A stretch of DNA of 64,000 nt from an uncultured Actinomycetota bacterium (GCA_963727415.1 CAVSGF010000010.1:354902-418901), one strand, 5' to 3'; shown: positions 1-64,000, counted from the stretch's first letter. The notes: generated by a model from the letters alone, not told the origin. Numbers and translations are program-made.

Positions 1-792
1 CGCGCGTACCGCGGCCTGCAAGAACAGCCTCAGTACCGGTGTGATCGCACCCATGCCGACCATGTCCTCAAGCGACACGTCCTTCACCCGATGCCGCCGG
101 ATCACCACCACCGGCCGCGCGGTCACGACGTAGATCACCGTCAGCCTCGCCCCGTCCGGCAGCCGCAAGTGCAGGATCGGCTTCGCGGTCGACAGCGACC
201 GCTCGGTCAGACCACCTCGCTCGGCCAGGCGTTGTAGCAGGCTGATGAGCTCCTCGTCGCTGGCCGCCGAGGTGAACGACTCCTCGTCGATGGTTCCATC
301 GGCGTAAACCACGCGAACGCTCGTGCCCAGAACCATGATGTTCTCGACATCCGGGTCATCGATCAGCGGCTGCAACCGGCCGAGACCGAGCAGGTGAGAG
401 CAGACCGCGGACCACAATGCCCGCTCGTAAGCGGAGCTGCCGACCGGGCCGTTATCGCCGGCACGCAACCGCTGGTCGATGTGCGCCCGCACCACCGCCG
501 CGGCGACCTCCTCGGTCCGGCGGCGGTTCTCCTCGCGACTGGTTCCGGTCGCCTGCGGCGTTTCCTTGAGCCGACGGCGTACCTCGGCGTGCAGCGCCTC
601 GACCAGACCGTAATCGATCGGAACCGGCCCTTCCGGCGGTGTCCGGTCGACGGTCCGCGGCATCCGTGGGTCAGTGATGCCGGCCGGAAGGTCGGTGAGC
701 CGCAACGGGCGCGGTGTCACGCCGCCATGGCGGCGGACGACGGACGGATGCCGCGGCGGGGCGAATGCCTGGGGATCGACCTCGCTGCTCAT
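1..792 (-). CDS. tadA: Type II/IV secretion ATPase TadA/CpaF-like, N-terminal ~264 codons; 3' end lies beyond the window start
   Basis: The minus-strand frame is open from ATG (revcomp of 790-792) to the window edge. It is absent from the ORF track because it runs off the window. Translation ...LPDGARLTVIYVVTARPVVVIRRHRV...DMVGMGAITPVLRLFLQAAVRA matches the CpaF/TadA segment just before the Walker A box. Its start overlaps the stop of the cpaE-like gene. Confidence 0.6.
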   Translation of the reverse strand, partial: MSSEVDPQAFAPPRHPSVVRRHGGVTPRPLRLTDLPAGITDPRMPRTVDRTPPEGPVPIDYGLVEALHAEVRRRLKETPQATGTSREENRRRTEEVAAAVVRAHIDQRLRAGDNGPVGSSAYERALWSAVCSHLLGLGRLQPLIDDPDVENIMVLGTSVRVVYADGTIDEESFTSAASDEELISLLQRLAERGGLTERSLSTAKPILHLRLPDGARLTVIYVVTARPVVVIRRHRVKDVSLEDMVGMGAITPVLRLFLQAAVRA

Positions 793-1562
793 GCGGCCAC
801 CTGCGGCACTCGCGGTGCGGTGGCCGGGCGGCTCACCTCGATGGTCCTGCTGATCGCCCGTGCCGCTCGTAGCAGGCCGGTGCGCCCCGTTGTCCCGCCG
901 CGTCCATCGGACAGCGCGGCGGCCTCAGCGGGCTGCCACGGCAGACTGGCCAGGATCCCGATGCCAAGCCGCTTGGCGACCTCGGCCGGACGGTAGTCGC
1001 GCGCGGTGATGGCGACGAGCCGCGGCACGCGGGCTCGGTCGATGTCGGGCATTAGCGGCAAGATCGCGTCGGTCGCGGCCACCGAGCGCAGCGTTGTCCG
1101 GAGCACGATCCCGACCTGGTCGGCGGCCGCGAACAGCTGGCGTGGTGCCGTCGACGCGGCCAGCCGACCGGCGTCGACGATGACATCGCCACCGGCGTCG
1201 GCCAGCCCGGACAGGTACGCGGCTATCTCGTCCCAGGCAGGCGCCACGGTCGCGATCTGCGCGGGACTGCCCAAGCCGGGCAACAGCAGCCGCGCGGCTC
1301 CCGTGGGTCGGCGGTTCAGGTTGACGAGGTGATGGTTGAACTCCTCGGCAAGCCGGCCGTGACGCGCGGCGATGGCTAGATGCAGCAGTCCACGGTCACC
1401 GGACAGGTGACCGCGGAGGTAGCCGGCAAGTATGTCGCCACCGGCGGGGTCCGCCTCAACCAGGAGCACCGGCCGGGGCCACACCAGCGTCATCGCGAGC
1501 GCCGTGGTGGTCACGCCTGGCGAGCCCTTGGCCGAGCACAGCACGATCAGAGCCACGGTCAC
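789..1562 (-). CDS. Flp/Tad pilus assembly CpaE/TadZ-like protein, ParA/MinD fold with a degenerate Walker A
   Basis: 257-aa ORF. The N-terminus ALIVLCSAKGSPGVTTTALAMTL is a deviant P-loop. There are 4-bp start/stop overlaps with both neighbours. Confidence 0.55.
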   Translation of the reverse strand: MTVALIVLCSAKGSPGVTTTALAMTLVWPRPVLLVEADPAGGDILAGYLRGHLSGDRGLLHLAIAARHGRLAEEFNHHLVNLNRRPTGAARLLLPGLGSPAQIATVAPAWDEIAAYLSGLADAGGDVIVDAGRLAASTAPRQLFAAADQVGIVLRTTLRSVAATDAILPLMPDIDRARVPRLVAITARDYRPAEVAKRLGIGILASLPWQPAEAAALSDGRGGTTGRTGLLRAARAISRTIEVSRPATAPRVPQVAA

Positions 1563-2233
1563 ACTCCGTTCACCAGGACGACGGCGATGCGATCAAGCGC
1601 ACTCAAAGCCGCGACGGTGTTGACATTGGCCAGCGGGACCGACAGGTCGATCCCCTGGGCACCGTCGTCGCCGACCGCGCCGACATACCCGACGGTGACC
1701 ACCAGTGGCGGCAGCGTTGGGGCCGCGGTGCCGTCGGAGCCGTTCGGGTCCGGCACTTCGACCAGCCGGACATGGTCGCCGGGCGTCAACCCGCGCGCGG
1801 GTCGGCGATCCGGTGACAGCGAGACTCCAACCAGGGCATGGCCCGTCGCGATGGTTCGATGCGGCGCGATCGCGGTGGGTGCCAGCAGCGTTCCGGCCAG
1901 CAGCGGCACGGTTACGTACTGGCCGACGACGGCGCTCTCCTGGTCGGCCGGCACCGCTGTCAGACCCGCGACCGGCGTCACCGACACCACTTGCAGGTCG
2001 TCCGCGGTGATCTCGGCCCCGACCGGCACATCGGTGTACACCGCGAGGTATGAGCGGGTTGCCGGGCCGGTACTGCTCACGTACTCCCACGCGGCCAGGG
2101 CGCACAACACCACCAGGACGATGCCGAGGCTGACCATCGCCGGGCTGCGCCGCCGCATCGGTCCGGGCTTGGGTGCGGTCTCGGCCGCCACGGCGAGCGG
2201 GTCCGCGCCGCGAGCGGGCAGGGTAGCGGTCAT
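1559..2233 (-). CDS. CpaB/RcpC-like pilus assembly protein (SAF-type), single N-terminal TM helix
   Basis: Start taken at the internal ATG (codon 78 of the 301-aa ORF), which overlaps the stop of the upstream gene (ATGA). A TM segment MVSLGIVLVVLCALAAW is followed by a beta-rich SAF-like region. Confidence 0.5.
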   Translation of the reverse strand: MTATLPARGADPLAVAAETAPKPGPMRRRSPAMVSLGIVLVVLCALAAWEYVSSTGPATRSYLAVYTDVPVGAEITADDLQVVSVTPVAGLTAVPADQESAVVGQYVTVPLLAGTLLAPTAIAPHRTIATGHALVGVSLSPDRRPARGLTPGDHVRLVEVPDPNGSDGTAAPTLPPLVVTVGYVGAVGDDGAQGIDLSVPLANVNTVAALSALDRIAVVLVNGV

Positions 2234-3135
2234 TTCACGATCACCTGAGCCTGATTGATACGGACATCGACGGCGGATGTGCGAGTGGTGGTAATGACTC
2301 CGGACTCGCCGCCACCCCGCCACACGACATGCCAGGTCGTGGTCGCCACAACGCGATAGGTGCCGCCGGGCCGGCCAGTGCTCGGCTTGGCATACGTGTA
2401 CCCGCACGTGGGCGAATTCGCGCCGCCGCGATCCGCGGTGTACGGGGTCCCGGCCCCGGCGCACGCGACCTGATGGCCATCACCCATCTGCCAGACGATC
2501 CGGACCGCGGAAGCGTGGATGGTGACCGAGATGGCCCCGGCCGACGCCGAGGCGGACAGCGGTCCCCAGGTATGACTGCCGGACGAGGTCCACAACCAGA
2601 CCGGCAATCCCACCAGGCCACCCGAGCCGCCCGGGGACGGAGCCATGTGGATGGCCGGGTTGTCCAGCCGGATCTTGGCCAGTGCTTCTTCGGCCAATTG
2701 GCGTGGGGTCAGGCCACCGATCGGCACCCATTGTCCGGCCGTGAAGATCACCGATCCGCTGCCCCACGGCGCCGGTCCCCTCGCGCAGTACACGTCGTAG
2801 AAGGCGCCGGTTCCCGGCTTGTGGCCGTCCCAGATCGGCGAGTTCGGGTCGGGCTGCGGATCGCGGCGCTGGTAGTAGCAGTCGGTGCCGTCGTAGTACC
2901 CGAGATTCGGCAAGTAGCAGGCGACGGCGACGCCCTTGTAGTAGCAACCGCCACCCGAGCCACCGCCGCTTCCGCCGGACCCGCCCCCGCTTCCGCCGGA
3001 CCCGGTGCCAGTGCCGGTGCACCAGAGGATCTCCGGCGGGCAACTGCCGCCACCGCCGGCCCGAGCCGCGGGAGCGGCCATCACAACGGCGCCGGCCACG
3101 AGCATGATGATGGCCCCGATCCGGGCACTCAACAT
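2230..3135 (-). CDS. Secreted Gly/Ser-linker Cys-rich protein of unknown function, coupled to the tad-like operon
   Basis: The internal ATG at 3135 gives signal peptide MLSARIGAIIMLVAGAVVMAAPAARA. It is followed by a (GSGG)n linker, a cluster of 8 Cys (CPPEILWC...CYYKGVAVACY...DCYY) and a C-terminal beta-rich domain. Its stop overlaps the cpaB-like start. Confidence 0.5.
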   Translation of the reverse strand: MLSARIGAIIMLVAGAVVMAAPAARAGGGGSCPPEILWCTGTGTGSGGSGGGSGGSGGGSGGGCYYKGVAVACYLPNLGYYDGTDCYYQRRDPQPDPNSPIWDGHKPGTGAFYDVYCARGPAPWGSGSVIFTAGQWVPIGGLTPRQLAEEALAKIRLDNPAIHMAPSPGGSGGLVGLPVWLWTSSGSHTWGPLSASASAGAISVTIHASAVRIVWQMGDGHQVACAGAGTPYTADRGGANSPTCGYTYAKPSTGRPGGTYRVVATTTWHVVWRGGGESGVITTTRTSAVDVRINQAQVIVK

Positions 3136-3698
3136 GTCCGGCTCCGATCCGCGTCCACCTCGTAGACCCGCCAGATTCCGTCGCGCAGGTGAAGCGTCGC
3201 GGTCGTCTGGTAGCGCGAGCTGTGGGCCGGAAGCTTCATTGGCTTGCCGGTCGTGGCGTCGACGATCGACATGCCGGTCTCGTCGAGACAGTCGGTCACC
3301 ACCGCGGTTCCGGCTTCGGATCCGGCGGCCAGGTCCAACGAGGTGATCCTCGGCGCCGCCGAGATGACGCTGCCCACCTGCTTGTATCCGATGGCGTGCA
3401 GGTGATACAGCGCAGCGACCCATTGGCCGAGCAACGGCTGATCCATGAACCGGGTCAGCTCCGCCGACGCATAGTCGGCATGCTGCGACGCGCTGGTCTC
3501 GGCATCGAGATAGCCCGCGTACGCGGCCAGGACTCGCTGTCGATCAGGGTTGATGGCGACCTTGGCCCCGGCTACGACGGACCGCGGCGGCAGCGACGCG
3601 TCGGCCGACTCGGCCCTGGTCCCGCAGCCGCTGATCGTCACGAACACGACCGCAAGCGCGCTCCAGATGGCTACGCGTACGGCTGGCGTAGTCGGCAT
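3129..3698 (-). CDS. Lipoprotein of unknown function
   Basis: The internal ATG at 3698 is preceded by GGGAGGAG. The signal MPTTPAVRVAIWSALAVVFVTISGCG contains a lipobox. Its stop overlaps the start of the downstream secreted-protein gene. Confidence 0.55.
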   Translation of the reverse strand: MPTTPAVRVAIWSALAVVFVTISGCGTRAESADASLPPRSVVAGAKVAINPDRQRVLAAYAGYLDAETSASQHADYASAELTRFMDQPLLGQWVAALYHLHAIGYKQVGSVISAAPRITSLDLAAGSEAGTAVVTDCLDETGMSIVDATTGKPMKLPAHSSRYQTTATLHLRDGIWRVYEVDADRSRTC

Positions 3699-4009
3699 GG
3701 TGCTCCTCCCACCGGATAGACACGAACCGAAAAATGGGCGCGCAATACCATTACCTCGACACCTAGAGGCAATTGCTGGAGAGCCAATATGCGTCGTGGA
3801 TATGTGCGCCATGTATCGGGATTTGGGTGTGTGTTATCAACCTTCACGTGGGCGTAGTCGCCCCAGTACGACAGCTTCCTTCCCACAAAGACAATGCCGA
3901 TTGCGCGTTCTGCCCACGCGATCGAGATGTCTATCCAAATTGCAATCCGGTCCGAAGAATAATGGTTCGATGTCTACTGATGTCAACTTTCTCAACAGCG
4001 ACTCGCGAT

Positions 4010-4777
4010 TCAACTTGCCTGCCATCGCTGCCGACGCCCGAACGTCGCCTTGATCAACGCCGCCGGAGCCTCGGAGCGGCACTGGTGGGTGCCGTCGGCC
4101 GCTTCGGCGGCCAGCCGCTCGATTGCGCTGGACAACGGATCGTCGGCGCCAAGGTGCGCCACGCACCGGTCGTGGGCCTGGGCAAAGTGGGCCCGCGACC
4201 CGTGCGGGTCGCCGCAGTCGCGGACCATGGCGGCCAGCCGGGCCACCATCCTGATCCCGTCACGATCGGCAGGGCCGAACACCGCCAGGTGAGCGCGGCA
4301 CGCCTCGCCCAGGACCCGCCGGGCCGAGGCACAGCGGCCGAGGAGATGCAGCGCCGCCGCGTAGTCGGCCCGGCCGTTGAAGACCTGCCGGTGGTCGGCA
4401 CCAAGGTGGCGCGGCAGCAATCGAACGACACTCGCGTACACGTCGACGGCACGCTGATGATCGCCGGTCTCGGCCAGCGCCCGCCCCAGCACGGAACCCG
4501 CGCGCATCGCTTCGGCACTGGCCACGCCCGACCGCGATCGATACTCGCGAAAACCGATCTCGGCCCACGCGCCGGCCGACATCGCGTCGCCAGCGGCGAG
4601 AAGCACCGACGCATACAGCACGGCCGCCTCGGCGACGGCCGCGCTCGGTCCTGCCCGAGCCGAGTCCAGGTCAGGCAGGGCGCGTTCCAACTGCGCCAGG
4701 GCGCCGACCGCGTCCCCGGCCTCGAGGCACAACCGCGCATGCGCCGCGGCCGTTCGGATCTCGGCATCTGATGGCAT
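4010..4777 (-). CDS. TPR-like repeat protein
   Basis: Start taken at the internal ATG (MPSDAEIR...). The sequence is helical and Ala/Leu-rich with TPR-like periodicity. It lies downstream of an HTH gene, a common actinobacterial HTH+TPR pair. Confidence 0.5.
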   Translation of the reverse strand: MPSDAEIRTAAAHARLCLEAGDAVGALAQLERALPDLDSARAGPSAAVAEAAVLYASVLLAAGDAMSAGAWAEIGFREYRSRSGVASAEAMRAGSVLGRALAETGDHQRAVDVYASVVRLLPRHLGADHRQVFNGRADYAAALHLLGRCASARRVLGEACRAHLAVFGPADRDGIRMVARLAAMVRDCGDPHGSRAHFAQAHDRCVAHLGADDPLSSAIERLAAEAADGTHQCRSEAPAALIKATFGRRQRWQAS

Positions 4778-4790
4778 GCCGGCCCCGCTA

Positions 4791-5147
4791 TCAGCGAGGC
4801 TCGGCCGGTTCCGCCACCGGCACACGTCGATGCACGTGGTGTTGCCGGGGCGGACCGACCAGCAAGGTGGTCCCGTCGCGACGATGCCGGTCGGTCCGGC
4901 GATGCGGCGCCGGCGGCGCGAGCAGTTCCTCGACCGGATGAGCAAACTCGGCTTCCAGGACCCGGCATTGCATCGGATGCGGCAAGCGAACCTGCCCGGC
5001 CACCCAGCGTTGCAACTGGCGGACCGAGATATCGAACCGATTCTCCGGGATATCCAGTTGCCGCGCCCGGCGGCGTAGCGCATCGATGGTTTCGTCCTGA
5101 GTGAGCCGCCGCTGCCTCACCAGGGTCGCCAGTAGCGTCTCTGCCAT
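4791..5147 (-). CDS. XRE-type helix-turn-helix DNA-binding protein
   Basis: The N-terminus TLLATLVRQRRLTQDETIDALRRRARQLDIPENRFDISVRQLQRWVAG is an HTH. A GGAGGAA SD lies upstream. Confidence 0.5.
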   Translation of the reverse strand: MAETLLATLVRQRRLTQDETIDALRRRARQLDIPENRFDISVRQLQRWVAGQVRLPHPMQCRVLEAEFAHPVEELLAPPAPHRRTDRHRRDGTTLLVGPPRQHHVHRRVPVAEPAEPR

Positions 5148-5366
5148 CTCACATTCCTCCGGCGATCATTGGACGCGCCACATCAACAGCCGGCGCGCCG
5201 GTTGACATAAATGTCCAGGGCACCGGCAAACGCGGCCGACCCAATATTTGAATGACTCGACAGAATGCACGGGAAGCTCGCACGAGACGAGTCAAGATCT
5301 CAAATAGACATCGGGAATCATCTATGTTACCAATTACTCCTGACGGTGTTGAGCCTCGATTTCGCA

Positions 5367-6002
5367 TCACGCGCGCGCGGGGGCGGACGCGCGCGTCGCC
5401 GGAACCCGGTGGCGAGCCGCGCCGGCCGCCCGGTCCGGACCCACCGGGCCTACCCGAATCGTCTCGCCGGGACACGGCGTGGAGACCGGCTGGGGCGCCA
5501 GCCGCCACTGCACCCGAACGTCATCGGGACGCTCCCCGACCACGATCCGATCAAGCAGGCGCGGCGCCTGATCCGCCGCCGACCGTACGGTCAGCTGGTT
5601 GAGCGCCGGGCGTCCGGCGACCGACAACCGCTGCACGATCATCGCACCGATCACCCGCTCGACCTCGGACACGACCAACCCGGTACGGCGCCGGCACCGA
5701 TCGGGGCACCCAAACGCCGCCGCGCCGACTTGAGTGCGCGTAGGCACCATCACTCTGCGGCACATGCCACACCACACCAGACCGAAGAGACCGTGGCGTA
5801 CCGGTGTCGTGGGCTTGACCGCGGGCGGCGCCGACTTGAGCGCCACCGATGTCCAGTACGCGACGATGGACGGATGGAGGCCGAGTTGCGCGGCCGCCGC
5901 CGCCACCGCGCCGCGGCGCTTGCCTGCCGCCGCCGCCAGCTCCTCGACCAGGGCGACCGCGGTCGCGCGCTGTTCGGCGGTGTACTTGGCTTGGAAGGTC
6001 AC
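5367..6002 (-). CDS. IS3 OrfA-like HTH protein with Cys-rich zinc-ribbon-like segment (orphan, no OrfB)
   Basis: YTAEQRATAVALV...LGLHPSIVAYW fits the HTH_Tnp_1 pattern. LFGLVWCGMCRRVM...FGCPDRCRRR is a zinc-ribbon-like motif. Confidence 0.35.
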   Translation of the reverse strand: MTFQAKYTAEQRATAVALVEELAAAAGKRRGAVAAAAAQLGLHPSIVAYWTSVALKSAPPAVKPTTPVRHGLFGLVWCGMCRRVMVPTRTQVGAAAFGCPDRCRRRTGLVVSEVERVIGAMIVQRLSVAGRPALNQLTVRSAADQAPRLLDRIVVGERPDDVRVQWRLAPQPVSTPCPGETIRVGPVGPDRAAGAARHRVPATRASAPARA

Positions 6003-6020
6003 GCGAGTCCACCGTCCCGA

Positions 6021-6542
6021 TCAGGCCGTTGGCCAGGCCGCTGAGGCCGGCTCGCGATCCAGCGGTCGTCCGCCCGCATTCGTGGCCAGGCTGGCCCGGC
6101 GGTCGATGCCGGCCGACCGCCATCGCAGCATCAGCTCGCGCGGCGTCGAGCCGACCGTGATGCGGCTGACCACCCTTGCGAGCACGTGAACCACTGGCCT
6201 GCGGTCGCCCCTGGCGAAGTCTGGCGTCGGTAGGCCGTCGTCGCCCGGCCCGAATTGCGCCACCCAGTTCCGGATCGTCGCCGGCCGGACCCCCACCTCG
6301 GCCGCGACGTCACGCAGGAAGAACCGTTGCCCGCTGGCCTTACGCGCCAGCGCCTCCGCAGCCGCCCGCCGCCGAGTCTCCTCGCTGTACGGCGATAACC
6401 TCACGCTGCCCTCCGCATCCCCCGGATCTGTCCGCCTCGCCTGTCCGGCTCGCTGTCCCAACTCTGGAGCGCACGCCAGTCGCGCGCTCCCCGACCACGG
6501 CACCACCTCCGGTCCGGTAATCGAGAGTGATCGATACACCAC
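6021..6542 (-). CDS. IS3 OrfA-like HTH protein (orphan); start uncertain
   Basis: YSEETRRRAAAEALARKASGQRFFLRDVAAEVGVRPATIRNWVAQF fits the transposase OrfA HTH pattern. Confidence 0.35.
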   Translation of the reverse strand: MVYRSLSITGPEVVPWSGSARLACAPELGQRAGQARRTDPGDAEGSVRLSPYSEETRRRAAAEALARKASGQRFFLRDVAAEVGVRPATIRNWVAQFGPGDDGLPTPDFARGDRRPVVHVLARVVSRITVGSTPRELMLRWRSAGIDRRASLATNAGGRPLDREPASAAWPTA

Positions 6543-6738
6543 GAGAAGTTAGTACCGTGGACGATCGTCGGGCTAATCCGGACGAAGCGACACGACTTTT
6601 GGCCGACATTTGCACGACGTTTTACCGACATTCCACTGCCCATTAGGTGTATTGACGGGCACCGATCAACAAAACGGACCAGCCCCGGCGGTGAACTGCT
6701 GGTACTCCGCCGTCACCGGCTGTGATGACGCGGCCCGA

Positions 6739-7212
6739 TCAGTCCCACGGGATGTGCGCGTTCACGGTCCGGACCGCGGCCGCCAGCGACGGTGTCCCGA
6801 TCACCTCGACGCCGGCCCGGTTCAGGCGTTCGACGCCGTCGCACTCGACCAGGAACGCCGGCTCCCGGACCGCGTACACCACCCGCCGGATACCGCTGGC
6901 CAGGATCAGCTCGGTACAGGTACGCGGCCGGGACAGCCGGACCGAGCACGGTTCCATGGTCGTGTAAATGGTCGCGTGGGCCAGGTTCATGCCGGATAGC
7001 CGAGACAGCGCCGACTCCTCGGCGTGCACATGCGAGTCAACGTCGCGGGAATAGCCGTGCGCCAGCTCGTGCCCGCCGGCGACCACCACGGCTCCCACGT
7101 TGAACCGGTCCGGCACGAACGGGCAACGTCGCGACAAGTCGATAGCGGCGTCCATCCAGCGCAGATCCTCAGCGGTCGGCCCGATGCTCCCATTGCTCGC
7201 CGTTGCGGTCAT
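6739..7212 (-). CDS. CMP/dCMP-type zinc deaminase (RibD deaminase-domain-like)
   Basis: It carries the H-A-E-E ... PCxxC zinc motif (HAEESAL ... MEPCSVRLSRPRTC). It has a 4-bp overlap with the upstream reductase gene. Confidence 0.6.
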   Translation of the reverse strand: MTATASNGSIGPTAEDLRWMDAAIDLSRRCPFVPDRFNVGAVVVAGGHELAHGYSRDVDSHVHAEESALSRLSGMNLAHATIYTTMEPCSVRLSRPRTCTELILASGIRRVVYAVREPAFLVECDGVERLNRAGVEVIGTPSLAAAVRTVNAHIPWD

Positions 7213-7883
7213 CGGCTTCCCTCTGGCGCCATCAGGGTCAGCACCGCGCAGTCGCCGACCGTCTCGGTACGGGCCAGGCGCATCCGCCGGGCGTCCGTAT
7301 AAGGAAACCGGCCATCGCCGACGAATCGGGGCGCGCGGTGGTCACCGATGAAGAAGGGTGCCACAACCAGTCTCAGCTCGTCGGCCAGGCCACGTTCCAG
7401 GAACTGGGTGTGGATGCGGCTGCCGCCCTCGACCAGGAGCCGCCGCACCCCGCGCCGCCACACATCGGACAGGACGATGTCCAGATCGATCGGGGCCGCC
7501 ATGGGTACGACGGTGGCGACCCGCCCAAGTGCCGATGCGGTCACCGGCGACCCGTACACCACTGTTTGGGCGGTGTTCCCGGCGAACAGGCGAGCCGACG
7601 GATCCAGTTCGCCGGCTCCGCTCAGCACTACCTTGATCGGCGTCGGCGGCTGCCCAGCGCTGACCCGCGCGTCCCGGCGCCGCGCCGACCGCACTTCCAG
7701 CCGCGGATCATCGCGCCGGACCGTGCCGGCGCCGATCAGGATCGCGTCCACGCCGGCGCGCAGATCATCGATCAGGTCGAGATCCGCCTCGTTCGACAAA
7801 ACCAGGCGCTGCCCGCTCGCGTCGTCGATGTAGCCGTCCAGGCTCATGGCGCAGCTCAGCACCACGTACGGACGGTCAGCCAT
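7209..7883 (-). CDS. RibD C-terminal-domain / dihydrofolate-reductase-like reductase
   Basis: VVLSCAMSLDGYIDD...AILIGAGTVRRDDPRL...RRLLVEGGSRIHTQF is typical of the RibD_C family. Confidence 0.6.
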   Translation of the reverse strand: MADRPYVVLSCAMSLDGYIDDASGQRLVLSNEADLDLIDDLRAGVDAILIGAGTVRRDDPRLEVRSARRRDARVSAGQPPTPIKVVLSGAGELDPSARLFAGNTAQTVVYGSPVTASALGRVATVVPMAAPIDLDIVLSDVWRRGVRRLLVEGGSRIHTQFLERGLADELRLVVAPFFIGDHRAPRFVGDGRFPYTDARRMRLARTETVGDCAVLTLMAPEGSR

Positions 7884-7907
7884 GGGCCAATCCTCGCACC
7901 GATCGCT

Positions 7908-8687
7908 TCAGCTGCTGAAGTCCTGGGTCAGCCACACCTTGCCGGACGAATCCCGGACCACGTCGATCCCGACGTGATGGAAGCTCGTGCTGAGCAGGTT
8001 GCGGCGGTGACCGTCGTCCGGCGGTTTCTCGTTGTACATGGCCAGGGTCAGGCCCTCGGCCGCGGCGATCAGGGCGGCATCGGTATCCGGATGTGGTCCG
8101 CTCCAGCCGATGTTCTCGCCGCACGAGGTCCAGCGCACGCCCTCGGCGCTGATCCGGTCGCCGAGCGAGGCCTCGCCCGGGCACTGATGCTGCATCCCGC
8201 ACGAACCCATCATCTTCAGGTTGTGCTTGTGAGCGCTGGCGATCAGACCATCACTCAGTTTCAGCGCGGGCAGGCCGTTGTTGGCCCGAAGCTGGTTGAT
8301 CTGGGCAAGAAGCCGGCTGACTACCGTGGCATCGGCCGGCGGGGGCGTCTTCTTGGCGGCCGGCGACTTCTTCACCGTCGTCTTCGGCGAGGAGGTCGGC
8401 TTGGGCGAAGCCTTCCCGGTTACCGTCGGTGACGGGCCGGGGCTCAGCGACGGAGTCGCGGTCCCGACCCGGTTCTCCGGTTGCGCGGCCATCATGAGCG
8501 AGCTGTCGTGGACACCACCCAACGCGCCCGGCGCCCAATCCGGGCCGGACGCCGCATGCCTAAGGCCGACGGTGGCGCCGGCCGCGACCGACAACACGGC
8601 CGCAATGGTGACCCACGCTCGCGAATGGCGCACGCGGCTAACCAACCAGAGCCATCGCAGGCTGTCAATCACGGCATCGAGGGACAC
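7908..8687 (-). CDS. CAP/SCP/PR-1 family protein with N-terminal membrane anchor and Pro/Thr/Lys-rich linker
   Basis: The C-terminal domain with HKHNLKMMGSCGMQHQCPGEASLGDRIS...GENIGW...GHRRNLLSTSFHHVGIDV resembles the CAP domain. The exact start is uncertain. Confidence 0.5.
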   Translation of the reverse strand: MSLDAVIDSLRWLWLVSRVRHSRAWVTIAAVLSVAAGATVGLRHAASGPDWAPGALGGVHDSSLMMAAQPENRVGTATPSLSPGPSPTVTGKASPKPTSSPKTTVKKSPAAKKTPPPADATVVSRLLAQINQLRANNGLPALKLSDGLIASAHKHNLKMMGSCGMQHQCPGEASLGDRISAEGVRWTSCGENIGWSGPHPDTDAALIAAAEGLTLAMYNEKPPDDGHRRNLLSTSFHHVGIDVVRDSSGKVWLTQDFSS

Positions 8688-8802
8688 CGCCGGTTCGCCG
8701 AACGCTCAGTGCTCGTCCTTGAGCTGTCGGCAGGGGCGCGGCGGTGTCCAGTGCGCCGCCGGCCGCGCCATCACGTCGCCTACGGCGACGGCCTCTGAAA
8801 AT

Positions 8803-8831
8803 TTCTGCAAGTTTCTGGAAGACGTCTTGAC
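8803..8831. promoter_or_regulatory. TCTGCAAG / TCTGGAAG direct repeat (reverse complement of CTTGCAG) upstream of alpha-amylase
   Basis: Seen directly about 35 nt upstream of the proposed amylase start. Confidence 0.35.
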
Positions 8832-8862
8832 GGGGAGCCGATCCGGACGCAGGCTGCTGTGC

Positions 8863-10443
8863 GTGCGAATCCCTCTCGCACGCACGCACCGGTCGCAACA
8901 GCGCGACGGTGCGACGCGTGCCAGCGCCGCCAGCAGTCACATCGTTGCCGCGTCCGGGCGCGTGCGCCGCCGACGGCGGGCGACCGCTGCCGCCGCCATC
9001 GCCGCCCTCGCGGCGGCCCTTGGCGCCTGCGACGGGGCCAGCGCTGACAGCCGCCCGGCCCGCCCCGCCGACGACGTCATCGCCAACCTCTGGGAGTGGC
9101 CGTGGACGTCCGTCGCGAGCGAGTGCACCAGCACGTTGGGACCGGCCGGATATGCAGCGGTCCAGGTGGCGCCGCCGGAAGACTCGCTCGACGTCGACGG
9201 TCACCCATGGTGGGACGTCTACCAGCCGGTGGGGTACGACCTGAACAGCCGGTTCGGCGACCGCGCTCAGTTCGCCGCCATGGTGGACTCGTGCCACCGG
9301 GCCGGAGTGAAGGTCTACGTCGACGCCGTCATCAATCACATGACCGGCAGCGGGCAGACCAGCACCAAAGGCTACGGCGGCGCCACCTACACCGCCGACC
9401 GGCACTATCCGGACGCCGGCTACACGCCCGGCGACTTCCACGCGTACCCGATCGACTGTCCCGCGCCCGATGGCCAGATCAGCGACTGGAACGACGTCAA
9501 GCAGGTACAGAACTGCGAGTTGCTGGGCCTGCTCGACCTGCGTACCGAGTCGGCGCATGTACGCGATCAGATCGCCGGCTACCTCAATGACCTGATCAGC
9601 GTCGGCGTCGACGGTTTCCGGATCGACGCGGCCAAACACATACCGGTCGCCGATCTGAGGGCGATCAAGCAGAAGCTGACCAGGCAGCCGTTCTGGTTTC
9701 AGGAAGTGATGCCCGGCGTACCCCCGATGTCCGACTACGAGGTGCTGGGCAAGGTGCTCGAGTTCAACTACGCACGCAACCTGCGGGGACAGTTCGTCAC
9801 CGGCATCTCCGGTCTGGAGGGCTTCGGAACCGGCGGCGTGTACGAGCCGAGCAACGCCGCCGTCGTCTTCGTGACCAACCACGACACCTCTCGCGATGAC
9901 TCGACACTGGACTACACCGACGGCGCCGACTACACCCTGGCAAACGTCTTCATGCTGGCGTGGAACTACGGCACCCCCACGGTGTTCAGCTCGTTCACCT
10001 ACACCGGCTACGATCAGCCGCCACCGTCGGACGCCCGCGGCTTTGTCCAACCGGTCGTCTGCGGCAGGGCGTGGACCTGCGAGGACCGTACGCTGGCCGG
10101 CATGATCGCGTTCCACAACGCGACCCACGGCGACCCGACGGTCAGCAACTGGTGGTCGGACGGCGCCGACGCCATCGCGTTCAGCCGGGGGCCGGCCGCG
10201 GCGGCGAACGGCTGGGTTGCCATCAACGCCGGTGACGCCCCGGTAGTGCAGCCGTTCCAGACCGGACTTCCGGCCGGTACCTACTGCGACCTCGTCCACA
10301 AGGGCGGCCGTGTCCAGCCAAGCGAGGCGCCGGGCAAGACCTGCGCCGGGCTCGCCGTGACGGTCGCCGACGGCGGCGTCGCCGCGGTGACCGTGCCGGC
10401 GCACGACGCCGTGGCCATCATCGCGGGAGCTGACGGTCGCTAA
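8863..10443 (+). CDS. Alpha-amylase (GH13) with Tat-type lipoprotein signal
   Basis: LWEWPWTSVASEC, the catalytic GFRIDAAKH region and the FVTNHD motif are present. The signal RRRRRATAAAAIAALAAALGAC has a twin-Arg plus lipobox. The in-frame GTG at 8863 was chosen. TTG 8827 and GTG 8953 are alternatives. The ORF-track start at 8278 is rejected because it overlaps the CAP gene. Confidence 0.6.
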   Translation: MRIPLARTHRSQQRDGATRASAASSHIVAASGRVRRRRRATAAAAIAALAAALGACDGASADSRPARPADDVIANLWEWPWTSVASECTSTLGPAGYAAVQVAPPEDSLDVDGHPWWDVYQPVGYDLNSRFGDRAQFAAMVDSCHRAGVKVYVDAVINHMTGSGQTSTKGYGGATYTADRHYPDAGYTPGDFHAYPIDCPAPDGQISDWNDVKQVQNCELLGLLDLRTESAHVRDQIAGYLNDLISVGVDGFRIDAAKHIPVADLRAIKQKLTRQPFWFQEVMPGVPPMSDYEVLGKVLEFNYARNLRGQFVTGISGLEGFGTGGVYEPSNAAVVFVTNHDTSRDDSTLDYTDGADYTLANVFMLAWNYGTPTVFSSFTYTGYDQPPPSDARGFVQPVVCGRAWTCEDRTLAGMIAFHNATHGDPTVSNWWSDGADAIAFSRGPAAAANGWVAINAGDAPVVQPFQTGLPAGTYCDLVHKGGRVQPSEAPGKTCAGLAVTVADGGVAAVTVPAHDAVAIIAGADGR

Positions 10444-10620
10444 GCGCGTTCCCGAGCGCGGCAGCACCTTCCCGGGCTCGGCCACGGTTTCCGCTTTTTC
10501 GACGCCACCGGCCGTCAATGCCCGATTCGTCGAGCGGCGAGCGCAGAAAAGGCGAAAACGCGTCCGGGGCCGTGAAGGTCCGACGTCAAGTTCGGCCCGC
10601 GCCAAACGGCGCCCATGCCG

Positions 10621-11667
10621 TCAGGCCGCTGGAGCCTCGGTCGAGCCGCGGACCACGAGTTCCGGCTGGAACATGAACTCACCGGGTGGTGGATGGCTGC
10701 CGTTGATGGTCTCGATGAGGGCGTTCACGGCAACCGCGGCGAGCGCGGCGACCGGCTGCCGGATCGTGGTCAGTGGCGGATCGGTGAAGGCGATCAGCGG
10801 CGAATCGTCGAAGCCGACGACCGCGATGTCCTGGGGTACCCGCAGGCCCCGATCCCGGGCCGCCCGGACCACACCGAGCGCCATCATGTCGCTTCCGCAG
10901 ATGACTGCCGTGCAACCCTGCGTGATCAGCGCTTCTCCGGCCGCCTGACCACCTTCGAACGAGAAGATGGAGTGCGAGACCGCGCCCTCGACGCCGGACC
11001 CGGCCGCCGCGATGGCGGCCTGGAAACCCTCGATCTTGCGTACCACCGGGAAGAACCGGGCCGGCCCGACGGCCAAGCCTAGCCGGGTGTGGCCGAGCGC
11101 GGTCAGATGGCGCACGGCGAGGCCCATCGCGCTGCGGTCATCGACCGAGAAAAACGGCGCGGGCACCCCCTCCATGAAGCCGTTGATGAGCACGATCGGC
11201 AGGCCGCGCTCGATCAGCCGGAGGTACCGGTCTGCCTTCGTGGTGGTGTCGGCGTGCAGACCCGACACGAAGATGATGCCGTCGACGCCGCGCTCGACGA
11301 GCATCGACGTGAACTCGTCCTCGATGGCGCCGCCGGGCATCTGGGTACACAGCACCGGGGTGTACCCGTGCAGCGCCAGCAGCCGCTCGATCACCTGCGC
11401 ATACGCCGGAAAGATGGGGTTGTCCAGCTCGGGCGTGATCAGGCCGATCAGCCCGGCGCTGCGCTGCCGGGTCCGTACCGGGCGCTCGACACCGATGATG
11501 TCGAGCGCGGCGAGCACTGCCTGGCGAGTGGGCCCGGACACGCCCGGCTTGCCGTTGAGGACCCGGCTGACCGTGGCCTCGCTCACCCCGGCCTGGACCG
11601 CGATGTCGGCCAGCCGGACCGCGGAGCCCGCAGCCCGCCCGTTACCGTCGTCTCGCTGCAGAGTCAT
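10621..11667 (-). CDS. LacI-family regulator, MalR paralogue 1
   Basis: It has the N-terminal HTH VRLADIAVQAGVSEATVSRVLNG and a periplasmic-binding-fold core. It is about 70% identical to the second LacI gene at 17641. Confidence 0.7.
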   Translation of the reverse strand: MTLQRDDGNGRAAGSAVRLADIAVQAGVSEATVSRVLNGKPGVSGPTRQAVLAALDIIGVERPVRTRQRSAGLIGLITPELDNPIFPAYAQVIERLLALHGYTPVLCTQMPGGAIEDEFTSMLVERGVDGIIFVSGLHADTTTKADRYLRLIERGLPIVLINGFMEGVPAPFFSVDDRSAMGLAVRHLTALGHTRLGLAVGPARFFPVVRKIEGFQAAIAAAGSGVEGAVSHSIFSFEGGQAAGEALITQGCTAVICGSDMMALGVVRAARDRGLRVPQDIAVVGFDDSPLIAFTDPPLTTIRQPVAALAAVAVNALIETINGSHPPPGEFMFQPELVVRGSTEAPAA

Positions 11668-11797
11668 CGCGTGCCGAACCTGTCCGCCGCCGTACGTCGT
11701 TGAGCCACCCAGGTGCTCGCCGCACGTCTGATAACGGCGAGTGACCGCCAGCTTAGCGGTGCGAGCGCACCGGTCAATGTATCTGGAATCGCTCCCA

Positions 11798-13576
11798 TCA
11801 TCGCGACACTGCCCACACCTGCACCGATGGCCCGTCATCGGATGCCGTACCCAGCCCATCGGACACGGCAAGACCGGCCCCGCCGTACACATTGTCTGCC
11901 GTGACGTCCGCCCCCAGATCCACCGTTACGGGAGCGCTGCCACCGCGGCGAGCGACCACCAGCAGGCGCTCGTCGGCGGTCTCCCGCCAAAACGCGATGG
12001 CGTCCTTGCCGGCGTAGGCGAATCGCAGGCCGCCATGGCGCAGCGCGGGGTGCCCGGCTCGCAGGCCGAGCAGCGAGCGATACCGGTCGTAGGTCTGGTT
12101 GTCCCTGGTCTCCGGCCGGTCCCAGGGCATGGGGCGACGCGAGTCCTCACCGTTGTCGCCGATCATGCCCCACTCGTCGCCGGAGAAGATCATCGGCGTA
12201 CCGGGCATGGTGGCCAGCAGCCCGGCACCCACTCCGACCAGGTCCGTGTCACCGACGACGGTCCGGATCCGGGCGGTGTCGTGGGAGCCGAGCAAGTTCC
12301 ACGATGCCCGGTACGCCGACCACGAGGTACGGGACGCGAACGCACGCATGGTCGCCACCGTGGTCATGCCGTCGCGCCGCGGCACCGGAACCGGTACTCC
12401 GAGGAAGTCGGGCAGCGCCGCGCCGCCGCCGAGCCAACTCCAGACCGGCCTCAGAAAGCCGCCGTAGTTCATGGTGCCGTGCCAGCCGTTGCGGTCCAGG
12501 TCACCGGTCGAATCGTGGGCGTGCTCGGCGACCAGCAGGCCATCCTTGCGCGCCGCACGGACGGCGGCCGCCATCAGCCGGGCCACCTCGTGCGTGTCGT
12601 CTTGATCCCGGAGCCGGCCGGTCATGTTGGCCACGTCGACCCGCCATCCGTCGAAATACCGCAGCCAGCGCGCGGTCAACGAATGCGGCCCGTCGAAAAA
12701 CCGATGGCGCAGTTCCTCCGATCCCCAGTCGAGCTTGGGCAGGCTGGACACGCCCCACCAGGACTCATACGAGTCGTCCGGGCCGATGTAGTACAAGTCC
12801 TTGCGGTCCGGCCCGGTGAACCAGGGATGCGCGTCGCCGGTGTGGTTGGTGGTGATGTCGCCGAGCAGCCGCAGGCCACGCTCGCGTGCCGCGGCGGCCA
12901 ACCGGGCGAGCGCCGCCGTGCCGCCGAGGAGCGAGTCCACCTCGTCGAAGCTCGACGCGTCATACCGGTGATTGGAGCGCGCCGGGAAGATCGGCGTCAG
13001 GTAGATGGTGTTGGCGCCGAGCCGCTGGATGTGATCCAGCCGGGCGGTTATGCCGTCAAGGTCGCCGCCGTAGAACTGGCGGGGCGTCTGGGGACCCCGG
13101 CCGACCACCGGAGTATCCCAGTCGCATGGGATCGCCCAGTCCGGAGCCGCTCGCCCGTCGGCGAACTGCGAGCGGGCGAAGCGGTCCGGAAAGATCTCGT
13201 AGATGATCGCGTCAGCCGCCCAGTCCGGTGGCGCCGGGTAGCTGACCAGCCGGAAGTCGGTATCATCCGGCACATCGTGGGTGACCTCGCCATAACCGGT
13301 CAGCCATCGGTACCCACCGGGGCCGGCCAGCAGGAACCGGTAGTTCGTTACCGGGTTATGTACCACCAGGTGGGCGCGCCACCAGCCGACGCCGTTGTGG
13401 ACGCGATCCAGTACCGCCTCGTCAAACCGTGGCTCCCCGTCCGGCGTGGAACGCACGTACACGTGGTCCACGCCGGATCCGACCGGACCGCGTACGAATA
13501 CCGGTACCGTCTCGCCCAGCGCCGGAGCTTGCACCGGCACGTACAGCGCAGAACCATCGTGATGAAACATGCTCAT
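11798..13576 (-). CDS. Cytoplasmic GH13 alpha-glucosidase/amylase-family hydrolase (aglA-like), last gene of the mal operon
   Basis: GH13 motifs are present: DAIIYEIFPDRF, GWRVDVANM, GDEWG and LLGSHD. Its start overlaps the malG stop. Confidence 0.65.
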   Translation of the reverse strand: MSMFHHDGSALYVPVQAPALGETVPVFVRGPVGSGVDHVYVRSTPDGEPRFDEAVLDRVHNGVGWWRAHLVVHNPVTNYRFLLAGPGGYRWLTGYGEVTHDVPDDTDFRLVSYPAPPDWAADAIIYEIFPDRFARSQFADGRAAPDWAIPCDWDTPVVGRGPQTPRQFYGGDLDGITARLDHIQRLGANTIYLTPIFPARSNHRYDASSFDEVDSLLGGTAALARLAAAARERGLRLLGDITTNHTGDAHPWFTGPDRKDLYYIGPDDSYESWWGVSSLPKLDWGSEELRHRFFDGPHSLTARWLRYFDGWRVDVANMTGRLRDQDDTHEVARLMAAAVRAARKDGLLVAEHAHDSTGDLDRNGWHGTMNYGGFLRPVWSWLGGGAALPDFLGVPVPVPRRDGMTTVATMRAFASRTSWSAYRASWNLLGSHDTARIRTVVGDTDLVGVGAGLLATMPGTPMIFSGDEWGMIGDNGEDSRRPMPWDRPETRDNQTYDRYRSLLGLRAGHPALRHGGLRFAYAGKDAIAFWRETADERLLVVARRGGSAPVTVDLGADVTADNVYGGAGLAVSDGLGTASDDGPSVQVWAVSR

Positions 13577-14460
13577 CCTTTGACCGATCCTGCCGTCAGA
13601 CCGGAAACGATGTAGCGCTGCAGGAAGTAGAACAGCACCACGGTCGGCACCGCGGTGATCAGCGAGCCCGCGGCGAACATCCCGAAGTTGGCGTTGCGCT
13701 GGCCCTGCAGCAGGCCGAACAGCCCGACCGCCAGCGTTTTGGTGTCCGGGCTGGTCAGGAAGATGCTCGCGAACAGCACCTCGTTGATGGTGCCGATGAA
13801 GCCGAGCAGCGTGGTCACCGCGAGGATCGGGGCCACCAGCGGGAGCATGATGCGGAAGAACGTCTGCACGTGGCTGGCGCCGTCCATCACCGCCGACTCA
13901 TCGATCTCCTTCGGGATGCTGTCCAGGAACCCCTTCATCAGCCACGTGCCCACGCCCAGCGCCGGACCCATGTAAAGGATCAGCAAGCCGAGTTGGGTGT
14001 TCAGGCCGAAGGCCGGGTAGTAGTCGCCGATCGACCCGAACATCGAGTAAATCGCCACCATGGCCAGGAACTGGGGAAACATCTGGATCAGCAGAAGCGA
14101 GATCAAGCCGACTCGACGGCCGCGGAACCGCATCCGGGAAAAGGCGTAGGCCGCCAGCAGCGACATGAACACCCCGCCGGCCGACGACAGGCTCGCGATG
14201 ACGACGGAGTTGACGAACCAGTGCGCGAAGGCGGTCTTGTGGAACAGATCCGTGAAGTTCCCGAAACCGGCGCCCTCGGGGATGACGTTCGTCGACGACA
14301 GCGTGCCAACCGGGTTCAGCGCCGCGGAGACCACGAAGACGATCGGGAACAGCGAGAACACGATCGCGCCCAACGCGACCAGGTGCCGCCAGCCGATTTG
14401 CCGAACCCACCGGCCGGCCCGCGTTGACCGGGGCGGGGCGCCGGCGTGCGTGGCGGTCAC
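13573..14460 (-). CDS. malG: Maltose/maltodextrin ABC transporter permease MalG
   Basis: GTG start at 14460 overlaps the malF stop (GTGA) and is preceded by GAGGAGG. There are 6 TM helices and the EAA-like loop MDGASHVQTFFRIMLP. Confidence 0.65.
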   Translation of the reverse strand: MTATHAGAPPRSTRAGRWVRQIGWRHLVALGAIVFSLFPIVFVVSAALNPVGTLSSTNVIPEGAGFGNFTDLFHKTAFAHWFVNSVVIASLSSAGGVFMSLLAAYAFSRMRFRGRRVGLISLLLIQMFPQFLAMVAIYSMFGSIGDYYPAFGLNTQLGLLILYMGPALGVGTWLMKGFLDSIPKEIDESAVMDGASHVQTFFRIMLPLVAPILAVTTLLGFIGTINEVLFASIFLTSPDTKTLAVGLFGLLQGQRNANFGMFAAGSLITAVPTVVLFYFLQRYIVSGLTAGSVKG

Positions 14461-16082
14461 GAGAACACCTCCTCTTGCGAACGGGTACGGCGGAAGCTCA
14501 CCGCCGCGATGATCGTGACGATCGCGAAGATGTAAATGGACACCGCCGCGGCCAGGCCGAACTGGGCGCCGGATCCGCCGAAGGCGAGCCGGTAGGTGTA
14601 GGTCACCAGCAGGTCGGTGGCGCCGGTGGTCGAGTCGGTGGCCGGGAACGGACCGCCATCGGTAGTCAGCCGGATGGCGTTGAAGTTGTTGAAGTTGTAG
14701 GCGAACGAGGAGATCAGGAGCGGTGACAGCGCCACCAGAAGCAGCGGCAAGGTGACCCGGCGGAACCGCGACCACGGAGTCGCCCCGTCGATCGCCGCCG
14801 CCTCGCCGAGATCCCGTGGGATCGCCTGCAACGCGCCGGTGGACACCAGGAACATGTACGGATACCCGAGCCACAACTGGATCAGGATGACCGCCAGCCG
14901 TGCCGTCCACGGGTTGCCGAGCCAGTCGACATTCATCCCGAACAGCTTGTTGATCAAGCCGAAGTCCTGGTTGAACATGTCGCTCCAGACCAACAGCATG
15001 GCGAACGACGGCATGGCGTACGGCAGGACCAGCAGGACGCGATAGAACCGCAGGCCGCGGATTCGATCCGAGTGCAGCGCCAGCGCGATCGCCACACCCA
15101 GCGCGAACGTGACGAACACCGACAGGAACGCGAAGGCGAGGTTCCAGACCAGGGTGGTGAGGAAGTGGCCGGAGATCCGCGAGTCGGTGACCACGTCAGC
15201 CAGGTTGCGCAATCCGACATTGACCTTCCAGCCCTGCGGAAGGCGTTCGCCGTCGGCGGAGACGAACAGGCCGGCCTTGTTGTCGGCCGTCCACACCTTG
15301 CCGGTGTCGGAGTTCGTGACGCAGTCGCAGGCCGAGTCGTAGTGCGAGACCGCCTTGCCATCGTACGCCCGGGACAGGCCGTTGGCTCGGATGGCCCCGT
15401 CGCTGGTCGGGACGATCAGGTTCTCGATGTCATCCGGCCGGAGGCTGCTCTGGCTGAAGGTGAGAACCGTGTAGCCGCTGGCCGCCGTGATTTTCGATCC
15501 GGTGATGGTGACGCTGCCGGAGTCAATCTTGTGAAGGCCGGAACTGTCGCCGACGTACGCGGTACCGGCCGGGTCCAAGAGAAGGAAGACCAGTTTCCCG
15601 GTGGCCGGGTCCCCCTTGGTCGCGACCGACATCGAGTACTCGGTAGAACCGGGCACCTGCTTGACCGAGGACGACTGGATCGCCGCGATGGCGTCGGCCT
15701 TGGAGCCTCGGTGGGCGTCCCCGTAGTTGGTGAACGCGGTGGTCACCGTCAGCAGTACCGGAAGGATCTGCAAGCCGACCAGGAAGAGCAGGCCGGGAAC
15801 GAAGTATTTGAGTGCGATGCGGCGCGGTGACAGGTAGGCGTAGAAGATCAGCGCGGTCGTCACGGCTAGGACCGCGAGCCAGCCCCACTGGCGTCCGGAG
15901 ACCAGGGGCGGGGCCGCGAGGACGGCCAGCGCGGCCACGATTCCGAGCAGCACCAGCTTGACCACCAGGCCCGTGGTGGAGGTGCCGGCGGCCGTGGCCC
16001 GGTTGACCGGGCCAGGACGAACGCCGCGCGGGCGCGGAGGGGTGGTTCGCCCCTCCGCGCCCGCGAGCTTCTGCGTTGACAT
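14457..16082 (-). CDS. malF: Maltose/maltodextrin ABC transporter permease MalF (large periplasmic loop)
   Basis: 541 aa, with MalF-type architecture and the EAA motif AAAIDGATPWSRFRRVTLPLL. Confidence 0.7.
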   Translation of the reverse strand: MSTQKLAGAEGRTTPPRPRGVRPGPVNRATAAGTSTTGLVVKLVLLGIVAALAVLAAPPLVSGRQWGWLAVLAVTTALIFYAYLSPRRIALKYFVPGLLFLVGLQILPVLLTVTTAFTNYGDAHRGSKADAIAAIQSSSVKQVPGSTEYSMSVATKGDPATGKLVFLLLDPAGTAYVGDSSGLHKIDSGSVTITGSKITAASGYTVLTFSQSSLRPDDIENLIVPTSDGAIRANGLSRAYDGKAVSHYDSACDCVTNSDTGKVWTADNKAGLFVSADGERLPQGWKVNVGLRNLADVVTDSRISGHFLTTLVWNLAFAFLSVFVTFALGVAIALALHSDRIRGLRFYRVLLVLPYAMPSFAMLLVWSDMFNQDFGLINKLFGMNVDWLGNPWTARLAVILIQLWLGYPYMFLVSTGALQAIPRDLGEAAAIDGATPWSRFRRVTLPLLLVALSPLLISSFAYNFNNFNAIRLTTDGGPFPATDSTTGATDLLVTYTYRLAFGGSGAQFGLAAAVSIYIFAIVTIIAAVSFRRTRSQEEVFS

Positions 16083-16086
16083 CCGC

Positions 16087-17337
16087 TTACTTGGCGATCG
16101 CCGCGGTGATCGCCTGCTGTGCCGCGTCGAGGGTCGACTTGACGTCGGCGCCTCCGATGATCGCGGCCTCAGCCTTGCCGAACGGGCCCCAGATGGCGGC
16201 CATCGCCGGGATGTTCGGCATCGGGGTGCCGGTCTTGCCCGCCTCGAACCACTTCTGGATGTCCGGGTCGGTGCTCTCCACCTGGGTCAGCGCCGCGGTC
16301 AGCGCCGGCGGACGCGGGTTGGCCTGATAGAGCGCCGCCTGCAGTTCCGGAGTGCTTACGTAGTTGGTCGCGAACTCGTTGGCCAGGGCCTTGTTCTTGC
16401 CCTTGCTGGCGACGAAGAACGCCTGAACGCCGACGAACGGCGAAGCCGGCTTGCCCCCGGTGAACGACGGGACCGGCGTGATGTCGTAGTGGATACCGGC
16501 CTTCTTGATGTCGGCGATCGCCCACGGGCCGGAGATCAGGAACGCGGTCTTGCCACTGGTGAAAGTCGGGATGGCGTTGTCCGGGGTGATCGACCGGGTC
16601 AGCGCGCCACTGCCCTTCTCACCGAGCGCGCGGATCTTGGTGAAGGCGGCCACCGAGCCGGCACTGTTGACACCCACGTCGGTCGGGTCCCACGCACCGT
16701 TGGACTTCTGGCCGAACAGGTAACCACCGCCGGAGCTGAACAGCGGGTAGATGTGGTACGCGTCGCCGGTCTGGCCGACCTGCAACGCCATGATGTTGGT
16801 GACCTTCTTGGCCTTCTTGAGCGCTTGACCCTGGCTTACCAGGTCCTCCATCGAGGACGGGGCCTTCGGCGCCAGGTCGGTGTTACGGATCAGCGCGATG
16901 TTCTCGATCGCATACGGAACGCCGTAGGTCTGGCCGTTGAACGACACCGCCTGCAGCGCCACGTCCGCGTACTGACTCTTCTGGCTGTCGGTGAGCTGAA
17001 CGGGGTCGATGGCGCCGTTCTGGACCAGGTTGCCGATCCAGTCGTGCGCGCCGACCACGATGTCCGGGCCCTTGCCGGACTGGCTCGCTGTGACGAAGTT
17101 GGTTTGCAGGTCCTTCGAGATCGCCTGCACCTGGACGGTGACACCGTTCTCCTGGCCGAACTTCTGCGCGAACGGCTTCAGCGCCGCCGCTCGCTGGTCA
17201 TCGGCCCAGATCACCAGGGTGCCGCCGGCCTTGGCCGGCGCGGACGATGAGGACTTGGCGGCTCCGTTGCTGCCACACGCGGCGGCCAGCATGGCCAGCG
17301 CAGCGGTGACAACCACACCCGCGGTACGGATGCGCAT
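16087..17337 (-). CDS. malE: Maltose/maltodextrin-binding lipoprotein MalE
   Basis: Signal plus lipobox LAAACG. The solute-binding fold is similar to MalE. Confidence 0.7.
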   Translation of the reverse strand: MRIRTAGVVVTAALAMLAAACGSNGAAKSSSSAPAKAGGTLVIWADDQRAAALKPFAQKFGQENGVTVQVQAISKDLQTNFVTASQSGKGPDIVVGAHDWIGNLVQNGAIDPVQLTDSQKSQYADVALQAVSFNGQTYGVPYAIENIALIRNTDLAPKAPSSMEDLVSQGQALKKAKKVTNIMALQVGQTGDAYHIYPLFSSGGGYLFGQKSNGAWDPTDVGVNSAGSVAAFTKIRALGEKGSGALTRSITPDNAIPTFTSGKTAFLISGPWAIADIKKAGIHYDITPVPSFTGGKPASPFVGVQAFFVASKGKNKALANEFATNYVSTPELQAALYQANPRPPALTAALTQVESTDPDIQKWFEAGKTGTPMPNIPAMAAIWGPFGKAEAAIIGGADVKSTLDAAQQAITAAIAK

Positions 17338-17410
17338 CGGGTACTCCTAATCAACGGGGGGATGTTCTCGGGGGAGCGCTTCATGTAGTTCAACAGCCGG
17401 TGCACGTGGC

Positions 17411-17467
17411 CGTTGCAGCCCTTGCAAGGTCTGGTTGCAAGGGTGGTCGCAGGACGTTGTTGCACGG
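17411..17467. promoter_or_regulatory. Cluster of CTTGCAG-type MalR operator-like motifs in the malE-malR divergent intergenic region (GTTGCAG, CCTTGCAAGG palindrome, GTTGCAAGGG, GTTGCACGG)
   Basis: Seen directly. Streptomyces MalR is known to bind CTTGCAG repeats. Confidence 0.45.
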
Positions 17468-17612
17468 TCTGTTGGGGCGGCCGTCCATGAACAGTCGTCA
17501 CTGTCCGGGCGACTGGCGCCGAGCGGAAATCCGCTCGCAGCCACGTAATTTGGTTCGTGTGTCGGGATGTTAGCAACGCATGTCGGGGTTGGAAAGGGTC
17601 TCTAGAAACCTT

Positions 17613-17628
17613 TCGCAAGACTTGCAAC
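17613..17628. promoter_or_regulatory. CGCAAGACTTGCAACG operator-like element immediately upstream of malR
   Basis: A TTGCAA/CTTGCG pair in inverted orientation, 13 nt before the malR ATG. Confidence 0.35.
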
Positions 17629-17640
17629 GGAGCATCCAAC

Positions 17641-18672
17641 ATGGTCTACAGTGCCGTCATGCCCCCGGAGACCACACGTGCTCGCCTCGCGGACGTGGCC
17701 CGCCAAGCCGGGGTGAGCGAGGCGACCGTCTCCCGGGTTCTCAACGACCGGCCGGGAGTCAGCCCGGACACCCGGCAGAGCGTCCTGAGCGCGCTGGACG
17801 TGCTCGGACATGAGCGTCCCGAACGCCGCCGGACGCGTGCGGGTGGTCTCATCGGCCTGGTCACCCCCGAACTGGACAACCCGATCTTCCCGCTGTTCGC
17901 CCAGGTGGTCGGCGCGTCGCTGGCCCAGCACGGTTACACCCCGGTGCTGTGTACCCAAACGCCGGGTGGAGTCACCGAAGACGAATTCGTCGAACTGCTG
18001 CTCGAACGCGCCGTCTCGGGCATCATCTTCGTCTCCGGCCTGCACGCGGACACCACGATCGCGGCCGAGCGGTACCGCCGGCTCGTCAACCGCAAGCTGC
18101 CCATCGCGCTTATCAACGGGTACAAACCAGGAATCGCGGCGCCGTTCTTCTCGTGCGACGACAGGCTCGCCGGGCAGATGGCCGTCTCGCATCTGGTCTC
18201 ACTCGGCCACGAGCGGATCGGCCTGATCTCCGGGCCCCAGCGATTCATCCCGGTGCAACGGAAGATCGCCGGCTATCGGAGCGCCATGGAGCAGTACCGT
18301 TTGAAGCCGGAGATCCAGCTGTCGCTGTTCGGCGTCGAGGGCGGCCACGCCGCCGCCGATCAGCTCCTGGACCGGGACGTCACCGCCATCATCTGCGGCT
18401 CGGACTTGATGGCACTCGGTGCGATCCGGGCAATCCGGGCGCGCGGTCTGTCCGTTCCGGACGACGTCTCGGTGCTCGGTTACGACGACTCCGCACTCAT
18501 CCCGTTCACCGATCCGCCCCTGTCGACACTGCGCCAGCCGGTGCTGGCAATGTCAAAGGCGGCGGTACGCGCGATGACCGATGCGATCGACGGTCAGCCG
18601 GCTCCACATTCGGAGTATGTGTTCCGTCCGGAACTGGTGGTCCGCGGATCGACCGGCGTTGCTCGCCGCTGA
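17641..18672 (+). CDS. malR: LacI-family maltose repressor MalR, divergent from malE
   Basis: HTH ARLADVARQAGVSEATVSRVLND. It is divergently transcribed from malE, across an intergenic region carrying CTTGCAG-type repeats. Confidence 0.7.
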   Translation: MVYSAVMPPETTRARLADVARQAGVSEATVSRVLNDRPGVSPDTRQSVLSALDVLGHERPERRRTRAGGLIGLVTPELDNPIFPLFAQVVGASLAQHGYTPVLCTQTPGGVTEDEFVELLLERAVSGIIFVSGLHADTTIAAERYRRLVNRKLPIALINGYKPGIAAPFFSCDDRLAGQMAVSHLVSLGHERIGLISGPQRFIPVQRKIAGYRSAMEQYRLKPEIQLSLFGVEGGHAAADQLLDRDVTAIICGSDLMALGAIRAIRARGLSVPDDVSVLGYDDSALIPFTDPPLSTLRQPVLAMSKAAVRAMTDAIDGQPAPHSEYVFRPELVVRGSTGVARR

Positions 18673-18728
18673 CCGTCACCAGACCGCTCGACGGCCGCGA
18701 TATCGGCTCCAAGCTTGAAAGGACTGCG

Positions 18729-20249
18729 ATGCCCAAGCCCCAATGGTGGCGGACCGCTGTCATATACGAGATCTACGTCCGCAGCTTCGCCGATGGCAAC
18801 GGCGACGGCATCGGCGACATGGCCGGGCTGCGCTCCCGGCTGCCGTACCTCCGCGATCTCGGCGTTGACGCGATCTGGCTGACCCCGTTCTACCGCTCGC
18901 CGATGCGCGACGGCGGGTACGACGTAGCCGACTACCGGGACGTTGACCCGAAGGTCGGCACGCTCTCGGAGTTCGATGAGATGGTGGCGACCGCGCGCAC
19001 CGAAGGCATCCGGGTAATCGTCGATATCGTTCCCAATCACTCCTCTTCGGACCATCCGTGGTTCATCGCTGCTCTAGCCGCCGGCCCCGGCTCGCCGGAG
19101 CGGGACCGGTACCTGTTCCGGCCGTCCGGCCCTGATGGCGGCCCGCCCAACGACTGGCAGTCGGTCTTCGGCGGATCGGCCTGGACCCAGGTCAGCGACG
19201 GTGAGTGGTATCTGCACCTGTTCGACAGCTCGCAGCCGGACTTCAACTGGACCAACGTCGAGGTGCGGGCCGAATTCGAGGCCATCCTCCGATTCTGGCT
19301 GGACCGGGGCGTGGACGGATTCCGCATCGACGTCGCCCACGGCATGGTCAAGGCCGAAGGCCTGCCGTCGGTCGGCGGCGTGCACACCGGGCTGCTCGAG
19401 CAGACCGCGCTGCCGTACTGGGACCAGGACGAGGTGCACGAGATCTACCGAAGCTGGCGCAAGATCCTCGACTCTTACCCCGGCGACCGGATGGCGGTGG
19501 CCGAAGCGTGGGTGTCCAGCCCACGGCGGCTCGCCCGCTACATCGGCCCGGACGAGCTGAGCCAGGCGTTCAACTTCGACTTCCTGCAGGCGGAGTGGAG
19601 CGCGGACAGTTTCCGCGCGGTGATCGACGCCTCGCTGGGTGCGGCCGGGCTGGTCGGGGCTCCGACGACGTGGGTGCTGTCGAACCACGACATGCAACGT
19701 CACCGCAGCCGCTACAGCTCGGCCGAGCGGGCCCGCGCGGCGATCATGCTGATGCTGGCGCTGCCCGGGTCGGCGTACCTCTATCAGGGCGAGGAACTCG
19801 GGCTTCCGGAGGTCTTCGATCTGCCCGACGAGGTCCGGGAGGACCCGGTCTGGTTCCGGTCCGGTGGGCGAGACAAAGGCCGCGATGGCTGCCGGGTACC
19901 GCTGCCATGGTCCGGTACGACCCCACCATTCGGCTTCTCCGGCGGCCCCGGATCCTGGCTGCCCATCCCGGCCGACTGGGCGCCGCTTACCGTCGCGGCG
20001 CAGAGCGATGATCCGGACTCGATGCTCTCGCTGTACCGGTCGGCGCTCGAACTGCGCCGCAACGTCCTGACCGGCGACCTGCGTTGGCTCGACACCCCGC
20101 CCGGCGTGCTCGGCTTCGAGCGGGCCGACGGCTGGAAATGCTTCGTCAACTTCACCGACACCCCGTACCCGTTGCCGGGCACCCCGAAGCTGGCCAGCGG
20201 TCCGCTCGACGGCGGTGCGCTGCCGACGGATACCGCGGCGTGGCTTTAG
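18729..20249 (+). CDS. Alpha-glucosidase / oligo-1,6-glucosidase (GH13)
   Basis: ATG preceded by GAAAGGA. The motifs WWRTAVIYEIYVRSF, GFRIDVAHGM and QGEELG are present. It is probably co-transcribed with malR. Confidence 0.7.
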   Translation: MPKPQWWRTAVIYEIYVRSFADGNGDGIGDMAGLRSRLPYLRDLGVDAIWLTPFYRSPMRDGGYDVADYRDVDPKVGTLSEFDEMVATARTEGIRVIVDIVPNHSSSDHPWFIAALAAGPGSPERDRYLFRPSGPDGGPPNDWQSVFGGSAWTQVSDGEWYLHLFDSSQPDFNWTNVEVRAEFEAILRFWLDRGVDGFRIDVAHGMVKAEGLPSVGGVHTGLLEQTALPYWDQDEVHEIYRSWRKILDSYPGDRMAVAEAWVSSPRRLARYIGPDELSQAFNFDFLQAEWSADSFRAVIDASLGAAGLVGAPTTWVLSNHDMQRHRSRYSSAERARAAIMLMLALPGSAYLYQGEELGLPEVFDLPDEVREDPVWFRSGGRDKGRDGCRVPLPWSGTTPPFGFSGGPGSWLPIPADWAPLTVAAQSDDPDSMLSLYRSALELRRNVLTGDLRWLDTPPGVLGFERADGWKCFVNFTDTPYPLPGTPKLASGPLDGGALPTDTAAWL

Positions 20250-20346
20250 TGCCTGTTGCGCCGTGCCAGGTGCAGGCCTGGTCACGGCTCACAATCATGC
20301 TGACCGGAACGTCACGGCGATACCTCGATGTCGCCATAATGGCACT

Positions 20347-21105
20347 ATGCGCATCGCAGTAGCCGGTGGTACCGGCCTGGTCGGCCGACGTGTGGTCGAG
20401 GCACTTGACGAGTCGGGTCACCAGAGCGTGGTGATATCGCGCTCGGCCGGGGTCGACATCACCACCGGCGAGGGGCTCGACAGCGCGCTGGAGGGCGTCG
20501 ACGCGGTAATCGACGCATCCAACACCGCCGCAACCGACACGGATCAGGTGGTCGCGTTCTTCGAGGCCGGTACCACCAAGCTGCTGGCCTCGGAGCAGCG
20601 CACCGGTGTGGGCCGGCACGTGCTGCTATCGATCGTGGGCATCGACGAGATCCCGGGCAGTGCCCATTACGCCGGCAAGCGGCGTCAAGAGGAACTGGTC
20701 TCGGTCGGCCTGATGCCGTACCGGATCGTCCGGGCCACCCAGTTCTTCGACTTCGCCGAGATGGTCGCCGGATGGACCCGGCAGGGCGACACCGCCGTGA
20801 TCCCGCCGCTGCTGGTGCAGCCGATCGCGGTTGACGACGTGGCCACGGTCCTGATCGAGGCGGCCACATTCGCCGACGGCGACTTTCCGGCCACGATCGA
20901 CATCGCCGGGCCGGAGCCGCAGGATCTGGTCGACATGGCACGGCGCACCCTGTCGGCTCGCGGCGAAAACCTCAAGCTGATCCCCAGCTGGCGCGGCCCG
21001 ATGGGCCTCGACGCGTCCGGCGAGGCTCTGCTCCCCGGACCGGACGCGCGTCTGATGACGACAACATTCGACCAGTGGCTCGGCGAGATCGGGCCGCGAA
21101 GCTGA
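20347..21105 (+). CDS. NAD(P)-binding NmrA-like/atypical SDR protein
   Basis: It begins with a Rossmann motif, MRIAVAGGTGLVGRRVVEAL. Confidence 0.55.
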   Translation: MRIAVAGGTGLVGRRVVEALDESGHQSVVISRSAGVDITTGEGLDSALEGVDAVIDASNTAATDTDQVVAFFEAGTTKLLASEQRTGVGRHVLLSIVGIDEIPGSAHYAGKRRQEELVSVGLMPYRIVRATQFFDFAEMVAGWTRQGDTAVIPPLLVQPIAVDDVATVLIEAATFADGDFPATIDIAGPEPQDLVDMARRTLSARGENLKLIPSWRGPMGLDASGEALLPGPDARLMTTTFDQWLGEIGPRS

Positions 21106-22641
21106 TCAGAGGCTCGGAGTCACGTCGACGTGCCCGGCCGCCCAGCACGTGGTGTACGTGTGGCACGTGCGCAGCCCGACCAGCGCCTGATGAAGCGCTG
21201 CCTTCCGGGCCGTCGACAGCTGGCCGGCGATGTTGTTCAGTTCGTAGGGATCCTTGAGCCGGTCGTAGTACTCGATGTCACCGTCTTTGTACTCCACGTA
21301 CGTGTAGCCGGGCGTCCAGAGCGCGTTATATGTCGGCGGGATGCCCTGTCGCGGCGTCTGGGCGTCCGGATCGCCGGGTAGCGCGTCCGGTCCGTGATGC
21401 TCAATCAACGATGCGGTCCGCCAGTCCGAAGGGCTCTTGCCACTCAGCAAGGGAACCAGGCTGTGGCCATCCACATTTGACTTGATCTTCAGCCCGGCCA
21501 GGCTCTCGAACGTCGGTGCGAGGTCGATGTTCTGCGCCACCTGGTTCAGCGTGACGCCGCCCGGCACATGCGGGCCGACCACCACGAGAGGTACCCGGAC
21601 GTCGGTGTCGTAGGCCGTCTGCTTGCCCGGACCAAGACGGTACTCACCGAGGTGGAAACCGTTGTCCGAACTGAACACGAAATACGTGTTATCGGCAACG
21701 CCGGTGGCCTCAAGGGTGGCCCGGAGGCGCCCGATCATCCGGTCTACCGCCTGGACCGATTGCGCCCGCATCCGGAAGACCGTGTCCAGCTTTGTCTTCA
21801 AATGCTGGGACAATGGCGTGTGGTTGGCAAGCCAGGCCGGCGGATTCACTGGAAGGCGGTCGAACGCCTTGGTCCGCGGTGCCTTGAGCCCGGGGAACTT
21901 ATTCAGGTCCGTCGGCGCCGGGGTGTACGGCTTGTGTGGCGCGTAGGTCCCGATCTCCAGTACGAATGGTTTGCCGGCCGCGGCGTTTCGCTCGATGAAC
22001 GCGTTGCCCTTGGCGGACAGCACGTCGGTGAGGTAATCAGCCGGAGCGCTGCCGTAGTGCCGGACGGTGTGGTTCTCGTCCAGGTCGTACTTGTACTCGT
22101 AATACGCCTTGCCTCCGACGTCCCATTCGTTCCAGCCCGGCGGCACGTAGTTGTCCGTCGGCACGTAGCCGTTGAGGTACTTGCCCATCATCGCGGTGGC
22201 GTACCCGTCGGCCTGCAAGGCGGTCGCGTACGTGTGGTTCTCGTTGCCGCGCGCGTTGAAGACGGTGAAACCGCCGTCGGGAGAGTTGTTGGTGTAGACG
22301 CCGGTGTCATGAGGGAAGTTGCCGGTGAAGATCGACGACCGGGAGGGGCAGCAAAGCGTGTCGGTAACCACATAGTTACTGAAGGTCACCCCTTGTGTCC
22401 GCAGCTTCTGGACCTCGGGCATGTACTTGACGAGGTTCCAGGACAGGTCATCGGTAAGGACGAACACGATGTTCGGCCGGGCACTGGGCCGGCCGTTCGG
22501 ACCTTGCACGGACGGCGACGCGCCGGCTTTCGACTTGGCGTCGTTGGCCCGGGCGGGCGCCCATGCAGCGATGATCAGGCCTGCGGCCACTACCGCGATG
22601 ACGCCGACGAGCAGCCATTGTGAACGAGCGAGGGTACGCAT
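21106..22641 (-). CDS. Sulfatase (formylglycine-type), secreted
   Basis: It carries a signal peptide. The CCPSRSSIFTG motif has the C-x-P-x-R sulfatase signature. Confidence 0.7.
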   Translation of the reverse strand: MRTLARSQWLLVGVIAVVAAGLIIAAWAPARANDAKSKAGASPSVQGPNGRPSARPNIVFVLTDDLSWNLVKYMPEVQKLRTQGVTFSNYVVTDTLCCPSRSSIFTGNFPHDTGVYTNNSPDGGFTVFNARGNENHTYATALQADGYATAMMGKYLNGYVPTDNYVPPGWNEWDVGGKAYYEYKYDLDENHTVRHYGSAPADYLTDVLSAKGNAFIERNAAAGKPFVLEIGTYAPHKPYTPAPTDLNKFPGLKAPRTKAFDRLPVNPPAWLANHTPLSQHLKTKLDTVFRMRAQSVQAVDRMIGRLRATLEATGVADNTYFVFSSDNGFHLGEYRLGPGKQTAYDTDVRVPLVVVGPHVPGGVTLNQVAQNIDLAPTFESLAGLKIKSNVDGHSLVPLLSGKSPSDWRTASLIEHHGPDALPGDPDAQTPRQGIPPTYNALWTPGYTYVEYKDGDIEYYDRLKDPYELNNIAGQLSTARKAALHQALVGLRTCHTYTTCWAAGHVDVTPSL

Positions 22642-22791
22642 TCTTCGGAGGGGTCCTGACGTTGATCGAGGGGCTTAGGGAAGGAGGAGTTCCCGGTGTC
22701 TACATGGACCAATCTCTCCTACTCGTTCGGGCGAACCGGTCCCAATACTCACACAAAACCGCCTGGCCACGCCATCGGCGGCACGGACCTC

Positions 22792-23050
22792 AGTGCTTGT
22801 TCCCGAACTGCCGGCGGAGGCGGGGCGGAGTCCAGTGCGCCTCCGGGCCCGCCACACCCCAGCCAAGCAGTCCAGGAACAAGCAGCAAGTGCGGGCAGAT
22901 CTGGCAATTTGCCCGGTCGTTACCGTGGTCGCTACAACCACGGCGGGGTCACCAGGCAGTATCGCGCGCGGATGTTGTGACGAAGCTTAGGAACCCGCTG
23001 GTAGCCAACGCAGCGGCGGTCGGCCTCCCGGCCGTCCGGGAACAAGCACT
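22792..23050. repeat. 14-bp perfect inverted repeat (AGTGCTTGTTCCCG ... CGGGAACAAGCACT) bracketing about 231 bp upstream of the GT2 gene
   Basis: Seen directly. It could be a MITE-like element or a long-range RNA stem. Confidence 0.45.
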
Positions 23051-23062
23051 AAGGTCCGGTAC

Positions 23063-24196
23063 GTGTGGATGGCCATGCGGATCGCGGCCGCGGCATCGGC
23101 GCTTGGGTGGATTTGTCTGGCCCTGGCCCGCGGCTGGTTCTGGCGGACCGACGTCCGGCTCCCGGAAGCTGACGGGCCGGACCCGGATCCATGGCCGCGC
23201 ATCGCCGTTCTGGTACCGGCCCGCGACGAAGCCTCCGTACTGCCGATAACCATCCCATCGCTGCTCGCGCAGGACTATCCGGGTCAGCAGCGCGTGGTCG
23301 TGGTGGACGACAACTCGACCGACGCCACCACCGACCTGCTTGCGCAATGGCCGATTGAGGTGATCCGGCCGGGCGAGCCTCCGGACGGCTGGGCCGGCAA
23401 GCTCTGGGCGCTCTCGGCCGGCATCGCCGCCGCGGAGGATGTCGACTACCTACTGCTGACCGACGCCGACATCGCGCACCGGCCGGACTCTCTGCGCCGG
23501 TTGGTGGTGGCCGCCGAAGCCGGCGGGTACCAGCTGGTATCGCAGATGGCGCGGCTGCGGGTGCGCACCGGCTGGGAGCGGTTGATCGTGCCGGCGTTCG
23601 TGTTCTTCTTCGCGATGCTGTTCCCGTTCCGATGGAGCAATCGGGCGGGTACCCGGACCGCGGCCGCCGCCGGCGGGTGCAGCCTGGTCCACCGTCCGGC
23701 ATTGGCCGCGGCCGGTGGGCTGAGGGCCATTCGCGACGCGGTTATCGACGATGTCGCACTGGCACGACTGATCAAGAGCCACGGCGGTCGCACCTTCCTT
23801 GGCCTGGCCGACCGGGTTGATTCGATCCGGCCGTACCCCGGTCTGGGCGACCTCTGGCACATGGTGTCCCGCAGCGCGTACGCACAGCTGCGATACTCGG
23901 TCATGCTTCTGGCCGGAACGGTCGCCGGGCTGGGCCTCATGTTCTGGGTGCCACCGGCGGCCACGATAGCCGGTGCGGTGAACGGCGATCTCGGCCTGCT
24001 GGCCGTCGGCGGCGCGACGTGGTCGCTGATGAGCTGCCTCTACGCACCGATGTTGCGGTACTACCGGCGCTCGGTCATCGAGGCGCTGGCCCTGCCGGTG
24101 ACCGCGACGCTCTACCTGGGCATGACCGTGGACTCGGCGATTCAGCACGCCCGTGGCCGCGGCGCGGCCTGGAAGGGCCGGACCTACGCGAAGTAA
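23063..24196 (+). CDS. Family-2 glycosyltransferase, membrane-anchored (HpnB-like)
   Basis: GT2 signature IAVLVPARDEASVLP...VVVVDDNSTD...LLLTDADI, with C-terminal TM helices. Confidence 0.6.
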   Translation: MWMAMRIAAAASALGWICLALARGWFWRTDVRLPEADGPDPDPWPRIAVLVPARDEASVLPITIPSLLAQDYPGQQRVVVVDDNSTDATTDLLAQWPIEVIRPGEPPDGWAGKLWALSAGIAAAEDVDYLLLTDADIAHRPDSLRRLVVAAEAGGYQLVSQMARLRVRTGWERLIVPAFVFFFAMLFPFRWSNRAGTRTAAAAGGCSLVHRPALAAAGGLRAIRDAVIDDVALARLIKSHGGRTFLGLADRVDSIRPYPGLGDLWHMVSRSAYAQLRYSVMLLAGTVAGLGLMFWVPPAATIAGAVNGDLGLLAVGGATWSLMSCLYAPMLRYYRRSVIEALALPVTATLYLGMTVDSAIQHARGRGAAWKGRTYAK

Positions 24197-24305
24197 CCCA
24201 CCGGCCGGGCGCCGCGCCGCGCTTGAACTCGCCGAGGAGTACTCGGATCGCTGACGGCGCCGGCCCCCAGCTCACCTGGGGACCGGCGCCGAAGGGGCGG
24301 CGCCA

Positions 24306-24536
24306 TTACTCCACGGTGGCCACAGCCGCCTCCTCGTCGGCGCTGCCGATCCGGGCCTTCACGACGTCACGCCCGCGCTCGGCGAGCTGCCGCACTCGCG
24401 CCTGCGCGTCGGCGACCGCCGGCTTGTTGGCGAGTTCGTTGGCAGCCTGTGCGATCTGCTCGTAACGCTCGCGGCCAGCCTTGGTGCCGAGCACATACCC
24501 GGCAGCGAATCCGGCCGCTATCCACAGCGTCTTCAT
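24306..24536 (-). CDS. Small N-terminally membrane-anchored protein (YtxH-like)
   Basis: 76 aa. A GAGGAGAG SD lies upstream. A TM helix is followed by a charged helical tail. Confidence 0.45.
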   Translation of the reverse strand: MKTLWIAAGFAAGYVLGTKAGRERYEQIAQAANELANKPAVADAQARVRQLAERGRDVVKARIGSADEEAAVATVE

Positions 24537-24845
24537 CAGTCTCTCCTCATCGCTCGGTGATGACCGGAGTCCCGCTCATCGCACGCCCGAAAAGCTGGTC
24601 TGCGCCCCGGCTCGGCTGGGAACCCGTCAGGCGGCAAACCTCAAGGGATCACGGAGCCAGGCCCGGCATACCCGCACGCCGGATGTGCCCAATCCGGCCG
24701 TCGTCGAAACCCGGCACCGCGCGGACAACACCCCACACGCTACCCGCCCGACTCCACTCCGCTCGATGTTTCGCCCGGCCTGGCGGGTTGCCGACAGTCC
24801 GGGGGTTACTTCCTTGACGGCGAGGCGCCCCCGGCGAGTGACATG

Positions 24846-25463
24846 TCAGCCACCGGCGGCCGCCAGCGGCGAGCGCCGCTCCCACGGCCACCGCCACGCG
24901 CGCGGCGGCCGGGCCCGGACCGAACTGCCGTGCGCTTCGCCGGTGACGACGAAATGCACATGACCCGGTACCGGTTCGGTGCCGACCCGGGCGGTGCGAG
25001 CCGAACTGCCGTGCATCGAGATCGATCCGATCTCGACGGATGACCCGGGCGGCACGGTCAGGCGTACGCCCGACCCGTGCACCTTGATCGAGACATGCAC
25101 AACCGGGGACGTGATCCTGGCACGAGTGAAATCGAGCCGCACTTTCGACCCGCGGGCCTCGATCCGCAGCCGGGCCGGCACGGTCCAGCGGCCGGTCCGG
25201 ATGATGCTGGAGCCGCGGGCGCTGAACGTCGCGTCGCCGGCCGGCGGCTGCGCCGCCGCGGAAGGCAGGTCGGCGATGTACGGCGTCACGTCGGCGAACG
25301 TTCTGGCGGCAAGCACGCCGTCGATCCGCTCCTCGAACTCCGTCAGGGTCAGCCGGCCCTCGCTGACCGCCTGGTTCAGCTGCGTCACCACCTGCTCACG
25401 ATCCCGATCCGACATGCGCACATGCGCATCAGGCTGGGACGAAGGCACGAGGTCAGGGCTCAT
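24846..25463 (-). CDS. DUF1707-domain / LiaF-like stress-response protein
   Basis: The N-terminus RMSDRDREQVVTQLNQAVSEGRLTLTEFEERIDGVLAARTFADVTPY has the DUF1707 pattern. The C-terminus is beta-rich. Confidence 0.5.
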   Translation of the reverse strand: MSPDLVPSSQPDAHVRMSDRDREQVVTQLNQAVSEGRLTLTEFEERIDGVLAARTFADVTPYIADLPSAAAQPPAGDATFSARGSSIIRTGRWTVPARLRIEARGSKVRLDFTRARITSPVVHVSIKVHGSGVRLTVPPGSSVEIGSISMHGSSARTARVGTEPVPGHVHFVVTGEAHGSSVRARPPRAWRWPWERRSPLAAAGG

Positions 25464-25532
25464 GGCCAGACTCTAGCGCGATTGCCGCGGCCGGGTCGGC
25501 CATCACTTTGCCCCGAGTGCGATGCTGCTGGG

Positions 25533-25961
25533 GTGAGCGCGGGCGACCTGCACGTCAATGATCATCTGACGATACCCGCCGCCGAGCTGCGCTGGCGGTT
25601 CTCCCGATCCAGCGGTCCTGGCGGCCAGGGCGTGAACACCACGGACAGCCGGGTGGAGCTGTCCTGGGACGTGGAGTCCTCGGCCGTGCTGGCCCCGGCG
25701 CTGAAACGGCGAGCGCGCGAGCGACTCGGCGCCAGGCTGATCGATGGTGTCCTCACCGTGTCGGCGTCCGAGTCGCGCGCGCAGTTACACAACCGCCGGC
25801 TGGCGGCCGACCGGCTGGCTACCCTTCTGATTTCGGCGCTGGCCCCGCCCCGGCCGCCCCGCCGGCCGACCAAGCCGACGAGAGGCTCGATCGAGCGTCG
25901 CCTGCTGGCCAAGAAGCGGCGGAGCGAGCTCAAGCGGGGCCGCCGGGACGGGTACGACTAG
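25533..25961 (+). CDS. arfB: Peptidyl-tRNA hydrolase ArfB (alternative ribosome-rescue factor)
   Basis: It has the GGQ motif in SGPGGQGVNTTDSRVEL and a basic C-terminal tail KKRRSELKRGRRDGYD. An in-frame GTG start was chosen. Confidence 0.6.
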   Translation: MSAGDLHVNDHLTIPAAELRWRFSRSSGPGGQGVNTTDSRVELSWDVESSAVLAPALKRRARERLGARLIDGVLTVSASESRAQLHNRRLAADRLATLLISALAPPRPPRRPTKPTRGSIERRLLAKKRRSELKRGRRDGYD

Positions 25962-25964
25962 CGA

Positions 25965-28900
25965 CTACAAGGTTCCACGAGCTCTCTCGATCGCGGCCTC
26001 GACACCGCCGACCCGGTCCGCGAGCAGCCCGAGAGCGCCGAGCGCACGCCTCATTGGATCGTCATCATCACCGCCGAGCGCACGGGCCCGCAGATATCCG
26101 GCCTTCACCTCGGTCCAGCGAGCCGCCTGAGCCTCGGTCATCCGTCCGCGCAGCTCCGCGAACTTCAGCAGGTTCTCCTCGGCGCCGGCGGCGAGAGTCT
26201 GCGCCTCGCCGAGATAGTGATCGTCGATCAGAGCCTCCAGATCCTCGTCATCCATGACCGAAACCACTCGCTCGGCAAGCTTGTTCATGTTGCGGTAGGA
26301 CCCCTGCAGCAGGTACGGCGGCTCGGTGCGGGACGCGTCCGACCGCGCCGCCGAGGCGATGTACGCCCGGTTGCTGGCGAGCACCACCCGCTGGACCCGC
26401 AGCAGCTTGCCGAGCACGGACAGGATCTCGTCCAGCTCGACGGCGGGATACGGGTATTCCAACTGGTCCGGGTTCACCCCGGCGTCCCCGGCCGCCAGGC
26501 GTACCAGCACGTCGATGTCGCCGCGACCGCGAGCGGACAGTGGCGCGAGCACCGGGTTCGCGGTCAGTGCGTTCTCGATGTAGCTGAGGGCGAACAAGTC
26601 CTCCCGGCCGCTGAGCACGTCACCGATGTTCCACACATCGGCGCGGTTGGCGAGCATGTCCGGCACCCGGAATCGGCTACCGGACTCGGTGTACGGGTTA
26701 CCGGCCATGCACACGGCGAACCGCTTGCCGCGGAGGTCGTAGGTGCGAGTGCGGCCGTCCCAGACGCCCTCGATCCGCCGCTGCGCGTCGCACAGCGAGA
26801 TGAACTTCTGCAGGAACTCCGGTGAGGTGTGTTGGATATCGTCGAGGTAGAGCAGCACGTTGTTGCCCATCTCAAGCGCGAACGAGACCTTCTGGACCTC
26901 TTGACGGGCGGTGGCGTTGGGCGCTTCGTCCGGATCCAGTGACGTGACTCCGGCACCGAGCGCGGGACCGTTGACCTTCACGAAGATGAGGCCGAGGCGG
27001 CTCGCGATGTACTCCATCAGGGTCGTCTTGCCATAGCCTGGCGGCGAGATCAGCATCAGCAGGCCCATCTGGTCGACCCGCTTGGCGTCGCCGGACGCGC
27101 CCAGCTGCCGCGCCAGGTTACCGGCCACCAGCGGCAGATAGACCTCGTCGATCAGCCGGTTGCGGACGAACGAGTCCATCACCTTCGGACGCAGTTCGTC
27201 CAGGCGAAGGCGCTGCGCTTGGCGTGCCGCTACGTCGTTACGTCGTTGGTGGTACGCCCGGAACGCGGGCACCCGCTCGTGGCGGAACGACCTGGCCCGG
27301 TCGAGCAATTCGTCGAGCCGGATGTCGAGCTGCCGGTCAACGATCCGGGGATGCGTGCTGAGCAACCCGGGCACTGTCGCGGTAACGGCGGCCGATGACT
27401 CGTACCGCTCGACATTGGCGCCGCATAGCGCGATGGTGACCGCCTCGGGCAGGTCGTACCGGTCGGCGGCGGTGCCGGACGCGGCCACGTAACCGGCCAC
27501 CCATGAGCAGACCAGCCGGTAGCCCCCGGCCATATCCGGTCCGACGGCACGCAGATCGTCGTCGAACGAGCGCACCGCCGCCGAGCGGGCGCCGCCCAGG
27601 GCGGCACGAAAACGAGCCAGCAGGTCCCGGGCCCGCGCGCTGGAGACGAACCCGGCACCGGCAGCCAGTTCCTCGAACAGGTAATCGGCGGCCGCGCCGG
27701 CACCGGCAGCCAGTTCCGGCAGGCCCGCGGAGGCGAGGTGGGCGTCGATGGCCGCCGCCATGTCGCCACGCACACGATCGATGCCGTCGGCCACACCAGG
27801 ACCGGCGAACAGCTCACGCGCGCGCCCCAGCGACCGGGCTGTGCGCGCCCATCCGTCACGAGTGTCGTCGGTGGCACCGTGCGCCCAGAACAGCGTTGCC
27901 GCGGCCCGTACCAGCGGCGGGAACCGCAGCAGGCCGGCTCCGGCGTGCAGGCGCAGCGTCTCGGCCAGGATCGCGGTGGCGTCGGCGTCGTGTACGCCAC
28001 GCTCGTAGCCCTCGTCGTACCTGGACTCGGCCACGGCCCGGACCGTCGCGCCCAAGGTACCGTCGGCGGCCGCGGCCCGGAGCTCGTCCATCCGAGCCGG
28101 GTCAGACTCCGCCTCGGCGAGAATCGACGTGGCGAGATACTCGGCCCGTGCCATCGTCGGCGACTCGGACACCAGGCGCTCGTCCCAGAATTGTTCGGTC
28201 CCGGCGAACGCCTCGTCCGGCAGCGGCGCCCGGTAGTCGGTTCCCGTAATGGCCACGGTCATCCGGCCGTCATGCGGTACCACGCTCAGCCCGATCGGCT
28301 GGGTATTGACGGCGAACCGGTGCTGGCCGAGCTGGATCGACTCGCCGCCGTCGCGGTACAGGTCGATCCGGTCACGGAGCGCCCGGGCCGCCTCCTGCCG
28401 GGCCGCCTTGAGGCGGCCGTCCAGTTCCTCGGCACGGACCGCGTCGTCGAGGGTGCGCAAGTCGTCGACGATGGACCGCACCTTCGCCACCATTGGATCG
28501 GCGGCGAAATACGTGTTGACCTCGTCAAGCGTCGCGAGTGTCGCCGACCGGCGGTGCACGCTGCCCAGGATCCGCGAGGCCGACTCCATCAGCCGGTCGG
28601 CCCGCCGGAGCCGCTCGTCGACCAGGCCCTGGCGGCGTGCCGAGAACGCTTCGTAGACATCGGTGCGCCGGTCGGCGAGTTCGGCGAGGAAGTCGTCGAA
28701 GTCACCGAACCGGGCTTCCAGGTTCTCCAGTTGCAGCAGCAAACGGGCCAGCTGCTCATCGCACTTGTCCACGGTGTCGGCGGTGGCCAGGGCGCCGGTG
28801 ATGGCCTGGGCAAGCAACGCCAGCTCAGCGGCGAAGCCGGCCCGTCCTTCGGCGGCGACCAGCTCGCGGCGACGCGCCTGAAGAGTGGCCCGCGTCCGGT

Positions 28901-30995
28901 TGATCGCCCCGAGCACCGTGCCGACCTGCTCCAGGATCGCGGTCCGGACGACGGTGTCGGCGATGTCCAGCGACCCGATCGTGTCGGTGACGACCTGCAA
29001 CCCGTCGGACTGCGCGGTGAGCTCGTCGGCGATCGGCGCGGCCTCGGCCACCGTGGCGATGGCCGCGGCTCGCCCGGACAGCCGCTCCAGATCGGACAGA
29101 TACGTGGTGAACGCTTCCTCGCCCCGGAGAAACTCGACCGCTCGGCCGGCGGTCGCCCTCACGGCCTCGGCCAGCCGGGCGGCGAGCGCGTCGATCGCGG
29201 CCACGTCGATGTACCGCTGTTCGCGCAGGGTCACCAGCCGGCCCTGGGCGGTCCGCAGCTCGGCGATCTGCCGTACCCAGGCGTCCGTCGACGCGGGCGT
29301 GGAGGCACCGGACTGCCGGATGAGGGCGGACACCTCGGTCTCGGCGGCCGCGAGTGCCCCGGCCGCGTGCCGGGCCAGTTGCTGAACCTTCTCGAACTCG
29401 TCGAGCACCTGCTCGGCCGCCGCCCGGACCTCGGACAGTGGCGAGCGCAGGTCGCCCAGTTCGGTGTCGCCGAGCCAGTGGTAGTGGTCGAAGGCGCGGG
29501 CACACGCGGCGATGAGCGCCTCGAACACCGGCGCCGACGGGCGCATCTCATCGACCATGCCGGCGATCGACAGGCAGTCGGAGATACCGCGGACCAGATC
29601 GGCGTTGCCGACCCGTTCGGCGGCGCTGTCGCCGATCGGCTGCGCGGCCGCGTGCGTGTCCGAGACGTACGGCGTGGCCCACACCTGCATCGGATGCACC
29701 CGTGTCGGCTCGTCCGACGTGGCTCGGAACACCACCAGCGTGCCGTCATCGAACAACGAGTAGCCGTGGCAGTTCAGCGGCGTGGTGGCCTGCTTACGAA
29801 TCACGTTGTACGGCAGCAACAGGGTGCGGCCCTCGGCTCGCGCGTGGTACGCGTACAGCACGTCCTCGCCGTTGGGCGACCGGATCACCCGCTCGAACTC
29901 AAGGTCGTCGGTATGGGCGTCGAAGGTCTTCGTCACGCCGGTGGTGAGGTAGTAGCCGCCCGGGAAGATGATGCCCTGGTCCTCCGGCAGGCGCTGGCAG
30001 GACTGCCCGATGCCGTCCAGCCGAACCACGTCCTTGGTGCGCGTATTGAAGATCACGTATCGCCAGTCGGTCTCCTTGTACGGCCGGATGCGCAGCAGGA
30101 TCAGCGGGCCGACGCGGGCATAGGCGACCTCGGCGTCGGCCAGGCTCTGCAGCGGCTCGGCAACCGGTTCGGCGTAGATGCCGGCACCGGTCTCGGTGTT
30201 GTTCTCGATCTTGATGGTGAGGTCGCCGCCGACGGTCTCGACGAACACCTCACCGGCGATCGAGATGTGCGGGTGGCGGCCCGAAACATGATCGTCACGG
30301 GTGGTTTCGGTCCACTCGAAGTCGTGCGGCGGCGGAAATCGATGGTCCCGCTCACCGCGGCTGTCCAGGTAGGTCGCCTTGCCACCGGGCGCGATCCGCC
30401 ACCGCGGTACCCGGATGTCCTCCAGCCTCGGCCCGGTCTGGAACACCGCGAGCAGCATGCCCTCGACCAGCCGCAACTGGAGCAGGCGGGCTTCCCGGTA
30501 GTAGCGGTACAGCTCGGCGAAGTCACGGCGGAAGCCGTCGTCGTCAATCAGGTCGGCGTCCCCGGCGCCCGGCTCGAACCGGTACGAGTCGCCGTCGCGT
30601 ACGAAGCGGTGCAGCGAGAACACGTCGGCGACCGTGGTCTCCGGCTTGAGCCCGAAGAACACGTTGTAGCCGAGCAGCATGCGATCGCCGACCGAGACGA
30701 TGTCGCGCGGCACGCAGTTGTGTTCGGTGCGGATCCGTTCGGTACCGAGCAGCCGCATCTCGGTACCGCCGAAGACCGCCAACCGCTGCTGGTTGAGCGC
30801 TTCGGCCCGCCCGGCCAGCTCGCGTGAACGGTCGGCCAGCCGGGCCCGCAACACCTCGTACGTGCCCGCCTCAAGAGGCCCCGGACCGGCCTGGGCCGCG
30901 GTGGCGGATTCCGATCCGGTGCCGCCGCCGGTCCCGACGGCGCCGGCGGCCTCCGCCGCCGGCGCCGTCGCGCCCGTCACGTCCGCCTCGGTCAT
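25965..30995 (-). CDS. Giant 1,676-aa protein with C-terminal AAA+ ATPase domain; function unknown
   Basis: This is a single uninterrupted ORF. It has Walker A LISPPGYGKTTL, Walker B VLLYLDD, sensor-1 AVCMAGNPYT and Arg-rich RFRVPDMLANRADV. Its ATG overlaps the flotillin stop (ATGA). Confidence 0.7.
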   Translation of the reverse strand: MTEADVTGATAPAAEAAGAVGTGGGTGSESATAAQAGPGPLEAGTYEVLRARLADRSRELAGRAEALNQQRLAVFGGTEMRLLGTERIRTEHNCVPRDIVSVGDRMLLGYNVFFGLKPETTVADVFSLHRFVRDGDSYRFEPGAGDADLIDDDGFRRDFAELYRYYREARLLQLRLVEGMLLAVFQTGPRLEDIRVPRWRIAPGGKATYLDSRGERDHRFPPPHDFEWTETTRDDHVSGRHPHISIAGEVFVETVGGDLTIKIENNTETGAGIYAEPVAEPLQSLADAEVAYARVGPLILLRIRPYKETDWRYVIFNTRTKDVVRLDGIGQSCQRLPEDQGIIFPGGYYLTTGVTKTFDAHTDDLEFERVIRSPNGEDVLYAYHARAEGRTLLLPYNVIRKQATTPLNCHGYSLFDDGTLVVFRATSDEPTRVHPMQVWATPYVSDTHAAAQPIGDSAAERVGNADLVRGISDCLSIAGMVDEMRPSAPVFEALIAACARAFDHYHWLGDTELGDLRSPLSEVRAAAEQVLDEFEKVQQLARHAAGALAAAETEVSALIRQSGASTPASTDAWVRQIAELRTAQGRLVTLREQRYIDVAAIDALAARLAEAVRATAGRAVEFLRGEEAFTTYLSDLERLSGRAAAIATVAEAAPIADELTAQSDGLQVVTDTIGSLDIADTVVRTAILEQVGTVLGAINRTRATLQARRRELVAAEGRAGFAAELALLAQAITGALATADTVDKCDEQLARLLLQLENLEARFGDFDDFLAELADRRTDVYEAFSARRQGLVDERLRRADRLMESASRILGSVHRRSATLATLDEVNTYFAADPMVAKVRSIVDDLRTLDDAVRAEELDGRLKAARQEAARALRDRIDLYRDGGESIQLGQHRFAVNTQPIGLSVVPHDGRMTVAITGTDYRAPLPDEAFAGTEQFWDERLVSESPTMARAEYLATSILAEAESDPARMDELRAAAADGTLGATVRAVAESRYDEGYERGVHDADATAILAETLRLHAGAGLLRFPPLVRAAATLFWAHGATDDTRDGWARTARSLGRARELFAGPGVADGIDRVRGDMAAAIDAHLASAGLPELAAGAGAAADYLFEELAAGAGFVSSARARDLLARFRAALGGARSAAVRSFDDDLRAVGPDMAGGYRLVCSWVAGYVAASGTAADRYDLPEAVTIALCGANVERYESSAAVTATVPGLLSTHPRIVDRQLDIRLDELLDRARSFRHERVPAFRAYHQRRNDVAARQAQRLRLDELRPKVMDSFVRNRLIDEVYLPLVAGNLARQLGASGDAKRVDQMGLLMLISPPGYGKTTLMEYIASRLGLIFVKVNGPALGAGVTSLDPDEAPNATARQEVQKVSFALEMGNNVLLYLDDIQHTSPEFLQKFISLCDAQRRIEGVWDGRTRTYDLRGKRFAVCMAGNPYTESGSRFRVPDMLANRADVWNIGDVLSGREDLFALSYIENALTANPVLAPLSARGRGDIDVLVRLAAGDAGVNPDQLEYPYPAVELDEILSVLGKLLRVQRVVLASNRAYIASAARSDASRTEPPYLLQGSYRNMNKLAERVVSVMDDEDLEALIDDHYLGEAQTLAAGAEENLLKFAELRGRMTEAQAARWTEVKAGYLRARALGGDDDDPMRRALGALGLLADRVGGVEAAIERARGTL

Positions 30996-33010
30996 GCGCC
31001 GTTACGCTGCGCCGGAGCGGCCAGGGCGGCGACCGGGGTGTCGGCGATGCCCAGACGCTGAACCGTCGCGAGCAGTTCGCGCAGCCGGTCCGTCTCGCCG
31101 CTGGACTTCATCTGCTGGAGCAGGAACGCCGACAGCGTCAGGTTGGACACGTCCCCGGTGTTCAGCGAACCGAGCAGACGGCTCAGGTCGGCGGTGAAGT
31201 CGCCGCTGCCGTCCAGCCACGGACGGGCCAGTGACTGCACCACGTCGGAGTGCCCGACGAAGCCGTCAACGGCCCGGCCCGCCGAGATCGCGCCGACCAG
31301 CCGGTCGAAGAAGGCGCCGTCGCCGCCAACGATGTCGATCTTCGCGTTCTCCAGGCCCTTGCCGACCACCTCGGCCTGTGCCTCGGCGACCTCGCGGTGC
31401 ATGGTGATGCCGGCCAGGCGGATCTCCTTTTCGGCTTCCAGCCGCAGCCGGTATTCCTCGTGCGCGCGGCTGGCCTCGTCGAGCGCGGCCATGGCAGCGG
31501 CCTTCTCGGTCAAGCCGTCCGCCTCGCCCTTGAGCTTCTCCCGGATCGAGTTGGCGGCGGCGATGCCCCGCTCCCGCTCGACCGCGGCCTCGGCCAGGCC
31601 GACCTTCTCGATCGCTTCGGCGTCCCGCTCCCGGACCTGCACCTCAGCCAGGCCGACCGCGGCCGCCTCGGCCTGAGCGCCCTCGGCAAGGCGAATCTTG
31701 GCGCGCGCGTCCAGGTCAGCCGCTTGCTGCCGAGCCTCGGCCAGGACCAGCGCCTCGCGAGCCTTGTGCTTGGCGGCGGCCTCCGCGGCCTCGGCCGCCT
31801 TGATGTCCTTGACCAGATTCTCCTGTGCCTGGGCCTCGGCCTGGATCACCGTGGCCTGCCGCGACCGCTCGGCTTCCTCGACGACGCGCAGGCGCTTGAT
31901 GTTCTCCTCCTGCTCGGCAACCGTCTTCTCCACCGCGATCCGCTCGCGTACCACCTCGGCGATCGCCCGGCGCTCGGCCTCGACCTCCTTGTCCTTGGCG
32001 ATCGTGGACAGTTCGGTCTCGCGCTGCCGGCTGATCACCTCAAGCATCCGGTCCTTCTCGATCCGCTCGTTCTCGATCGCGATGACCCGCTCGCGGTTCT
32101 TCTCCGCGACCGAGATCTCCCGGCTCTTGTTCTCCCGCTGGATGCCCAGCGCCTCGTCGGTACGGATGGCCGCCGAATCGGCCTTCAGCCGCTCCTCGGC
32201 GCGGACGCGCTCGATCTCGGCCTCTTCGCGAGCCCGGATCGTCTCGATCTCCCGCTTCTGCTTGATCTCGGCATCGGCCTGCCGCCGTTCGAGTTCCAGG
32301 ATGGCCTCCCGGGCGTCGACGTCCTGCCGGGTGATCTCCTTCTCCTCGTTGCGCTGGTACTCGTTGGTCCGGACATGCTCGATCGCGGTCAGCTCGGTGA
32401 TCTTGCGGATGCCCTGAGCGTCCAGGATGTTGCGCGGGTCCAGGTGCGCCATCGGAGTCTGCTCAAGGAAGTCGATGGCGGCGTCTTCCAGGCTGTACCC
32501 GTTCAGATCGGTTCCGATCACTCGGATGATCTGGTCCCGGAAGTCATCCCTCTTGGTGTAGAGGTCGACGAAGTCCAACTGCTTACCGACGGTCTTGAGG
32601 GCCTCGGAGAACTTCGCGTTGAACAGTTCCTGAAGCGTTTCGCGGTCGCTGGCCCTCGCGGTGCCGATCGCCTGCGCCACCTTGATCACGTCTTCGGCGG
32701 TCTTGTTGACCCGCACGAAGAATGTGATGCGGATGTCGGCCCGGATGTTGTCCCGGCAGATCAGGCCGTCGTGGCCGGTGCGCTCGATGTCGATGGTCTT
32801 GACCGAGATATCCATCATCTCGGCCTTGTGCAGCACCGGCAGGACCACCGCGCCGGTGAAGGTGACGTCGACCCGGCGGACCTTGGAGATGATCAGCGCC
32901 TTGCCCTGCTCGACCTTCCGGAACAAACGTCCCACGAGCAGTACGACACCGATGATGATCAGGAGAAGGACCGCGGCGAGCACGCCGAGTCCGGTGGTGA
33001 GCACATCCAT
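30992..33010 (-). CDS. Flotillin-like SPFH/band-7 protein with long coiled-coil
   Basis: An N-terminal TM helix is followed by an SPFH domain and a C-terminal region rich in EA/ER coiled-coil repeats. It lies 9 bp downstream of the NfeD-like gene. Confidence 0.7.
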   Translation of the reverse strand: MDVLTTGLGVLAAVLLLIIIGVVLLVGRLFRKVEQGKALIISKVRRVDVTFTGAVVLPVLHKAEMMDISVKTIDIERTGHDGLICRDNIRADIRITFFVRVNKTAEDVIKVAQAIGTARASDRETLQELFNAKFSEALKTVGKQLDFVDLYTKRDDFRDQIIRVIGTDLNGYSLEDAAIDFLEQTPMAHLDPRNILDAQGIRKITELTAIEHVRTNEYQRNEEKEITRQDVDAREAILELERRQADAEIKQKREIETIRAREEAEIERVRAEERLKADSAAIRTDEALGIQRENKSREISVAEKNRERVIAIENERIEKDRMLEVISRQRETELSTIAKDKEVEAERRAIAEVVRERIAVEKTVAEQEENIKRLRVVEEAERSRQATVIQAEAQAQENLVKDIKAAEAAEAAAKHKAREALVLAEARQQAADLDARAKIRLAEGAQAEAAAVGLAEVQVRERDAEAIEKVGLAEAAVERERGIAAANSIREKLKGEADGLTEKAAAMAALDEASRAHEEYRLRLEAEKEIRLAGITMHREVAEAQAEVVGKGLENAKIDIVGGDGAFFDRLVGAISAGRAVDGFVGHSDVVQSLARPWLDGSGDFTADLSRLLGSLNTGDVSNLTLSAFLLQQMKSSGETDRLRELLATVQRLGIADTPVAALAAPAQRNGA

Positions 33011-33019
33011 GAGAGTTCC

Positions 33020-33775
33020 TTAGTCGGAGGACGCGGCGCCCGCTACCGGGCCGCCGGGGGTCGCGGTGACCCAGAAGACCTCGCCGTCGGGGTCGTAGTC
33101 GTAAATCAGCGCATGGCTGCCGGACCGGAGCGCTTCGGCGCCGCTCTGCCGTACCTGGATGACGGCGGACGAGCCGTCGGCGGCGGTCACCTCGGCCTGG
33201 CCGAAGCGATCGTCGACTCGGCCGGTCCGGATCACGCACTCCAGGCCGACGAACCCTTGCCGGGATTCGGCGGGACCGGAGTCGAACAACCGGCGCAGGG
33301 GGCGGACCAGAATCGCGGTAACGACGGTGGCGATGACCAGAGCGGCAACGAGCACCAGCACGCCAAGCACGACACGGATCCACATCGGAGTGACAGGTGC
33401 GGCCAGCGCCGCACCGGCCAGGCTGACAAACCACGCGAATGTGATGATCAGCGACACCACTATGGAGATCGGAACTCCGCCGAGGCCGAGCCGGTGCAGC
33501 ACTCCGCCGTCATGGCCGTCATGGCCGTCATGGGCAGCACCGTCGCCATCGGCACCGCCATGCCCATGGGCGGCCAGATCGGCACCGCCATGCCCATGGG
33601 CGGCCAGATCGGCACCGCCGTGGCCACCGGCATCGAGGTCGATGCCGTCGTGCCCGTGACCGCCGATGTCAACCGCGCCGAGCACGGCCAGCAACCAGTA
33701 TCCGATGACGACGATCAGGAGGAAGGACAGCAGGCCGGTGGGAAAGCCGAGAGCCGCACGCACGAAGTCAGCCAT
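33020..33775 (-). CDS. NfeD-like membrane protein (YuaF-type partner of flotillin) with His/Gly-rich repeat
   Basis: TM helices are followed by a C-terminal OB-like segment, GEVFWVTA. The N-terminal loop is HGHDGIDLDAGGHGGADLAAHGHGGADLAAHGHGGADGDGAAHDGHDGHDGG. Confidence 0.6.
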   Translation of the reverse strand: MADFVRAALGFPTGLLSFLLIVVIGYWLLAVLGAVDIGGHGHDGIDLDAGGHGGADLAAHGHGGADLAAHGHGGADGDGAAHDGHDGHDGGVLHRLGLGGVPISIVVSLIITFAWFVSLAGAALAAPVTPMWIRVVLGVLVLVAALVIATVVTAILVRPLRRLFDSGPAESRQGFVGLECVIRTGRVDDRFGQAEVTAADGSSAVIQVRQSGAEALRSGSHALIYDYDPDGEVFWVTATPGGPVAGAASSD

Positions 33776-33999
33776 GGCCCCCGTCGCATTCCTTCCTGAT
33801 CAAGCCGTAGGCAGATGGTGACAGCCGATGTCAAGGCGCAACCGGGGCGGTGATGTCGTTCCGGACCTACCTCAGTGGCGGCGGCTGGATGGCACGGCGG
33901 GCGGGCGCGATGCGCTGCCTCGGCAGGACGAGGCTACGGGCTGGCGCACCGCGGCCACAAGGCCCGCCGGTGCGGTACGGCGGCACGATCGGTACCGGC

Positions 34000-35052
34000 T
34001 CAGGTTCCGTCCGGCCGGGCCCGGTCCCGAGTGTTGATCTGAGCCAGCCAGGCGTTGTATGCCTCAAGCCGCGCGTCGTCGTCATCAATGTCGGTACGGG
34101 TGCTCGGCACGGCCTGGGCATCGGCCGGTGCCGTCATGTAACGGTCGAGGCTGGCCCGGCGGGCCTGCTCGACCCAGCGCATCCGGGCGCCACCCCGTCC
34201 GCGACCGATGACCCATGGGATCAGAGCGGTGATGATCAAGGCGATCATGATGGTGTCGCCGCCGATCCACATCATCGCGCCGCCCCAGTGCACATCGGTG
34301 ACCAGGTCGGGACCCCAGGTGTGTTGCTGGGCCGCGTAAGCCGGCCACGGCTCGTGCTGCGTTGTCAGCAGGGTGAGGCCGGTGAACGTGTCGATCGGCA
34401 TGGACAGCAGGATGATCACCATCTTCGCCGGCCGGGACAATCGCCAGCGGATCGGCTCGTCGCCGAATCCGGACAACAGGTAGAGGTACCCGATCGTCAG
34501 GTACGCGACCTGCTCGGCGGTTGCCATTGACGGGTGCAGCACCACCTCGTTGTTGAACGAGGTGAGATGCGTGAACACCACCACGCCGGCATAGGCCGGG
34601 ATAGCGAACAGCGGGCAGGTGACGACGGTGACGAACCGCGATCTCAAGAACCGCTTGATCATGGTGTGCAGCGGGTTTCGGCTGGCGTGCATGGCCAGGG
34701 TCAGCGGGCGCCCGTGAATCAACAGCGCCGGAGCCACCATGATCAGCAATAGATGCTGGATCATGTGAATCCAGAAAAATGTGGTGTCGTAGTGGCCGAC
34801 CGCCGACATCAGCGCGATCGCGATCACGGCAAGCCCGCCGGCGAATGAGGCGGCGCGACCGGCCGGCCACGGGTGGTTGGGGTGCCGCCGCTTCACCCGG
34901 ACCATGCCCCAGGCGTACAGCCCCGCGGCGAGCAGCAGAAGCCCGACGGCGATCGGCCGGAATGTCCAGTCGGCGAGCAAGGTGGCCGCCGACGGCGCCG
35001 GACCGGCCATCGGGGTGGCAACGGTGGTCATGGCCGCACCGTTCGGCGGCAC
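34000..35052 (-). CDS. Cytochrome c oxidase assembly factor CtaG-like (caa3-type) membrane protein
   Basis: Polytopic protein with the ADWTFRP and HMIQHLLLIMVAP motifs. Confidence 0.6.
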   Translation of the reverse strand: MPPNGAAMTTVATPMAGPAPSAATLLADWTFRPIAVGLLLLAAGLYAWGMVRVKRRHPNHPWPAGRAASFAGGLAVIAIALMSAVGHYDTTFFWIHMIQHLLLIMVAPALLIHGRPLTLAMHASRNPLHTMIKRFLRSRFVTVVTCPLFAIPAYAGVVVFTHLTSFNNEVVLHPSMATAEQVAYLTIGYLYLLSGFGDEPIRWRLSRPAKMVIILLSMPIDTFTGLTLLTTQHEPWPAYAAQQHTWGPDLVTDVHWGGAMMWIGGDTIMIALIITALIPWVIGRGRGGARMRWVEQARRASLDRYMTAPADAQAVPSTRTDIDDDDARLEAYNAWLAQINTRDRARPDGT

Positions 35053-35398
35053 GGGCGGCGTCGATGTGCCATCTGCTCTCCTGGTTTTTCAATCGCCTGG
35101 CTGCCCCTGCCAGGCGCTGCGCCCTGGCCGGGCCCGGAACCGAACCTCAGACCTGACCCTAGCGCTGTGGCGAGCCTGGCCGGCAGCGGCGCCGCTGGCT
35201 TGTGGCGTAAGTCCGCGACATACGATGCGAGCACCGCGCCAACCAGCGGAACCGCCGGCCATCCGTGCAGCCTCGGCCGGTACCGCCGATCGACAGGAGC
35301 CTGCCACGCAGCCACGTCCCGATCCCGCGACATCGGTCACCCAGCCGGGCACCCCTGGCGGTCCGGCCGCTCCACCGCTACGCCGTCGGACCTCTGTC

Positions 35399-37363
35399 AT
35401 GGTGGGCTCGACGCTCCTGGCGGGGTTGATCGTGATCGTGATCGCGGTGATCGCCGGTTCCTGGCCGTTCCGGGCCATCGGCACCACCGATCCCGGGGCC
35501 GTGGTGCGTATCGTTACTCCGTTTCTGCGCCTCGTCGTTGACGTCGCCGCGACTGTCTGCGTGGGGAGTTTGGTCTTCGCCGCCTACTTCACCCGCCCGC
35601 AGGCGTCCGGCGTGGTGTCCCCGGCCGCGTACGCCGCGCTCCAGCGGGCCGGCAAGGCCGCGATCGTCTGGCTGATCGCGGCCTTGCTGATCTGGCCGTT
35701 CGACGCCGCCGCCACGGCCGGGCTGCCGCCGTCGCGGGTGCTGAGCCCGCACGCGATGAGGGTCCTGACCGGAGCGCTCGAGGGGCCGAAGGCATGGCTG
35801 GTGACCATCGGTCTGGTCGGTCTGGTCGCGATCGGCTGCCGCCGCGCGATCCGCTGGCAGACCACTCTGCTGCTGAGCGCGCTGGCCGTATTCGCCGTGC
35901 TGCCGCCGCTCGCGACCGGCCACTCGGCATCCGACGCCGGGCACGACCTGGCCACCGCCGCGATCATGATCCACGTACCGGCGGCGGTCATCTGGCTGGG
36001 CGTGCTCATCGCGCTGACGGCCGCCCGCCGAACCGACGGCAGCGTCGATCGGCGGTACCGCCGGATGAGCCGTGCGCTCTGGTGGCTGCTTGTCTACTCC
36101 GGCTTGATCGACGCGGCCGTGCTTGCACCCGGTCACACGCCTTGGACCACCGGCTACGGTCTCGTTCTGGGACTCAAGGTTCTGATCGCGCTCGGTCTTG
36201 GCGCCATGATCATGCGGATGCGCGACCGAATCTCACTCCGGTCCCGAGCCGCCTGGCTGGCGGGCGAGATGGTGCTGCTTGCCGCCGCGTACGGCCTGGC
36301 GGTCGGGCTTGCCACGCTGCCCGCACCGAAGTTCGTGGGCATGCCGGTCACCGGCGATGAGACGCTGATCGGCTACAACATCGGCGGGCCGCCGACGTGG
36401 GCCCGGCTGGCCTTCGACTGGCGGATCGAGGTCCTGTTCGCGCCGCTTTGCGTCCTGCTCGCCTGGGCTTATTGGGTGGGCATGCGCCGGATGCGCCGGG
36501 CCGGCGGTGCCTGGCCGGCCGCGCGCGCGATCAGCTGGTACGCGGGGTGCCTGGTGCTGTTGCTGGCAACCTCGTCCGGTCTGGGCCGGTACGCCCCAAC
36601 GATGTTCAGCGTCCAGGCGGCCACCCACATGCTGGTTGGCATGGTGGCTCCGATCCTGATGGCACTCGGCGCGCCGCTTACGCTGGCGGCCGCCACCGTG
36701 CGGCCCGCCTCGCCCGGCGACCTGCCCGGACCCGCCGAGTGGATCGAGGCCGTCCGGGATTCGCGGGCGATCCGGATCCTGACCCAGCCATTGCTGTGCA
36801 CCGCGATCTTTGTCGCGGCCCCGTTCCTGCTCTACTTCACCCCGGCATACGACGTGACGGTCCGGTTCCACTGGGCGCACCTGGGCATGGACCTGCTGTT
36901 CCTGGTAATCGGCTACCTGTTCGCATGGATGATCATCGGATCGGACCCGCTGCCTCACCCGGTGCCCAACCTGATGCGCATCGGCCTGCTGCTGGCCGTG
37001 ATGCCGGCCGACATCCTGTTCGCCGCCGCGATCGTGGCGAGCCGACGGATCATCGGCGACAGCCGGGCCAGCGCCAACATGTACTCGGCGCTGGAGCTCC
37101 CCTGGGTCGGCAGCCTGCACGCCGACCAGCGACTCGGCGCCTATCTGGCGCTGGCGATCAGCGAGGCGGCGGTGCTGGTGACGCTGGCCGTGGCGGTGGC
37201 CCGATGGCGGCCGGCCGAACGCGACGCGGACCTCGGGGACTACCGCCCGCTGGTCGAAGCGCTGCGCGCTCGTTCAGCCGCTCCCACCCAGACCCCGGCG
37301 GGCCGGCCGGCCGAGCGTTCCGATGCTGGCTCAGCGGTCCGCCCGGACGGTCCGCAACCGTAG
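35399..37363 (+). CDS. CopD-like copper-resistance domain fused to CtaG-like cytochrome oxidase assembly domain
   Basis: ATG at 35399 was chosen. The ORF-track start at 34877 overlaps the divergent gene. The N-terminal half has CopD-type TM helices. The C-terminal half repeats CtaG-like motifs (HMLVGMVAPILMALGAP). Confidence 0.55.
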   Translation: MVGSTLLAGLIVIVIAVIAGSWPFRAIGTTDPGAVVRIVTPFLRLVVDVAATVCVGSLVFAAYFTRPQASGVVSPAAYAALQRAGKAAIVWLIAALLIWPFDAAATAGLPPSRVLSPHAMRVLTGALEGPKAWLVTIGLVGLVAIGCRRAIRWQTTLLLSALAVFAVLPPLATGHSASDAGHDLATAAIMIHVPAAVIWLGVLIALTAARRTDGSVDRRYRRMSRALWWLLVYSGLIDAAVLAPGHTPWTTGYGLVLGLKVLIALGLGAMIMRMRDRISLRSRAAWLAGEMVLLAAAYGLAVGLATLPAPKFVGMPVTGDETLIGYNIGGPPTWARLAFDWRIEVLFAPLCVLLAWAYWVGMRRMRRAGGAWPAARAISWYAGCLVLLLATSSGLGRYAPTMFSVQAATHMLVGMVAPILMALGAPLTLAAATVRPASPGDLPGPAEWIEAVRDSRAIRILTQPLLCTAIFVAAPFLLYFTPAYDVTVRFHWAHLGMDLLFLVIGYLFAWMIIGSDPLPHPVPNLMRIGLLLAVMPADILFAAAIVASRRIIGDSRASANMYSALELPWVGSLHADQRLGAYLALAISEAAVLVTLAVAVARWRPAERDADLGDYRPLVEALRARSAAPTQTPAGRPAERSDAGSAVRPDGPQP

Positions 37364-46780: not shown

Positions 46781-48008
46781 GTGTTGCTGTTCGTAGGAGA
46801 TGACTGGGCCGAGGACCACCACGACGTCGAGTTGATGGACGCCGGCGGGCGACGGCTGGCCAGGGCCCGGCTGCCCGAGGGTGTGGCGGGGATCGCCCGG
46901 TTGCACGCGATGATCGGCGCGCAGCTCGGCGAGGATGCCGAGGACGCTGCCGGGCAGGTGACGGTCGGGATCGAGACCGATCGGGGTCCGTGGGTGCAGG
47001 CGTTGATCGCTGCCGGGTACATGGTGTTCGCGGTCAATCCGTTGCAGGCGGCCCGGTATCGGGAGCGTCTCGGCGTGTCGGGTGCCAAGAGCGACGCGGG
47101 TGATGCGCACGTGCTGGCCGACATGGTGCGCACCGACTCGCATCAGCTGCGTCCGGTCGCGGGTGACACGGCCGAGGCGGAGGCGGTCAAGGTGGTGACC
47201 CGGATGCACAAGACGCTGATCTGGGAGCGGACCCGGGCCGGGCAGCGGTTGCGGCACGCGTTGCGGGAGTACTTCCCGGCCGCGTTGGAGGCGTTCGAGG
47301 ACCTCGACGCCGCCGACACCCTGGAACTCCTCGCGAAGGCCCCGGACCCGGCCGCCGCGGCCAGGCTGACGACCGCGCAGATCAGCGCGGCTCTCAAACG
47401 CGCCCGCCGCCGCGACATCGCGGCCAAGGCCGCGACGATCCAGGCGGTGCTGCGCGGCGAGCACTCGGGCAGCCCGCTGTCGTCACCGCCGCCTACGCCG
47501 CGTCGGTCCGTGCACTGGTCGCGATCCTGCGCACCCTCAACGAGCAGGTCACGATCCTGCAAGGGCAGGTCGAGGCCTATTTTGGCCGGCACCCGGACGC
47601 TGAGATCATCCTGTCCCAGCCCGGCCTGGGACCGTCCTCGGCGCCCGGGTGCTCGCCGAGTTCGGCGACGACCACGGCCGCTACATCTCGGCGAAGGCCC
47701 GCAAGAACTACGCCGCGACCAGCCCGATCACCCGCGCGTCCGGGAAGAAGAAGACCGTCGCGGCCCGGTTCGTGCACAACGACCGACTCATCGACGCGCT
47801 GATGACCCAGGCATTCGCGTCGCTGCAGCGATCGCCCGGCGCCCGCGCCTACTACGACCAGCAACGCGCCCGCGGCGCCAGCTACAACGCCGCGCTGCGC
47901 CAGCTCGCCAACCGACTCGTCGGCATCCTGCACGGATGCCTCAAGACCGGCACACCCTACGACGAGGCAACCGCCTGGTCGCACCACCTCATGAAGGCTA
48001 CTGCTTGA
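46781..48008 (+). pseudogene. IS110-family transposase, disrupted by two 1-bp frameshifts (near 47461 and 47634)
   Basis: The N-terminus LLFVGDDWAEDHHDVELMD (DEDD type) is in one frame. The C-terminus YISAKARKNYAATSPITRASGKK... is in another. The middle segment reads ...LGQPAVVTAAYAASVRALVAILRTLNEQVTILQGQVEAYFGRHPDAEIILSQPGLGP in the third frame. Confidence 0.65.
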
Positions 48009-48537
48009 CATTCAAGCTCCTGGGATGTCTCTCTGTCCGGCCGGCGAATTCCGCCTCGCGAGTCAGCAACTCCTCGATCATGCGGACCGCCTCGGGTACC
48101 GCCGCCGCCACCGGCGGACTCAACTCCATGCCGACATCGACGGACTGCGGCTCGACCGCGACCACGACGGTCCGGTCGGGCCGGGCCCGCATCTGTTCGA
48201 GCAGTGCGAACACGTCGTCCGGAGCCAGGCCGTGAGCGTCGACGACCGGCCGCGCCGGCATCGCGGTCGCCGCTTCCACCTCGATGACCGATACCGTGCC
48301 GGGCACCTGCCCGTGCGGCGCCGCGTCCACCAGGATCAACAACGCACACCCATCCATCAGGTCCAGCGCCAGGTGAATGCCGCGGATCCCGACGTCGATC
48401 ACCTCCGGGTTGCCCGGCAGTTCCCGTCCGGCCAGCGCGCGCGCCACCTCAACCCCGAACCCGTCGTCGCCGAGGAAGACATTGCCGACGCAGGCCACCA
48501 TGGTCCGTCCGGCGGCGCCGGCCTCGATCCGGCTCAT
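47998..48537 (-). CDS. [NiFe]-hydrogenase maturation endopeptidase (HupD/HybD-like)
   Basis: MVACVGNVFLGDDGFGVEVARAL signature. The last roughly 4-20 codons overlap the IS110 right end. Confidence 0.65.
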   Translation of the reverse strand: MSRIEAGAAGRTMVACVGNVFLGDDGFGVEVARALAGRELPGNPEVIDVGIRGIHLALDLMDGCALLILVDAAPHGQVPGTVSVIEVEAATAMPARPVVDAHGLAPDDVFALLEQMRARPDRTVVVAVEPQSVDVGMELSPPVAAAVPEAVRMIEELLTREAEFAGRTERHPRSLNVKQ

Positions 48538-50069
48538 GATCGATCGCCATCCGAGTCCGGGACCGCCTCCACCTCGTCGGGAGCGAAGTACAGGAACCGG
48601 CCGTGTACCCGGTGCAGATCGGCGGACGGATCATCGATCAAGGTCACCGCCAGGTAGGTAACGTCGTCGACGTCTCGCAGCACCGCCTCGACCACAGCGA
48701 GCCGGCCACGCAGGAACATGTCCTGAGCGTCGGCACGGCGCCGGCCCGGGCGCAGCCGCACCGTGGCACCGCGCCGGACCAGCACGCCGCCGATATCGAC
48801 GCTGTCCGTCTCCGGCGACACCGACCGGTCCCCGCCCGGATCCCACCATGGCGGTTCCGGCGGGCCGGATGGCGGGTCGCCCGGACCCGGGCGGCTGAGG
48901 CGATCAAGGTCGCCGCCCAGGTCCGCCCCTGGGCCCACGCCGAGACCCGAGCCGGTTTCGCGACGCGGGCCCGCCCCGGGTCCGACCGGATCCGGCACGG
49001 CGGCACCGTTTCCGGCAAGCGCCCGCAGGTAGCGCACCGCTCCGTGCAGCCGGTCGAGGGTGGCGGCATCCAGATGGTCGGCCCGGTCTATCACCGCCGC
49101 CGCCCGTGGATCGGTCGCCCGGGCCTGTGCCTTCTCCTCGTCGGTGAGCGCCAGCGTTCGTAACGTCAGGATCTCGTCGATCTCGGTGGCGTCGTACATG
49201 TCGCCGGTGCTCTCCGGGGCCACCGACGGGTGGTCGTAGAGGATGATCGGCGACGACAGCACGGTCGAACGGTCGCCGTCGATGCCGGCGAGCACCGGCC
49301 ACGTGCCGGTGTTCTGGCATTCGGCAACCGCCGGGGCCGCCCACTCTGGAGGGTCGACCATCGAGACGAATCCGGCCGTGGAACCAGCTTCCGGCGACAC
49401 CGACAGGATGGTGTGAGCGGCGGTCAGCGCGCCGGCCAGAGCGGCGGTGCGATCGGCCGGCCGCGGCGCGACCGTGGTCCGGTTCACCACCCGTACCCGC
49501 AGGCGCAGTGCCTGCCACGGCCCCGGCACCGGGCACGCCGAGACCTCCACCGCCCCGGTCAGCCGGTGGCGCTGCCGCACGACGCGGCCGGCGACCGTGC
49601 CCCGGGCGTCACGGACCGGCTCATCGTCGCGGCCGCCGGCGATCTCGAACGGCTCGGTGTGCGGACCGTCCAGCAGCCGGCTTACCGCGACCGTCGCGGT
49701 CACTTCGCGCTCAACCGCCTCGTCCCATCCGGTCACCGGAACGCCGTCCACGTTCAGTTCGCCGTCACCGAACCGCCCGGTCGACGGATCGCGCACCTCG
49801 ACCGAACGCCTCTGCACGTGCAGGAAACGCACCAAAATCCGCACTCGGGTCGTGTCGCGGTACTCCAGCACGCACTCAGTCTGGCTGTCCGCGCGCTCGC
49901 TCGGGTCCAGTTCGGCGTACCCGGGCGGGACCAGCACACCGAACTGCCAGCGACTGTGGTTCTTGCTGGCGCTGGCCCGGTACGGGTAGAGCACGTATCC
50001 CTCGTACAGCAGCGCGTCGGCGACCGCGCGCACCTGGTCGATGGGAGTCTCCGCGGGCACGGTGGTCAT
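48534..50069 (-). CDS. Conserved hypothetical protein of hydrogenase cluster (~512 aa)
   Basis: Internal ATG (MTTVPAETPIDQVRAV...) in an ATGA overlap with the upstream gene. The ORF-track N-terminal extension is rejected. Confidence 0.5.
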   Translation of the reverse strand: MTTVPAETPIDQVRAVADALLYEGYVLYPYRASASKNHSRWQFGVLVPPGYAELDPSERADSQTECVLEYRDTTRVRILVRFLHVQRRSVEVRDPSTGRFGDGELNVDGVPVTGWDEAVEREVTATVAVSRLLDGPHTEPFEIAGGRDDEPVRDARGTVAGRVVRQRHRLTGAVEVSACPVPGPWQALRLRVRVVNRTTVAPRPADRTAALAGALTAAHTILSVSPEAGSTAGFVSMVDPPEWAAPAVAECQNTGTWPVLAGIDGDRSTVLSSPIILYDHPSVAPESTGDMYDATEIDEILTLRTLALTDEEKAQARATDPRAAAVIDRADHLDAATLDRLHGAVRYLRALAGNGAAVPDPVGPGAGPRRETGSGLGVGPGADLGGDLDRLSRPGPGDPPSGPPEPPWWDPGGDRSVSPETDSVDIGGVLVRRGATVRLRPGRRRADAQDMFLRGRLAVVEAVLRDVDDVTYLAVTLIDDPSADLHRVHGRFLYFAPDEVEAVPDSDGDRS

Positions 50070-50719
50070 CTGCTCACCACCTCGGCGGACCGGTCGCCGA
50101 GGAGCGCGGTGATGGCCGCGTCCCAGGTCGGCAGACCGGCACTGGATTTGTACGCGCCGAGCGCGTCGATGGTGTCCCGGCTCAGCCCGAGCCAGCCCCG
50201 GCCGGGAAAGTGACGGTCGACCATCTCGCGCCAGACCGCCACCGGCAGCCGGTACCGGCACTCAGCGCTCCATGGCACCTGCTCGGCGGCGACTCGCGGC
50301 GGGTCACCGGAACGCGTGAGGATGGTGCCGCTGAACAGCAGCAGCAGGGGCACCTCGTCGTCCCGCAGAGCATAGAAGTAGCGGGCCGCGGCCACCTCAA
50401 GGTCGTAGGTGCAGGGCACGTCAAGGTCGACCTGAGTCGCTCCGGAAAACGCGCCGACCATCACCGGCACGGTCGCGAACTGGATCGGCTTCAACGTGTC
50501 CGACCACCGGGACACGTCACCGAACAGATCGGACAGCCCCTCCGCCTCGGACGCCGAATACCGCCGCCGCTGCGGTTCGATCCGGATCTGGCAGCGCAGC
50601 CCGATGCTGTACACGTCGGCGCCGGTGGACTCCGAGACGGTCAGCGCGAAGGTGAGCGTCGGCGTGGCAGCGTACCGATCGGCGCCGGCACCAAGGCATT
50701 CGAAGGTGAGCGCGACCAT
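50066..50719 (-). CDS. Conserved hypothetical protein of hydrogenase cluster (217 aa)
   Basis: Tightly coupled to both neighbours. Confidence 0.5.
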   Translation of the reverse strand: MVALTFECLGAGADRYAATPTLTFALTVSESTGADVYSIGLRCQIRIEPQRRRYSASEAEGLSDLFGDVSRWSDTLKPIQFATVPVMVGAFSGATQVDLDVPCTYDLEVAAARYFYALRDDEVPLLLLFSGTILTRSGDPPRVAAEQVPWSAECRYRLPVAVWREMVDRHFPGRGWLGLSRDTIDALGAYKSSAGLPTWDAAITALLGDRSAEVVSR

Positions 50720-50720
50720 G

Positions 50721-51422
50721 TCAGGCCTCCCCCGGCCGGGCCGGTGCCCCTTGACCCCACACCGAAGCCCGGGCTTTCAACTCGCCCAGGAAGCGGTCCA
50801 GTTCGTCGCGAACCTCGTCGCCGCCGTCGAGGCCGCGCCACGCCCGGCGGACCCCGCCGACGAACCCGTAGCAGGCATCGATCGGCGCCAGGTAAACGGC
50901 CACGGTGCTACCGGTACGGCTGGCGAACACCGCTTGCACGTCCGGCTCGATCGCGGCCAGCATCGGATGCTCGGCAACCAGCCGCTCCCAGCCGGCCAGA
51001 TCCAGCTCGCATTCGGTGGCGCCGCCCGGACTCGGATAGCAGCCGACCACCCGCCCCAAGTCGGAGTTGACGAAGAAGAAGGCGGTACCCACCGGTACCT
51101 GCAACGAATCCCACTCGGCGGCGGTCAGCGGCTCCGGTGCCACCCAGACGTCCTCGGGTATCGCCCGGTGCCGGCCGCGACCCGCGCCCGAAGCGGTGAA
51201 CAACAGGTAGCAGGCTCGGCAGGTGCACATCAGTGATCGCTCGTCCAGATCAACCACGTGACCGTGCCGCTCGTCGAGCGGGGCCGCGCACATCTCACAG
51301 GTCTCGATCGCCGGCGCCGGCCGCGGCGAGCCGGCCGCCGGTCCCGGCCCGGATTCCCACCCGGACGCGCGGCCCGGCGCCCCGCCCGGCACGGCGAAAC
51401 GCCGCAGTCCGGTGGCAGTCAT
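50721..51422 (-). CDS. Cys-motif protein of hydrogenase cluster (CEMC...CTCRAC)
   Basis: ETCEMCAAPLDERHGHVVDLDERSLMCTCRACY suggests a metal-binding site. Its start has a 4-bp overlap with the nifU-like stop. Confidence 0.5.
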   Translation of the reverse strand: MTATGLRRFAVPGGAPGRASGWESGPGPAAGSPRPAPAIETCEMCAAPLDERHGHVVDLDERSLMCTCRACYLLFTASGAGRGRHRAIPEDVWVAPEPLTAAEWDSLQVPVGTAFFFVNSDLGRVVGCYPSPGGATECELDLAGWERLVAEHPMLAAIEPDVQAVFASRTGSTVAVYLAPIDACYGFVGGVRRAWRGLDGGDEVRDELDRFLGELKARASVWGQGAPARPGEA

Positions 51423-52477
51423 CGCCGATCCCCAATCGAGCCGGCCGCCGCGACCGAGCCGGCACGACCGGCCACACCAGCAGGACCGGCCACACCAGCA
51501 GGACCGGCCACACCAGCGGTATCAGCCGGACCGGCCGCCGCGTCTTGGCCGGCCTCTCCGGCCGGATCCGGACCGGAACCGGTCACCGCGACCGCGACGC
51601 GCACCCCGTCGCCGTCCGGCAGCAGCGGCAGCGGGCTCAGGCGCAGCCGCGGCCGGTCCAGGCCGATGCCGGCATGGTGGACATCGAACCGCTGGCCGCA
51701 CCCGGCGCATCGCAATGTGATGCCGGACAGCTCACCGGCCGCAAGCGACGCTCCGCAATCCGGGCACCCGTCCCGGTAGGCGTACTGCTCGCCGCCGGTC
51801 CGGCAGACCAAGACCCGCTGGCCGCCGAGCAGCGCCGCCCACCTACCCGGGTCATCCCCGGGTAAGCCGGTGAGGTGCGCCCAGCCGTCTGAGTCCACCG
51901 CGAACGTGGGCAGTGCCGCATCCGGATCCGGTGGACGCCGGCCGATCCGCAGCAGTGCCGGCCCCGGCGGCGGCGCCTCGACCAAGCCCTCGACCTGGAC
52001 CGATGTCGTCTCCGGCGCGGCGTCGAGTACGGCCCGCTCGATCGCGGTACGGACGGTCACCTCCGATGACGGGCAGCCGCTGCAGCTGCCCTGGAGCCGG
52101 AGGTGCACCACTCCGTCGCCGTCGACGCCGCGGTACTCGACGTCCCCCGCGTGCGATCCGAGGTACGGCCGGACCTCGTCCAGGGCTGCCTGGACCCGGG
52201 TGTCCACGTCATCGGGATGCAGGTCGTGCAGCACCAGCAGGCTTTCCACCAGCGGGTCGGCGACCAGCCGCCGGAGCAGTTCATCGTTGGACGGTCCGGG
52301 ATCGGTCAGTGCCTGCATCACCCGGGCCAGCCCCTCGCCGTACAGCTGGACCAGCGCGGCGACCAGTTCCTCGGCCATCTCGACAGCCCGCTGGTCGCCG
52401 GTGGACCGCAGCTGCTCCAGCAGCCTCTCCACCCGCTCGCCGGTGGCCTGTACGTCGTCATGTCGCCCTCGCCCCAT
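51419..52477 (-). CDS. NifU-domain protein (Fe-S scaffold-like), hydrogenase associated
   Basis: It has the motif CSGCPSS. The C-terminus has a (AGVAGP)n repeat. It starts 14 bp after the large-subunit stop. Confidence 0.55.
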   Translation of the reverse strand: MGRGRHDDVQATGERVERLLEQLRSTGDQRAVEMAEELVAALVQLYGEGLARVMQALTDPGPSNDELLRRLVADPLVESLLVLHDLHPDDVDTRVQAALDEVRPYLGSHAGDVEYRGVDGDGVVHLRLQGSCSGCPSSEVTVRTAIERAVLDAAPETTSVQVEGLVEAPPPGPALLRIGRRPPDPDAALPTFAVDSDGWAHLTGLPGDDPGRWAALLGGQRVLVCRTGGEQYAYRDGCPDCGASLAAGELSGITLRCAGCGQRFDVHHAGIGLDRPRLRLSPLPLLPDGDGVRVAVAVTGSGPDPAGEAGQDAAAGPADTAGVAGPAGVAGPAGVAGRAGSVAAAGSIGDRR

Positions 52478-52491
52478 CAGCGAACCCCCGG

Positions 52492-54291
52492 TCAGGTGGC
52501 GAGCGTGACGGCCATCGGCGCGTGACTGGTCTCCAGCACCTTGCCGCCACCGAGATACATGTGCACGCCACACGGCAGGCACGGGTCGAAGCTGCGGACC
52601 GCCCGCATGATGTCGATGCCCTTGAAGCGGTCCGGCGGATTCTCCTCGAAGATCGGTGTGTTCTGCACCGCGTCCTCGTACGGTCCGGGCGTCCCGTACA
52701 CGTCACGCACGCTGCCGTTCCACGGCGTCGGCGGGTACGGGTGGTAGTTGGCGATCTTGCCGTCGCGGACCACCATGTGGTGTGACAGCACACCGCGAAC
52801 CGCCTCGGTGAAGCCGCAGCTGACCGCCTCGTTCGGCACCGAGAACGGCTCCCAGGTCTTGGTGTTCCCGGCGCGTACCTCGGCCAGCGCCTGCTCGACG
52901 AAGTGCAGCGCGCAGGCGGCGGCGTACGCCTGGAAATAGGTTCGGGCCCGGTTACGCTCGATCGCGTTGCTCCACTTCGGGATCTTCCACTCGAACGTGA
53001 CTTCCGGCTTCGACATGGTCTTCGGCAGGTTGATCAGCACGCTACGGCCGGTCGACTTGACGTACCCGAAGTCGACGAGCTGGCCGAGAGCCGTCGCCCA
53101 CAGCCGGGCGATCGGGCCACCGCCGGTGTCCAGCGCCAGGTGATCCTTGCCGTCGAACCAGCGCGGCGACATGGTCCAGCTGTACGCGTTGTCGAAGTCG
53201 CGCTTGGCCGGCTTGGGAATGGTGTGCTGGTTCCACGGGTGACGCGGGTCGACCTCGTTGCCCAGCGGATCGCGGGGCACGAACAATTCCTTGCCCACCC
53301 AATCCTCGTAGTAGGAGTGGCCGAGCAGGATCCGGATGCCGAGGTTGATGTCGACCAGGCTGTTGGTGACCAGCTTGCCGTCGACCACGACCCCCGGGCT
53401 GACGAACATCTTGCGGCCCCAGTCGGCCATGTTCTCGTAGGTGAAGTCGCAGTACTCGGGGTTGTTCAGGCTGCCCCAGCAGCCCAGCAGTATGCGCCGC
53501 TGCCCGACCTTCTCGTAGCCGGGAAGCGCCTCGTAGAAGAAGTCGAACAGGTCGTCGTGCATCGGCACGACCCGCTTCATGAACTCCACGTAGCGCATCA
53601 GCCGGGTCAGGTAGTCGGTGAACAGCTGGATGGTGGCGACCGTGCCGACCCCGCCCGGGTAGAGCGTCGACGGATGCACGTGCCGGCCTTCCATCAGGCA
53701 GAACATCTCCCGCGTGTACCGGCTGACCTGCAGCGCCTCGCGATAGAACTCGCCCTCCAGCGGGTTCAGCGCGCGCATGATGTCGCCGATCGTGCGATAT
53801 CCGTGGGCGGCCGCGTTCGGCGCCTCGGTGCTGTTGGCACGCTCCAGCACGCCCGGGTTGGTCTCCTTGACCATCCGCTCGCAGTAGTCGACGCCGACCA
53901 GGTTCTCCTGGAAGATGTTGTGGTCGAACATGTACTCGGCGGCCTCGCCCAGGTTGATGATCCATTCGCCGAGGTGCGGCGGGCGCACCCCGTAGGCCAT
54001 GTTCTGGTTGTAGACCGAGCACGTGGCATGGTTGTCACCGCAGATGCCGCAGATCCGGCTGGTGATGAAGTGGGCGTCGCGCGGATCCTTACCTTTCATG
54101 AAGATGCTGTATCCGCGGAAGATCGACGACGTGCTATGGCACTCGACGACTTCCTTTTGCTTGAAGTCAATCTTCGTGTAGACACCGAGACTGCCGACGA
54201 TGCGGGTGATCGGGTCCCACGCCATCTCCACCACATCGGTACGGCTCCGGTCGGCGCCGGCCTTCGCCGGCTGTTCCTTCATCGTCGTCAT
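52492..54291 (-). CDS. hhyL: [NiFe]-hydrogenase large subunit, group 1h/5-like
   Basis: N-terminal RICGICGDNH and C-terminal DPCLPCGVH nickel-binding motifs, with a 22-aa C-terminal extension for protease cleavage. Confidence 0.75.
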   Translation of the reverse strand: MTTMKEQPAKAGADRSRTDVVEMAWDPITRIVGSLGVYTKIDFKQKEVVECHSTSSIFRGYSIFMKGKDPRDAHFITSRICGICGDNHATCSVYNQNMAYGVRPPHLGEWIINLGEAAEYMFDHNIFQENLVGVDYCERMVKETNPGVLERANSTEAPNAAAHGYRTIGDIMRALNPLEGEFYREALQVSRYTREMFCLMEGRHVHPSTLYPGGVGTVATIQLFTDYLTRLMRYVEFMKRVVPMHDDLFDFFYEALPGYEKVGQRRILLGCWGSLNNPEYCDFTYENMADWGRKMFVSPGVVVDGKLVTNSLVDINLGIRILLGHSYYEDWVGKELFVPRDPLGNEVDPRHPWNQHTIPKPAKRDFDNAYSWTMSPRWFDGKDHLALDTGGGPIARLWATALGQLVDFGYVKSTGRSVLINLPKTMSKPEVTFEWKIPKWSNAIERNRARTYFQAYAAACALHFVEQALAEVRAGNTKTWEPFSVPNEAVSCGFTEAVRGVLSHHMVVRDGKIANYHPYPPTPWNGSVRDVYGTPGPYEDAVQNTPIFEENPPDRFKGIDIMRAVRSFDPCLPCGVHMYLGGGKVLETSHAPMAVTLAT

Positions 54292-54298
54292 CTGAAGA

Positions 54299-55387
54299 TC
54301 ACCACGTCTTCTGGTAGCCGGTCAGCAGCTCGGAGTTCTTCCGGCGCCACTTGGGTTCCTTGTCCACCGTGCGGGCGGTGAAGCCGCGCAGGGTCCGGAC
54401 CACGGTGCCGTACATCTGGCTGGCCGTTGATGACACTCGGGCGCCTGGTGGCTCGTCCATGAACGGCATGAACTTGTCCGGGAAGCCGGGCATGGTGCAC
54501 GCGATGCAGATGCCGCCGACGTTGGGGCAGCCTCCGACTCCGTTGATCCATCCGCGTTTCGGGACGTTGCACTTGACCACCGGACCCCAGCAGCCGATCT
54601 TGACCAGGCACTCGGGTGTCCCGTACGAGGTGGCGAACTGTCCCTGCTCGTAATACCCGGCTCGGTCACAGCCCTCGTGCACGGTCTGCTCGAACAGCCA
54701 GCGCGGCCGCAACGCCTCGTCCAGCGGGATCATCGGGGCCTGGCCGGCCACCTGGTACAGCAGGTAAAGGATCGTCTCGGCCAGGTTGTCCGGGTGGATC
54801 GGGCAGCCGGGCACGCACACGATCGGTAGCCCGGCCTTGGACTTCCACTCCCAGCCGAGGTAGTCGGGTACCCCCATCGCGCCGGTCGGGTTGCCGGCCA
54901 TCGCGTGGATACCGCCGTACGTGGCGCAGGTGCCGACGGCCAGCACCGCGGTGGCCTTCGGAGCCAGCCGGTCCAGCCACTCGCTGGTGGTCATCGGCTG
55001 CCCGGTCGCCGGGTTGTTGCCGAAGCCGCACCAGTAGCCCTCGGGCTTGATCGCCTCGTTCGGGATCGAGCCCTCAACCACCAGTACGAACGGTTCCAAC
55101 TCGCCCCGGTCGGCCTTGTGCCACCATTCGATGAACGTGTCGCCCCCCTGCTCCGGACCGCACTCGAAGTCGATCAGCGGCCAGTGCACGGCGACCTTTG
55201 GCAGGCCGGGCAAGGCACCGAGCGCGATCTCCTCGATGCTCGGCTGGGTGGCCGCGGTGAGGGCGACGGAGTCGCCGTCACAACCCAGACCACCGTTCAT
55301 CCAGAGAATGTGCACGACCGGTTCGTCCGTCGACTCCGGCGTACCGGCGCTGTTCTTGTCGGTCTGCGCTACCGGCACCGCGCCCAC
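54299..55387 (-). CDS. hhyS: [NiFe]-hydrogenase small subunit without Tat signal (cytosolic, group 1h/5-like)
   Basis: It has Cys clusters for Fe-S centres (GCDGDS, GTCATYGG, CVPGCP, CWGPVVKC, CIACTMPGFPDKF) and no RRxFxK motif. GTG start. A second GTG at 55378 has better spacing to the GAGGAG SD. Confidence 0.7.
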   Translation of the reverse strand: MGAVPVAQTDKNSAGTPESTDEPVVHILWMNGGLGCDGDSVALTAATQPSIEEIALGALPGLPKVAVHWPLIDFECGPEQGGDTFIEWWHKADRGELEPFVLVVEGSIPNEAIKPEGYWCGFGNNPATGQPMTTSEWLDRLAPKATAVLAVGTCATYGGIHAMAGNPTGAMGVPDYLGWEWKSKAGLPIVCVPGCPIHPDNLAETILYLLYQVAGQAPMIPLDEALRPRWLFEQTVHEGCDRAGYYEQGQFATSYGTPECLVKIGCWGPVVKCNVPKRGWINGVGGCPNVGGICIACTMPGFPDKFMPFMDEPPGARVSSTASQMYGTVVRTLRGFTARTVDKEPKWRRKNSELLTGYQKTW

Positions 55388-56228
55388 CTCCTCGGGTTCT
55401 GCGCTCTGCGCAGCGTCTCGCGCGCGATCCGCCAGCGGACCGAACGCTCGGATAAGTCATTCAGCGGCGGCGCCGACCATTCGGCAAAACGATTGATCAG
55501 CCAACCACAAATCGCCGGCAAATCGCGCCCGCCGCCGTTTCCAGGGAGCCTATACCAGCCACGAAGAACCGGCGCCCTTGCAGCGCATTAGGTGCCAGAT
55601 ATTTGCATCGCACGCGCGCGTCTACCCTCAACGAATGGACGACGTGCCCCTTGTCTACCTAGTGTAATGCGCACTAACGACATCGAGACGGCTGGCGTTG
55701 AGGTCCTGACATGAACCTTTCCAGCCCGCCCGTCCTCAATTCCTGGAATCCGGGAATTCATCCGCGACTGCGTCGCTAATTCGGCGAATAGCGGCGCCTA
55801 CAATGGCGTGATAAACGCACAGGTGACGCATGCTCTGCTGGATGTCGCACCGACCAGGGCAATTCTTGAATCCTGCCGCATCTTCACCGATCGCCGGGAA
55901 ATCGATGTGCTCCGGACACGCGGGACCGCGCCGAGCGACGTGACCGACCCCGACCCGCCGTTCGCCGACTGGATCGCCCGGATGATGCGCCGCGACGGGC
56001 TCACCGCCCAGGCCGCCGCCGCGCGGCTGGGCGTGCCGGCCAAGACGGTGAACCGCTGGGTGGCCGGCATTACCGAGCCGCGGGTGCGGGAACCGCGCCG
56101 GATCAGAGCCGTCTTCGTGAGTTGCCATCCGCGCCTGGTGACGCCGATGAGGCCGGTGAGCCGACCGCGGTGGGCGGCCCCGGCGTGGCACGTTTACCCC
56201 GGTAGGGCGCGGCTCCTACGTTGGACTC

Positions 56229-56828
56229 GTGTCCGCTGGATCGATCCCCGTACCGGCCGGCCGCGTCCGGATCGGGCCGGAGTGCGGCCGGCTGACCGTG
56301 TTCACCGCGAGGGGCGGTGCCGCGGCGCGCCTGGGCCACGATCTGGCCATCGACGTGTCCCGCTGGTCCGGCGACCTGGTTATGCCCGCGGACTCGGCAA
56401 GCGCCGGCACCGGTGCGGTCGACCTGGAGGCGCTCGCGCTGCGCGTGTCAGTGGATCTGACCTCGCTGACGGTGCGCGACGGTACCGGCGGGGCGCTGCC
56501 GCTCACCGATCAGGACAAGCGGGAGATCGATGCCACCATCGCACGGTTGCTGGGTCCCGCGGGGACCGCGACCTTCGAGTCGACGGCGGCACAGCCCCAC
56601 GGCGACGGTGTCCGGTTCGACGCGACGCTGGAGATTGGCCGGGTACGGCAGGCGGTAGGGCTAGTCGTCACGCCGGCCGGCGGCGCCCGATTCCACGGGG
56701 AGTCGTCGCTGCGTCAATCGGCGTTTGGGATCAAACCCTATTCGGCCATGTTCGGCGCCCTGCGCATCCGCGACGAGGTGACCGTACGCGCCGATGTGGA
56801 TCTGGCACGCGCCGGAGCGATCCGGTGA
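56229..56828 (+). CDS. YceI-like domain protein
   Basis: GTG start. It has a beta-barrel YceI-like pattern. Its stop overlaps the next gene's start (GTGA). Confidence 0.5.
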   Translation: MSAGSIPVPAGRVRIGPECGRLTVFTARGGAAARLGHDLAIDVSRWSGDLVMPADSASAGTGAVDLEALALRVSVDLTSLTVRDGTGGALPLTDQDKREIDATIARLLGPAGTATFESTAAQPHGDGVRFDATLEIGRVRQAVGLVVTPAGGARFHGESSLRQSAFGIKPYSAMFGALRIRDEVTVRADVDLARAGAIR

Positions 56829-57100
56829 AGTTCCTGGTCCTGTGGCGCATCGAGCTGTCGCTGCTATCCCGCCACATGGCCGCGGCGATCGCCCGGATGC
56901 CGGAGTACGCGCGGCCGCTGGAGCGTACCGGCAAGATCGTGGCTCGCTACCACCTGGTCGGCGCGCATGGCGGCGCCTGGATCTACGACGTCGACTCGAA
57001 CGAGGAATTGGAACGCCTGCTCGGCTCGGCGCCGGTGTACAACTACGCCCGCTACGAGGTGCACGCCCTGGCCGAGATGCTGGGCGAGCCGGAGGGCTGA
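56825..57100 (+). CDS. Small muconolactone-isomerase-like / Dabb-fold protein
   Basis: 91 aa, VKFLVLWRIELSLLS..., with a ferredoxin-like signature. Confidence 0.4.
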   Translation: MKFLVLWRIELSLLSRHMAAAIARMPEYARPLERTGKIVARYHLVGAHGGAWIYDVDSNEELERLLGSAPVYNYARYEVHALAEMLGEPEG

Positions 57101-57223
57101 ATTAGCCACCAAATCGGGCAGATCGATTGCGAGATTCGTGGACTCGGCGAAAACTCTGGGCATAGCAGACATATCTGTCCGGGCCAACGGTCGGTACTGT
57201 CCGTCACCGCTGGACGGCGCCGC

Positions 57224-57673
57224 ATGCCAAGGGGTGATCGCGTGAGCAGAGCGGCGCGGGAAGCGGTCGCGGAGCGTCATTGGACCTGCGGCCGACGGCT
57301 CCGGGAGCGGCGGCACGCCCTCGGCTTGACGCAGGCGGACGTGGTCGCCCGCATCTCTCCGGGGACCGGGCTGACCAACCGCGCCCTGTCCACCATGGAA
57401 AACGGCCGTCAGCTCGACGTCGGCATGCTGCCGGAACTGGCCGCCGCCCTCGATTGCTCAACCACGTACCTGCTCGGCCTGACCGATGACCCGCACGCCT
57501 GGGCACCCGGCGATACCGCCACGCCGGGTCCTGCCCAGCCGCCGCGCGGCGACGGCCCGATCCCGCCCACGACCGCCCCGGAGGCGGCCGGCGAGCCATT
57601 TCGGGAACCCGGTCGCCACAACTGGATCCTCGGCCCCGACGTTCCACTCGGACCGGTTCCGCCGACCGGATAG
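57224..57673 (+). CDS. XRE-family transcriptional regulator
   Basis: HTH LRERRHALGLTQADVVARISPGTGLTNRALSTMENG, with a Pro-rich tail. Confidence 0.55.
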   Translation: MPRGDRVSRAAREAVAERHWTCGRRLRERRHALGLTQADVVARISPGTGLTNRALSTMENGRQLDVGMLPELAAALDCSTTYLLGLTDDPHAWAPGDTATPGPAQPPRGDGPIPPTTAPEAAGEPFREPGRHNWILGPDVPLGPVPPTG

Positions 57674-57737
57674 ATCCGCGACTCAACCGCCCCCGCACAC
57701 CGACTCACTCGCTCCGCATAAACGTGAGGAGGCCGCG

Positions 57738-58817
57738 ATGCGGCTGATCCGGGTTCCACTGATCCAGCCATCACGTGTGATCCAGCCATCACGTGTGATC
57801 CAGCCATCACCTGCCGTCGCTGGCCGCCGCCGGGCGCTCCGCGCCATCACCCTGGCGACCCTCCTGGCCGTCCTCGCCGCTTGCGGAGGCACCGCCGGCG
57901 GCTATGGCAGTCGAAGCGATGGTGAGTCGCTGACCCTCTATACATCGGTCACCCAGAACACGGTGGACGCGGTTGTCGCGGGGTTCAAGGCCGCCCATCC
58001 GGGCACCACAGTCGATGTCTTCCGGGCCACCACCGGGCAGATGAACGCCCGGATCGCCGCCGACCGGCGATCGGGCGGGTTGCGCGCCGACGTGATCTGG
58101 GGGACCGATCCGCTGTCCATGCAGTCCTACGCCGATCAGGGCCTGCTCGCCCGCTGGCCGGCACCGGGCATTCCCAACGTCCCTGACTCGCTCAAGACCA
58201 GCGACTTCTGGGGGACCCGCATCCTGTACATCGTGATGGTCGGGCACAGCGGCCTGTCCCCCGCGCCGGCCCGGTGGGCCGATCTCACCAAACCGGAGTT
58301 CCGGGGCAAGGTGGCGCTGCCCGACCCAGCCGCCGCCGGGAGCGCGTTCGCGGCGCTCGGCTACTTCGGTCAGAGCCCGGCCTTCGGCCTCGACTTCTAC
58401 CGATCGCTGCGAAGCAACGGGGCCAGGCAGGTGAGCACGATCCCGGAGGTGGTCACCGACGTCGCCCAGGGTCGCTATCAGGTCGGCATCACCCTGGACT
58501 CGCAGGCGCGAGCCGCCATCGGAAAGGGGTCACCGGTCACCATGATCTGGCCGGCCGACGGCGCGATCGCGCTCTATAGCCCGATCGCCCAGACGGCGAA
58601 GGCACCGCACGCCACGGCGGCCACCGACTGGTTGCGCTATGTCCTGTCGCCGGACGGGCAGCGCCGGATCGCCGGCACCGGCTGGCAGCCGGTACTACCA
58701 GCCGTCGACGGGCCGCCGCGACCGGCCGGTGCCACGTCGGTCTCGCCCGACTGGACCGCGCTGTTCGGCCACCAACGCGACCTGCTGCAGGCGTACCAGC
58801 AGATCTTCGGCAGATGA
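57738..58817 (+). CDS. ABC transporter substrate-binding lipoprotein, Fe(III)/thiamine-type
   Basis: GTGAGGAGG SD. Signal with RRRALRAITLATLLAVLAACGG (twin-Arg plus lipobox). Confidence 0.6.
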   Translation: MRLIRVPLIQPSRVIQPSRVIQPSPAVAGRRRALRAITLATLLAVLAACGGTAGGYGSRSDGESLTLYTSVTQNTVDAVVAGFKAAHPGTTVDVFRATTGQMNARIAADRRSGGLRADVIWGTDPLSMQSYADQGLLARWPAPGIPNVPDSLKTSDFWGTRILYIVMVGHSGLSPAPARWADLTKPEFRGKVALPDPAAAGSAFAALGYFGQSPAFGLDFYRSLRSNGARQVSTIPEVVTDVAQGRYQVGITLDSQARAAIGKGSPVTMIWPADGAIALYSPIAQTAKAPHATAATDWLRYVLSPDGQRRIAGTGWQPVLPAVDGPPRPAGATSVSPDWTALFGHQRDLLQAYQQIFGR

Positions 58818-60568
58818 CCACGGCGGACCCGGATGCCGCGATCCGGCGACCGGGCTCGATGGCCCGCGCCCCGGCGCGCGCCGCGCTGATCACCGCTGCC
58901 GTCGTGCTGCTGGTCGCGCTCGTCGCCGCCCCGATCGCGGAACTGACCCGTGCGGCACTCGCCTCGGGCGTGCCCGGCATCGCCGCTACCTTCGCCCGAC
59001 CGGGTACGTCCGGCGCCATTGGTCACTCACTCGCGGTCGCCGCCATCGTCACCGTCGCCTCGCTGGTGCTGGCCACGGCGTTCGCGCTCCGGGTCGAGCG
59101 ATGCCGTCCCGGGATGCGTGGCGTGCTCCGGGTGACGCTGGCGGCGCCGCTGCTGATCCCGGAGTTCGTGCTGGGCTTCGCGTGGGCGCAGGCGTACGGT
59201 CCGGCCGCGCTCGGCGATCAGGTGGCCGGGTTCTCGCTGCCCGGCCTGTACGGGCCGGCGGGCATCGTCGTGGTATTGACCGCGCATGCCATGCCGCTGG
59301 CATATCTGGTGCTCACCGCGGCGGTCGCGGCCCGGGCCGACCCGGATGCCGAGCGCGCCGCGCGGATCTGCGGCGCCGGCCGGTGGACCACGTTGCGGAC
59401 GGTGACCCTGCCGATCCTGCGAGTACCCCTAGTCGCCGCGGGGGTGCTCGTCTTCGTATCCGCGATGGGTAGCTTCGCGGTGCCGTCAGTGCTCGGCACC
59501 CCGGCCGGCTACGCCACCATGTCCACGCTGGTCTACCAGGATCTGAACCTGGCCGCGGACCCGGCCGCCTTCAGCGACGTGACGGTGCTCGCACTGACCA
59601 TGGCGGTGCTGGCGCTCGCGGCCGCCGGGGGCGCGGACGCCGCGACCGGCTCACGGCGTGCGGCTGGTAGCGGGCCGGGCGGCGTGGCCCCGGCACCCCG
59701 TTCATCGGCCGGGATCGCGGTCACCACCGGCCTCTACACATTCGCCGCCGTCGGAGTGCCCGTGGCGGCGCTGGCCCTGACCGCGCTGACCCGGGCGCCG
59801 GGCCTGCCGCCGACCCCGGCGAACTGGACCGCCAGCCACTTCTCCACCGGCCTGACCGGCCCGGCCTTGGTCGCACTCCGCCACACCCTGGTGCTCGCGG
59901 GCGCCGCCGCGATCGTGGTGCCGGTGATCGGAATGCTGGTCGCCGTGGTTCGCCGGCGCACCGGTGGCCGTGCCGTTGCCATCGCGGTAACACTGGCGTT
60001 CGCGGTGCCCGGGTCGGCGCTGGCAGTCGGCACGATGATCGCGTACGGGCGGTGGCTGACCGGGTCGGCGGCCATCATCCTGATCGCGTACCTGGCCAAG
60101 TTCTGGGCGCTCGGGCACCGGCCGATCGAAGCCGGCCTGGACCGCATCCCGCCGGACGCCACTCGCGCCGCCCGGATCAGCGGCGCCCGCCCGGCGGCCG
60201 CGTTCGGTACCGTAGTGGTGCCGATGCTCGGCCCGGCGTTCATCGCGGCGCTCGGCATCACCTTCCTGTTCGCCTCGCATGAGCTGACCATGTCGACGAT
60301 CCTGTACGGGCCTGGCAGCCAGACACTCGCCGTAGTGATCGCGAATCAGCGGGACCTCGGCGACGTCGGATCCACCGCGGCGCTCGCCGTGATCCTGATG
60401 GTGCCCGCGGTGTTCGCGGGTCCGTTGATCGCGCTGGCTTGGCGGCTAAGCCGGCCGCGCTCGCGGTACGCCCGCCAACGACCGGCCGGCTACCCCGCTT
60501 CCGGATCCGGTCCGGCCCGGCCTTACGCCGCCACCGGTGCCGGCGCGACCACGGCCGGGCCGTCATGA
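58814..60568 (+). CDS. ABC transporter permease, duplicated FbpB-type
   Basis: 584 aa with 12 TM helices and two EAA-like loops. ATGA overlaps on both sides. Confidence 0.6.
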   Translation: MTTADPDAAIRRPGSMARAPARAALITAAVVLLVALVAAPIAELTRAALASGVPGIAATFARPGTSGAIGHSLAVAAIVTVASLVLATAFALRVERCRPGMRGVLRVTLAAPLLIPEFVLGFAWAQAYGPAALGDQVAGFSLPGLYGPAGIVVVLTAHAMPLAYLVLTAAVAARADPDAERAARICGAGRWTTLRTVTLPILRVPLVAAGVLVFVSAMGSFAVPSVLGTPAGYATMSTLVYQDLNLAADPAAFSDVTVLALTMAVLALAAAGGADAATGSRRAAGSGPGGVAPAPRSSAGIAVTTGLYTFAAVGVPVAALALTALTRAPGLPPTPANWTASHFSTGLTGPALVALRHTLVLAGAAAIVVPVIGMLVAVVRRRTGGRAVAIAVTLAFAVPGSALAVGTMIAYGRWLTGSAAIILIAYLAKFWALGHRPIEAGLDRIPPDATRAARISGARPAAAFGTVVVPMLGPAFIAALGITFLFASHELTMSTILYGPGSQTLAVVIANQRDLGDVGSTAALAVILMVPAVFAGPLIALAWRLSRPRSRYARQRPAGYPASGSGPARPYAATGAGATTAGPS

Positions 60569-61671
60569 GGCAGCCGGACGCGCTCCGCTGTGTCGGGCTG
60601 GATCTCGGGTACGCCGGCGCCACCCCGGTGCTGCGTGGCGTGGAGATGGGTGTCGCGGCCGGCGAGGCGGTGGCGCTGCTCGGCCCGTCCGGATCAGGCA
60701 AGACCACGCTGCTGCACGCGGTCGCCGGGTTCGTTGCCCCGGCGGCGGGTGAGATCTGGCTCAGTGGCCGGCGCGTGTCGACCGCCCGTTCGAGCACGCC
60801 GCCGGAGCGGCGCCGGGTCGGGATGGTCTTCCAGCATTACGCGCTGTGGCCGCACATGCCGGCCGTGGACACGGTGGCGTACCCGATGCGGCGGCGCGGC
60901 ATGCGCCGGACCGCCGCCCGCGCCCGCGCGCTCGACCTGCTCGACCGGGTCGGCATCGCGGCGCTGGCCGACCGCCGCCCGCACCAGCTTTCCGGCGGCG
61001 AGCAGCAGCGGGTTGGACTGGCGCGGGCGCTGGCCGGCGAGCCCGCGATCTACCTGTTCGACGAGCCCAGCGCTCACCTGGACGCCCACCTCCGCGCGTC
61101 GGTTCGCCAGGAACTGGACCGGCACCGCGCGGCCACCGGCGCGGCCGCCGTATACGCGACGCACGACACCACCGAGGCATTGTCGCTCGCGGACCAGGTC
61201 GCCGTCGTGCACGGAGGCCGCCTGGCCCAGATCGGAACCCCGGAGCAGGTGTACGCCGAGCCGGTGGACGCGACCGTCGCGGCACTCACCGGCACCTCTT
61301 CGGTACTGCGCGGCACCACACATCGCAACCCGGACGGGGCGATATCGCTGCGAATCGGCCCGATCGCCGCGATCGTCCCCGGCGCCGGACCGGCCGCGCC
61401 CGCGGCGGAATCGTTCCTGATACGCCCGGACTGGGCCAGCCTCGGTGGTGACCTGCCGGGCACCGTGACGGCGGTGGCCTTCCAGGGCCCGGCCAGTGAT
61501 TACCACCTCGATACGCCAGGTGGCGCCGTGGTGATCCGGGAGGCCGGCCCACCGCGCGCCCGGGTCGGCGAAGCGGCCGGCTGGACTCTTCATCGGTGCT
61601 GGCCCCTGCCGGCCGGTGCGCCAGCCGCCGTACCGGAGCCGTCTGGCCATCCGGTTCGCGCGCCGGCATAG
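60565..61671 (+). CDS. ABC transporter ATP-binding protein (FbpC-like)
   Basis: Walker A GPSGSGKTT, signature LSGGEQQRV and Walker B YLFDEPS. Confidence 0.7.
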   Translation: MRQPDALRCVGLDLGYAGATPVLRGVEMGVAAGEAVALLGPSGSGKTTLLHAVAGFVAPAAGEIWLSGRRVSTARSSTPPERRRVGMVFQHYALWPHMPAVDTVAYPMRRRGMRRTAARARALDLLDRVGIAALADRRPHQLSGGEQQRVGLARALAGEPAIYLFDEPSAHLDAHLRASVRQELDRHRAATGAAAVYATHDTTEALSLADQVAVVHGGRLAQIGTPEQVYAEPVDATVAALTGTSSVLRGTTHRNPDGAISLRIGPIAAIVPGAGPAAPAAESFLIRPDWASLGGDLPGTVTAVAFQGPASDYHLDTPGGAVVIREAGPPRARVGEAAGWTLHRCWPLPAGAPAAVPEPSGHPVRAPA

Positions 61672-61747
61672 GTCGGATGCGCTGGTCGGCCCGTCTTTCA
61701 GGCACATATGTTGGCGGAGCAGATACCCCCATGGGTATAGTCGCGAA

Positions 61748-61812
61748 GTCCATCCCGACCAAAGTCCATCCCGACCAGAGTCAAGTCCCGAGCAAAGTCG
61801 ATCCCGAACAGA
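61748..61812. repeat. Four tandem ~16-bp units (GTCCATCCCGACCAAA-like) upstream of the small Cys-rich ORF
   Basis: Seen directly. Confidence 0.6.
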
Positions 61813-61823
61813 GGAGCCCGTTC

Positions 61824-61985
61824 ATGTGCTACCCGATCACCTGCCACGCCTGCGGCAAGATCACCTACGACGGCTGCGGCATGCACGTTGAGGAGGTAAT
61901 GGCGAACGTGCCGGTCGAGCAGCAGTGCACCTGCGGCGGTGCTCCGGCCGGGAGCGACGCCGCCGCCGACCAGCTCTGGCGCTGA
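61824..61985 (+). CDS. Candidate small Cys-rich protein MCYPITCHACGKITYDGCGMHVEEVMANVPVEQQCTCGG...
   Basis: ATG preceded by AGAGGAG at -8. It has six Cys in CxxxxCxxC...C...CxC spacing. An alternative start is ATG 61731. Confidence 0.4.
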   Translation: MCYPITCHACGKITYDGCGMHVEEVMANVPVEQQCTCGGAPAGSDAAADQLWR

Positions 61986-62084
61986 CCGCGCCAACCACGT
62001 CCGGCAACGCCCGCCCGCTTACGGGCATTGGCACGTCCGGGGCCGTCCGCGCCGCGGCCCCGGACACAGTGCCGTCACTGGCAC

Positions 62085-62160
62085 CGTTGCCCGCGCGCAC
62101 CGTTGCCCGCGCGCACCGCTGCCCGCTCGCGCCGCTGCCCGCTCGCACCGTCGCATGACG
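62085..62160. repeat. About 4.5 tandem 16-bp units (CACCGTTGCCCGCGCG-like) downstream of the small Cys-rich ORF
   Basis: Seen directly. Confidence 0.6.
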
Positions 62161-62515
62161 CCGCACCGTCGCGGCCCCACCGCCGGCCCGGCTGACGAAG
62201 CGGCGCGGTCGGCCCAGCGGTCAGCGCCCGCAGCCGGGCCAGGAGAGTGCCGCTGAACGGAAAGCACCGCCGGGTTAGGAAAGCACCGCCGGACGGTAAA
62301 GCGGAGCTAGTCCGAAAAAAGAGATAGATCTAAATTAAAAGATGGTGCTAACCCGCCCCGGCAGGCATGTCGTTTTGGACGGTTGACCCGACCAGCGCCG
62401 AACGACAATCATTCCTCTCTATGCGCTGAGTCCATGTGGACGGCGAAGTAATCGACCAGGCTGCCAGGCATGTAACGCCGGGCCGGCTGATCGGCGCTCG
62501 GGCGGGAGCGAGACG

Positions 62516-63865
62516 GTGGACGGCAAGACGGTTGGTGTTGAAACTGCTGGCACGGACGTGACCGGTTTGGGCGCGGCTGGTTTCAGCAGCCCCGGCCAGG
62601 CCGCCGGGGCGCCATCCCCACCACCCCTGGCCGCGCACGGTGGCATTCCGGTGCGCAGCACCCCGTGGCCGACCTACGACAAGGGTGCCGTGTTCGTCCA
62701 GCCCGAGGACGAGGAAGCCGCGATCCGCGCGATCCGCAGCCACCTGTACTTCCGATACGACCACCGGCCACCGCATGAGACCGAATGCGCCCGGTTCGAG
62801 GCGGATCTGTGCGACTTCTTTGACGTCCGGCACGCACTCGCCGTCTCCAGCGGCACCGCCGCACTGGCGCTGGCGATCCTCGCCGCCGGCATCCCGCCGG
62901 GATCACTGATCGCATGTCCCGGCTTCACCTTCGTGGCGACGCCGTCGGCGATCGTGCTGGCCGGCTGCCGGCCCCTCCTGGTCGAGGTGGACGAGGACCT
63001 GAACCTGGACCTCGACGACCTGCGAAGCCGCTGGTCTCCGGAGATCAAGGCGATCATGGTCGTTCACATGCGAGGGTTCGCGTCCGACGTGGAAGCGGTC
63101 GGACGGTTCGCCGACGAGATGGGCGTCCCGGTGTTCGAGGACGCGGTACCTGCCCTGGGCGCCGAACTGAGAGGACGAAAGCTGGGCACGTTCGGCCGGG
63201 CCGGTGCCTTCAGCACCCAATCGGACAAGTCGCTCAACTGCGGCGAGGGCGGGTTCCTGCTCACCAACGACGCTGATCTATACGCTCGGGCGGTGGTGCT
63301 GTCCGGAGCATACGAAGGCCGGGTTCAACGTCACTTCCCGGATCGCCCGTCGCCACTGGAGTCCGACCTCGGACTGCCGCTGCTGAGCTTCCGGATGGAT
63401 GAGATCCGGGCGGCTCTGCTCCGCTCCGAACTAGGCCGGCTGCCGGTGCGGCTGGCCCGGTTCAAAGCCAATTATCAGTACGTCGCGGGCGCCCTCGACG
63501 GCGTGGACGGCATCGCGATCCGGCGCCCGGTGCAAGCCGATGCCTACCTCGGCGAGGCGTTCATCTTCCGGGTGCCGGGCGGGGACGCCCGGTGGTTCGC
63601 GCACGCCTTGCGGTGCGAGGGCATCGACGCCCGGAACCTGGGCGCTGCCGACGACACCAACGTCCGGGTGTTCTGGAACTGGCGATTCTGCTACGACACC
63701 GACGATGTCGGCGCGATCCAGGCGATGCTCCCCGCGACCACGCGGTACCTCACCGACGCGGTTGACGTACCGCTGTCATCGACACTGACCCGCGACGATT
63801 GCGACCACCTGATCGAGGCGGTACGCCGGGTTGCGCGCGTGTCGCGCTCCGTGGCGCTGGCATGA
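62516..63865 (+). CDS. DegT/DnrJ/EryC1/StrS-family PLP-dependent aminotransferase
   Basis: AVSSGTAALALAILAAGI and the PLP-Lys region FSTQSDKSLNCGEGGFL. GTG start. Confidence 0.6.
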   Translation: MDGKTVGVETAGTDVTGLGAAGFSSPGQAAGAPSPPPLAAHGGIPVRSTPWPTYDKGAVFVQPEDEEAAIRAIRSHLYFRYDHRPPHETECARFEADLCDFFDVRHALAVSSGTAALALAILAAGIPPGSLIACPGFTFVATPSAIVLAGCRPLLVEVDEDLNLDLDDLRSRWSPEIKAIMVVHMRGFASDVEAVGRFADEMGVPVFEDAVPALGAELRGRKLGTFGRAGAFSTQSDKSLNCGEGGFLLTNDADLYARAVVLSGAYEGRVQRHFPDRPSPLESDLGLPLLSFRMDEIRAALLRSELGRLPVRLARFKANYQYVAGALDGVDGIAIRRPVQADAYLGEAFIFRVPGGDARWFAHALRCEGIDARNLGAADDTNVRVFWNWRFCYDTDDVGAIQAMLPATTRYLTDAVDVPLSSTLTRDDCDHLIEAVRRVARVSRSVALA

Positions 63866-64000
63866 CCACGACGGTCAAGCCGATCGCGGTTCCCAAGCTC
63901 TGGCTCGGCGGCATCTTCGGCGGCCTGTTCTGCGGGTACGCGGGTCTGACCTCGGTGATCCCCGTGCTGCCCAGCTTCACCCGCGAGCGCTACGGTGCCG
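63862..64000 (+). CDS. Membrane protein, N-terminal fragment (runs off window end)
   Basis: ATG overlaps the upstream stop (ATGA). It has a hydrophobic TM segment LWLGGIFGGLFCGYAGLTSVIPVLP. Confidence 0.4.
   Translation, partial: MTTTVKPIAVPKLWLGGIFGGLFCGYAGLTSVIPVLPSFTRERYGA

Follow-up and report, generated by a model that had tools for sequence, protein, structure and literature searches.

The window analysed here, a 64,000-nucleotide stretch from an uncultured Actinomycetota bacterium, carries a real, tightly packed operon of three co-directional genes encoding a YqiJ-like membrane protein, a YqiK-type flotillin and a giant AAA+ ATPase of the DUF3686 family. It is the 'abbreviated' three-gene form of an arrangement already described by comparative genomics (Ravi et al., mSystems 2024; PMC11237479; preprint 2020). 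From its gene context and domain architecture, we propose that the ATPase would use ATP to assemble or remodel the flotillin scaffold during envelope stress, a reading to which we assign a probability of roughly 0.55. That a flotillin subfamily almost always adjoins a gene for an AAA+ protein of 1,600–1,800 residues provides a concrete, testable way to approach the assembly or recycling of SPFH scaffolds. To our knowledge, bacterial flotillins still have no clear molecular job, and we know of no energy source tied to them.

Operon organisation

The three open reading frames lie on the minus strand at positions 33775–33020 (251 aa; first gene, a YqiJ/DUF1449-type, probably NfeD-like membrane protein), 33010–30992 (672 aa; the YqiK-type flotillin) and 30995–25965 (1,676 aa; last gene, a soluble DUF3686/DUF7902/AAA+ protein, also delimited by Pfam and full-length homologues). 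Reading the junctions directly confirmed the packing given in the initial annotation to the nucleotide. A 9-bp spacer (GGAACTCTC, 33011–33019) leads from the yqiJ-like stop to the flotillin start, with a purine-rich TAAGGAA that overlaps the yqiJ-like stop codon, and the flotillin stop (TGA) and the ATPase start (ATG) overlap in an ATGA at 30992–30995. GC contents by codon position (0.73/0.49/0.88, 0.71/0.40/0.90 and 0.77/0.50/0.80 for the three genes) rule out chance or shadow reading frames; the long frames opposite the triad are themselves GC shadows. An interrupted giant gene, which had been raised as a possible objection, is ruled out by alignment with homologues of 1,600–1,760 aa over 97–100% of the protein's length.

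The operon ends with the giant gene, as had been stated: a convergent arfB gene on the plus strand, with an RF-1 domain and GGQ motif, ends at 25961, 3 nt from the stop codon of the giant gene. ArfB was rejected as an operon member (opposite strand, not conserved at other loci), as was a DUF1707 gene beyond it that is likewise not conserved elsewhere. The upstream neighbour is a CtaG-like gene, and the 224 bp between its stop (34000) and the yqiJ-like start (33775) presumably form the operon's promoter region (33776–33999, minus strand). A ribosome-binding-like motif, AGGAAGGAA, precedes the yqiJ-like start. A scan for promoter and terminator consensus sequences gave zero matches and no sigma-70 consensus, which says little for an actinomycete of 69% GC.

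The YqiJ-like protein and the flotillin

The names NfeD and flotillin given initially to the first two products stand by virtue of their likeness to E. coli YqiJ and YqiK and to orthologues, but not through direct Pfam or NCBIfam matches of the window proteins. The YqiJ-like protein contains three hydrophobic segments, with hydrophobic stretches at residues 4–39 and 92–164, and its family profile aligns with E. coli YqiJ (hhalign probability 85%, E 6e-6, 145 columns); its homologues are named 'DUF1449 family protein' or 'OB-fold-containing'. For NfeD (PF01957), neither Pfam nor NCBIfam gave a match in the window protein, and a Deinococcus orthologue scored 16.8 bits against the NfeD model, under the cut-off of 29.1. 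Kinship with NfeD is suggested by way of the YqiJ family and the published link between YqiJ/YuaF and NfeD (PMC2636767). In an alignment of 17 family members (A5), the most conserved block is the C-terminal domain (33065–33268, minus strand), FVG..C.IRTG.V...FGQAEV...DGSSAV.QVR...L..GS.ALIYDYD, which lines up with the C-terminal end of E. coli YqiJ and is presumed to be the NfeD/YqiJ OB fold. Between hydrophobic segments 1 and 2 lies a His/Gly/Asp-rich repetitive loop (GGHGHDGIDLDAGGHGGADLAAHGHGGADLAAHGHGGADGDGAAHDGHDGHDGG, 33500–33664, minus strand), the longest insertion in that alignment.

From its N-terminal membrane anchor (its one hydrophobic segment, residues 1–34), the flotillin continues through an SPFH/Band-7 domain and a long coiled-coil region rich in Glu, Ala and Arg to a conserved block at the C-terminus. 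It matches E. coli YqiK by BLASTP (E 7e-40, 29% identity, 453 aa), and homologues at 77–83% identity are named flotillin/YqiK, many of them with PF01145. The window protein itself matched nothing in Pfam or NCBIfam, and Band_7 was absent even at E values up to 10. We ascribe this miss to sensitivity rather than to absence of the domain, because orthologues at 79–83% and at about 44% identity pass: at residues 32–175, above the cut-off of 23.6, Band_7 scores 26.1 bits in P0126 (83% identical) and 31.2 bits in P0182, and it covers residues 33–183 of the pQBR103 orthologue (about 44% identical) with 42.5 bits. Transferred from the orthologues, the domain would occupy approximately residues 32–175 (32486–32917, minus strand). 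A search for a C-terminal extension specific to ATPase-linked flotillins met a conserved HEE(Y/F)RLRL...IVGGDG block toward the C-terminus; we do not propose it as a docking site, because the E. coli YqiK alignment is not reliable there.

The first two genes resemble the E. coli yqiJ-yqiK and B. subtilis yuaF-floT pairs, in which a three-TM YqiJ-type protein is likewise followed by a flotillin with a TM segment, SPFH domain and coiled coil; both pairs belong to the SPFH2 subgroup (Hinderhofer et al. 2009, PMC2636767). E. coli K-12, however, has sibD/ibsD genes downstream of yqiK where the window has the giant ATPase, and its YqiK measures 553 aa as against 626–731 aa for the ATPase-linked flotillins, the subgroup that matches best in the plasmid collection.

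The giant ATPase

The giant protein is a member of Pfam DUF3686 (PF12458; 731.5 bits against a cut-off of 25, E 3.7e-220) and DUF7902 (PF25472; 89.9 bits against 26). Its homologues in the databases number in the thousands, and its N-terminal 1,200 residues match 1,360 clusters of 50% identity. The closest relatives come from Micromonosporaceae-like genera, whose ATPases are 65–70% identical, and whose flotillins about 80% identical, to those of the window. The ATPase has no hydrophobic segment, in contrast to its two membrane-anchored partners.

The roughly 1,250 residues preceding the AAA+ module had been characterised as helical with a β-rich N-terminus. A mainly helical character holds for residues ~450–1250, the arms of which are modelled confidently by AF2, whereas residues ~80–445 are β-rich. 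The DUF3686 domain (residues 59–506; 29478–30821, minus strand; PF12458, AF2 model md079c094c909 and Foldseek) is predicted to comprise an N-terminal helix and about 24 β-strands in six groups of four, after which the helical region begins. The model of the β region has a pLDDT of about 60–80 with one poor stretch. Its Foldseek matches in the PDB are β-propellers (Fbw7, β-TrCP, the LRRK2 WD40 domain, CyRPA, S9 peptidases) at E values of 1e-5 to 1e-3 and low TM-scores. Together, this medium-confidence model and these low-scoring matches suggest a β-propeller-like domain. DUF7902 (residues 627–711; 28863–29117, minus strand) falls within the helical-bundle/coiled-coil region.

The complete AAA+ module reported at the C-terminus was found in every element: Walker A ISPPGYGKTT (27021–27050, minus strand), Walker B LLYLDD (26838–26855, minus strand), MAGNP and RFRVPDMLANRAD. 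The α/β core spans approximately residues 1270–1500 (26496–27188, minus strand), as delimited by Pfam, invariant columns, AF2 and Foldseek. N1433 in MAGNP is the candidate sensor-1 residue, R1451 in MLANRAD the candidate arginine finger, and R1568 the candidate sensor 2 of a lid that follows the core and contains GSYRNM. In diverse alignments (A2, A6), the catalytic motifs stay invariant even at 30% identity. Pfam models are passed marginally by AAA (24.4 bits, cut-off 21.2) and AAA_5 (24.8 bits, cut-off 22). Foldseek with an AF2 model of the module (m7310a35f8826, pLDDT 83) ranks RuvB first and also returns NorQ/CbbQ of the MoxR type, Skd3, MCM and Mdn1. Sequence profiles match NVL, Rix7, p97 and RuvB at the P-loop region only (about 40 residues for NVL, Rix7 and p97), and a PDB search with the module's family profile matched the P-loop region alone. 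Between Walker A and Walker B, no aromatic pore-loop motif was recognised by eye, and Walker B ends in DD, invariant family-wide, where DE is usual; with these two features, threading or unfolding cannot be taken for granted as the mechanism.

Conservation of the gene arrangement

The survey of gene neighbourhoods suggested at the outset gave a strongly positive answer. All 76 genome loci whose sequence extends upstream of the ATPase gene have a flotillin gene directly ahead of it in the same orientation, with Actinomycetota, Myxococcus/Corallococcus, Acidobacteriota and deltaproteobacterial MAGs among the lineages. The arrangement holds as well in 13/13 records of a plasmid collection and, in a distant clade of 31–51% identity, in 72 of the 80 metagenomic loci. 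The 13 best flotillin matches in the plasmid collection are exactly the 13 ATPase-carrying records, with the two genes adjacent in each. The linkage recurs in Pseudomonas pQBR103, Hymenobacter, Deinococcus, Proteus and Vibrio; at least six phyla are named in the records examined, and at least 582 species-representative genomes carry the pair. Identities of ATPase and flotillin to the window proteins co-vary across loci (Spearman 0.89, 146 loci).

The earlier wording 'obligately coupled' nevertheless goes too far. Of 59 genome loci scored, only 11 show the ATGA overlap. In distant relatives the two genes are usually separated, mostly by tens to about 200 nt when start codons are placed by a heuristic and by 113–198 nt in three annotated records, and four solo ATPase homologues have no flotillin within several kilobases. 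ATGA coupling is specific to some lineages. In Verrucosispora and Flindersiella, independent gene calls place the flotillin before the DUF3686/DUF7902/AAA gene with an overlap of 4–8 nt. Across 80 loci, only the three triad genes are conserved; in Streptomyces, synteny of the triad with a PucR-type regulator is kept at the level of the lineage, and some megaplasmids (pQBR103, Hymenobacter, Deinococcus) carry the triad.

Relation to a published operon and to PspA

The initial annotation regarded the system as undescribed, a view that does not survive the literature. Ravi et al. reported an operon running from YqiJ/YuaF through Band-7/flotillin to a "novel AAA+ ATPase with beta-propeller and coiled-coil", occurring either alone or joined to CesT/Tir-PspA, and their purely computational study places it in an envelope-stress network (PMC11237479). 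The window operon possesses the three-TM YqiJ/YuaF-type gene, the flotillin and the gene for a propeller-like/coiled-coil AAA+ protein in conserved order and on one strand, and agrees with the published one in gene order, in all three architectures and in its PspA-free 'abbreviated' form; from the full form it differs in having neither the CesT/Tir-PspA dyad nor the PLD gene. It is one more instance and no new kind of system. Equating the published ATPase with DUF3686 is our inference from architecture and context, because the paper gives no Pfam identifier or accession for it. A Hymenobacter locus (Tir chaperone, PspA, DUF1449, flotillin, DUF3686 ATPase) reproduces the published Bacteroidota layout. 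It includes PspA, which the stored string of Table S3 of PMC11237479 does not write out; the example operon of that paper adjoins ANH61663.1 of Dokdonia donghaensis. That the third partner had not been characterised, as initially stated, was borne out by a full-text literature search on the DUF3686/PF12458 ATPase, including its combinations with flotillin, MoxR and pQBR103, which found no experimental study.

Searches for PspA (two queries) and Tir (one query) in the 64-kb window found nothing. In other lineages, the triad is fused into operons with PspA and CesT/Tir-like chaperones: 21 of the 80 metagenomic loci have PspA ahead of the yqiJ-like gene, and pQBR103 and Hymenobacter combine the triad with CesT/Tir or YjfI plus PspA.

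Possible function of the ATPase

We propose the following hypothetical steps for scaffold remodelling, in which (i) the flotillin and the YqiJ-like protein would form a membrane-anchored oligomeric scaffold or cage at the cytoplasmic face, as solved for other SPFH–NfeD pairs; (ii) the ATPase would dock, via its propeller and helical arms, either on the scaffold itself or on PspA-type polymers brought to it; and (iii) the C-terminal AAA+ module, presumably ring-forming, would spend ATP on assembling, taking apart or remodelling the scaffold under envelope or membrane stress. The functional resemblance would be to Vps4 acting on ESCRT-III or to NSF acting on SNAREs. In favour of remodelling, we count the common inheritance of the triad across phyla, the PspA neighbours, which suggest a link to envelope stress that Ravi et al. 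also drew, the pairing of a soluble ATPase with two membrane-anchored proteins and the invariant AAA+ motifs; against it stand the lack of PspA in the window by two queries, the four flotillin-free homologues, the missing recognisable pore loop and the DD Walker B.

PspA is a bacterial homologue of ESCRT-III. According to a 2025 review (PMC7619361), bacteria appear to be without a Vps4-like ATPase for PspA, and the flotillin–ATPase operon bears on whether bacterial systems of the PspA/ESCRT-III type are acted on by an ATPase. A tentative extension, which we consider possible though doubtful, is that the DUF3686 protein remodels SPFH cages and, where co-encoded, PspA polymers, and so would be the functional counterpart of Vps4. 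The likeness to Vps4/ESCRT-III and PspF/PspA lies in an AAA+ gene beside PspA and a membrane scaffold in other lineages, and in the proposed polymer remodelling. Unlike Vps4, the giant ATPase has no MIT or Vps4_C domain (Pfam), and its classical-AAA similarity is confined to about 40 residues around the P-loop; unlike PspF, it is not a sigma-54 activator.

A different, rather unlikely role would be client-directed quality control, in which the flotillin/YqiJ cage corrals client proteins in or near the membrane and the AAA+ protein extracts, unfolds or chaperones these clients rather than the scaffold. The linkage evidence suits it as well as it suits scaffold remodelling. The precedent is HflK/C–FtsH, an SPFH scaffold paired genetically and functionally with an inner-membrane AAA+ machine, which SPFH cages enclose (PMC13220708); PMC13086221 further cites a report that S. 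aureus FloA–NfeD stabilises unfolded proteins. Compared with FtsH, however, the window ATPase is soluble, with neither membrane anchor nor protease domain, exceeds it about 2.5-fold in size and probably comes from another AAA+ lineage, and its SPFH partner is of the flotillin type, not HflK/C. Across 80 loci, no conserved candidate client gene lies beside the triad.

Fold features shared with the MoxR-type maturation chaperones NorQ and CbbQ, and the AAA_5 score above cut-off, would fit such client handling. MoxR proteins carry a signature of a β-hairpin before strand 4, followed by NP.E and an Arg finger. By eye, the segment QRRIEGVW.G..RTYDL.G.RFAV.MAGNPYTE.G..F..PDML.NR of the giant ATPase resembles it, and relatedness to the MoxR/AAA_5 group (NorQ, CbbQ, RavA) may be hinted at by the marginal AAA_5 score, which the AAA model equals, and by NorQ and CbbQ, which are among the best fold matches. 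In contrast to MoxR, the giant ATPase has a 1,250-residue N-terminal extension and no VWA partner adjoins it in annotated neighbourhoods; RuvB, moreover, scores equally well.

Scaffold remodelling is also to be weighed against a role in anti-phage defence or another conflict, where infection would be sensed or aborted by a membrane scaffold together with a giant NTPase. The defence role suggested initially found no support, and we consider it very improbable, even for a protein so large and uncharacterised that is encoded on some megaplasmids. The faint PADLOC matches (mad8 and IetA, E 1e-3 to 6e-3) cover the P-loop only; beyond it, no PADLOC-DB 2.0 family matched the ATPase, and the two partner proteins were unmatched. 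Housekeeping genes flank the triad in the window (for ArfB, CtaG-like proteins, a P-type ATPase and a glycosyltransferase), ATPase and flotillin divergence tracks taxonomy as under vertical inheritance, the synteny with the PucR-type regulator persists in Streptomyces, and the genes that recur beside the triad are those for PspA, CesT/Tir and polyamine functions rather than for nucleases or toxins.

A role in DNA repair, implied by the Pfam description of DUF3686 and the NCBI product name, is scarcely credible: the weak RuvB matches in its favour (NCBIfam E 2e-4, far below cut-off; Foldseek E about 1e-3) are generic to the AAA+ core and equalled by MoxR-type, ClpB/Skd3, MCM and dynein-family matches, no nuclease, helicase-accessory or DNA-binding domain (Pfam) and no DNA-related neighbour was detected, the literature search found no paper backing the name, and the invariant partners are two membrane proteins. 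The widespread NCBI product name 'DNA repair ATPase' very probably misleads.

Gene layout and coding signal

The three genes of the triad lie on the minus strand in the order yqiJ-like (33775-33020; an NfeD-like protein of 251 aa), flotillin (33010-30992; 672 aa) and giant ATPase (30995-25965; 1,676 aa). Direct reading of the junctions gave a 9-bp spacer, GGAACTCTC, between the yqiJ-like stop codon and the flotillin ATG, and an ATGA common to the flotillin stop and the ATPase start. The gene coordinates are exactly those of the initial annotation. Third-position GC is 0.80-0.90 in all three genes, within a window of 69% GC, and this codon-position pattern is that of real genes. Two long antisense ORFs on the plus strand, 27738-30827 (1,029 aa) opposite the ATPase gene and 31250-33799 (849 aa) opposite the flotillin and yqiJ-like genes, carry no coding GC3 signal and were rejected as high-GC shadows. 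On the plus strand, an ArfB-type gene (RF-1 domain, GGQ motif) extends to 25961, leaving 3 nt between it and the stop codon of the ATPase gene; upstream of the triad, a gap of 224 bp is followed by a CtaG-like gene on the same strand.

Identity of the YqiJ-like protein and the flotillin

Neither of the two smaller window proteins has a Pfam, NCBIfam or PDB-sequence match of its own, so their proposed labels were tested in other ways. Over 453 residues, from the membrane anchor through the SPFH domain to the coiled coil, E. coli YqiK aligns with the 672-aa protein (E 7e-40, 29% identity); homologues 77-83% identical to this protein bear the name flotillin/YqiK, many with PF01145, and Band_7 scores above cut-off in orthologues at residues 32-175. 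The 251-aa protein has three hydrophobic segments and homologues named DUF1449 or ‘OB-fold-containing’, and its family profile matches E. coli YqiJ with 85% probability (E 6e-6). Taken together, these comparisons and the names and domains of the orthologues identify the pair as NfeD-like/flotillin proteins of the yqiJ-yqiK type, as originally proposed. The YqiJ-like protein also contains a 55-residue repetitive His/Gly/Asp-rich loop (33500-33664, minus strand) in which two copies of HGHGGADLAA are followed by DGHDGHDGG. No other of the 17 family members aligned has so long an insert of this kind, and shorter versions occur in some Streptomyces homologues. The loop could bind metal.

Domain architecture of the giant ATPase

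Pfam models place DUF3686 at residues 59-506 of the ATPase (E 3.7e-220), DUF7902 at 627-711 and, with a marginal pass, AAA and AAA_5 at 1313-1437; the protein has no hydrophobic segment. The motifs quoted in the initial annotation were recovered, Walker A (ISPPGYGKTT) at 27021-27050 and Walker B (LLYLDD) at 26838-26855, both on the minus strand, along with MAGNP and RFRVPDMLANRAD. Its description of residues 1-1250 as a long helical region holds only in part, since about 80-445 are beta-rich. A structure model of residues 700-1676 (mean pLDDT 83) predicts long helical hairpins, two small beta elements and a helical domain, ending in an AAA+ alpha/beta core followed by a lid and C-terminal helices. 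The best fold matches of this model, all with E ~1e-3, are RuvB, the MoxR-type proteins NorQ and CbbQ, Skd3/ClpB, MCM and Mdn1. Compared with solved structures, the sequence profile of the AAA+ module matches only about 40 residues round the P-loop, so that the module is a divergent one, and no aromatic pore-loop motif was recognised between Walker A and Walker B. The Walker A lysine K1323, N1433, R1451, R1568 and both Walker B aspartates, D1385 and D1386 (hhhhDD as opposed to hhhhDE), are invariant across the family in alignments down to 30% identity (family alignments A2, A4 and A6). Given this invariance, the giant ATPase probably has NTPase activity, even with DD in the place where DE is usual.

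Linkage of ATPase and flotillin across genomes

A search with the N-terminal 1,200 residues of the ATPase returned 1,360 clusters of 50% identity, 452 of them at E 1e-30 or better, and full-length relatives reach down to 27% identity. When one genome per species was scanned, at least 582 species proved to carry a relative. Among the best 80 loci of this set, which include Myxococcus, Corallococcus, Acidobacteriota and deltaproteobacterial MAGs, four begin at a contig end; a flotillin homologue lies directly upstream of the ATPase on the same strand in all 76 informative loci, 62 of which also showed a yqiJ-like gene ahead of the flotillin. When all flanking ORFs were clustered, conservation across the genome set was limited to the three triad genes. 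The plasmid collection contains 13 records with the ATPase (carriers being Streptomyces, Nonomuraea, Deinococcus, Pseudomonas pQBR103, Proteus, Hymenobacter, Halomonas, Photobacterium and Vibrio). When the collection is ranked by flotillin match, its top 13 are precisely these records, each with the flotillin gene next to the ATPase gene, and more distant flotillins occur without the ATPase in another 19. A metagenome scan seeded with the most distant ATPase clade (31-51% identity to the window protein) found a flotillin upstream in 72/80 loci. Over 146 loci, the identity of the ATPase to its window counterpart is strongly correlated with that of the flotillin to its own (Spearman 0.89), and independent gene calls in Verrucosispora and Flindersiella show the same gene order, the overlap being 8 nt in the former and 4 nt in the latter.

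ATPase homologues are thus not found mostly away from flotillin genes, and both the strong linkage and the machine-like module of the initial annotation are real; ‘obligate’ coupling is too strong a term. Of the other eight distant-clade loci, four are short of upstream DNA or ambiguous, and four (metagenomic loci L097, L100, L117 and L144) encode true solo ATPases, full-length at 1,741-1,848 aa, and lack a flotillin gene for several kb around (some 4-6 kb on the upstream side). The L117 gene is preceded by genes for an AIM24-family protein and an M48 peptidase; upstream of the L100 gene lies an Rce1-like CAAX protease gene, with two divergent ORFs between. Nor is the linkage reciprocal: in E. 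coli K-12 no such ATPase gene lies downstream of yqiJ-yqiK. The ATGA overlap is a lineage feature. By a start-codon heuristic it was scored in 11/59 genome loci, gaps in distant relatives being mostly tens to about 200 nt; annotated gaps are 113 nt in pQBR103, 132 nt in Deinococcus and 198 nt in Hymenobacter.

Partner genes and regulators in other lineages

Many lineages have the module in physical linkage with PspA envelope-stress genes. In 21/80 metagenomic loci PspA comes ahead of the yqiJ-like gene, and the Hymenobacter order is Tir chaperone, PspA, DUF1449, flotillin and ‘DNA repair ATPase’. On the Pseudomonas megaplasmid pQBR103 (L081:1-7830) the triad forms the tail of a 10-gene same-strand cluster: YjfI, PspA, rhomboid, DUF2491, DUF350, DUF1190, glutathionylspermidine synthase, YqiJ-like, SPFH and ‘DNA repair ATPase’. 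In this cluster the triad is linked, on a mobile replicon, with envelope genes related to polyamines.

In 28 loci (29 with one fragment) a gene for a PucR-type regulator (GGDEF_2 + HTH_30) is found near the yqiJ-like gene; these loci are nearly all from Streptomyces (for example L035, L036:3939-5156 on the minus strand, L037, L039 and L041), and in most of them the regulator gene is divergently upstream, which makes it a candidate local regulator of the operon there. In Verrucosispora (L168:5742-7068) the triad comes immediately after genes for an ECF sigma factor and for a 199-aa protein without known function, and in Flindersiella (L169:15010-15348) it is followed by a PadR regulator gene and two genes of likewise unknown function. 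ECF sigma factors and PadR regulators are typical of envelope stress.

Proposed function and relation to previous work

Two membrane-anchored proteins and a giant soluble AAA+ protein make up the triad, a module that is conserved and inherited as a unit. We propose that the flotillin and the YqiJ-like protein would build a cytoplasm-facing oligomeric scaffold, as in the solved SPFH-NfeD and flotillin cages; that the ATPase would bind this scaffold, or PspA polymers recruited there, via its propeller and arms; and that ATP would then drive scaffold assembly, disassembly or remodelling. To this reading as a whole we assign a probability slightly above one half (roughly 0.55). The chief alternative, less probable but in equal agreement with the present evidence, is that the ATPase acts on clients which the scaffold holds, in a manner resembling HflK/C-FtsH or MoxR ATPases. 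A role in defence is improbable and finds no support, since PADLOC matches only the P-loop of the ATPase, the flanks in the window are housekeeping genes and divergence tracks taxonomy. Least credible is DNA repair, the function in the database label ‘DNA repair ATPase’, for which we found no supporting basis; the likeness to RuvB is generic to AAA+ proteins.

The initial annotation proposed the module as a candidate undescribed one; however, the same association is already present in Ravi et al. (mSystems 2024; PMC11237479). That paper describes operons joining CesT/Tir-PspA with three more genes, one encoding a 3-TM YqiJ/YuaF protein, as well as widely distributed abbreviated operons of flotillin, YqiJ/YuaF and ‘in some cases’ the ATPase. 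Its Table S3 lists for Dokdonia, in this order, a YqiJ-YuaF protein, a Band-7/flotillin and a beta-propeller + coiled-coil + AAA-ATPase protein, and our annotated loci match the published layouts. The paper identifies the ATPase neither by accession nor by Pfam name; we strongly infer it to be the DUF3686 protein. Keyword searches of the text of an earlier survey of SPFH operons (PMC2636767) and of a Pseudomonas SPFH study from 2026 (PMC13086221) returned no mention of it, and our literature search found no experimental work on it. The triad in the window, from a Micromonosporaceae-like actinomycete, is a clean new instance of a module that is computationally known and experimentally untouched. 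Its existence would not surprise a specialist, yet it is widespread, mis-named and unstudied, and it bears on the role of bacterial flotillins and on whether an ATPase acts on SPFH and PspA scaffolds.

Flanking genes in the window

Just past the ArfB-type gene, on the same strand as the triad, lies a gene for a DUF1707 (SHOCT-like) protein (24846-25463, minus strand), which is not among the conserved neighbours of other triad loci; SHOCT-like domains are listed as partners of the PSP network (PMC11237479). Directly upstream, the triad with its His-rich YqiJ-like loop adjoins a copper-related cluster (34000-39667) composed of the CtaG-like gene (34000-35052, minus strand), an 828-aa ORF (34877-37363, plus strand) with a second Caa3_CtaG domain as its C-terminal part and a gene for an HMA-domain P-type ATPase (37331-39667, minus strand). 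Although on opposite strands, the two CtaG-like ORFs share 176 nt, and at least one start has therefore probably been called too far upstream.
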